Positions 1 to 41,073 are shown, numbered from the stretch's first letter. The stretch is DNA of 41,073 nucleotides from Bacteroidia bacterium (GCA_036170695.1 JAVHPR010000259.1:1-41073); one strand, 5' to 3'. Translations and numbers: made by a program. The notes: generated by a model not told the origin, from the letters alone.

Positions 1-4
1 GTAG

Positions 5-12
5 CAAAGATA
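5..12 (-). promoter_or_regulatory. Bacteroidota sigma-A -7 box (TATCTTTG) for a gene left of the window
   Basis: CAAAGATA on + = TATCTTTG on -, matching TAnnTTTG, followed by C as is typical. Confidence 0.5.
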
Positions 13-82
13 ATTTTATTTTTTCTATGTGCGCTCTAAACGTATATACCTATTATTTTATTCGAAATTGACCCTGATATAA

Positions 83-1561
83 TTAATCAATTTTTGATTT
101 CACGAACCAGCGGTCGTTAATGGTAAAACCAATAGTGGCTTTAATGAATTGTTCCTTAATTAAACCATTTGAGATGGTGCCCCTTTCTCCAAATTCAACA
201 CCGAAATTTATAACAGAAAAATTCTGAAGCATGAAACTGCGTCCTACGGGAAAACCAAGCCCTATGCTTAAGGCAGATTCAGTTAATCGGGTATTTTTTA
301 ATTCAAGCAATGTTTGTGCATATCGCCCGCCAATTCTGTAATATATTCTTTTGTAATAGCTTCCCTTTCCGTTTGCTTTTGAATTAGGAACAAATTGCAT
401 TCCCATAGAAACCCTCATACTATTTTTTAACGCTTGCGATTTATTGAAAGCCATATAGGTACTCCAGTTTTGAATGGCAAAGTCGCCGGCAATTAACCAA
501 CGGTCACCTTTTTTTATCCCTAAACCAAAACCAAAAGATAACGGGAACTGAATTTTCCCTTTTACGTTTTGAACGTTTTGAATGGTATCTTTTCCGATTT
601 CTGTACCTAATGAATTGTTAAAATAAGTATAAGAAAGACTATCAATTTTAGCATTTAAATCGGTTTGAGTAGCAAAAGAAGCACCCAACAGTAGTTTTAC
701 TTTATCTTTAATTTCATGGCCTCTCAATGAATCGAACGTATATGAATATTGTGCTCCATAATCAAAATAGAAATCGCCAATACGTGTAATAGTTCCTGTA
801 CGGGCATTAAAGGAATTACTGCTGCCAGGGAATATGGAACGCCTTGTATTATCAAAACTTCCAAACATATAAGAGGCGTTTAGTCCTAATGATAATAATT
901 GCAAGGACTTTTTCCGATTTAATATTTTATTGGCTTTCGCATAATTTTTTTCTTCTTTTAAACGGCTATATTTTTTTGATTCTAAAAAAAGTTGAGGAAG
1001 CCCAAACAATGGTTTTATCCCATTGCCCCAATAAACCTGATTAACACCGCCGGAACCTTCATACAAAAAATCAACCTCACCCACATTATTGATTACCTGG
1101 TGGTCGGATACTTTATATCCAACCGAACTGTAAGGCAACAAACCGATGCTGGTTCCCCACCACTTGTTGATAGGAAATGCTAGGGAAAGATAAGCAAATC
1201 CGGCATTATTAATTGTCTTTTTTGCGCTTGCGCTTTGTAATTGTGTTCGGGTAAAATTTTCAGCTAGTTCAGCCGTTGTCAGCCTGATATTGGAATACGA
1301 TGCAGGATTTCCTGAATTGATAAAAAACATTGGAGTTGAATCATTTTGCAATGCGATATTTGTACCTCCCATTGCAAAGCTTTGAGCAAAGCCTTTGCCA
1401 CTCAAATCGCCAATTCCATACCGCGAATAAGGCGAACTGTTTGTTACCTGAGCTATTGAAATATTGTATATTGAGTACAAAATATTAAGTACAAGAAATA
1501 CAAATGCCACTGATTTTAGTTTACTTAACTTTAGTTTACTTACGCTACTTGATGTATTCAT
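83..1561 (-). CDS. Outer-membrane beta-barrel protein (FadL/OmpP1-like Bacteroidota family usually found next to coaX)
   Basis: Signal peptide, then SPYSRYGIGDL...AMGG...NPAS, amphipathic strands, C-terminal INDRWFVKSKID; downstream of coaX. Confidence 0.8.
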   Translation of the reverse strand: MNTSSSVSKLKLSKLKSVAFVFLVLNILYSIYNISIAQVTNSSPYSRYGIGDLSGKGFAQSFAMGGTNIALQNDSTPMFFINSGNPASYSNIRLTTAELAENFTRTQLQSASAKKTINNAGFAYLSLAFPINKWWGTSIGLLPYSSVGYKVSDHQVINNVGEVDFLYEGSGGVNQVYWGNGIKPLFGLPQLFLESKKYSRLKEEKNYAKANKILNRKKSLQLLSLGLNASYMFGSFDNTRRSIFPGSSNSFNARTGTITRIGDFYFDYGAQYSYTFDSLRGHEIKDKVKLLLGASFATQTDLNAKIDSLSYTYFNNSLGTEIGKDTIQNVQNVKGKIQFPLSFGFGLGIKKGDRWLIAGDFAIQNWSTYMAFNKSQALKNSMRVSMGMQFVPNSKANGKGSYYKRIYYRIGGRYAQTLLELKNTRLTESALSIGLGFPVGRSFMLQNFSVINFGVEFGERGTISNGLIKEQFIKATIGFTINDRWFVKSKID

Positions 1562-1631
1562 ACTTTACTAATGATATGTAAAATGTCGTTTAGTTTAGAT
1601 TATTTTCTAATGTATATAATCTGCCCAGAGT

Positions 1632-1686
1632 CTTCGACAAGCTCAGACTGAAGCGCGGCTTCATATTGAGCTTGTCGAAATATGTG
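1632..1686. repeat. REP-like inverted doublet (CTTCGACAAGCTCAG type)
   Basis: TTCGACAAGCTCA (1633-1645) is the perfect reverse complement of TGAGCTTGTCGAA (1667-1679); related copy at 20274-20339. Confidence 0.75.
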
Positions 1687-1696
1687 CGATGGCTTC

Positions 1697-2509
1697 TTAA
1701 CTAAACGACATTAAATTATAATTTAAAATCACATTAAGCCCTTTCAGGATTAAAAATGAATCTGTAAAGATGGGGCTTTTTAATCGTTTCTCAAAAAAAT
1801 AAGCATCACCACCTGTTAAAACTATATTTAAATCGGGATTAAATTGTTTATACCTCTCTATAACTCCCTCTATTTCAGTTATTGTGCCTATTTCTACACC
1901 GGATAAAATACTGTCATTGGTGTTACTACCAATAAGGGTATCGAAATTTTCATCAACAGCTAATAATGGTAATCGGGAAGTAAAAGTATTTAATGCATTG
2001 AAACGCATCTGTAAACCCGGTGAAATGGCCCCTCCTATAAACTCATTATTGTCATTTACAAAATTGTATTTTATACAGGTTCCGGCATCAATCACCAATA
2101 CATTTTTGTTGGGAAATAAAAAATTCCCGCCCACTGCGGCGGCAAGCCTGTCTGAGCCAAGGGTATTAACCGATTGATATAAATTTACCAGCGGTGTAGG
2201 CGTTTCGCTTGTAAAAACAAGTGTTTTTGCTTTCTCTTTCAGGGTATTTATTAACGAACCCATCTCATCAACAACGGAAGTTACTATACACCTGTTGATG
2301 CTGTATTTTTCAAATAAATCAGCTGCCAGCAAGGCTTCTGTCGCCTGCTCGAATGATTGGTGAAATGAATGGCGATATTCTTTAGAAACAGGCTCATTAG
2401 GACGGGTTTCAAAAACAAAAAAATGTACTAATTCATTTTTTTCGATCAAGCCTGCTTTAATTCTTGTATTTCCTATGTCTATTACTAAATTGATTTGCTG
2501 ATCTGCCAT
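1697..2509 (-). CDS. coaX: Type III pantothenate kinase
   Basis: IDIGNTRIK, TLGSDR, VIDAGTC, GGAISPGL and LTGGDA motifs. Confidence 0.95.
   Translation of the reverse strand: MADQQINLVIDIGNTRIKAGLIEKNELVHFFVFETRPNEPVSKEYRHSFHQSFEQATEALLAADLFEKYSINRCIVTSVVDEMGSLINTLKEKAKTLVFTSETPTPLVNLYQSVNTLGSDRLAAAVGGNFLFPNKNVLVIDAGTCIKYNFVNDNNEFIGGAISPGLQMRFNALNTFTSRLPLLAVDENFDTLIGSNTNDSILSGVEIGTITEIEGVIERYKQFNPDLNIVLTGGDAYFFEKRLKSPIFTDSFLILKGLNVILNYNLMSFS
2344..2406 (-). repeat. 63-bp palindrome-bounded element inserted in frame in coaX
   Basis: Minus strand reads CCCGTCCTAATGA-(37 nt)-TCATTCGAGCAGG (imperfect inverted repeat); removing it leaves in-frame FVFETTEALL. Confidence 0.6.
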
Positions 2510-2603
2510 ATGGTGTATATTAACAGCTCTGTGCCATTTGCATTGCTTTATTTCTACAAAACTTCCAACGGGGAAATAAAAAAAACATATTATCGCTTAA
2601 TCG

Positions 2604-2942
2604 CTATTGTACTTTAATTGCTCCCTCCTCTGCAGGATTTGAAGAGTGATAATTGCAAAAAAAGTAATACGTTCCTGCAGTAGTAAAAGTATAGGTAAAT
2701 GTACTTCCGTTTTTTATTGTTCCGCTATCAAATAAATTATTAGTGGAAGTAACAGAGTGGTTAGCATTATCTTTATTTGTAAAAGTTACAGTTGTTCCAA
2801 CTGCAACCGCCAATTGTGTTGGATTAAAAGCCTTGTATTCCAGCCATATTTCATTTATACCCGGAGATCCCAAATCTTTTTTTTTGCAACTTGTCAAAAC
2901 AAAAAACATCAAAAAAACAGAACAGGTAATTACTATTTTCAT
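2604..2942 (-). CDS. Plastocyanin/azurin-family cupredoxin lipoprotein
   Basis: Start MKIVIT at 2942, lipobox LTSC; FNPTQLAVAVGTTVTFTN, NHSV, GTYYFFCNYH motifs. The ORF-track start at 3023 lies inside a repeat. Confidence 0.85.
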   Translation of the reverse strand: MKIVITCSVFLMFFVLTSCKKKDLGSPGINEIWLEYKAFNPTQLAVAVGTTVTFTNKDNANHSVTSTNNLFDSGTIKNGSTFTYTFTTAGTYYFFCNYHSSNPAEEGAIKVQ

Positions 2943-2994
2943 ACGATATATCACTAAATATTTAACAATCAAAGGTATTAAAAAATTCACTGAA

Positions 2995-3322
2995 CTCCAA
3001 TCAACAAATTGGGTGTACGACAAATTTCCAATAAGGCTTTAATTTCACCCCTTCGGGGTTTTACCATTACGAAATGTTCCATTGTGCTATAATCATTTCA
3101 TCCCTTCGGGATTTACTAAGGATTGGCTACAAAGCCCGAAGGGCTGTTATTATTATAGCTCCAATCAACAAATTGGGTGTACGACAAATTTCCAATAAGG
3201 CTTTAATTTCACCCCTTCGGGGTTTTACCATTACGAAATGTTCCATTGTGCTATAATCATTTCATCCCTTCGGGATTTACTAAGGATTGGCTACAAAGCC
3301 CGAAGGGCTGTTATTATTATAG
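2995..3322. repeat. Perfect tandem duplication, 2 x 164 bp
   Basis: 2995-3158 and 3159-3322 read identically (CTCCAATCAAC...TTATTATTATAG). Confidence 0.9.
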
Positions 3323-3388
3323 AATAAATAATGGTTGGTTTTGTAAAACCCCAAAGGGGTGGTATAAGGGAAATTTGTCGTACACACA
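3174..3388. mobile_element. 215-bp MITE-like element carrying four REP hairpins
   Basis: TIR TGGGTGTACGACAAATTTCC (3174-3193) vs GGAAATTTGTCGTACACACA (3369-3388), 19/20; ACAAAT duplicated at 3168-3173 and 3389-3394; internal CCCCTTCGGGG, TCCCTTCGGGA, GCCCGAAGGGC, CCCCAAAGGGG. Confidence 0.8.
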
Positions 3389-3583
3389 ACAAATCTATAT
3401 ACATATTTATTGCAAAAACCGACAATAATCCCCGAAAACTAATTAACAAAAACACGAGTTATTAACAATTGAGCGTGTGTAAAATACTCCTACCTCCTGT
3501 TCTTTTAAAAAAATAACGCTATATTTTTATCAATTGAAATATAGTAACATAATAAAAGCATCAACCTCCATAATAAAAGAAAC

Positions 3584-4159
3584 ATGAAAAAGAAAAACTT
3601 ACTATTCGTCATCTCCATAGCGATATTCGTTGTTTGGATTTCAGGTTGCAGGAAAGAAATCCCTTACACACATCTACACGACGCTCCATCCGTGCCGAAA
3701 ATTCATATAGGACAAAAATACGGCGGAGGCATTGTTTTTTATGTAGATAGTACAGGTTTTCATGGGTTAACAACTTCTACCATCGACCAAAGCAACTCTT
3801 TGAAGTGGTTCAATGGAAGCTTTATACAAACATCTGCAACAGGGGCTAAAGTTGGTACCGGAATGGAAAACACCAATGCTATCATTAATGCCCAGGGACC
3901 CGGAATATACGCAGCCGGGATATGTGATAATTTGAAAATTAACGACTTTGGCGGTTGGTTTTTACCTTCAAAAGATGAACTGAATTTATTGTATCTTCAA
4001 AAAGTAAATGGTAAAGTTGGTGAATTTCCCTGTTCCTTCTATTGGAGTTCAACGGAAAGTTCCAATAATGGTGCCTGGTCTCAAAGCTTTAGCAATGGGG
4101 CAAACAGCAGTGCAAATAAGGATGGGTCGTACGGTGTACGTGTAATTCGGGCATTTTAG
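3584..4159 (+). CDS. DUF1566 (Lcl C-terminal-like) domain lipoprotein
   Basis: Lipobox ISGC; IGQKYGGGIVFY, GWFLPSKDEL, YWSSTE, AW and VRVIRAF motifs. Confidence 0.8.
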   Translation: MKKKNLLFVISIAIFVVWISGCRKEIPYTHLHDAPSVPKIHIGQKYGGGIVFYVDSTGFHGLTTSTIDQSNSLKWFNGSFIQTSATGAKVGTGMENTNAIINAQGPGIYAAGICDNLKINDFGGWFLPSKDELNLLYLQKVNGKVGEFPCSFYWSSTESSNNGAWSQSFSNGANSSANKDGSYGVRVIRAF

Positions 4160-4229
4160 CCGAATATGAGTTTTTAAAATCAAGCAATTTGAGAATCTGT
4201 AAAGAAAATTTGTTTAGTCGTGTTTAATT

Positions 4230-4454
4230 AATTATAAAAAGATGTCATGTCGAGATTTGACGAGACATCTTTTTTTAATGAAAAAGATTCCTCCACCAGC
4301 TAGTGTCATGTCAATCGTGAAATATCCTAAAGTCATGCTGAACTTGTTTCAGCATCCATAAGATTCCGAAACAAGTTCGGAATGACCAACAATGCGACAA
4401 AACAAACCTGACTTGACACTAGGAATAAAAGACAATACGTCAAAGTAAATTTAA
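4230..4454 (+). repeat. REP-doublet element (GTCATGTCGAG...AGACATCT / AGATTCCTCC...GGAAT) interrupted by a 117-bp MITE
   Basis: Aligns with the reverse complement of 28730-28865, including flanks AATTATAAAAAGA and CGTCAAA..AAATTTAA. Confidence 0.7.
4303..4419. mobile_element. 117-bp MITE-like element, copy 1 (TA-flanked), with REP doublet cargo
   Basis: TIR GTGTCATGTCA / TGACTTGACAC; TA at 4301-4302 and 4420-4421; internal GTCATGCTGAACTTGTTTCAGCATC...GATTCCGAAACAAGTTCGGAATGAC (4332-4386); second copy at 13439. Confidence 0.85.
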
Positions 4455-4473
4455 ATAACTGGAGTTTAAAATC

Positions 4474-4821
4474 ATGTTTAAAACCCGCCACTACGAAAAC
4501 CTGCACATACCACTCTGGTTATTGAAAGACACCTGCTGGATGCTTCAATGGCGTGCGTTCGGGATTACCATGATAGTTCCTACTATTTCGGTAGCATTAA
4601 TAATCACAATAATCAGTTGGCGTGAAAAAGAGGATGAATTCTGGATAAATCTTGCTGTTTTATTATGGATTTCAGGCAACTCTTACTGGATGATCTGCGA
4701 ATTTTTCCACCACGAAGAAATAAAAAATTACGCAGGGTTTCCCTTTTTGGCAGGCATGATTTCTGTTGCTTATTTTTATAAGATCCGTTTGATAAATAAA
4801 AAAGCTAAAGAAGGCATCTAA
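4474..4821 (+). CDS. Small integral membrane protein (about 4 TM), conserved hypothetical
   Basis: Hydrophobic segments with a pseudo-repeated W-x3-(D/N)-x2-WM motif (ENLHIPLWLLKDTCWM / NLAVLLWISGNSYWM). Confidence 0.75.
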   Translation: MFKTRHYENLHIPLWLLKDTCWMLQWRAFGITMIVPTISVALIITIISWREKEDEFWINLAVLLWISGNSYWMICEFFHHEEIKNYAGFPFLAGMISVAYFYKIRLINKKAKEGI

Positions 4822-4938
4822 CCCAAATATTTCCATCCAAAACACTGATTCCCTCAAAAAAATTGATGTAATTTCGCCGTCTGTTATTGAGTAGCAAAAG
4901 AAATGAAGCTACCCGAATTAACCTAATATCTCATTAGA

Positions 4939-6624
4939 ATGAAAAAAATTAAATTCGCTATTTTTTCGTTGATTGCCACATCAAGCATTTTGACTTATGG
5001 ACAAAGCACCGAAATCACGCAGGAGGTAAATACTCCCGTTCAGTCGGCAATAATTTATTTATATGGAGCAGAGGTTTCTCATAGCAAACAGGTAACCTTA
5101 AATCCGGGAAGAAATAAAATAGTTTTTATTGGTTTGTCACCTAAACTAAATTCAAAAAGCATACAAGTAAATGCCACAGGTGACGTAACCATACTCGCAA
5201 TTTCAGATGCGATCAATTATATGGCAAATCAAAAAGAAGGGAGCAGGATAAAACAATTAAAAGACTCTGCTTCCATCCTAAATGATGCTGTAATAGGAAT
5301 TAATAATGATAAAGATGCATTTGCAACAGAGAAAAATATGCTCCTGAAAAATGATGCCATTGGAGGAACGGAAAAAGGGGTTTCAATTGCCGAACTTAAA
5401 TTAGCTTCCGATTTTTACAGAACCAGAATAAAAGAGATTAACAATGAACTATCCGCGTTAAATAAAAATGCTAATAAGTTAAATGAAGCCTTATCAAAAA
5501 TCAATCAGCAACTGATGGAGCTTAATGCAAAAATCAATCAGCCCTCCGCTGAAATATCTATTCTGCTTTCAACTACAGTTAAAACGACAACTACCATTAA
5601 TTTAAAATATGTTGTTACCGACGCAGGGTGGGCACCAAGTTACGACTTACTAGCAGAAGACATCAATCAGCCAATTGAATTAAAATACAGGGCAAAAGTT
5701 TTTAACAATACAGGTATCGATTGGAATGATATTAAGATTAAACTTTCTACTTCAGATCCTTCGCAAAGTGCTGCAAAACCTAAGTTAGAGCCTTGGGAGT
5801 TGGCATTCGTATCTCCCAATATTTATAAAAAACAAAAGAGTTACGCCTACTCCGAAAATTCACCTATTCAGCAATCCAGCGAAGGGTATATGCAAAATAG
5901 TATAAGTAATCTGCCGGGAAGTGGGCAAATTCAGAAACCTGCCATCCAATCTAAAATTGAGTTTATTGAAGTAGAAATTGCTGAACTGAGTGCAGAATTT
6001 GATATTAAAACGAATTACTCGATACCGGCAGATTCAAAGCCATATATTGTAGATGTGACCGAATATAAACTCCCCGCAACTTATCAGCACTTTAGTGCCC
6101 CTAAACTGGTTAGAGATGCTTTTTTATTGGCTCGCATCACTGGTTGGGAAGATTTAGACTTGGTTGAAGGTCCTGCAAATATCTATTATGCCGGAACCTA
6201 TGTTGGTCAATCATACATTGATACCCGCAGCGCAGATGATACGCTGGATCTTTCTTTGGGGCGCGATAATAAAGTATTAGTTACCCGCACTAAAGTGAAA
6301 GAGTTTAGTCTCAGAAAGATCATTGGAAATACCACAAAAGAAACGTTCGCATACGAAATGTTGGTAAAGAACAACCGCAAAACACCTATTCATATTGAAG
6401 TTATTGATCAACTCCCGATATCAACTCAAAGTGATATACTGGTTGATGTTGTTGAAACCTCAAAAGGCGAATTTGATGCTAAAACAGGCGAATATGCATG
6501 GAAAATAGCCTTGCAACCCGGTGAGGTCAAAAAAATAGAGTTTTCTTTTTCTGTAAAGTATCCTAAAAACTCCAAACCAAACTTGCAGAAGACAAGAAGC
6601 CATATGAATGTAAGGTTTATGTAA
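4939..6624 (+). CDS. DUF4140/DUF4139 (MuiA-like) protein
   Basis: Signal peptide; IYLYGAEV N-domain, coiled coil, YVVTDAGWAPSYDL, NNTGIDW, LSLGRD, IEVIDQLPIS motifs. Confidence 0.9.
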   Translation: MKKIKFAIFSLIATSSILTYGQSTEITQEVNTPVQSAIIYLYGAEVSHSKQVTLNPGRNKIVFIGLSPKLNSKSIQVNATGDVTILAISDAINYMANQKEGSRIKQLKDSASILNDAVIGINNDKDAFATEKNMLLKNDAIGGTEKGVSIAELKLASDFYRTRIKEINNELSALNKNANKLNEALSKINQQLMELNAKINQPSAEISILLSTTVKTTTTINLKYVVTDAGWAPSYDLLAEDINQPIELKYRAKVFNNTGIDWNDIKIKLSTSDPSQSAAKPKLEPWELAFVSPNIYKKQKSYAYSENSPIQQSSEGYMQNSISNLPGSGQIQKPAIQSKIEFIEVEIAELSAEFDIKTNYSIPADSKPYIVDVTEYKLPATYQHFSAPKLVRDAFLLARITGWEDLDLVEGPANIYYAGTYVGQSYIDTRSADDTLDLSLGRDNKVLVTRTKVKEFSLRKIIGNTTKETFAYEMLVKNNRKTPIHIEVIDQLPISTQSDILVDVVETSKGEFDAKTGEYAWKIALQPGEVKKIEFSFSVKYPKNSKPNLQKTRSHMNVRFM

Positions 6625-6645
6625 TTTTAATAGTGAATGTAATAA

Positions 6646-6791
6646 CAATAGTTCGGTGTTTTTTTCAAATAGGGACTAAAGTCCCTGAATTCATTGGGTT
6701 TTATTGTAACCCCAGCCTTAAGGCTGGGGTTAATACAATGCCCCATATTAGAGGGCTTCAGCCATGACACTAAAAAAGTACCGAACCATTG
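6646..6791. mobile_element. 146-bp MITE-like element with REP hairpin cargo
   Basis: TIR CAATAGTTCGGTGTTTTTTT vs AAAAAAGTACCGAACCATTG (17/20); TAATAA duplicated at 6640-6645 and 6792-6797; hairpins AGGGACTAAAGTCCCT (6671-6686), perfect 26-bp palindrome (6707-6732), GGGCTTCAGCC (6753-6763). Confidence 0.8.
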
Positions 6792-6804
6792 TAATAAAGT
6801 AATT

Positions 6805-7779
6805 ATGCAAAAAAAAAATTATTACATATTACTTGGAGTAAAAAACACAGCTACTTTTGATGAACTGAAAGTTGCCTACCGCAATTTGGCCAAAAAATAT
6901 CATCCGGATAAAAATCCGGATAATAAAAAGGCGGAAGAGCATTTTAAAGAAATACAACAAGCATATACTGTTTTGTCAAACCCTGAAAAACGTGAAAAAT
7001 ATGATTTAAAAATTTCTTATGGCAGGGGGCATAGCCAACAAAAACAACAGCCCCATTATACCGGTGCCTCACAACAATATTCGCAACAGCAAACGCAGCA
7101 ACAATCGCAGCAACAAAACTACAACGCAAGAAAAGCCAGGGCCTATAAGCATGATAAAACTGAAAACTATCAAATACCCATAAGTATTGGCATTGCGTTG
7201 ATTTTACTTTATTTGATTATTTCATATTCCACCCATAACAAAAAAGAAAGGGTGGTTTCATCTAATGGGGCATCAAGCACCGCCATTGACCAGTACCAGA
7301 GGGGGAATGAGGAAACAAATGCGAAACCGCTGATTAATAATTTTGACTCCCCTTACAGTAACTTTTTTGGTGAAGAAATAGTTAATGAGGATAGCAAAAA
7401 CAACATTGTTATCAAAAACAGTGATGAATCAGAAGCTGTTGTTTGTTTGGTAGAAAACAAAAAAAATGCCAGAACTATTCGTAATCAATACATGACTATG
7501 GGTAATTCTTTTAAAATGAATAATATTCCGGATGGAGACTATTTTTTAAAAGTTTATTTTGGAACTAATTGGGATACCGCAAAAACATTCTTAAACAACC
7601 AGGTGAAAGGTGGATTTTTGAATGAAATGGGCTTTTTTGAATTAAAAATTAACAATAGGTTTTTTAAAATGAAGCAAGAACAAACAAACTCAAGTTCTTC
7701 ATTCTCCTCCTACGAAATAGGATTAAGTCCTAGTCAAAAGGACAACAAAACAATTGCCGCTGAGCAGTTTTTTCAATAA
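6805..7779 (+). CDS. Membrane-anchored DnaJ (J)-domain protein
   Basis: Start MQKKNYY; J domain with [10 protein letters not shown] and [19 protein letters not shown]; Gln-rich linker; one TM helix; C-terminal beta-rich domain. Confidence 0.9.
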
Positions 7780-7781
7780 AA

Positions 7782-7831
7782 AAACCACCCATTTTGCTTC
7801 CAACAAAAACATGGAGCGAAACGGGTGATTT
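7782..7831 (-). terminator. Intrinsic terminator between convergent genes
   Basis: Minus strand AAATCACCCGTTTCGCTCCA-loop-TGGAAGCAAAATGGGTGGTTT followed by a T run. Confidence 0.7.
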
Positions 7832-7851
7832 CAAATACTCAATTCTTTTTT

Positions 7852-8499
7852 CTATTTCTCAAATTTAGCGTATCCTTTTGGTATTTCAAATACGGTAGGC
7901 TCTACTATCTTTTTTGTAATTTTAGTCACTTCCAGGCGTCCCATCTCTTTGCCTCTTAAATCAGTTTGAACTGAAAGCATTGGGAACATATTATTTGTAT
8001 CCGGAATCTGTAAAAAATAAACAGATGCTTTGTCCTTACGATTTAGCTGGCGTAATAACTTTTCAAAGAAAGCAAATTTCCCTTCTGCCAACCAATAGGT
8101 AATTATAGTGCTTTCAGTATTGTTGGTTACAATGTATTCTGAACACTTAAACCCTTGCAGATTTTTTACATTTTGCCCCTTTGTAACTGTACATGAGCCT
8201 TTAATAACAGGATTCGACGGTGTAGGTTGATCCATGTAAAGTTTACGTTCGTGGTTTAAGGACTTCATTGTTTTTGAATCCAAACTCACTAAAAAAGAAC
8301 CTTCAACTTTTTTTGACCTGCTACCTATCTCGTCAATTCTTACCTTGTTATCTTTTACAAAATATACATAACTTGTAGTATCGGTAGCTGTTCCTTTTTG
8401 GAATTCGATAAGACCTTCGAATGATTGTGCTACAGCAGTTAATGAGAACATAGTTATCATCATCGCTCCTGGGACAATTTTTAAAATCGCTTTTTTCAT
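7852..8499 (-). CDS. DUF4412 domain secreted protein
   Basis: Signal peptide AVAQSFEGLIEF; KNLQGFKCSEY, YWL, FPM and FEIPKGY motifs. Confidence 0.8.
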   Translation of the reverse strand: MKKAILKIVPGAMMITMFSLTAVAQSFEGLIEFQKGTATDTTSYVYFVKDNKVRIDEIGSRSKKVEGSFLVSLDSKTMKSLNHERKLYMDQPTPSNPVIKGSCTVTKGQNVKNLQGFKCSEYIVTNNTESTIITYWLAEGKFAFFEKLLRQLNRKDKASVYFLQIPDTNNMFPMLSVQTDLRGKEMGRLEVTKITKKIVEPTVFEIPKGYAKFEK

Positions 8500-8877
8500 T
8501 TGTTCAATTTTTAATATTACGTTTTATATTATACTCTATGCAAAAAACTTTTTCTTAATCCGGCTAAAAATACAAAAAGTTTTTTAGTTATCATCCCTAT
8601 TTCAAAACTTGTGCCAATCTTTTTATTATTTCAAAATTTATTAGGTATCTGCAAATTCTATTAACCCATTAAGTCATAAATAACAGGTCTTAACATCAAT
8701 TTACAACCTATAAAACTAAATTTACTATATAAAACGCCAAAATCAGGCTGTTTTATTAAAAACACCATTTATATACGATACAAATATAAATATTATTTAG
8801 AATTATCCGATTTATATTAAAATTTGTTTCTTTTCTGAATAATCATATCTCAATATACCTATCTATATACCTATCTT

Positions 8878-10311
8878 TTATCTTCTCTTCAAAAAATCAA
8901 ACAATAATCGAACACCCACTCCTGTCGCCCCCTTAATTCGATAGGATTCTTTTGCGGTCAAAAAAGCAGGACCTGCAATATCCAGGTGCATCCATGGGTA
9001 ATCAATATAACGTTCCAGAAATTTACCGGCAGTAATACTTCCTGCATAAGGGCCACCAAGGTTTTTCATATCTGCGATATCCGATTTTATCATCTCATCA
9101 AAATCATCCCAAAAAGGCATTTCGGCTAATCGTTCAAAAACATTATTGCCGCTTTGTTTCAATTCATTTTTTGTTTTTTCATCGGCAGTTCCCATAGCAA
9201 CGATTCCGGAAGTTCCAATAGCCGCAACAGCGGCCCCTGTCAATGTTGCCAAATCAATTACTAATTCCGGCTTGTATTTTTTAACATAGGACAATGCATC
9301 TGCTAATATCATTCGTCCTTCGGCATCTGCATTAAGCATTTCAACCGTTAAGCCATTGTGCATAGTTATTACATCACCCGGAACATAGGCGTTCCCCCCC
9401 GGACGATTATCAGTTGCAGGAACAATTCCAATAACGTGAACAGGCAATTGTGCTTTTGAAATGGCAACCATTGTAGCACCAACAGCGGCAGCACCCGCCA
9501 TATCGCATTTCATTGTATCCATACTGTTTGGAGTAGGCTTTAAACTTATTCCGCCTGTATCATAAACCACTCCTTTTCCAACTAAAACAATCGGTTGTTT
9601 ATTCTTTGCGTTCTTTGGTTTATACTCCATAATAGTGAATGTTGGAGGATCGACACTACCAAGGTTAACAGCCAACAAGCCTCCCATTTTCAAGGCTTTT
9701 ATTTTTGATTTATCAAATACCTCCACACTAAAACCTGCATCTTTTCCAAGTTTTTGAAACTCTTTGGAAAGCTGTGTAGCGGTTAAAAAGTTTACCGGTT
9801 CGTTAACCAATGTACGGGCAATACAAGTTGAAGCAACAACGATGTTCAATTCATCGGCTTCGGATTTACTGATATTTTCACTTACAATAAAAATTTCTTT
9901 AAGAGAAAACGCTTCTTTCTTTTTATCTTTTTTATATTTCAAAAACTGATAATTACTCAAAGCCAAGCCCTCTGTAAATGCCAATGTCTCCTGGGTTTTG
10001 TTTTCAACATCAACAACCGTTATTTTTTCTATTTTATTTTCAGTAATTACAGAATGTACTGTGCTTGCTGCCTTGCGAAGCGATTCCCACGTTAGTGTTA
10101 TTTCCTTTTTAGGATCAATTACCTGAATAAAAACATATCGACTGAGTTGATTGATACTAATAAAAAACTTTTCTTTATCATTGATTTCTTTCTTAATGAA
10201 ATCAATTTCAGTTTTGCTTAAGCCATAATTATCGAATTTGCTATTTTTTTCGCACAACAAAATAATACACTCGGCCTTGCTTATTGCAGATTTTTTGGAG
10301 ATAGTTGTCAT
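8878..10311 (-). CDS. pepA: Leucyl aminopeptidase (M17)
   Basis: LVGKGVVYDTGGISLK, MKCDMAGAA, NADAEGRMILAD, DLATLTGA, WMHLDIAG; likely start MTTISKK. Confidence 0.95.
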   Translation of the reverse strand: MTTISKKSAISKAECIILLCEKNSKFDNYGLSKTEIDFIKKEINDKEKFFISINQLSRYVFIQVIDPKKEITLTWESLRKAASTVHSVITENKIEKITVVDVENKTQETLAFTEGLALSNYQFLKYKKDKKKEAFSLKEIFIVSENISKSEADELNIVVASTCIARTLVNEPVNFLTATQLSKEFQKLGKDAGFSVEVFDKSKIKALKMGGLLAVNLGSVDPPTFTIMEYKPKNAKNKQPIVLVGKGVVYDTGGISLKPTPNSMDTMKCDMAGAAAVGATMVAISKAQLPVHVIGIVPATDNRPGGNAYVPGDVITMHNGLTVEMLNADAEGRMILADALSYVKKYKPELVIDLATLTGAAVAAIGTSGIVAMGTADEKTKNELKQSGNNVFERLAEMPFWDDFDEMIKSDIADMKNLGGPYAGSITAGKFLERYIDYPWMHLDIAGPAFLTAKESYRIKGATGVGVRLLFDFLKRR

Positions 10312-10491
10312 AATTGTTACTTTTACTTTAGAGTTGGTAAAAGTATAAAAAATAATGTATCGATAAAGCAATGTCAACATTTGCTGAAGTATCAGGTTAA
10401 AAATATTTCAACAACCTAATACAACAAAGTCTGGTTAACGTTCTTTTTCGCTAATTAATAAGTTTTCACATTCACGCATAAATTTTCAGCA

Positions 10492-11613
10492 ATGATCAAT
10501 CAATTATTACAACGCGCCTTAAATTTTGAATTTTTATCAATTGATGAAGGTGTTTTTTTATTTAAAAACGCTCCTACTGCCGATTTAATTTTTGTGGCCA
10601 ACGAATTAAGAAAGATTCAAAAGCCTGATGGCAAGGTAACCTGGCAAATCGATCGTAACTTAAATACAACCAATGTATGCATTGCAAATTGCAAGTTTTG
10701 TAATTTTTTTCGTATTCCGGGACATGCGGAAGCTTATATCACCGACATTGAAACATACAAACAAAAAATAGAAGAAACGTTGCGCCTGGGCGGCGATCAG
10801 TTATTATTGCAAGGTGGCCATCATCCCGAATTGGGTTTGAAATTTTATGTTGACCTTTTTAAAGAATTAAAAAGTTTATTTCCGGATTTAAAGTTACATA
10901 CACTTGGGCCACCGGAAGTAGCGCACATAGCCAAGCTTGAAAAAGCCACCCATACCGAAGTGCTGAAAGCTTTGAAAGAAGCTGGAATGGATAGTATGCC
11001 GGGGGCAGGTGCCGAAATTTTAAATGATCGTGTTCGCAGATTAATTTCAAAAGGAAAATGTACAGGGCGCGAATGGCTGGATGTAATGCGTGCAGCACAT
11101 CAATTAAACATTACCACATCTGCTACAATGATGTTCGGACATATCGAAACTATTGAAGAACGATTTGAACACCTGGTTTTAATACGTGAAGTTCAAAATG
11201 AAAAGCCGAAAGATGCAAAGGGATTTTTAGCCTTTATCCCATGGCCTTTTCAGGATGACGGGACGTTATTAAAGCGTCACAAAGGCATTACAAATAATGT
11301 AACAGGTGATGAATATATAAGGATGATTGCAATGAGCAGAATTATGCTGCCCAATATCATCAACATACAAGCAAGTTGGTTGACAGTTGGGAAACAAGTT
11401 GCTCAAATTTGTTTACACGCCGGAGCCAATGATTTTGGAAGTATCATGATTGAAGAAAATGTGGTGTCAGTTGCCGGAGCGCCGCATCGCTTTACAGCCA
11501 ATGGAATACAGCAGGCAATCAGCGAAGCCGGCTTTGTCCCACAATTACGCACGCAACAATATACATATCGTGAACTCCCTGCAAATATTGCTGAACAGGT
11601 GATTAGTTATTAA
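10492..11613 (+). CDS. mqnC: Cyclic dehypoxanthinyl futalosine synthase (radical SAM, CofH/MqnC family)
   Basis: IDRNLNTTNVCIANCKFCNF (CxxxCxxC), LLQGGHHP, PGAGAEIL, ATMMFGH, NIQASW, GANDFGSIMIEENVV. Confidence 0.9.
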   Translation: MINQLLQRALNFEFLSIDEGVFLFKNAPTADLIFVANELRKIQKPDGKVTWQIDRNLNTTNVCIANCKFCNFFRIPGHAEAYITDIETYKQKIEETLRLGGDQLLLQGGHHPELGLKFYVDLFKELKSLFPDLKLHTLGPPEVAHIAKLEKATHTEVLKALKEAGMDSMPGAGAEILNDRVRRLISKGKCTGREWLDVMRAAHQLNITTSATMMFGHIETIEERFEHLVLIREVQNEKPKDAKGFLAFIPWPFQDDGTLLKRHKGITNNVTGDEYIRMIAMSRIMLPNIINIQASWLTVGKQVAQICLHAGANDFGSIMIEENVVSVAGAPHRFTANGIQQAISEAGFVPQLRTQQYTYRELPANIAEQVISY

Positions 11614-11618
11614 GCGTA

Positions 11619-13346
11619 TTATTTGCAAATGACAACTCGTTTAGAAACAATCTCGTTTTCAACAAAAATCTGAATGATATAAATCCCGTTTTTCGATAAA
11701 TCTAAATTTAGAGAGGTTTGTCCTTTTGTTGGTGATTTATAAATAATCTGACCTAAGGGATTGATTACTTTTATTTCTTCACTTGCTTTTGGTAACAATA
11801 CAGTGAAATCACCTTTCGTTGGGTTTGGATAGATGTAAACATATTCATCGTTTTTGCTTATCGAATTTATGGTTGTAGCTCCGGTTACACCACACGCAAA
11901 ACTTGTTTGTCCTGATACTAAAAAATCAGAAAGACAATTGATATAGCATTCCAGATTTGTATATCCGGCAATTCCTGTAATTGAAGTTGAAAGATTAGTA
12001 CCGTTATGATCCTGAACCACATTATTTAATCCGTGGGCTGTTTCCCAATAATCAGGCATCCCGTCATTATCTGAATCTGTCAATGGTAACGGAGGATTTG
12101 ATGGATTAAAATCGAGAATAAATGCATCGTGGTAATGATCAGCTGAATCAACAGGTACAAGGGCCGGGGTATTGGTTGGTAAAAAACTGAACAGGCGTCT
12201 ATCCATGCTGTCGCGAGGGAATGCTCCAACATTGGCATAAACATAATTGGTTAATTGGATTGTAGGGGTATAAGTAATTAATGGAAAGGGATGCCTGACA
12301 GACTCTTGCGTTAATACCCCAAAGTCTGTATTTGGATTGTTTCCCGGGCTTGAAAAATCGTTACAGCAATAAAAAAGATCATAATCTGAATAAGTCGAAT
12401 ATAAATTCATTTTATTACCACTTGCATAAAAATGATTATCAGGGAAATTCATAAAATCATGTGATATCATTCCCCCGGTATATCCGGGACGGCTAACACT
12501 AAAATTATTTACCCAATTCATATTCAGAAAAAAAGAATCAATTGCTGTTGGAGCTGTCTGATCAATGTTTGAATTATACCAAATATTGATAGCCTGATCC
12601 CAAATCAGGTTATTAGATAATTCAATATTTAATGGGTGGACACCGCAATAGGCCGATTCACAGCTAAATTCAGGCATCCTTCCACCTATCCTATTCCAGA
12701 TATTATGGTGAATACTTATACTATCTTGCGGATGCTCAAAGCTGGAATAATTCATTAATAAACCTCCCAAATAATAATGATCTCCCAAGGTTTCTGCCAA
12801 TGAACAATTTTGAAGTGTGATATGGCTTGAATTTGACATCTGAACACATTCATCAACAGCATTTGCGAAAGAACAGTGGTCAACTATGGTATTAGAAGCA
12901 CCATCAAACCGGAAACCATCATCAAGTACATAACCTTGTCCTGCAATAGTTAAATCAGGGTTAGGACGTGAGCGAATGTGACGAATTATCATATTATCAC
13001 CCGTTCCAACGGTGTCATACATTTCATCAATCACAAAACCCCTAACAATAATACCTCCCGGAGAGGTTTGTCCTGCCAAAGTGAAATCGCCATAGATTAC
13101 TTCAGCTGCGGCATTAATTATTCCGCTGACTTTAAAAAGAATATATCTTTTTCCGGGAGTTGCTAAAGCTTCCGCCAGTGAACCCGGACCACTTGGATCA
13201 AGTGTGGTAACATAAATTACCTGACCGCCACGCCCACCAATTGTCTTTCCTCCAAATCCTTCTGCACCCGGAAATGAAGGAATGGTTTGAGTTTTACCGA
13301 TAAAAAAACAAATAACTCCGGACAATAACAATATTGCTTTCTTCAT
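11619..13346 (-). CDS. Pectate-lyase-like (PL1-like beta-helix) protein with T9SS type A CTD
   Basis: FPGAEGFG...GGRGGQVIYVT, LAGQTSPGG, IVDHCSF, DSDNDGMPDYWE, GYTNLECYIN; CTD IYPNPT...GIYII...KRVVI. Confidence 0.8.
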   Translation of the reverse strand: MKKAILLLSGVICFFIGKTQTIPSFPGAEGFGGKTIGGRGGQVIYVTTLDPSGPGSLAEALATPGKRYILFKVSGIINAAAEVIYGDFTLAGQTSPGGIIVRGFVIDEMYDTVGTGDNMIIRHIRSRPNPDLTIAGQGYVLDDGFRFDGASNTIVDHCSFANAVDECVQMSNSSHITLQNCSLAETLGDHYYLGGLLMNYSSFEHPQDSISIHHNIWNRIGGRMPEFSCESAYCGVHPLNIELSNNLIWDQAINIWYNSNIDQTAPTAIDSFFLNMNWVNNFSVSRPGYTGGMISHDFMNFPDNHFYASGNKMNLYSTYSDYDLFYCCNDFSSPGNNPNTDFGVLTQESVRHPFPLITYTPTIQLTNYVYANVGAFPRDSMDRRLFSFLPTNTPALVPVDSADHYHDAFILDFNPSNPPLPLTDSDNDGMPDYWETAHGLNNVVQDHNGTNLSTSITGIAGYTNLECYINCLSDFLVSGQTSFACGVTGATTINSISKNDEYVYIYPNPTKGDFTVLLPKASEEIKVINPLGQIIYKSPTKGQTSLNLDLSKNGIYIIQIFVENEIVSKRVVICK

Positions 13347-13438
13347 AAAATCTATTATTTAAACATTAACATGGTCAGTAAGCGAAAATTGAAAATTTCA
13401 TTTGCCTTTACCTGATTAATTTTTGTAAAATATTACTA

Positions 13439-13555
13439 TTGTCATGTCAATCGTGAAATATCCTAAAGTCATGCTGAACTTGTTTCAGCATCCATAAGAT
13501 TCCGAAACAAGTTCGGAATGACCAACAATGCGACAAAACAAACTTGACTTGACAC
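13439..13555. mobile_element. 117-bp MITE-like element, copy 2 (TA-flanked)
   Basis: 115/117 identical to 4303-4419; TA at 13437-13438 and 13556-13557; unrelated flanks. Confidence 0.85.
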
Positions 13556-13651
13556 TATTATTATTCACAATTTAAAAACAGTTTTCATTCATACAAATAA
13601 ACCACACCGCGAATGTTGATAGAATGCCACTTAACGACCTGAAAATATTTA

Positions 13652-14122
13652 TTACTCAAAATAAGTGTTAAATACTTTAAAGGAAGTTTCTATTGTACTA
13701 ACTATTTGTTGAGCATTCTCAAGATTTTCAGATTCGCCTAATTCACTTACCACTTGCATATAAGGTATTAACCATTTATGCAATTCGTCATGCGCCTCAC
13801 CACTCATGGTGCAATTGGAAGTCAATAAATTAATATTTTTCTGCAGATTTTCTGCAAGCTGATGAAAGTCTTTTAAATCATTGTGCCCGATTTCAGAAAA
13901 TGATTTAACATCAGATTCCATATTTCTAATAAATACCATCATCTCCTTTATCACAGTCCATTTAGCGCCCTTATTTAATTTTATACTATCTCCTATAGTG
14001 GATACAGAAGAATCGGGCATTTGAACATTTGTTGTTTCACTGTTTTCTTTCTTTGCAGCATTGTTACAAGCGTAAACAACACTGATACAAACCATGATGC
14101 TAAATAATACTTTTTTTTTCAT
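13652..14122 (-). CDS. Helical lipoprotein, conserved hypothetical (DnrO-like motif)
   Basis: Lipobox VYAC; LNKGAKW and SNCTMSGEAHDELHKWL motifs. Confidence 0.7.
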   Translation of the reverse strand: MKKKVLFSIMVCISVVYACNNAAKKENSETTNVQMPDSSVSTIGDSIKLNKGAKWTVIKEMMVFIRNMESDVKSFSEIGHNDLKDFHQLAENLQKNINLLTSNCTMSGEAHDELHKWLIPYMQVVSELGESENLENAQQIVSTIETSFKVFNTYFE

Positions 14123-14174
14123 ATTTTTAATTATTTTTGAAATAAAACGACCTAGAAGCCTATTTACATTGAAT

Positions 14175-15134
14175 TTAATGTTGTGGCTTATGAATGTCCG
14201 ATATTTTAGCCTCTGTTTCGGCCCGTTTATTTATGAGTAAATCCTTTAAAGCGCTTTCAAGGTTGGGAAACAGAAAATTATAACCTGCTGCTTTAATTTT
14301 GTCAGAAGAAACTCTGCTTCCTTTTAAAAGAATTACGGACATTTCACCAAATACCATTTTCAAAACAATTGCCGGAATATTAGGAAACCAAAATGGTTTT
14401 TTAAATAGACGAGCAACTGTTCCAGCAAAATCGTTGTATGTTCTGTGGTCAGGTGCTATTGCATTAAATGCGCCGTTCATTTGATTATCTTCCAGTGCTT
14501 TAATATATATGCCACACAAGTCATCAATATGTATCCAGGGCAGGTATTGTTTTCCATTGCCAATTGCAGAACCAATTCCCATAATAATGGGTGAAATCAT
14601 CTTTGCTAATGCACCACCTTGCTTTGTAAGCACTAATCCTGTTCTAATTTTTACAGTTCTAATGCCAAGTTCTATAAATTGATCTGCTGACTGTTCCCAT
14701 AGTTGACAGGTTTTTCCAAGGAAATCAGCGGATGGGGGATCTGTTTCACTGTAAATTTTATCGGTTGTAATTGTTCCATAATATCCGATTGCAGATGCAG
14801 AAATAAATACCTTCGGTTTAATTTTGCTTTCTTTTATTTTATCGAAAAGCAAATTTCCTGCGTTAACGCGGCTGTCAATAATAAGCTGCTTTCTTTTTGC
14901 TGTCCACCTTTTGTCTCCAATGTTTGCCCCTGCCAGATGAATAACATAGTCTGCTGCTTCAATAGCTCCTTTTTCAATTGTTCCTTTTTCAATATTCCAG
15001 GCATAAGTTGGTATGTCTGAATCCCTATTACTTTCGCGACTCAGAATAGCCACCTGATAGCCTTTTCCCTTCAATCTCTTGCTAAGATATTTACCTACAA
15101 GTCCTGTACCACCACTTATTAATACTGTTGCCAT
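14175..15134 (-). CDS. TIGR01777 family NAD-dependent epimerase (YfcH-like)
   Basis: VLISGGTGLVG, HLAGANI, SASAIGYYG, RTGLVL, PWIHIDDL; likely start MATVLISG. Confidence 0.92.
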   Translation of the reverse strand: MATVLISGGTGLVGKYLSKRLKGKGYQVAILSRESNRDSDIPTYAWNIEKGTIEKGAIEAADYVIHLAGANIGDKRWTAKRKQLIIDSRVNAGNLLFDKIKESKIKPKVFISASAIGYYGTITTDKIYSETDPPSADFLGKTCQLWEQSADQFIELGIRTVKIRTGLVLTKQGGALAKMISPIIMGIGSAIGNGKQYLPWIHIDDLCGIYIKALEDNQMNGAFNAIAPDHRTYNDFAGTVARLFKKPFWFPNIPAIVLKMVFGEMSVILLKGSRVSSDKIKAAGYNFLFPNLESALKDLLINKRAETEAKISDIHKPQH

Positions 15135-15229
15135 TATTCTATTATAAGAAGACAAAAAACAGGCAGAAAAACCAAGTTTGACAAACGTAATAACCTTTTT
15201 TCTAAATACTCATATTTCAATACTCCTAC

Positions 15230-15991
15230 CTACATATGAATTTTCAGCCCATCATATGCAAGCTCAATTGTATCGGGCAATTCCTTCTGAACGTCCTCAT
15301 ATAGTCCTAATTGGTGGCTGATGTGTGTAAAATAGGCCCGTTCAGGTTTTATTTCTTCTACTAATTCAATTGCTTGCATAAAAGTAAAATGTGAAATATG
15401 TGGCTCTCTGCGCAAGGCATTGAGTACAAGAACTTTTGTGCCTTTTATTTTTTCTTTTTCAATATCCGAAATATAATTTGCATCGGTAATGTAGGTGAAG
15501 TCCTTAATTCTAAACCCAAATACAGGCAATTTATAATGCAATACTTCAATTGGTAACACCTCAACACCATCGATGTTAGTTGATTTATTTTCTAATAAAT
15601 GCAAATTAATTTCTGGTATTCCAGGATATTTGAAATCGCTGAAAATATATGAAAACTCTCGTCTTATAGCCTCCTGAACGCTAGCCGAGGCATAAACATC
15701 CATCTTTTTTTTATTGATATAATTATAGGCACGGATATCATCAAAACCTGCGGTGTGATCTTTGTGTTCATGAGTAAAGATAACAGCATCAATAGTTTTA
15801 ACCTCTTCCCGCAACATTTGCTGACGAAAATCTGGCCCCGTATCAATAATAAATGTTTTCCCACTCTCTTCAATCAAAATAGATGAACGCAGACGTTTAT
15901 CTCTGGCATCTTTTGATTGACAAACCATGCAAGGACATCCAATAAGGGGAACACCCTGTGAAGTTCCCGTACCTAAAAATGTTATTTTCAC
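15230..15991 (-). CDS. MBL-fold metallohydrolase (PhnP-like)
   Basis: FLGTGTSQGVPLIGCPCMVC, IDTGPDFRQQ, THEHKDH, SHF, THISH, AYDG; likely GTG start at 15991. Confidence 0.9.
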   Translation of the reverse strand: MKITFLGTGTSQGVPLIGCPCMVCQSKDARDKRLRSSILIEESGKTFIIDTGPDFRQQMLREEVKTIDAVIFTHEHKDHTAGFDDIRAYNYINKKKMDVYASASVQEAIRREFSYIFSDFKYPGIPEINLHLLENKSTNIDGVEVLPIEVLHYKLPVFGFRIKDFTYITDANYISDIEKEKIKGTKVLVLNALRREPHISHFTFMQAIELVEEIKPERAYFTHISHQLGLYEDVQKELPDTIELAYDGLKIHM

Positions 15992-16047
15992 GATAAACTG
16001 ATTTTTACGATGCATTTGAGTTAAAAGACTGCAATGTCGACACTGCG

Positions 16048-17250
16048 CTAATACAAAAACTTATTATATGGATAACGCTTAAGGTGCATTTCTTTTACTC
16101 TTTCATAAAGGACACTTTTAAACTCAATAATATTTTGTTTATTAGTGGCTGAAATAAAAACACACTGCGCATTCAAATTACTCATCCAGGTTTTTTTCAA
16201 TTGCTCTAAGCTGATATTATGCTTTGTAATTGGCGACAGATCATCAACATCTTTTTGATCAAAAGTAAAAGCGTCGATTTTATTGAATACAAGAATTGTA
16301 GGTTTGTCACCCGCACCAATATCGCTAAGCGTTTGGTTCACCACATTTATCTGGTCTTCAAATCCTTTGTGAGAAATATCTACAACGTGCACTAAGATAT
16401 CCGCTTCACGCACCTCATCTAATGTTGATTTGAAAGATTCTACCAAGGTAGTAGGCAATTTCCGAATAAATCCGACCGTGTCGGAAAGCAGAAATGGAAG
16501 GTTTTCAATCACTACTTTTCGCACCGTGGTATCAAGTGTAGCAAATAATTTATTTTCAGCAAACACTTCGCTTTTACTCAACATATTCATAATAGTGGAC
16601 TTGCCGACATTCGTGTAACCCACCAAAGCCACACGTATCATCTCTCCACGATTTTTACGCTGCGTTTCCATTTGTTTGTCAATGGTTTTAAGCCGCTCCT
16701 TCAATAAAGCAATACGGTCGCGTACAATACGCCTGTCGGTTTCAATTTCGGTTTCACCGGCTCCTTTCATACCAATACCGCCCTTAATACGGTCCAGGTG
16801 ATCCCACATTTTTGTAAGTCGGGGTAATAAATAGATAGATTGAGCCAGCTCCACTTGAGTTTTAGCGTGTGCGGTACGTGCTCGTGACGCAAAAATATCG
16901 AGTATTAACCGGGTTCGGTCTACTACTTTTACTTTAATTTCCTTTTCCTCATTAATTTCTTTCTCCAGGTTACGCTGTTGAGCCGGTGAAAGTTCATCAT
17001 CAAAAATTACAATGTTCACATTGTTTTCTCTTACAAAATTGCTGACATCATTCAACTTTCCGGCGCCAATAAATGTTCTGGAATCGGGATGTTCAAGGCG
17101 TTGTGTATATCGTTTTAAGACTTTTGCTCCGGCAGTATCCGCCAAAAACTCAAGCTCATCAAGATATTCAGCAGCCTTTCCCTCATCCTGAGTTCTGCTG
17201 ATTAACCCAACCAATATGGCTGTTTCCTGCTTCTTCGCTGTATCGTACAT
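16048..17250 (-). CDS. hflX: Ribosome-splitting GTPase HflX
   Basis: LILDIFASRA, GETEIETDRR, GYTNVGKS, LFATLDTT, DTVGF, NKID. Confidence 0.97.
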   Translation of the reverse strand: MYDTAKKQETAILVGLISRTQDEGKAAEYLDELEFLADTAGAKVLKRYTQRLEHPDSRTFIGAGKLNDVSNFVRENNVNIVIFDDELSPAQQRNLEKEINEEKEIKVKVVDRTRLILDIFASRARTAHAKTQVELAQSIYLLPRLTKMWDHLDRIKGGIGMKGAGETEIETDRRIVRDRIALLKERLKTIDKQMETQRKNRGEMIRVALVGYTNVGKSTIMNMLSKSEVFAENKLFATLDTTVRKVVIENLPFLLSDTVGFIRKLPTTLVESFKSTLDEVREADILVHVVDISHKGFEDQINVVNQTLSDIGAGDKPTILVFNKIDAFTFDQKDVDDLSPITKHNISLEQLKKTWMSNLNAQCVFISATNKQNIIEFKSVLYERVKEMHLKRYPYNKFLY

Positions 17251-17251
17251 T

Positions 17252-17863
17252 TTAATTTTTTATTGATTTGCTAAACTCGGCAACAGCTTTGATTTGCTCA
17301 TCAGTAAGTAATCCTTTAAATGGATTCATTGATGACTTTCCATTTTTTATAATTTCTATTCGAGCCGAAAGATCCATAGTAGAAACAGATAAATTGCGGG
17401 CTCCCATTGTTCCTAATTTGCCGTCAGCACCATGACAGGAAAGGCAGGCAGCGTTATACAATTCCTGCCCATTAACATTAGATGCCGAAATCCCCTGCAA
17501 TGTTTTTGATTTTTGTTTTTTACTCATTTCCGCCATTCCATAGGCACTGACTATCATAAATAATGATAAAACGGCTAAGATCTTATTCCCTTTTTTAAAG
17601 CCAATTATGGCAATCGGAATTAATATAATCACAGTTGCTATTTTAGCGATTAGCAATGATTTTATTTCAGGGATTTGTGTAAGCATATAAATTCCAGTTG
17701 CTAAAAACAAGGTAGAAATAATCATTTCAGGAACCTTGACAGCTTTAGTAAATTTCGCTAATGCTTCATTTTTACTTATTAATAATAAAACTGTTTTTAA
17801 AAGATAAATCAATAAAAATAGAATTACAGATATTATGTGTGTGTGACGTATGCCAATCTCCAT
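17252..17863 (-). CDS. SirB2-family membrane domain fused to class I cytochrome c
   Basis: Four TM segments with RHTH and STLFLATGIYML, then GQELYNAACLSCHG (CxxCH) and distal SSMNPF Met. Confidence 0.8.
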   Translation of the reverse strand: MEIGIRHTHIISVILFLLIYLLKTVLLLISKNEALAKFTKAVKVPEMIISTLFLATGIYMLTQIPEIKSLLIAKIATVIILIPIAIIGFKKGNKILAVLSLFMIVSAYGMAEMSKKQKSKTLQGISASNVNGQELYNAACLSCHGADGKLGTMGARNLSVSTMDLSARIEIIKNGKSSMNPFKGLLTDEQIKAVAEFSKSIKN

Positions 17864-17885
17864 TTTTTTTAGTTTTTTGTTTGCT

Positions 17886-17893
17886 CAAAAGTA
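17886..17893 (-). promoter_or_regulatory. -7 promoter box for the cytochrome c-hflX operon
   Basis: TACTTTTG on the minus strand, 22 nt upstream of the start. Confidence 0.65.
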
Positions 17894-17999
17894 ACAATAA
17901 TCTTATGATTTCCAGTTTGAGAATTTATTAAAGAATCATTTTAAAAATATTTAGTTTGTTATATACACGTTCGCTTCGGCAACAATTTATTTACCCGCT

Positions 18000-18622
18000 A
18001 TGAAAAAAATATTTGTGTTTCTTATTATACTTGCCATCAATAATTTAATTGTTGCACAGCAAACATTTCCCGTTAACAGTGTCTCAAATATAAATCATAC
18101 CACCACCGCATTTACTAACGCGTAAAAATTTGGATGAAGACAATAGGTATCCCGGTCTTTTTCAGAAAAACAAAGAGTACACATAACAAACAAATGAACT
18201 GAAAAAAATATTTGTTGATGCAAAAGCATATAATGAATCCCCTGTCGATATTGAAAAAACCTTCGCTTTGAATCGATGAAAGGGATTTTCATTGGAATGC
18301 AAACTGTGTATATTCATTGTGATAATGTAAAGGAAATTATTGAAGCGGTAAATTTTTCAAAACAAAATTCATTAAAAAGAGTCGCTATTGTTGGAGGGAA
18401 AGACAGCCGGATGGTAACAGCTCTGTTAGTTGAGAACATTGAAAATACTACGGGAAGCATTGAAGTAGGCACAGATGCTAACTTATTTATCTCGCCCCGC
18501 GATGATTTGGATATGCGAACTAACAATGTGGAAAGGCCTATTTGAAAGGGATTAGCATAGACCTTAATAATGAACAGAAAAAACTATACGAAAAGTATAA
18601 AAATAAATATGGCCTGAAATAA
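18000..18622 (+). pseudogene. Degraded amidohydrolase-family relic (fragments with stops, frameshifts and large deletions)
   Basis: MKKIF...AQQTFPVN...AFTNA* with KIW in a shifted frame; NKEYT*QTNELKKIFVDAKAY; RFESMKGIF...IHCDNVKEIIEAV...IVGG; GSIEVGTDANLFIS...LDMRTNNVE; IDLNNEQKKLYEKYKNKYGLK*. Confidence 0.75.
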
Positions 18623-18666
18623 TACATAAACATCATTAGAAAACCAGAACGCTAAAAGGGGGGAAA

Positions 18667-20049
18667 TTATTTTATTCCTTTACGTTCTCTCCATATTTGG
18701 TTAAAAGATTTCGGTGCTGTCTGGGGCAATTCTCTTCGTTCGCCCCATGACTTTTTGAAAAACTGCCTTAGCATAAAGTTTTTTAATTTTGCCCCGCCTT
18801 TGTCCATTTTAGTTCGTTTCAGCATTGCTTTTTTCCAAAAATGCCAGATCCAGTTTTCTGGTTTTGTTGAAAGCCCTTTTTGAACACTATCTCTTCGGTT
18901 TAATAATAAAAGTTTATGGAGATCAATTTTTGCAGGGCATACTTCTGTGCATTTTCCACATAAGGTAGATGCATAGCTTAGGTGCTTAAACTCCTCCATA
19001 CCTTGTAAATGGGAGGTGATAATAGATCCGATTGGACCACAATAAGTGGTTCCATAGGAATGTCCCCCAATAGTTTGATAAACAGGACATACTGAAGAAC
19101 ATGCCCCACAACCAAGGCACGAAAGTGCTTGTCTTTGTTCTGTTTTATCCAACAAAGTAGAACGGCCATTATCAAGCAATATTACGTACATTTCTTTTGG
19201 ACCGTCAACTTCATCGGATTGCTTAGGTCCGGTATAAATAGTATTGTAAACAGTAAGCATTTGCCCGGTTCCGTAGGTGGAAAGCATGGGCCAAAACAAA
19301 TCCAAATCTGCCATTGATGGAATAACTTTTTCAATTCCTACAAAAGCAATATGCACTTTCGGGAATGCCATTGACATTAAACCATTCCCTTCGTTTTCAG
19401 TAATAGCAATAGCCCCTACATCTGCAATTATAAAATTAGCACCACTTACACCAACATCAGCTGTCGCAAATTTCTCACGCAATTCCTTTCGGACAAATTC
19501 TGTTATTTGTTCGGGGCTCCAATCAAGTGGCGTCCCCTTTTTTTCGTTAAAGGTTTTTGCAATATCTTCTTTTGACAAATGCATTGCAGGCGTTACCGTA
19601 TGATAAGGTGGTTCTTTGCGTAACTGTAAAATATATTCCCCTAAATCAGTTTCAATACCTTCGATACCGTTTTTTTTAAGTGCTTCTTTCAGATGGATTT
19701 CTTCCGAAACCATTGATTTGGTTTTTACAACAGTTTTCGCACTAATCTTTTGAATAATTTGAAGCGCTTCCTTTATGGCCTCCCCGGCATCCTGAGCCCA
19801 AACAACTTTTCCTCCACGCTTAATAAAATTAGCTTCAAATTCTACTAAATATTTTTCAAGATTTTCAATAGATTTATGCTTTATCCCGGCCACCCGGGTT
19901 TTGGCAAGTTCTAAATTGCTGAATTGCACTTTACCTTCAACTACTTTTTTATCATACTGCTCGATATTGAATCTAATTTTTTTTCGATGATTCACGTCAA
20001 AAGTTTTCACTTCTGATGCTGCTAAAAATGCTTCTAATGTTTTTGACAT
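18667..20049 (-). CDS. lutB: Lactate utilization protein B (LutB/LldF; LUD domain plus 4Fe-4S)
   Basis: KTKSMVSEE, ETDLGEYILQL, ENEGNG, LLDNGR, CLGCGACSSVCP, YCGPIG, LCGKCTEVCP. Confidence 0.92.
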   Translation of the reverse strand: MSKTLEAFLAASEVKTFDVNHRKKIRFNIEQYDKKVVEGKVQFSNLELAKTRVAGIKHKSIENLEKYLVEFEANFIKRGGKVVWAQDAGEAIKEALQIIQKISAKTVVKTKSMVSEEIHLKEALKKNGIEGIETDLGEYILQLRKEPPYHTVTPAMHLSKEDIAKTFNEKKGTPLDWSPEQITEFVRKELREKFATADVGVSGANFIIADVGAIAITENEGNGLMSMAFPKVHIAFVGIEKVIPSMADLDLFWPMLSTYGTGQMLTVYNTIYTGPKQSDEVDGPKEMYVILLDNGRSTLLDKTEQRQALSCLGCGACSSVCPVYQTIGGHSYGTTYCGPIGSIITSHLQGMEEFKHLSYASTLCGKCTEVCPAKIDLHKLLLLNRRDSVQKGLSTKPENWIWHFWKKAMLKRTKMDKGGAKLKNFMLRQFFKKSWGERRELPQTAPKSFNQIWRERKGIK

Positions 20050-20209
20050 AATCCGAATTATTAAATCAACTCAAGCCTAAAATCAACCTTTCCAATAGGA
20101 GTTGTGATAGATGTTTGGGTTAATTATCTGTGCATATTTCCCGGGATTTGCTTTTTCATCCATAACAAATAAATCCTGTCAGGATAAAAAAACAAATTTC
20201 TTTAACTGT

Positions 20210-20217
20210 CAAAAATA
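20210..20217 (-). promoter_or_regulatory. Candidate -7 promoter box upstream of lutB
   Basis: TATTTTTG on the minus strand, about 160 nt upstream of lutB. Confidence 0.4.
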
Positions 20218-20261
20218 GTCATTTGATTGTTAATAATGCCCATCAAGGATAGAAATAAATG

Positions 20262-20349
20262 TTGTGTGCGTAGGTCATGCTGAGCCTGCCGAAGTATGTG
20301 GGCAAGCCATCACACACCCTTCGACAGGCTCAGGATGACGACACGCAAT
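20262..20349. repeat. REP-like inverted doublet
   Basis: GTCATGCTGAGCCTGCCGAAG (from 20274) pairs with CTTCGACAGGCTCAGGATGAC (to 20339); outer arms TTGTGTGCGT / ACGACACGCAA. Confidence 0.8.
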
Positions 20350-20446
20350 TTGAACCAACCTTCTTTGCGTTAATGGCAGGGGAAATTAGAAGGCGTTGTT
20401 TCTACAATATCATTACTTTTCAATAGCTTTCTGAAGCAATATTTTT

Positions 20447-20454
20447 TAACTTTG
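20447..20454 (+). promoter_or_regulatory. -7 promoter box for the giant T9SS gene
   Basis: TAACTTTG(C), an exact TAnnTTTG. Confidence 0.6.
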
Positions 20455-20620
20455 CAAATAGTATTATACATCCATTATTTTATTATGGATGTATTTTGAC
20501 CAAAGAAGAAATTATTTGAAGTTTTTAATAGTAACAAGTGCGTTTTTTTTGTTTGCCACATATGCATTACGTCTGTGCTTATTGCTTTCAACGATTTTTA
20601 TTAAACAAAAATAGCAAAGC

Positions 20621-23600
20621 ATGAAAAAACTGCTACTCATAATTTTACTTTCAATACTTACAATATATGGCTGGAGCCAAAGTAGTCCTGGCGGGATGCT
20701 TTCTATCACCAGTATCGTACCCTCCCAAATAACTATTTGTGGAGAAGCTAAGTTATTTACTATTTCTATTACCAATCCTTCCCCTTTTTCAATTACAAAT
20801 GATACTTTGGTATTATCGATGCCTCCGGGAATAAACTACCAGGCATCATCGATGACTGGAGGAGCAACCCTGATAACTACAATATATAACTCAAACTACA
20901 CAAAATATTTTTTTTTATTACCCCCCATACCTGCATATAGCCCTCCCCCCGCTACATTACCAAGTTTGAATTTAACTTATACGGCTAAAGCTCAATGTAA
21001 TGTTCTTCAGTTTATGTCGGGAGGAGGCATAATAAAAAATGATGTACGTATTAATTACACGGCAAATAATGTCGCTACTTATGATTTCATAAACACGTCC
21101 ACTTACTTTGTAAAATCGCCCTTTCTTACTATTACCAGCATTTCTAATCAATCTTATTCCGCAGTTATTCCGGCCACATTTACCCGTTGTATCACAGTTA
21201 TTAATGGTGGGTCAGGGGAACTTAGTTCGTTTTCGATTACAGATGTTCATGCAGCCGGAATAGCCATTTCTTCAATAAGTACAGGAGTGTTGACTAATAC
21301 CGGATTAACTGCAAAAATTGTATTGAATGGAACTGATTTTACAAGTGTTGGAAATGGAAATAATTTATTTGAAAGTGGAGAAAGCATAACCATCTGCGAA
21401 ACCGTAAATGTTAGTGACTGTATTTCGGGTACTTCAAAAATAAAAGCATTTTGGGGCTGTAGTATAAACCCATGTCAGTCCACCCCGGAGACTCCGGCAA
21501 ATGTTTTTTTTCCGAATTATGTTCCGAATTTAATTATTACCCCTATTCCTTCCCAGAGTTCTTGCTTAGGTTCAGGAAGTCCAAGCCTGCAACAACTAAA
21601 GATTAGAAATGGAGGTTTAGGAAAAGCGACAAATGTGCAATTAGATATTTTTCAGTCCACAGGTGGAGGATACAATACCAATGTTGGTTCAAGTATCGAC
21701 CCTGCAAGCTTCACTATACAGGTAGGTATTGCATCTACGCCAGTTTCAATTACTCCCACCGGTTCACAAAATACTAATCAGTTGAATTGTATGCCTGCAA
21801 ATCCCAAGGGGAGAGTATTTATAAATATACCCACTATTAATGCCGGAGACACGGTTTATCTAAAATGGAATTCATACAGTTGTTGCTGGAATAGCTGCGC
21901 TCCTTCTTCCGGCCAGAGCTACATCAACGGATGGAGGTATCAGGGTAGTTATCAAAGTATCTGTCAGAATAATTACGTTATCTACAATAACTGGGGAAGA
22001 GTGTATTCAAATATTTATGGGGCTTTAACACCCGATGGATCACCTGCAACATTGAGCAACGGGCAAACAGGAACCTTTAACTTTCTGTTCTCCAACTATC
22101 ACAACTCTTATCCCGTTGGTCCCGGTGCTAACTGGAAATTTGAATTCACCTTGCCTTCGTTTCCTTGTTTATCATATTCTAATATTAAAATATTAAGTTA
22201 TGATGGTGTTACTATATGGTCTCCCACTTCAGTTACGGCTTCCGGGAATACTGTTACAGCCATTTTTAATGGTTCTCCTCCGTTTACGCTTAGCCATGCT
22301 GAATTGATGATTAACCTCAGCTTAAATTGTGGACTCTGCAATGGAACGGACAGCTTAACTTCCATAAGCGTTAAATCATATTATATTCCTGACAACACCT
22401 GCGGGTGTGAAATAGGCGTTTCCTGCCAAAGCATACCATTTAACATTAACTGCCCTTCACCTTGCCCTGTAGGTATGTTAATAAATAATTTTGACATGAG
22501 CCGTACCAGCCTTGGACTGCCGGACAATGAGGCTGGTGGAGGAAATGGTATTCCCGACGGAGGTGGAAGCCTAAATCCTTTAAAAATAAAAACAAACAGG
22601 GCTATGTTTGGTGATACCATAACCACAGCCTTTACCGGAATACTCTATAAAGATATCAGCCACCCTAACTTACAATTCTGTTACGCATCTTCTTCTATCA
22701 GCCATGGTGACCTGTTAAGTTTTCTGGACGCGGAATTATTTATTTACAGGGCTGGGGCGCTTTTCGCTACCTGTACTAATTTTACTCCAACAATAACAAC
22801 ATCAGGCTCTACCAGTATTTTTTTATATGATTTAAGTGTGTCGTCTTTAATTTCTAACGGATGCGCATTACCGGGAGGAGGAACATATGAAAACACAACT
22901 TTCGATTCATTGATATTTAAACCTCGCTATAAGGTTGCTACCAATATTGGTAATGCCACTCCCATAAATTGTTTTTCTACGAATCAATTTTATCTGAGTG
23001 ATATTGCTAATCCAACATCAGAAGCGAACAAATTTCACTGCGGTCATTATAATGGCAGCTGTACTGTTATAGGATATTTTTTTCTCAATCATGAAGCGGA
23101 AAGCTATGATACAAAATCCTGCGACGACATTATTCTGAAGCAAAATTATTATCTTAGTCTTGGACCCGGTTACAATAATAATGCAGGAGGGAATTTTTTT
23201 CCATACGAATACCGTAACTGGGCTCACATTAGCAATCTTACTGCAATAATCCCCGCGGGTTACACATTCAGTTCTGCGCAATTTAACCAAATCAGAACTG
23301 CCGGAACTCTCAATACCAGCACGAGTCCATGGATACCAATAACTCCATCAAATCTTAATTCAGATACACTAAGCTTCCCAGTTGATTCCAACTTCCCCGG
23401 AACAATCCCATTAGGTGATGACGACTTTTATGGAACATTGGAAGTGACCGTAAAACCTTCCTGCGAAGTTACCCCCTGGACTTATAAACCTGTAAGAAAT
23501 GAAATAACTTTTACACCTGTCTCTCTTATAACTGGTCCAGGAAGTGATACAACATTTTTATCGGAAGAGGATGATCAAATACTTTACGATCCTCCTGTTT

Positions 23601-26600
23601 TATTTCTTCAATCACCGTTGCCTTCTATTCTCGCAACAAGCAATACGGCAAGTTGGGATGTTATTATTTCCAACACTTCCAACATTTCAAATGCTTTAAA
23701 CACATGGTTAAGTGGTCCTTCCATTTCAGGAGTTTCAATAATTCAAGTGGTGGATTTAGATTTAGGCACACCCATTAGCCCTATAAATACAGGCATTTAT
23801 CCCGTAGGAACTGTAAACGCAATGGAAACAAGAAATTTTAGAATAACAGCAACATATACGTCTTGTTTTCAGGACAGCTTAATTATTTATTCAGGTTGGA
23901 ATTGTGCTGTGGGATACCCTAGCAGTGTGGCTGATTATCCTTGCACACCAGAGAAAATCGTATTAACACTAACCCCACTTATGCCTGTTTTTCATCTGGA
24001 TATTACAGGACCATCCAGTAGTATTCAGTTATGTGACACTGCAAGCTTCACTGTTGATGGGGTGAATGCTCAGTTAGGAACAGCATATAATGTTGTTCTC
24101 ACAGCAACCTTGCCACCCGGAGCAATCCTGGTCTCCGGCTCATCGCAATTTAGCTATCCGGATACAAATCAATATATCAACATTTCCGATCCCACATTAA
24201 TAAGCGGAAATACCTACTCATGGAATATTTCAGCCATCGACAGCCTTATTGGCATTGATGGATTGAAAGGACTGCTGGATACCACATTAAATTCCTTTCA
24301 TCTTGTTTTTAAAACTACCACCGATTGCGGGTTTATCTCTGGCAGTACCATCATTTCTAATATTACAGGAAACTCATCTTGCGGACAGGTTACAGAGCAG
24401 GAAATATTCTTTTCTACACCATTGGATATTATTGGTGCAGCAGGACTTTATACCACAGCCATTGAATTAAGCACTACCTATGTTTCGCCTTGTGCAGGAA
24501 ATTCAACTATGCTCGTGGTTGTTCACAATTTAGGACCTACCGCTTTTGGAATTACAGATTCCGTTGCTATTACTCTGCCCAGCGGTGTTCCATTTATTAA
24601 TAACTCTTTTTCCGGCATTTATAATGCACCAGGTAGTGGAACACCCTTACAATACACCCTTAATGGAGAAACCTACTTGTCATGGCAATTACCTACAGGA
24701 CTTGCCGCTGGAGATAGTTCAGTATTTACTTTTCAATATAAAGGAAATCCACATGAACTTGGATGCGGCATTATTTTCTTCGAAGCACAAACCTTCAGCG
24801 TAAGCGTGATTACCTGCCTTGCTACTCAGAACGATTGTATAACAAAAATAATTACAGGTGATAGCTCCCTCGCGGTATTTACTTATAAAGCATATTTGTC
24901 ACTAAGTAATGGCGATGCCACCTCTATTCCAAATCCTCCGGGTGGAGAAACTGTTACAGTAAACTATGATATTACCAATACGGGGCAGGCAATTCTTACG
25001 GATGCTGATTCAATTGTTCAGTTTTTTTATGATTCAAACGGAAATGGCGCTTACAACCCCGGTGATGTGTTTTTAGCTGAAGATACCTTGGTAATACCAA
25101 AGGATAGCACAGTTCGGTATTCCTCAACGTTTAACGTTGCGGCAGGACAAGGTTGTGCCATTATTGCAGTTATCGATCCATCGGTTAACTCCTGTGTTTG
25201 TGATTCATCGCAGCTCCTTATTCTTCCATCATTAAAAAGTTTGGGTAAGGATACCATTTTGTGTTCAGGACAAACAATGGTGATGAATACAGATTCGGTT
25301 ACAGGTTATACCTATGTCTGGACTCCGGTAACAGACCTAAGTGCCGGGAACATTGCCGACCCAATACTAACAGCTTCAAATCTAACATCCGCTCCCATTC
25401 CAACCACTTATTTCCTTTCCACAAATCGTATTAACTGTTCTTCAGAGGATACCATTTTGATTATAGTAAATCCATTACCAACAGGAACCATAACGGGTAC
25501 AACAGATGTATGCGTGGGAGCGACAGCTCCTGACATTATTTTCATTGGCTCTACGAGTACGGCACCCTATACATTCACTTATACCATCAATGGGGGCGCA
25601 AATCAGACAATAAGTACTACTAATGGAGACAGTGTAACTTTATCAGCCCCCACATCAGTTATTGGAACCTATATATATAATCTGGTAAGTATTCAGGATG
25701 CCAGTTCAACAGCCTGCTTTCAAACACAAAATGATAGCGTCATAATTAAGGTGAATCCATTACCAACAGCAACCGTAGGCGGAACAACGGCAGTATGTAA
25801 AGGAGCTACACCACCCAATATAATTTTTAAAGGAGCGCTAGGTGCTGCACCCTATACTTTTTCATATAACATCAATGGAGGCGCCATTCAAACTGTAAGT
25901 TCCATAAATGGAGATAGTGCTGTTGTTTCGGTTCCTATAGGTATTGTGGGAGTTTATACCTACAACCTCACAGGGGTGCAGGATTCCAGTTCTTCTTTCT
26001 GTTTTCAAGCTCAGAACGGCAGTGCAACAATAACCGTCAATCCCTTACCAACTGCAACAATAGAAGGGACTGCTGCGGTATGTTTAAATGATATTACCTT
26101 TATAACCTTTACGGGATCTGAAGGTACAGCACCATACACATTTACCTATACTGTAAATGGAGGTGCAAATCAAACAGTAATTACAACCGGTGGAGATACT
26201 GTTGTAAAGATCCTTGTTCCAACTGTATCAAATGGTTCATTTAAATATGTTTTGTGGAGCGTAATGGATTCAAGCCCTACCGCCTGCTCTCAATCAAAGG
26301 AAGATAGCGCAACAGTAACTATAGATCCATTACCATCTGCATCGATTGATAGTTCAATTACAGTATGTCAGGGGGCTTCATTACCCATTATTACTTTTGT
26401 AGGATATGGTGGGGTTTCTCCCTATACCTTTAAATACACTATTAATGGAGATACCCAGCCAACAATCGTTACAATTATTGGAGACAGCATTACTTTAGCT
26501 GCCCCCACAAACACGGCGGGTACATTTATTTATTCCCTTATCAGTGTACAAGATGCAAATATAGCGGCTTGTACGCATCCACAAACCGGTGATGCTACAA

Positions 26601-28699
26601 TAACAGTGAATCCGAAACCATCAGCCAACTTCACAGCCTTAAAAGTATGTCATGGCAATGCAACACATTTCATTGATAACTCCACAACATCTTTTGGAAT
26701 TATTAACACATGGAGTTGGAATTTTGGCAACGGGAGCCCTGTAAACAATACCCCGTCGCCCTTTTACATTTATCCTGCTGCAGGAATTGATACGGCTACA
26801 TTGCTAGTAAGTAATAATTTTGCTTGTTCTGATACGGTTACAAAAGCAGTTACTGTCAATTTTAACCCAACAGCATACTTTACTCATCACGATGTTTGTT
26901 TTGGAGATACCGTTTATTTCATGGATTCTTCTTTTGTTAATTCATCCTTTAACTTACCCGATTCAGTTGGCACATATCTTTGGGATTTAGGTTATCCCGG
27001 CAGTGTAAATAGCTATGATACCAATACTTCACATTATTATTCTCTCCCCGACATTTACAATGTTACTTTAGTAGTTACCACGGGAAACGGATGTTCTGAT
27101 ATAGTATCGATCCCGGTAAAAGTTTTTGATTCGCCAACTTCCGGATTTACATTTAACGATACTTGTTTGTTTGATTCTGTATTATTTACAAATACATCAC
27201 TTAATCCAACCCTTGTTACCGGCACTATCTCAAGCTGGTCATGGAATTTTGGGGATGGTTCTACCTTAGTCACGAATGCATGGAGTCCAAATCACCTTTA
27301 TTCTGCATTTGGAAATTATCAGGTTACATTGATTACACATTCTTCTAATCTAGGCTGCCTTGATACGTTAAAGGACTCCATTACTATATTCCCTATGCCA
27401 ATTGCTGCTTTTAGTTCTGCCGATGTTTGTTTAAACCAGGCAATGTTTTTCTATGATTCTTCTACCGTTGCAATTGGTACTGTTTCCGGTTGGTTATGGA
27501 ATTTTGGGGATAGCACTCTTTTTGGCAACACTCAAAATATTTCTCATGGTTTTTCATTCCCGACTACCCATTCTGTTTCACTGATTGCCACTAGTATTCA
27601 TGGATGTAAAGATACCATTGCAAAAAATGTGGTGGTTCATCCACTACCTGAAGTTGACTACAGTACAACAAATGTTTGTGATGGCAGCATTGTTTCCTAT
27701 GCGGATTTAACAACAATTCCGATAACTGATACACTACAATCCTGGACATGGGATTTTGATGACAACAGCACTGTGGATACAAACCAAAACACATCTCATT
27801 TATACACAGATCCTGGCTCGTATTCAGTTCAGCTCGTTGTGGTTTCTTCTTTCGGATGCATAGATTCCACCGCTAAAACAAGCATTGTTAATCCTAATCC
27901 TGTTGTCGATTTTGGAGCAAATGACAGTACTGGCTGCGAACCCTTTTGTGTTAGTTTTCAAGATTCGTCTTCAATAATAACAGGCAATAATGTGGCCTGG
28001 TTGTGGAATTTTGGTGATACTAGCTCAACCAGCAATTTACAGAATTCTCTTTTTTGTTACCACAACGATTCTGTTTATTCACCGATGTATTATACTATTT
28101 CCCTCACAGTTACTTCTGATAGTGGCTGTGTCGCTACCGTTTCGGAAAATAATTTCATCACCGTATATCCAAAACCAAACGCTAATTTTATTGTTGAGCC
28201 TAATACAGCTACAATTATAAACCCTGTTATTTCAATGACAGACTTATCTATAGGGGCTAATTTTTGGACCTGGAATTTTGGTGATCTGGATACAGCCTCC
28301 GGGCTTACCCCTTCCCCCCATACCTTTGCAGATACCGGCACTTATACAATAACGCTGATTACCACAACTCAATATGGCTGTTTAGATACCGCTTATCAAA
28401 ATATTATTATTGAACCGGATTTTGTATTTTATATTCCCAACTCATTTACCCCTAATGACGATGGCATAAATGATTATTTTTCGGGGAAAGGAATTTTTAT
28501 TATTAAATATGAAATGAGTATTTATGACCGTTGGGGTAATTTGATTTTCTTTACTGATGATCTGGACAAACCTTGGGATGGCAAGGCAAATCATGGAGAT
28601 GAAATCGCACAAATGGATGTGTACATATATTCTATCAAAATTACTGATATAAAAATGACAGAACACAACTATAAAGGGCGGGTTACCTTAGTAAAATAA
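20621..28699 (+). CDS. Giant secreted Ig-like/PKD-repeat protein with T9SS type B (gliding-motility-associated) CTD
   Basis: Signal peptide; about 1550-aa Cys-rich non-repetitive region; 4 x 95-aa repeats; 7 PKD domains (WxWxFGD); CTD FYIPNSFTPNDDGINDYF...IYDRWG...WDG...GRVTLVK. Confidence 0.93.
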   Translation: MKKLLLIILLSILTIYGWSQSSPGGMLSITSIVPSQITICGEAKLFTISITNPSPFSITNDTLVLSMPPGINYQASSMTGGATLITTIYNSNYTKYFFLLPPIPAYSPPPATLPSLNLTYTAKAQCNVLQFMSGGGIIKNDVRINYTANNVATYDFINTSTYFVKSPFLTITSISNQSYSAVIPATFTRCITVINGGSGELSSFSITDVHAAGIAISSISTGVLTNTGLTAKIVLNGTDFTSVGNGNNLFESGESITICETVNVSDCISGTSKIKAFWGCSINPCQSTPETPANVFFPNYVPNLIITPIPSQSSCLGSGSPSLQQLKIRNGGLGKATNVQLDIFQSTGGGYNTNVGSSIDPASFTIQVGIASTPVSITPTGSQNTNQLNCMPANPKGRVFINIPTINAGDTVYLKWNSYSCCWNSCAPSSGQSYINGWRYQGSYQSICQNNYVIYNNWGRVYSNIYGALTPDGSPATLSNGQTGTFNFLFSNYHNSYPVGPGANWKFEFTLPSFPCLSYSNIKILSYDGVTIWSPTSVTASGNTVTAIFNGSPPFTLSHAELMINLSLNCGLCNGTDSLTSISVKSYYIPDNTCGCEIGVSCQSIPFNINCPSPCPVGMLINNFDMSRTSLGLPDNEAGGGNGIPDGGGSLNPLKIKTNRAMFGDTITTAFTGILYKDISHPNLQFCYASSSISHGDLLSFLDAELFIYRAGALFATCTNFTPTITTSGSTSIFLYDLSVSSLISNGCALPGGGTYENTTFDSLIFKPRYKVATNIGNATPINCFSTNQFYLSDIANPTSEANKFHCGHYNGSCTVIGYFFLNHEAESYDTKSCDDIILKQNYYLSLGPGYNNNAGGNFFPYEYRNWAHISNLTAIIPAGYTFSSAQFNQIRTAGTLNTSTSPWIPITPSNLNSDTLSFPVDSNFPGTIPLGDDDFYGTLEVTVKPSCEVTPWTYKPVRNEITFTPVSLITGPGSDTTFLSEEDDQILYDPPVLFLQSPLPSILATSNTASWDVIISNTSNISNALNTWLSGPSISGVSIIQVVDLDLGTPISPINTGIYPVGTVNAMETRNFRITATYTSCFQDSLIIYSGWNCAVGYPSSVADYPCTPEKIVLTLTPLMPVFHLDITGPSSSIQLCDTASFTVDGVNAQLGTAYNVVLTATLPPGAILVSGSSQFSYPDTNQYINISDPTLISGNTYSWNISAIDSLIGIDGLKGLLDTTLNSFHLVFKTTTDCGFISGSTIISNITGNSSCGQVTEQEIFFSTPLDIIGAAGLYTTAIELSTTYVSPCAGNSTMLVVVHNLGPTAFGITDSVAITLPSGVPFINNSFSGIYNAPGSGTPLQYTLNGETYLSWQLPTGLAAGDSSVFTFQYKGNPHELGCGIIFFEAQTFSVSVITCLATQNDCITKIITGDSSLAVFTYKAYLSLSNGDATSIPNPPGGETVTVNYDITNTGQAILTDADSIVQFFYDSNGNGAYNPGDVFLAEDTLVIPKDSTVRYSSTFNVAAGQGCAIIAVIDPSVNSCVCDSSQLLILPSLKSLGKDTILCSGQTMVMNTDSVTGYTYVWTPVTDLSAGNIADPILTASNLTSAPIPTTYFLSTNRINCSSEDTILIIVNPLPTGTITGTTDVCVGATAPDIIFIGSTSTAPYTFTYTINGGANQTISTTNGDSVTLSAPTSVIGTYIYNLVSIQDASSTACFQTQNDSVIIKVNPLPTATVGGTTAVCKGATPPNIIFKGALGAAPYTFSYNINGGAIQTVSSINGDSAVVSVPIGIVGVYTYNLTGVQDSSSSFCFQAQNGSATITVNPLPTATIEGTAAVCLNDITFITFTGSEGTAPYTFTYTVNGGANQTVITTGGDTVVKILVPTVSNGSFKYVLWSVMDSSPTACSQSKEDSATVTIDPLPSASIDSSITVCQGASLPIITFVGYGGVSPYTFKYTINGDTQPTIVTIIGDSITLAAPTNTAGTFIYSLISVQDANIAACTHPQTGDATITVNPKPSANFTALKVCHGNATHFIDNSTTSFGIINTWSWNFGNGSPVNNTPSPFYIYPAAGIDTATLLVSNNFACSDTVTKAVTVNFNPTAYFTHHDVCFGDTVYFMDSSFVNSSFNLPDSVGTYLWDLGYPGSVNSYDTNTSHYYSLPDIYNVTLVVTTGNGCSDIVSIPVKVFDSPTSGFTFNDTCLFDSVLFTNTSLNPTLVTGTISSWSWNFGDGSTLVTNAWSPNHLYSAFGNYQVTLITHSSNLGCLDTLKDSITIFPMPIAAFSSADVCLNQAMFFYDSSTVAIGTVSGWLWNFGDSTLFGNTQNISHGFSFPTTHSVSLIATSIHGCKDTIAKNVVVHPLPEVDYSTTNVCDGSIVSYADLTTIPITDTLQSWTWDFDDNSTVDTNQNTSHLYTDPGSYSVQLVVVSSFGCIDSTAKTSIVNPNPVVDFGANDSTGCEPFCVSFQDSSSIITGNNVAWLWNFGDTSSTSNLQNSLFCYHNDSVYSPMYYTISLTVTSDSGCVATVSENNFITVYPKPNANFIVEPNTATIINPVISMTDLSIGANFWTWNFGDLDTASGLTPSPHTFADTGTYTITLITTTQYGCLDTAYQNIIIEPDFVFYIPNSFTPNDDGINDYFSGKGIFIIKYEMSIYDRWGNLIFFTDDLDKPWDGKANHGDEIAQMDVYIYSIKITDIKMTEHNYKGRVTLVK
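25466..26605 (+). repeat. Four intragenic 285-bp (95-aa) repeats
   Basis: VNPLPT-type starts at 25466, 25751, 26036 and 26321; each has VC, APYTFTYTING, GDS and VQDxSxxxC. Confidence 0.9.
26606..28408 (+). repeat. Seven PKD-domain repeats (82-92 aa)
   Basis: Starts at 26606, 26855, 27122, 27386, 27635, 27887 and 28163; W(S/L/T)W(N/D)FGD and VTL...GC motifs. Confidence 0.85.
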
Positions 28700-28729
28700 T
28701 TGTTCCTAACTTATATTTGTAGTATTAGG

Positions 28730-28865
28730 TTAAATTTGTTTTGACGGATAAAAGTCATTCCGACCACGTTCACTTCGTTCAGTGTAAACTCCGTGGAGGA
28801 ATCTTTTTCAAGACTAAAAAGATGTCTCGTCAAACCTCGACATGACATTGCGTCTTTTTATAATT
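28730..28865 (-). repeat. REP-doublet element homologous to 4230-4454, with a 25-bp mini-hairpin insert
   Basis: GTCATTCCGACC...GGAGGAATCT...AGATGTCTCGTCAAACCTCGACATGAC (28754-28846); insert flanked by CGT at 28767-28769 and 28792-28794. Confidence 0.75.
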
Positions 28866-28900
28866 CTGGTATGAAGCCTCAATAAATCGATGACCGCAAC

Positions 28901-30004
28901 TTAAGAATTACTTTTTGTAAATAAAACCGGAGGTATATGGGCAAAGCTACTGCCGTGCTTTTCCACAATTTCCATAATTTTAAAATTTACCTCTTCACGA
29001 ACATCCAAATACACATTATAATCGATTTTGTTAACAAAATAAATGATCATAATATTTATTGAATTGATATCAAAATTATGTAACCGTACCTGCATTTCAT
29101 CTTTTGATATATGTGGATGATTCGCTATAAATGTCTGGATGTCGGTAATAATATTTTTAAACTGACCTACTTTTGTTTCATGCGTTAAACCAACATTAAA
29201 ATTAGTGCGCCTTTGACTGCGGTGTGAAAGGTTGTCCAGTTCATTATCTACCAATTTTTTATTGGGTATTGTCACAAAACTTTTTTCTAAGGTCCTGATT
29301 CGCGTGCTTCGGAACCCAATATTTTCAACATTACCAACCACTTCCCCACTTTTAATTAAATCTCCAATCACAAAAGGTTTATCAAGAAAAATAGTAAATG
29401 AACCTAATAAGTTTTCCAGGGACTCCTTTGCAGCCAATGCTATTGCTAAACCTCCTATTCCCAAACCGGCAACGAGCGAGGCTACATTCAATTCAAATAT
29501 GGCTCCAAGAATAAAAAAAACAGAGAAAATAATTACGACTACTTTGAGTGCCTCTGTAATAAACAAAACCAACTGGTCATCTGTTTTTGACTCGGTTAAG
29601 GATGCACGGTACATAAAAATTAACCCCAAAAAATCAATTACCCTGAGAAAAATCCAGGAAATGGAAAAAACCAGTGCGATTTGAAACGAACGATATAAAA
29701 CCATTCTCAACCCGAATTTTTCAATTGTTACAAAATTCCATTCAGCAGGAAACGCCAATCGGTCGAACGCTAAATAAAAAACAATCAGCATAATAAATAC
29801 GCCCATTGGTTTTTTTACTAATACTAATAGCCTGCTATACCCTATATCCGTTGAATATTTTTGTAAAAATTTAAAAACAAACAGGGTTAAAAGCTTTGAC
29901 AATAATCGGTGAAAAATTAATCCGACTACTATTATTCCTATAAACCAGCAGTAACTTTCTAAAGTATTTCCCAGCAGGCTGAGATTCCAAAAATTGCTTA
30001 GCAT
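28901..30004 (-). CDS. mscS: MscS-family mechanosensitive channel
   Basis: SLVAGLGIGGLAIALAAKESLENLLGS, DKPFVIGD, GNVENIGFRSTRIRT, TIPN. Confidence 0.92.
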   Translation of the reverse strand: MLSNFWNLSLLGNTLESYCWFIGIIVVGLIFHRLLSKLLTLFVFKFLQKYSTDIGYSRLLVLVKKPMGVFIMLIVFYLAFDRLAFPAEWNFVTIEKFGLRMVLYRSFQIALVFSISWIFLRVIDFLGLIFMYRASLTESKTDDQLVLFITEALKVVVIIFSVFFILGAIFELNVASLVAGLGIGGLAIALAAKESLENLLGSFTIFLDKPFVIGDLIKSGEVVGNVENIGFRSTRIRTLEKSFVTIPNKKLVDNELDNLSHRSQRRTNFNVGLTHETKVGQFKNIITDIQTFIANHPHISKDEMQVRLHNFDINSINIMIIYFVNKIDYNVYLDVREEVNFKIMEIVEKHGSSFAHIPPVLFTKSNS

Positions 30005-30046
30005 AAAAGATAATTAAATTTTTTATTGAAAATATTCAATATTATG

Positions 30047-30054
30047 CAAAAGTA
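30047..30054 (-). promoter_or_regulatory. -7 promoter box for mscS
   Basis: TACTTTTG(C) on the minus strand. Confidence 0.6.
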
Positions 30055-30196
30055 AAATGATATTTGTATAAATTTATTTAAAAAATTTTTTGTTTGAAAT
30101 AAATTTTTCGGAAATTTGTAAAACATTTATAAAACAATACTTAATTAACCATAAAAAATAAATCATTTAAATTTGTAAAAACAAATTTCATTTACA

Positions 30197-30436
30197 ATGA
30201 AAAAGCCAAATCCCAAAAAGAGTCCAGTAAAAAAAATCAATGAAAAGGCTAAGGATGCCGGAGATTTAAAAAAGACAACACTTAAGCCTCTCAAAGAAAA
30301 AGAAAAACAAAACTGGAAAAACAGTTTGAATGAGGAGGATGAAGATTTTATTATGGATGATGATATTAAACTCGACAGCAGTTTTGATGATGACGAGGAG
30401 GAAGACGATGGCGGTTTCTATGAAGATAAATTTTAA
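30197..30436 (+). CDS. Small hypothetical protein, Lys-rich N-half and Asp/Glu-rich C-tail
   Basis: 79-aa ORF filling the gap, preceded by TAAATTTG box at 30168-30175; strongly biased composition. Confidence 0.75.
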   Translation: MKKPNPKKSPVKKINEKAKDAGDLKKTTLKPLKEKEKQNWKNSLNEEDEDFIMDDDIKLDSSFDDDEEEDDGGFYEDKF

Positions 30437-30441
30437 AGCTC

Positions 30442-31548
30442 CTACCACCCTTCCCTAATATTTGGGAAGGGACTGGTAATTGCCCCACCTACATTGTCCC
30501 GAATTGCTCCAGTAACGCTCTTCAAACAATTTACTTCATTACGCAATCGCAACACCCCCAAAAAAGCAAATATCAGTGCTTCTTTAAATTCTATAGTATT
30601 TTTAGCAGGAATTGTTATTTGATGAATAACATACTTTTTAACAATTTCCATCAAAAATATATTATAAACACCTCCACCTGTTACCAATAAACTTCCCTTC
30701 GATTTGTTATTCAAAACTTTTGCAACTTGAATGGCAATATGCTCACAAAACGTTCTCAAAATATCCTTTTCAGGAAAGTCATATTTGGCCACTAGTGGAT
30801 TTATATTTTTTATAACCCATTCTTTTCCTAATGATTTTGGGCTATCGAAAGGTAATTGATAAAATGAGATTTCATTTAACTCATTTAACAAAGTCGCTTG
30901 AATAGCACCATCTCGGGCAAGCTCACCATCACCATCATATTCTTTTCCTAAAGACCGACAAACCTCATTCATCACAATATTTACAGGACAAATATCATAT
31001 GCAATACGCTCATTATTATGCTGGTATGACACATTTGCAAAACCTCCCAGGTTCAAACAATAATCAAATTCCGAAAAGAGTAACTTGTCGCCAACAGGCA
31101 CTAATGGCGCTCCTTGCCCACCCAATGCTACATCAAGGGAACGAAAATCACAAACTACAGGCAAACCACATTCAGCAGCTATAGCACTTCCTGCACCTAT
31201 TTGAACCGTTAGTTTTTTCTCGGGCTGATGAAAAATAGTATGACCATGTGAGGATACAAAATCAGGATTAACATCATTCTTTTTAATAAAATCAACAACC
31301 AATCGTCCTAAGTAAGCCCCATAATCAACATGCGTTTGCTGAAATGTGATTGCATCAGTTTTTTCTAAGCTCAATAACTTTTCCTTCCAATAGGTTGGAT
31401 AGGCAATGGTTTCCCCACTAACTATTTCATATGTCCACTTATTTTCCTCAAAAGCAAACCTACAAAAGGCAATATCTACGCCATCTAGCGAGGTTCCTGA
31501 CATTACTCCAATTACGTTGTAATGAGTACTTGAATTTGTCATAAACAA
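30442..31548 (-). CDS. anmK: Anhydro-N-acetylmuramic acid kinase
   Basis: GVMSGTSLDGVD, SHGHTIFH, DFRSLDVALGGQGAPLVP, NLGGFAN, PKSLGKE, TGGG, KEALIFAFLG. Confidence 0.95.
   Translation of the reverse strand: MFMTNSSTHYNVIGVMSGTSLDGVDIAFCRFAFEENKWTYEIVSGETIAYPTYWKEKLLSLEKTDAITFQQTHVDYGAYLGRLVVDFIKKNDVNPDFVSSHGHTIFHQPEKKLTVQIGAGSAIAAECGLPVVCDFRSLDVALGGQGAPLVPVGDKLLFSEFDYCLNLGGFANVSYQHNNERIAYDICPVNIVMNEVCRSLGKEYDGDGELARDGAIQATLLNELNEISFYQLPFDSPKSLGKEWVIKNINPLVAKYDFPEKDILRTFCEHIAIQVAKVLNNKSKGSLLVTGGGVYNIFLMEIVKKYVIHQITIPAKNTIEFKEALIFAFLGVLRLRNEVNCLKSVTGAIRDNVGGAITSPFPNIREGW
30448..30471. repeat. Hairpin CCCTTCCC-TAATATTT-GGGAAGGG inside the anmK 3' end (possible terminator for the convergent gene)
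   Basis: Perfect 8-bp GC-rich stem; encodes part of SPFPNIREGW. Confidence 0.6.
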
Positions 31549-31572
31549 TTAGCGAATTTAAAATTTAAAATT

Positions 31573-31580
31573 TACATTTG
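31573..31580 (+). promoter_or_regulatory. -7 promoter box for the acyl-CoA dehydrogenase gene
   Basis: TACATTTG(C). Confidence 0.65.
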
Positions 31581-31645
31581 CTCTCCCATCTTTAAGCGGT
31601 GGGCTAATCAAAAATAAAGGAAAATTCAACATAAAATTTACAGAT

Positions 31646-32785
31646 ATGACATTTAATTTAACTGAGGAGCACTTAATGATTCAGAAGGCGGCTCGTGATT
31701 TTGCAAACAATGTATTAAAACCAGGAGTGATTGATCGTGACGAACATCAAAAATTTCCGGCTGATGAAATAAAACAATTAGGTGAGCTTGGTTTCCTGGG
31801 AATGATGGTGGATCCGAAATATGGTGGTGGAGGAATGGATTGTATTTCCTATGTTCTGGCTATGGAAGAAATTTCTAAAATAGATGCATCCTGTTCTGTT
31901 GTCATGTCTGTAAATAATTCTCTTGTTTGTTGGGGCTTGGAAACCTTTGGTACCGAAGAGCAAAAACAAAAATACCTGACCCGGTTAGCTACAGGCGAAA
32001 TTATTGGCGCATTTTGTTTGTCGGAGCCGGAAGCTGGCTCTGATGCTACATCTCAACGCACTACAGCTATTGATAAAGGAGATCACTATTTGTTAAATGG
32101 TACAAAAAACTGGATTACTAATGGAGGTTCTGCATCTGTATATCTGGTGATAGCACAAACACATGTAGAAAAGGGACATAAAGGAATCAATGCATTTATC
32201 GTTGAGAAAGGGATGCCGGGATTTGTGGTTGGTCCGAAAGAAAATAAAATGGGTATTCGTGGATCAGATACACATTCCCTGATGTTTACCGATGTAAAAG
32301 TGCCGAAAGAGAATCGTATTGGTGAAGATGGTTTCGGATTCAAGTTCGCAATGCAAACATTATCAGGCGGAAGAATTGGAATTGCTTCACAGGCCTTGGG
32401 TATTGCATCAGGAGCTTATGAATTAGCATTGGCATACTCAAAAGAACGCAAAGCATTCGGTAAAACAATTAACCAGCACCAGATTATCCAATTCAAATTG
32501 GCTGATATGGCTACCGAAATTGAAGCTGCCAGATTACTTTGTTTGAAAGCCGCATGGTTAAAAGACCAACATCTGGATTACGTGTCTGCCGGGGCAATGG
32601 CAAAAGTTTTTTCTTCGGAAGTAGCTATGCGTACCACTGTTGAAGCAGTTCAGATACATGGCGGATATGGTTTTGTAAAAGAATACCATGTAGAACGCCT
32701 GATGCGTGATGCTAAAATTACCCAGATTTACGAAGGAACCTCTGAAGTTCAACGTATCGTTATCTCAAGAGCATTGTTAGCATAA
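31646..32785 (+). CDS. Short-chain (butyryl-CoA-type) acyl-CoA dehydrogenase
   Basis: FCLSEPEAGSDA, LNGTKNWITNG, KMGIRGSDT, GRIGIASQALG, QIHGGYG, IYEGTSEVQ. Confidence 0.95.
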   Translation: MTFNLTEEHLMIQKAARDFANNVLKPGVIDRDEHQKFPADEIKQLGELGFLGMMVDPKYGGGGMDCISYVLAMEEISKIDASCSVVMSVNNSLVCWGLETFGTEEQKQKYLTRLATGEIIGAFCLSEPEAGSDATSQRTTAIDKGDHYLLNGTKNWITNGGSASVYLVIAQTHVEKGHKGINAFIVEKGMPGFVVGPKENKMGIRGSDTHSLMFTDVKVPKENRIGEDGFGFKFAMQTLSGGRIGIASQALGIASGAYELALAYSKERKAFGKTINQHQIIQFKLADMATEIEAARLLCLKAAWLKDQHLDYVSAGAMAKVFSSEVAMRTTVEAVQIHGGYGFVKEYHVERLMRDAKITQIYEGTSEVQRIVISRALLA

Positions 32786-32817
32786 CGAGTTGGAAAGTTT
32801 TAAGTTTCAAATGACCA

Positions 32818-32890
32818 CAACGAATAACGAATTTTCTCGAATAGCGAATAAAAACTAGATTCGTTATTCGGTAAAATTCGTTATTCGTTG
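32818..32890. repeat. 73-bp imperfect palindrome built from CGAATAACGAAT / ATTCGTTATTCG units
   Basis: CAACGAATAACGAATTTT pairs with AAAATTCGTTATTCGTTG; inner CGAATAGCGAAT pairs with ATTCGTTATTCG. Confidence 0.8.
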
Positions 32891-32922
32891 AAACATAAAA
32901 ACTCATACTCTGATTGACCCCA

Positions 32923-33528
32923 ATGAAACGATTTTTTGTTACCGGTATAGGTACAGATATTGGCAAAACGATTGTTAGCACTATTTTAGTGGAAGCATTT
33001 AATGCCGATTACTGGAAACCCATTCAGGCTGGCAATCTGAACAATACGGATACAATGATAGTCCGTTCTTTAATCAGCAACACTAAATCAGCTTTTCATC
33101 CTGAAACATATCGTTTTTCAGAAGCGTTATCGCCCCACGCTGCAGCTGCAACCGATAAAATTAAAATCGAACTTCAAAAAATTATTTTACCAAAAACTAC
33201 TAACACTCTTATTATAGAAGGAGCTGGTGGAGTTATGGTTCCGTTAAATGATAAATTCCTGGTAATTGATTTGATAAAAAAACTCAAAGCAGAAGTCATT
33301 GTTGTTTCAAAAAATTATCTTGGCAGCATTAATCATACTCTCCTGACTATTGAGGCGCTTAAAAGCAGAAAAATCCCCATTGCCGGTATTATTTTCAATG
33401 GGAAACACTCGAAAGTTTCAGAAGAATATATTTTGAACTATACAAAATTAAAATGTTTACTTTCTATTGAAGATGAAAAAAAAATAGATAAAAAAACAAT
33501 TTTAAAATATACTCATTTTTTTAAATAG
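32923..33528 (+). CDS. bioD: Dethiobiotin synthase
   Basis: FVTGIGTDIGKT, YWKPIQAG, SPHAAA, IEGAGG, YLGSINHTLL; ATG at 32923. Confidence 0.95.
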   Translation: MKRFFVTGIGTDIGKTIVSTILVEAFNADYWKPIQAGNLNNTDTMIVRSLISNTKSAFHPETYRFSEALSPHAAAATDKIKIELQKIILPKTTNTLIIEGAGGVMVPLNDKFLVIDLIKKLKAEVIVVSKNYLGSINHTLLTIEALKSRKIPIAGIIFNGKHSKVSEEYILNYTKLKCLLSIEDEKKIDKKTILKYTHFFK

Positions 33529-33533
33529 CGCCA

Positions 33534-34166
33534 ATGCAAGAAAGTTACGAAAGGCTAATGTCAGGCAACAAAAAATGGTCGGTAGAAAAACTGAAACAGG
33601 ATCCCGATTTTTTTAGAAACCTTACTTTGGGACAAAATCCGGAATATTTATGGATTGGTTGTTCTGACAGCCGCGTTCCTGCCAATGAAATCACAGATAC
33701 CAAATCAGGCGAAATATTTGTGCACCGTAATATAGCCAACATGGTTGTAAATACCGATATGAATCTGTTGAGCGTATTGTATTATGCGGTTGAAGTATTA
33801 CGTGTTAAGCATATTATAGTATGCGGTCATTATGGATGTGGTGGAATTACAGCCGCAATGCGTAATCATGATAATGGATTCGTCAATAACTGGCTACTCA
33901 ATATAAAGGAGGTTTACGAAAAACATAAAAACGAACTGGAATCTATTATCGATTTAAAAGAACGTGAAAACCGGTTGGTTGAACTAAACGTGCATGAACA
34001 AGTGCATAACCTTTCTAAAACCCTTATTGTCCAGCAGGCATGGAAAAAACGTCAACTATTGATCCATGGCTGGGTGTATGGTTTTAACGATGGATTGATT
34101 ACTGATTTACATGTGATGATGGATGAAATCAGTGATTTGGAGCCAATTTTTAGATATGATTTATAA
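33534..34166 (+). CDS. can: Beta-class carbonic anhydrase
   Basis: WIGCSDSRVP, FVHRNIAN, VCGHYGCGG, HGWVY. Confidence 0.95.
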   Translation: MQESYERLMSGNKKWSVEKLKQDPDFFRNLTLGQNPEYLWIGCSDSRVPANEITDTKSGEIFVHRNIANMVVNTDMNLLSVLYYAVEVLRVKHIIVCGHYGCGGITAAMRNHDNGFVNNWLLNIKEVYEKHKNELESIIDLKERENRLVELNVHEQVHNLSKTLIVQQAWKKRQLLIHGWVYGFNDGLITDLHVMMDEISDLEPIFRYDL

Positions 34167-34188
34167 AAAATGAATCCTTCATGTGCAC

Positions 34189-34226
34189 AAAAAAAGCTAA
34201 TTGAAATAAATTCAATTAGCTTTTTT
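34189..34226. terminator. Bidirectional intrinsic terminator
   Basis: AAAAAAGCTAATTGAA-ATAAA-TTCAATTAGCTTTTTT between convergent genes. Confidence 0.8.
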
Positions 34227-34287
34227 ACTTAGATCTAAACAAAGTGTAAACTATCGTTTTAAGCAATTTTTTGATCCTTGTTTCGCT

Positions 34288-35226
34288 TTATTTATTTACC
34301 GTAATCTTTTTAGTACAACTTTCCTTGTCATTTCTTATGTTGACAAAATAGCTGCCATTGGCTAAATCCGACAAATCAATTGCTTGTTTACTGCCCGCAT
34401 TTAACACATTGGTAAAAACAATTTTTCCGATAATGTTGTATACCGTTATATTCGTATTGCCTGAATAGTTTCCTAAATCAACAGTAAATAGTCCATCAGT
34501 AGAAGGGTTGGGATAAACAGAAACTGCATCTGCCCCGTAAAAATCAGCGATTGAAGTTGCACCGGTTACTGAACCTATAAACTTAACAGTATCAATCCCA
34601 AATGTGCCACCGGTACCCTCTGCATTCCATGCATAAAAACGAAATGTAACAGGACTTGTAACATTTGTAAAACTCCCACCACTTAATGTAATGGCATTTC
34701 CAGTCTGGTTTGAAGATATTGAATCATAATTCCAGAAAAAAACATTACCGGTTTGCACGCTTAAATTCTGATTTGCAGGATAAATAGTAGCAGCCAGATT
34801 TGCTGCATAAGTATCAGCACTGGAGCGAACTGAATATGTTCTGATTCCAGTTCCGGAGCGCTGCGATTTAAACGTCATACCCGTTAAACTCATACTAAAT
34901 CCAGATGCCGGTGTTAGTGTAACTGAATAATATTCTGTAGCGCTTAAAGCTCCCGTTAAAGACGTATAAACATTATTATTGGGAGATGCACCAAGTGGCC
35001 AGTTAGTATAGGAAAATCTGCCTGAAGCATTTGGGTTTGCAGGTGTCCCTGTAGCTGAAAAGCTCCCAAATGTAACACCTGTAGCTGTTGGAACAAAAGA
35101 AGGATCGGTTAAACCTGATGTAGTTTTCACGCTATCAAACGTATATGAGGCTATAAAACTTTGGGCAACAGCTATTGTTGCAGAAAGAACGACCACCGAA
35201 AATAATGAAGTAAGTTTTTTTATCAT
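34288..35226 (-). CDS. Secreted beta-sandwich protein with T9SS type A CTD
   Basis: Signal peptide; Ser/Thr-rich beta domain (QRSGTG, VTFRFYAWNA, FGIDTV); CTD VYPNPS...YNIIGK...GSYFV...KKITV. Confidence 0.85.
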   Translation of the reverse strand: MIKKLTSLFSVVVLSATIAVAQSFIASYTFDSVKTTSGLTDPSFVPTATGVTFGSFSATGTPANPNASGRFSYTNWPLGASPNNNVYTSLTGALSATEYYSVTLTPASGFSMSLTGMTFKSQRSGTGIRTYSVRSSADTYAANLAATIYPANQNLSVQTGNVFFWNYDSISSNQTGNAITLSGGSFTNVTSPVTFRFYAWNAEGTGGTFGIDTVKFIGSVTGATSIADFYGADAVSVYPNPSTDGLFTVDLGNYSGNTNITVYNIIGKIVFTNVLNAGSKQAIDLSDLANGSYFVNIRNDKESCTKKITVNK

Positions 35227-35261
35227 GAGTTTAATTTTTAGTTTTTTAATAATTTACACGA

Positions 35262-35312
35262 CAAAAATAAACAATTTTGACTATGATATCTCTTTATTTT
35301 TAAATACATTTG
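35262..35312. promoter_or_regulatory. Divergent -7 promoter boxes
   Basis: TATTTTTG on - (35262-35269) and TACATTTG on + (35305-35312), with a TTTG further upstream. Confidence 0.55.
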
Positions 35313-35349
35313 ATTATAGCTAATCTAAAAAAATTCAAACCCTGAAAAC

Positions 35350-38300
35350 ATGAAACACTTATCTTCTATTTATTTAATAAGGGGTTTACTCTCCTCTGTT
35401 TTTCTTTTCAGTGGGCTATTTTTAAAAGCCGGAGACATTAAAATAAAACAGGGTAATGCACAATTAAGCGTTGGGCAAAACACATATTCTAAACTCACGT
35501 TTTCTAATACCTTCACAAAAATTACTTACCGAACTGTTAAAAACTTAAATAGCTTCTACACTGAAATAGAGGTGCCCGATTATGGCGCATCAACCCGAAT
35601 AGGCGACCCAAAACTTCCAATGCTTAAAAAACTTATTGAAATTCCGGAAGGTGCAACAGTAAATATTAATGTAATTAATTATACGCTTACCGAAATTAAA
35701 TTATCGGATTACGGAATACAGAATAAACTTTTCCCTTGTCAGCCATCTGTTTCCAAGGATATCAATAAGCCGTTGCCTTCTTTCAAATATAATTCTTCAA
35801 CATATTCTGTTGATCAGTTTAATACTGATAACCTCGTATCGGTAGAAATTCTTGGACTTATGAGAGGCGTTCAGCTCGCAAGGCTTGATATTTCGCCTAT
35901 AAGATACAATCCTGTAAAAAACACCATTCAGGTTTATAATGATATCGAAGTAGAAATAACCTTTTCAGGAGCAAATGTTTCTCAAACCATCACGAATCAG
36001 AAACGGGTTTATTCGCCTTTTTTTGAAGGAATGTTTTCAAAGCAACTTTTGAATTACAAAAATCCAAATCAGACAAAAGACACATTAACTAAATACCCGG
36101 TAAAATATGTTATTGTCTCCGATCCCGCTTTCCAGACAACATTGCAGCCTTTCGTTCAATGGAAAACAAAAAAAGGTTTTACAGTTGTTCAGGCATATAC
36201 AAACAATCCCTCAGTTGGAACTACCACCACGTCAATAAAGAATTATTTGCAGGGTCTTTATAATGCAGGTACGCCTTCCGACCCAGCCCCTACTTTTGTT
36301 TTATTTGTTGGTGATATTGCTCAAGTACCTTCATTTGACGGCGTAACCGGAACACATGTTTCAGACCTTTATTATTGTGAATATTCTGGAGATTATTTCC
36401 CGGAAGTTTATTACGGCAGGTTTTCAGCAACAAACATTTCGGAATTACAACCTCAAATAGATAAAACCCTTGAATATGAACAATATACCATGCCCGATCC
36501 TGCATTTTTAGGAAATGTGGTAATGATTGCAGGGCAAGATGGCACCTACGGACCACTTCATGGCGACGGGCAAATTAATTATGGTACCTCTACATACTTT
36601 AATACAGCCCACAACCTCAATTCAAATACCTATTTATATGCTGTATCAGCTTCAAGCTCTTCTCAAATTATTCAGAATGTAAGCAATGGGGTTTGTTTTG
36701 CCAATTACACAGCTCATGGAAGCCCTGATGGATGGGCAGACCCGTCATTTGCTATCTCTGATATTTCAGGATTACAAAACAATCACAAATTTTCGTTAAT
36801 GGTCGGAAACTGTTGTCTGTCCAATAAATTTGATGAAACTGTATGTTTTGGCGAAGCGCTACTCAGGGCAAGTGGAAAAGGTGCTCTTGGGTACATTGGC
36901 GGTTCAAACAGCACCTATTGGGATGAAGATTATTTTTGGGGCGTGGGTTACAAAACAATAATAGTAAACCCCGTATACGATGGTGTTACATTGGGTTCTT
37001 ACGACAGAACATTTCATGATCATGGCGAAACTTTTGACGGCTGGTATGCAACCATGGACCAGATGATTTTTGCAGGTAATCTGGCAGTTTCTCAGTCTGG
37101 TAATACCAGCGCAGAATATTATTGGGAAATTTATCACCTGATGGGCGATCCTTCACTGATGGTGTATTTTGGTGTTCCACCTGCACTTACAGCAACTTAT
37201 AACGCATTATTACCCTTTGGAACATCTACATTTACGGTAAATACCGAACCATACGCTTATGCCGCAATTTCAATGGGAGGTGTTCTTTATGGAGCAGCTA
37301 TGGCTGACAATCTTGGCGTTGCAACTATTAATATTACGCCATTTTCATCGCCAGGCACTGCTGATGTTGTTGTAACCAAACAAAACAGGGCACCATTTAT
37401 CAGTACCGTTGTTGTTGCAAACCCTTCGGGTCCATATATCGTTTATTCAACTAAACTTTTGCATGATGTTGCAGGAAATAACAATGGACAAGCTGATTTT
37501 AGCGAAAATTGCACCCTTGATATTTCATTGGAAAATGTGGGTATTGCAACAGCAAATTTAGTATCTGCAACACTTTCAACAACCGACACCTATGTAACAA
37601 TTACCGATAATTCTCAAGCCTGGGGGAACATTAGCAATTCCGCTACTTCTACCCAGAGTAATGCTTATGCATTTACAGTTAATGGTTTAATTACTGATCA
37701 ACATATTGTTGCTTTTACGCTTACTATTATCGACAACAGCAGCAATACATGGACAGGTACATTTAATATCACACTAAACGCCCCTGTACTTGCTATTGGC
37801 AGTATTACAATCAATGATGCTTCAGGCAATAACAATGGAAGATTAGATCCGGGTGAAACGGTTGATCTTATAATTTCCAATTCAAATACCGGACATGCAA
37901 ATGCTACCAATACAATCAGCACTATTTCTTCTCCCGATAATTATATCACAATTAATACCGCCTCCTCTAATTTAGGAACCTTAAATTCTACCATAGGCAC
38001 AGCAAATGCAACTTTTAATATTACAGTAAGTCCTTCTGCATTGATTGGCAGTATCGCTACTTTTAATACTATTTTAACTTCTGGATTATACACCATTCAA
38101 AAATCGATACCTGCAATTATTGGTATTTCTGAGGAAGATTGGGAAACAAATGGTTTTACAAAATATCCCTGGATACAAGGAAGCAGTTCCGTTTGGACTA
38201 CCACAAATATCAATCCTTTCGACGGCCTTTATTGTTCGAAATCAGGTGCTATACTTGATCTGGATAGTTCTAAATTAAGTATTACGCTAAATGTGCTTGC

Positions 38301-38838
38301 TAATGATTCTATTTCTTTTTACAAAAAAACATCTTCAGAACAAAATTATGATTTTCTTAATTTTTATATTGATGATATAAAACAAGGTGCAGGGTGGAGT
38401 GGTGAAAATGCCTGGTCGAGATCTGCGTTTTATGTTACAGCAGGAGTTCATAAATTTTCATGGTTCTATGAAAAAGATTACTCGACCATTGGGGGAGCAG
38501 ATGCGGTTTGGATTGACGACATAATATTTCCTCCTATCGTAAATCCACTGGCTTCAGTTAATGCTTTAAACGAAAAAGATAATTCTCTTGCCTGTTTCCC
38601 AAACCCGTTCAAACAAATTACAACGATTTCATACAACCTTGAAAAATCAGACAACGTAACTATAAAAATTTATAATGCAGTCGGACAAGAAATTGCAGCA
38701 CTTGTAAATAACGAATATATGCTTAAGGGAATACATTCCGTTACCTTCAATGCTGTAGGCTTATCGGCTGGCGTATATCAATGCGTTCTAAATTCAGGAG
38801 GTAACACAATTACCAGCAAACTAATTATTGGAGATTGA
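35350..38838 (+). CDS. C25 (gingipain-family) cysteine peptidase with propeptide, Ig-like domains and T9SS type A CTD
   Basis: Propeptide GDPKLP...YNPV; WKTKKGF, LFVGD, SDLYY, YGRFS; catalytic NYTAHG and GNCC; YHLMGDPS; CTD FPNPF...IYNAVGQ...GVY. Confidence 0.93.
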   Translation: MKHLSSIYLIRGLLSSVFLFSGLFLKAGDIKIKQGNAQLSVGQNTYSKLTFSNTFTKITYRTVKNLNSFYTEIEVPDYGASTRIGDPKLPMLKKLIEIPEGATVNINVINYTLTEIKLSDYGIQNKLFPCQPSVSKDINKPLPSFKYNSSTYSVDQFNTDNLVSVEILGLMRGVQLARLDISPIRYNPVKNTIQVYNDIEVEITFSGANVSQTITNQKRVYSPFFEGMFSKQLLNYKNPNQTKDTLTKYPVKYVIVSDPAFQTTLQPFVQWKTKKGFTVVQAYTNNPSVGTTTTSIKNYLQGLYNAGTPSDPAPTFVLFVGDIAQVPSFDGVTGTHVSDLYYCEYSGDYFPEVYYGRFSATNISELQPQIDKTLEYEQYTMPDPAFLGNVVMIAGQDGTYGPLHGDGQINYGTSTYFNTAHNLNSNTYLYAVSASSSSQIIQNVSNGVCFANYTAHGSPDGWADPSFAISDISGLQNNHKFSLMVGNCCLSNKFDETVCFGEALLRASGKGALGYIGGSNSTYWDEDYFWGVGYKTIIVNPVYDGVTLGSYDRTFHDHGETFDGWYATMDQMIFAGNLAVSQSGNTSAEYYWEIYHLMGDPSLMVYFGVPPALTATYNALLPFGTSTFTVNTEPYAYAAISMGGVLYGAAMADNLGVATINITPFSSPGTADVVVTKQNRAPFISTVVVANPSGPYIVYSTKLLHDVAGNNNGQADFSENCTLDISLENVGIATANLVSATLSTTDTYVTITDNSQAWGNISNSATSTQSNAYAFTVNGLITDQHIVAFTLTIIDNSSNTWTGTFNITLNAPVLAIGSITINDASGNNNGRLDPGETVDLIISNSNTGHANATNTISTISSPDNYITINTASSNLGTLNSTIGTANATFNITVSPSALIGSIATFNTILTSGLYTIQKSIPAIIGISEEDWETNGFTKYPWIQGSSSVWTTTNINPFDGLYCSKSGAILDLDSSKLSITLNVLANDSISFYKKTSSEQNYDFLNFYIDDIKQGAGWSGENAWSRSAFYVTAGVHKFSWFYEKDYSTIGGADAVWIDDIIFPPIVNPLASVNALNEKDNSLACFPNPFKQITTISYNLEKSDNVTIKIYNAVGQEIAALVNNEYMLKGIHSVTFNAVGLSAGVYQCVLNSGGNTITSKLIIGD

Positions 38839-38898
38839 TGTAAAAAATAATCTCCTATCGATTAAAGTATGACTATTGTAATTGACTTATATAAGTAC

Positions 38899-38928
38899 GT
38901 CATTGCAAAGAAGGCACTACTGATGCAT
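38899..38928 (+). repeat. Degenerate single REP-like unit (GTCATTGC...GCA type)
   Basis: GTCATTGCAAAGAAGGCACTACTGATGCAT resembles the GTCAT-headed REP units elsewhere in the window. Confidence 0.3.
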
Positions 38929-38934
38929 TTTGGC

Positions 38935-40842
38935 TCACAAGGTTTCTTTCAACCATTTATAAAACTCATGCTGCCAAACAAGTCCGTTTTGGTCTTTCAA
39001 TACCCAGTGATTTTCATTTGGGAAATAAAGTAGTTTGCTTTTTATTCCTTGTAGCTGAGCAGCCTGAAAGGCGCCCAAACCTTGTTCGATAGGGACTCTG
39101 TAATCTTTCCCCCCCTGAATAATCAATATTGGAGTATCCCATTTTTTAACAAAATTAATAGGATTGAATTCGTTATAGCTCTTTTGTGCTGCTACATTAC
39201 CTTTGTCCCAATAAGAGCCGCCTAAATCCTGATTTACAAACCATACTTCTTCTGTAGTTCCATACATACTTTTCCAATCAAAAATCCCATCGTGAGCGAT
39301 AAATGTTTTAAAACGTTTCTCATGTATTCCCGCTAAAAAATAAACAGAATACCCACCATAACTAGCTCCAATACAGCCCAATCTGGATTTATCAACAAAG
39401 GGCTCTTTAGATAATTCATCAATGGAAATTAAATAATCTTTCATATTCTGTCCACCATAATCCCTGCTAATCTGTTCATTCCATTTCACTCCATGCCCTG
39501 GCATTCCTCTCCTGTTTGGAGCCACTATTATGTAGCCATTTGCAGCCATCAGCTGAAAATTCCAACGGTATGAATAAAATTGGGTCAGCGGAGATTGCGG
39601 TCCTCCCTGGCAATAAAGCAATGTTGGATATTTCTTTTTCGGATCAAAATCAGGTGGATAAATGACCCAAACAAGTAGTGGAAGCCCGTCAGTAGCTGTT
39701 AAATAACGTTTTTCAATTTTACTTAGTGTAATTGAATTATAAATGGCATCGTTGATATGTGTAAGTTGTTTTGTTGAACCTGTTGATAAATCAACTGCAA
39801 AAATTTCTGCTGCATGATTCATATCGGTTATTTCAACAAGCATTGCATTGCCCACCTGTCCTATTATTCCACGAATATCAAAATCACCTTTGGTAATTTG
39901 TTTAACTAATGGTGCTTTTGTTGCTGCCCCCGAATAATCAACTGAAAAGAGATGAACGCCTCCATCTATTGCTGCTACGAAAAATATTTTTGAGCCATCT
40001 GCACTCCATTTATAATCATCAACAGTACCATCCCAATCTTTAGTAATATTTATTTTCGACGTTCCATTGTCCACATAAATGTCATTTTTATCTGATTCGT
40101 AGCCATCGGTTTTCATACTTAAAAAAGCCAAATCGCCTTTGGATGAATAAGTAGGCTTAATATCATAGCCCTCCATTCCTGCTGTTAAATTAACTGTTTT
40201 ACCTGTTTCAACAGAATAGGAAAAAATATCAGTATTCGTACTTAAAGCATAGTCCTTCCCGTACTTCTTTTTGGTAACATAAATAATTTGTTTTCCACTG
40301 GGGCTCCAGATAAAATCTTCATCCCCGCCAAATGGTTTTTGCGGACAGTCGAAAGCCTCGTTTGGCATAATGTCAATGCTATCCACAATCTTTTTGTCCT
40401 TCAATGTATTTAAAAACAGATGTCCAAAAGAGCCGTCTTCCCATGTATCCCAGTGGCGGTAATTAAGATTATCATAAATCATAACATCCGAATTACTTAA
40501 TTGCGGATAAAAATCTTTTCCATAAACGCTCTTCACTTTCACGTCATTACTACTGATGCTATATTTCCCATCAGGCGATACCCGATCGTTCGGCAATAAA
40601 TCATCGGTGTTTTCAATTTCCATTGCATTGCCTCCAGCAATGGGCATACTATATTTTTTTGTTATGGATTTATCTTCAGAAATAGTATACTTTCGAACAC
40701 TGTAAACAACCGATTTCCCATCTTTGCTAATGCCCTTTGTATTCAGTCTTCCCAATTGTAAAAGCATTTCAGGAGTCATGGTTTGTTGCGCACTTGCTGA
40801 CAATAAAAATATCCCGAATAAAAATGTTGAAATTATTTTCAT
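38935..40842 (-). CDS. S9-family peptidase (dipeptidyl-peptidase 5-like)
   Basis: YRHWDTW beta-propeller; YCQGGPQ, nucleophile GASYGG, DYRVP Asp, ENHW His. Confidence 0.92.
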   Translation of the reverse strand: MKIISTFLFGIFLLSASAQQTMTPEMLLQLGRLNTKGISKDGKSVVYSVRKYTISEDKSITKKYSMPIAGGNAMEIENTDDLLPNDRVSPDGKYSISSNDVKVKSVYGKDFYPQLSNSDVMIYDNLNYRHWDTWEDGSFGHLFLNTLKDKKIVDSIDIMPNEAFDCPQKPFGGDEDFIWSPSGKQIIYVTKKKYGKDYALSTNTDIFSYSVETGKTVNLTAGMEGYDIKPTYSSKGDLAFLSMKTDGYESDKNDIYVDNGTSKINITKDWDGTVDDYKWSADGSKIFFVAAIDGGVHLFSVDYSGAATKAPLVKQITKGDFDIRGIIGQVGNAMLVEITDMNHAAEIFAVDLSTGSTKQLTHINDAIYNSITLSKIEKRYLTATDGLPLLVWVIYPPDFDPKKKYPTLLYCQGGPQSPLTQFYSYRWNFQLMAANGYIIVAPNRRGMPGHGVKWNEQISRDYGGQNMKDYLISIDELSKEPFVDKSRLGCIGASYGGYSVYFLAGIHEKRFKTFIAHDGIFDWKSMYGTTEEVWFVNQDLGGSYWDKGNVAAQKSYNEFNPINFVKKWDTPILIIQGGKDYRVPIEQGLGAFQAAQLQGIKSKLLYFPNENHWVLKDQNGLVWQHEFYKWLKETL

Positions 40843-40884
40843 ACTATTTGTATTAATTTTGTAATAAATAAAAAATTATGGCCG

Positions 40885-40892
40885 CAAAGGTA
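40885..40892 (-). promoter_or_regulatory. -7 promoter box for the S9 peptidase
   Basis: TACCTTTG(CGGC) on the minus strand. Confidence 0.7.
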
Positions 40893-41028
40893 ATGACTAT
40901 TTCTTTTATAAATGTTTCATATTTCTACACAGAATAATTCCAAACCTATGTATCCCTCCACTCTACCGCGTGTTGCGGCAAGTTTATAAATCATATAGTT
41001 TTGCAGTGTAATCAACACCTGTAAAAGT

Positions 41029-41073
41029 ATGGAAATAAAATCAGAAAAAAACAAGGAGCGTCTTGAAATGATA
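41029..41073 (+). CDS. 5' end of a gene running off the window (MEIKSEKNKERLEMI...)
   Basis: Open frame to the window edge, preceded by TAGTTTTG box at 40996-41003. Confidence 0.45.
   Translation, partial: MEIKSEKNKERLEMI

Follow-up and report, generated by a model that had tools for sequence, protein, structure and literature searches.

Bacterial MITEs are described, in the relevant parts of PMC3184786 and PMC3733652, as deriving from IS elements, with Correia/NEMIS, RUP, ERIC and Nezha among the examples. The REP/REPIN-RAYT systems, together with REPtrons and TIRtrons, are treated in parts of bioRxiv 10.1101/2021.07.10.451892, PMC3733652, PMC6006769, PMC3116915 and PMC3337134, and the portion of the bioRxiv study that sets REPINs beside MITEs holds the two to be distinct both in their enzymes and, very markedly, in tempo. 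In the Bacteroidota genome considered here, REPIN-like units and MITEs are physically joined, repeatedly and in many combinations. The account that we favour, and regard as reasonably probable, is that shells moved by DDE transposases ferry nuclease-associated hairpin doublets as passive cargo, which would give hairpin repeats a concrete means of spreading with no action by an enzyme of their own. A literature search found no paper reporting nuclease-associated hairpin doublets inside MITE shells, and a search with the hairpin motif strings returned unrelated primer matches only.

The source is a 3.5-Mb Bacteroidota MAG (G000) of 35% GC, and the window, that is, the whole stretch of 41,073 nucleotides that was analysed, is its contig C259. 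The MAG is fragmented (436 contigs) and 73% complete, and the copy counts given for it are therefore lower bounds. An earlier, sequence-only reading of the window had picked out three types of short element in four copies, with ends unrelated to one another, and had proposed that each is a DDE-type MITE shell with a REP-type hairpin cargo of its own. The elements lie where that reading placed them and their TIRs are indeed unrelated, their boundaries having been redrawn from the genome-wide copies in G000; no strand is assigned to any of them. Folding was computed as single-stranded DNA, with z-scores taken against 200 shuffles. Additional MITEs, which the earlier reading had missed, are present elsewhere in the window.

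Family A occupies 3175-3387, with TIRs of 19 bp (3175-3193 and 3369-3387), perfect in most copies, that enclose two inverted copies of a two-hairpin unit (U at about 3204-3278 and U' at about 3295-3365). Its target duplication, previously given as 6-bp ACAAAT, is instead the 8-bp CAACAAAT, found at 3166-3173 on the left and 3387-3394 on the right, where the element end is ambiguous by one base. Seven full copies at 83-100% identity occur in G000, the 8-bp flanks matching exactly in four of them and with at most one mismatch in five, and the element folds into one long hairpin (z = -9.5). A 164-bp tandem duplicate at 3004-3167, also overlooked earlier, is a copy of 3168-3331 (15 bp of flanking sequence and A's first 149 bp; 100% self-match); because contigs of the public runs (X1-X4, available as contigs only, which break at every repeat) break at this duplicate, it may be an assembly artefact.

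Family B is represented by two window copies, 99.1% identical, at 4304-4418 and 13440-13554, with 11-bp TIRs carrying one mismatch and a hairpin-doublet cargo (4331-4356 and 4361-4388 in copy 1) whose halves pair with each other; the two copies fold with z = -3.3 and -4.9. The duplication once read as TA proves to be a 4-bp NTAN, namely CTAG for copy 1 (4300-4303 and 4419-4422) and CTAT for copy 2 (13436-13439 and 13555-13558). Of the 26 full copies in G000 (95.7-100% identity, beside numerous fragments where contigs end), 20 have an exact duplication and 25 one within a single mismatch, against a permuted-flank mean of 4.1. Copy 1 is nested, which had likewise gone unnoticed, in a degenerate copy of family D at about 4221-4462, the interior of D being a doublet of GTCA-tagged hairpins and its 4-bp NTAN duplication being exact in 14 of 21 copies. 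The host D minus B copy 1 and one CTAG is colinear with five other D copies, and constitutes a paralogous empty site. A joint across B in the public runs (4296 to 4433) was considered as a further empty site and set aside: its sides measure 20 nt and the letters between them are those of the D consensus, which marks it as in all likelihood a further D copy. The 4-bp NTAN duplication of B and D may be a link to IS5-like elements.

Family C lies at 6646-6791, between the two copies of TAATAA (6640-6645 and 6792-6797) that the earlier reading had correctly identified, and has TIRs of about 12 bp around three hairpins (about 6672-6685, 6710-6729 and 6753-6763; z = -6.8). About ten full copies were found in G000, with three copies at 99-100% identity and about eight at 74-79%, and the TSD is 5 or 6 bp in eight of ten. 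In nine relatives both genes flanking C are kept with no element between them; empty sites, which the earlier reading had proposed to look for, were found for C as for B copy 1, although at about 75% identity the C sites are too diverged for a single TSD copy to be read. Such elements adjoin gene starts, as C does in ending 13 nt upstream of a dnaJ-like start codon at 6805.

TIRs recur genome-wide as paired ends with TSDs, for all three families permuted flanks match far less often than real TSDs, and these features, together with the fixed length of the duplications, the IS partner of A described below and the orthologous and paralogous empty sites, uphold the assignment of the shells to DDE-type MITEs. 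A, B and C would be non-autonomous cut-and-paste elements with short TIRs acted on by DDE transposases that are encoded elsewhere, and their copies are probably still being moved by these enzymes today. Mobility would come from the shell, as the target duplications, recent bursts and presence or absence among genomes suggest, and the doublet would turn the entire MITE into one long hairpin.

A full-length IS with matching TIRs, for which the earlier reading had proposed to look, was obtained for A, and none carrying B or C TIRs was found in G000. The A TIR occurs 63 times in G000, enclosing at least six different interiors, and also in two IS-type ends located at seven and four contig ends. 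An exact-pattern scan of the genome-contig collection for the IS end gave no match; a metagenome scan returned one contig, L029, which holds a 1319-bp IS bounded by both of the IS-type ends found in G000 and sharing identical TIRs with family A. Its 327-aa ORF resembles the ISKra4 family (NCBIfam NF033572, E = 2e-50, profile positions 112-422) and scores 172 bits against a curated cut-off of 205, because the N-terminal part (profile positions 1-111, absent from this ORF) sits in a separate 67-aa ORF; the flanks of this IS, the only full copy found, carry no target duplication, and a Pfam search of the ORF gave no match. The closest relatives of the IS in the genome-contig collection are 45-56% identical. 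The IS body is absent from the G000 MAG, where its ends are present, and 15 sites with unpaired A-TIRs in relatives yielded no full IS, nothing but additional MITE types and an IS remnant with an internal deletion (L027). Judged from its ends and this profile match, the transposase partner of A is probably an ISKra4-like IS in the same organism.

The earlier assignment of a separate cargo to each shell is too tidy, since shells and cargoes combine freely. The B doublet is also found inside family E (10 copies, with a different TIR and a 3-bp TSD), a doublet termed M2 is found inside A-TIR shells (15 copies) as well as F shells, and the triple hairpin of C is found inside other TIR shells in four relatives (G007, G062, G063 and G024). 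The full B shell is confined to G000 apart from one 83% match in G023, and the B hairpins occur in 18 of the 40 other genomes, with five other families of the class represented. One shell is a chimera of B-left and D-left ends, joined at the shared hairpin, with a CTAG duplication of its own. The interiors of A, B and C, within which inverted self-matches are 68-76%, are inverted palindromic-unit doublets and, on the favoured account, not IS remnants. Cargo would have been captured repeatedly, probably via recombination or template switching at hairpins, and palindromic cargo may be favoured because it brings both element ends together.

A different relation between shell and cargo would hold if the doublets were mobile through their own Y1 or GIY-YIG nucleases, preferred the apex of a TIR-TIR hairpin, and so filled the centres of MITEs. 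That the cargo is always central and oriented to make the whole element palindromic would follow naturally from such a preference, as would the many cargo types within the same shell, the existence of M-type doublets with no obvious shell (window 20267-20345; C175:16924) and an M2-bearing element that disrupts an orthologue of the Y1 gene Y1a in G060. We nevertheless think it unlikely. No empty shell was found, B ends lacking the core being seen only at contig ends, and the cargo is fixed within each family while the B copies are nearly identical throughout, which argues that cargo and shell multiplied together. Moreover, away from nuclease genes every dispersed A-type or C-type unit in G000 and G060 lies within a TIR/TSD shell, as expected if the units hitchhike in MITEs, which the earlier reading had put forward; a second, independent nuclease-driven tier of mobility, which it had also envisaged, would go beyond these observations.

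The link between DDE-borne cargo and nucleases rests in the first instance on Y1 genes. C units flank an IS200-like Y1 gene, Y1c, that is conserved in eight genomes; its upstream flank matches seven C copies at 75-78% identity over 63 nt, and the eight orthologous loci all retain the hairpin pair, which shows compensatory changes and keeps constant distances from the start and stop codons. The three hairpins of C are read as h2'-h1-h2 of the Y1c-flanking units, a permutation of the gene-flank order h1-h2-gene-h2'-h1'. Unit U of A resembles the flank upstream of a Y1 gene in G060, at 76% identity over 71-75 nt, and in that genome the 12 matches of the A unit at E <= 1e-3 comprise eight in A-TIR shells and four adjoining two Y1 genes, with none elsewhere. 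A units bracket a single Y1 clade, different from that of Y1c, in the relatives G060 and G053, and a cognate Y1 for the A cargo is absent from the 73% complete G000 assembly. All four complete Y1 genes have inverted-flank scores of 30-35, against a maximum of 25 among 594 control ORFs.

These matches bear on the possibility that A, B and C are ordinary MITEs with a palindromic or terminator-like filling, whose likeness to nuclease flanks reflects convergence of short GC-rich stems. Short stems of the form CCCC-loop-GGGG are of low complexity, the A stems are each followed by an inward-pointing T-run in the manner of intrinsic terminators, and a permissive Rfam scan of the whole window gave only sub-threshold, chance-level matches on the elements and no family. 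The homology, however, covers both hairpins together with their spacers (63-75 nt in all), the matches of the A unit in G060 that are not in MITEs adjoin Y1 genes in four of four cases, and the GIY-YIG counts given below point the same way; convergence appears highly improbable.

All four complete Y1 proteins carry Y---Q--HH, the motif of subclass 1.2 in section 18 and Table 1 of PMC6006769, and the two that were compared with profiles score 59-79 bits against the IS200 model (cut-off 55) and 20-29 bits against NCBIfam REP_Tyr_transpos (cut-off 80). By motif and profile these genes are IS200-like subclass 1.2 and not canonical RAYTs, and Table 1 of PMC6006769 enters that subclass with 'no' for REP; the present loci suggest that subclass-1.2 genes do have cognate flanking units. 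The earlier association of the cargo with REP-type nucleases survives in that separable inverted doublets stand beside nuclease genes, and fails in that the Y1 proteins belong to this subclass and fall below the REP_Tyr_transpos cut-off. GTAG stands a few bases off the stem in some units (the Y1b flanks; L074, L075 and L077). In G000 and G007 the hairpin variant beside Y1c coincides with that of the dispersed cargo, and in G063 it differs. C elements and Y1c orthologues correspond loosely: G060 and G065 are rich in full C copies yet lack a Y1c orthologue. Of the 8 genomes that possess such an orthologue 5 have C elements, against 11 of the 52 that do not, a comparison dropped as support since the genomes are related and not independent.

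The B cargo leads to a different nuclease. Its hairpins have no match in any of 35 Y1 loci, and a partial Y1 resembling class 2, located where contig C350 ends, was rejected as their partner, a relative being present in one of 60 genus genomes and the upstream hairpins absent. The first B hairpin is instead identical, over 25 of 25 nt, to a unit just upstream of a GIY-YIG gene, g2. Thus the proposed search for hairpin-flanked RAYT or GIY-YIG genes led to Y1 for the A and C cargo and to GIY-YIG for that of B. Pfam GIY-YIG (PF01541) was matched nine times in G000, each time above the cut-off; seven of the matches are single-domain ORFs 97-142 aa long. Five of these seven small genes have inverted-flank scores of 21-36, beyond the 99th percentile (18) of the 594 control ORFs. 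GTCA-tagged units bracket g2 in 12 of 12 orthologues inspected, the unit type shifting with the protein clade, and the units on either side of g1 and g3 are of M2 type, with the 3' copy overlapping the stop codon. Given 332 M1/M2 sites, chance alone would place about 0.17 of them in the 1.8 kb around the seven genes, and at least three of the genes have them. The small stand-alone proteins presumably resemble the YhbQ/Slx1-like group.

The direction of derivation might be the reverse, the nuclease-gene flanks being decayed MITE interiors left by insertions in repeat-rich spots, in which case the cargo would not derive from nuclease loci. Arrays of units at the L079 and G007 loci do have the look of repeat hot spots, and the C hairpins follow a permuted version of the Y1c-flank order. 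Against this, fixed start-codon distances and stop-codon overlap recur in the eight Y1c loci, g1, g3 and three g2 orthologues that lie in different genomic contexts, and the nuclease-flanking units are not bounded by MITE TIRs, all of which makes this derivation very doubtful. Under the favoured account of DDE-moved shells with passive cargo, the units would have their 'home' in inverted pairs around small single-domain nuclease genes, namely subclass-1.2 IS200-like Y1 (HUH) genes for the cargo of A and C, and small stand-alone GIY-YIG genes for that of B and likewise of families D, E, A2 and F.

A broader reading, which we advance tentatively and hold to be somewhat short of probable, is that Bacteroidota harbour two parallel nuclease-plus-hairpin replicators (Y1 of subclass 1.2, and an HUH-independent GIY-YIG with GTCA hairpins), both spread mainly between the ends of unrelated DDE transposons. 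If true, it would supply a GIY-YIG counterpart of RAYT/REP and a true two-tier arrangement, with slow replicators on borrowed fast vehicles. The small GIY-YIG genes point to a second class of hairpin-associated nuclease; a literature search found no paper on such genes bracketed by dispersed GTCA-tagged hairpins. The modular repeats also fragment assemblies, and many G000 contigs end inside them.

Set against the described systems, A, B and C resemble bacterial MITEs in being non-coding, intergenic elements of 115-213 bp, present in many copies, with long hairpin folds, TIRs and fixed-length TSDs and, for A, a cognate IS with identical ends; they differ in that their interior is a nuclease-bracketing module swapped among shells with unrelated TIRs. 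Like REP/REPIN-RAYT systems they contain inverted palindromic doublets that fold as one hairpin, with a low-copy Y1 bracketed by inverted units in the case of the A and C cargo, and GTAG near the stem in some units. The Y1 here is of the IS200-like subclass, however, the dispersed copies carry the TIRs and TSDs that REPINs lack, and Y1-type units number in the tens, not hundreds. The small GIY-YIG genes, finally, are like the stand-alone nucleases of PF01541 in size and in their single domain, and differ in that each gene here is bracketed by inverted GTCA-tagged units that occur in hundreds of dispersed copies.

The four non-coding element copies picked out by a reading from sequence alone lie where it placed them, and whole-genome BLAST makes each a member of a dispersed family, their boundaries being corrected once copies were aligned with flanks. 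Family A (3175-3387) has terminal inverted repeats (TIRs) of 19 bp and an 8-bp target duplication, exact in four of seven full copies and with at most one mismatch in five. Family B, present as B1 (4304-4418) and a second copy (13440-13554), has ends of 11 bp that mismatch at one position; its target duplication is a 4-bp NTAN, mostly CTAN, and the TA originally proposed is only the core of it. That duplication is perfect in 20 of the 26 full copies and has at most one mismatch in 25 (permuted mean 4.1). The ends of family C (6646-6791) measure about 12 bp, and 8 of 10 copies show an AT-rich duplication of 5 or 6 bp. As single strands all three fold into one long hairpin (z against shuffles of -9.5 for A, -3.3 and -4.9 for the B copies and -6.8 for C), the two internal hairpins of B being mutually paired.

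The metagenome-assembled genome to which the window belongs as contig C259 (G000) comprises 3.53 Mb in 436 contigs (35% GC, completeness 73%, contamination 2%). Genes around the elements in the window are ordinary housekeeping genes, every element discussed is intergenic, and a type-IX secretion sorting tail on one neighbour places the organism in Bacteroidota. The window also holds an exact 164-bp tandem copy of 3168-3331 (15 bp of flank and 149 bp from the beginning of A) at 3004-3167, which may be a real duplication or an assembly artefact, and a further copy of family D, another MITE family, on the minus strand at 28725-28865 (pieces at 92% and 81% identity). A family F MITE at 1582-1737 (84% identity over 158 bp to a seed copy) encloses a doublet of M2 hairpins, a sister type to those of B, and overlaps about 40 nt of the 3' end of a pantothenate kinase ORF (1697-2509, minus strand); an M2-type doublet at 20267-20345 lies in no recognised TIR shell and may be a naked doublet. 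The palindromic run of short repeated words at 32819-32889 is unrelated to the families studied; its weak Rfam matches to MIR814, one on each strand or more, fall far short of the threshold.

Copies of B share 95.7-100% identity, and many contigs of the assembly break off in them, which points to a recent burst. B1 is nested within a degenerate D copy (about 4221-4462) of a family with 21 full copies, ends resembling those of B and the same NTAN duplication (exact in 14 of 21). With B1 and one CTAG removed, the host copy aligns without gaps to five other D copies, which makes this an empty site of the paralogous kind. In nine related genomes the two genes that flank C lie 38-50 bp apart with no element between them; at about 75% identity a single copy of the C target duplication is illegible there. 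Given the length of the relatives' spacer, C stands in for most of the native sequence upstream of a DnaJ-domain gene; it ends 13 nt upstream of the start codon (6805; stretch 6792-6807).

The shell of A, that is its TIRs and target duplication, has a probable driver. Its TIR occurs 63 times in the genome, paired at MITE distance in nine cases only, and after the first 22-24 bases its copies have at least six interiors unrelated to each other. Two more end types, seen at contig ends only (7 and 4 times), were located by exact-match scan on a metagenome contig, where they bound an element of 1319 bp (L029:212-1530). Its 327-aa ORF matches the NCBIfam ISKra4 transposase model (E = 2e-50), scoring 172 bits against a cut-off of 205 because the N-terminal part is a separate 67-aa ORF; a Pfam search of the ORF gave no match, and no target duplication was seen at this copy. 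An ISKra4-like IS would mobilize A; the genome itself yielded no IS with the ends of B or C. Within the genus, 10 of 61 genomes have the A TIR, and G060, a relative, has 71 matches to it. At another locus (L027, G023:C81:1250-4056) it is fused directly to an internal piece of the ISKra4-like transposase gene, an internally deleted IS and a possible intermediate towards a MITE.

The cargo of A is a unit, U, of two hairpins and a spacer (about 75 nt), followed by the same unit inverted. In both orientations U matches the 200-bp upstream flank of a Y1 (IS200-like) gene of G060 (76% over 71-75 nt), and two more Y1 genes of that clade, in G060 and the relative G053, have arrays of related units downstream. 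A-TIR shells account for eight of the 12 matches to U in G060 (E <= 1e-3), four of these being truncated at contig ends; the other four adjoin the two Y1 genes there, and none lies elsewhere. One of two matches in G053 adjoins the Y1 gene, and all 14 in the genome under study lie inside A copies. By this distribution the association of U with Y1 genes is not an effect of density. The assembly contains no orthologue of the U-flanked Y1 clade, the best match having 50-54% identity. Another A-TIR MITE of G060 (L014, L020) carries units like the flanks of Y1b-like genes there (L074, L075), each a hairpin followed a few bases on by GGTAG.

Four complete Y1 genes (143-159 aa) and one partial gene are present in the genome itself. 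All four complete proteins bear Y---Q--HH, the signature of Y1 subclass 1.2 according to Quentin et al., and the two tested against NCBIfam passed the IS200 model and failed that for REP-associated tyrosine transposases. Inverted hairpin-bearing flanks bracket each of the four, with best alignment scores of 30-35 against a mean of 11.3, a 99th percentile of 18 and a maximum of 25 for 594 control ORFs. The partial gene (G000:C350:1624-1887) is class-2-like, with an HUH motif of NHVH type, and is truncated by a contig end; having a relative in only one of 60 genus genomes, it may be foreign or contamination. In G060 a Y1a orthologue (92% over 122 aa; L080, G060:C280:58222-59494) is broken by an M2-bearing MITE near its conserved C-terminal motif.

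It is to the flanks of one of these genes, Y1c, that the cargo of C is related. The hairpin pair directly upstream of Y1c resembles the interior of seven C copies (75-78% over 63 nt), and has no other match in the genome besides C copies and its own downstream mirror. The order h1-h2-gene-h2'-h1' is kept in eight orthologous loci (of 12 returned, one with a broken gene and three paralogues at or below 58% identity being omitted), with compensatory changes in the stems, h2 about 15 nt upstream of the start codon and h2' overlapping the stop codon. The C interior reads h2'-h1-h2, and is an inverted doublet of the Y1c-flank unit with the palindromic h1 in common. How tightly nuclease and cargo are linked is another matter: the hairpin variant beside Y1c is the dispersed one in the genome under study and in G007, and is not in G063, and C elements are plentiful in G060 and G065, both lacking a Y1c orthologue. 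These observations weaken a tight link, and passive hitchhiking of the hairpins fits them better than does nuclease-dependent spread.

The hairpins of B, each a GTCA tag, a short variable stem and a conserved top of 11-13 nt, match none of 35 Y1 loci of the genome and its relatives. Hairpins of B and M2 types occupy 332 sites in the genome, 241 of them in doublets or clusters, and the GIY-YIG genes with such flanks that the sequence-only reading had suggested looking for do exist. Nine GIY-YIG matches exceed the Pfam cut-off, seven being ORFs of 97-142 aa (g1-g7). Upstream of g2 lies a unit identical to the first hairpin of B (25/25 nt) and downstream an inverted variant; M2-type units flank g1 and g3 on both sides, the 3' copy encoding the last codons and stop; D-like units flank g4 on both sides; g6 and g7 have further GTCA-tagged types, and g5 an upstream array only. 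Chance, calculated from the 332 sites, would supply about 0.17 units in the 1.8 kb flanking the small genes, and the inverted flanks of five of the seven exceed the 99th percentile of controls. Inspection of g2 covered 13 of 30 loci returned, namely the genome's own and 12 orthologues from other genomes (>=60% identity), leaving out an unpublished G055 locus and more distant paralogues; inverted GTCA-tagged units bracket all 12 orthologues. Unit type tracks protein clade: orthologues at 67-84% identity have a TGAAYTTRTTTCA-type top and those at 60-64% a long CCCGTG stem. Several B-hairpin matches in relatives (G008:C87, G016:C78) directly adjoin g2 orthologues.

Shells and cargoes combine freely. 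The B doublet also occurs in family E, whose 10 copies have an unrelated TIR of 18 bp and, in six of them, a 3-bp TNA duplication, and the M2 doublet both in A-TIR shells (family A2; 15 copies, 78-100% identity, 8-bp duplications) and inside family F. The triple hairpin of C has a different TIR and a 9-bp duplication in G007, a TIR similar to that one in G062 and G063, and in G024 a further one. The full B shell was found in the genome under study alone, G023 having an 83% match to its positions 1-104. Of 40 other genomes, 18 have hairpins of B, and among these are members of five other families of the class. No empty B shell was found in the genome, core-less B ends occurring only where a contig stops. 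One visible route of exchange is a chimera (C214:7436-7588) that joins the left halves of B and D at a 7-nt stretch common to both hairpins and has its own CTAG duplication.

The reading best supported by these comparisons is a composite, in which DDE-type shells would supply movement and a doublet of nuclease-associated palindromic units would be carried along as passenger. The original proposal, that hairpin doublets disperse inside DDE-mobilised MITEs or land preferentially within them, is partly supported and much extended. Literature searches returned no description of such hairpin doublets in TIR/TSD shells, granted that supplements may list Bacteroidetes repeats, and no report of dispersed hairpins that flank GIY-YIG genes on both sides. 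Bertels and colleagues (bioRxiv 10.1101/2021.07.10.451892) stress that REPINs and MITEs are distinct. The result is one of known kinds of element in a new combination. For the Y1 loci the nearest precedent is the TIRtrons described by Di Nocera et al. (PMC3733652), Y1 genes with long inverted repeat flanks, alongside moderately abundant repeat families.
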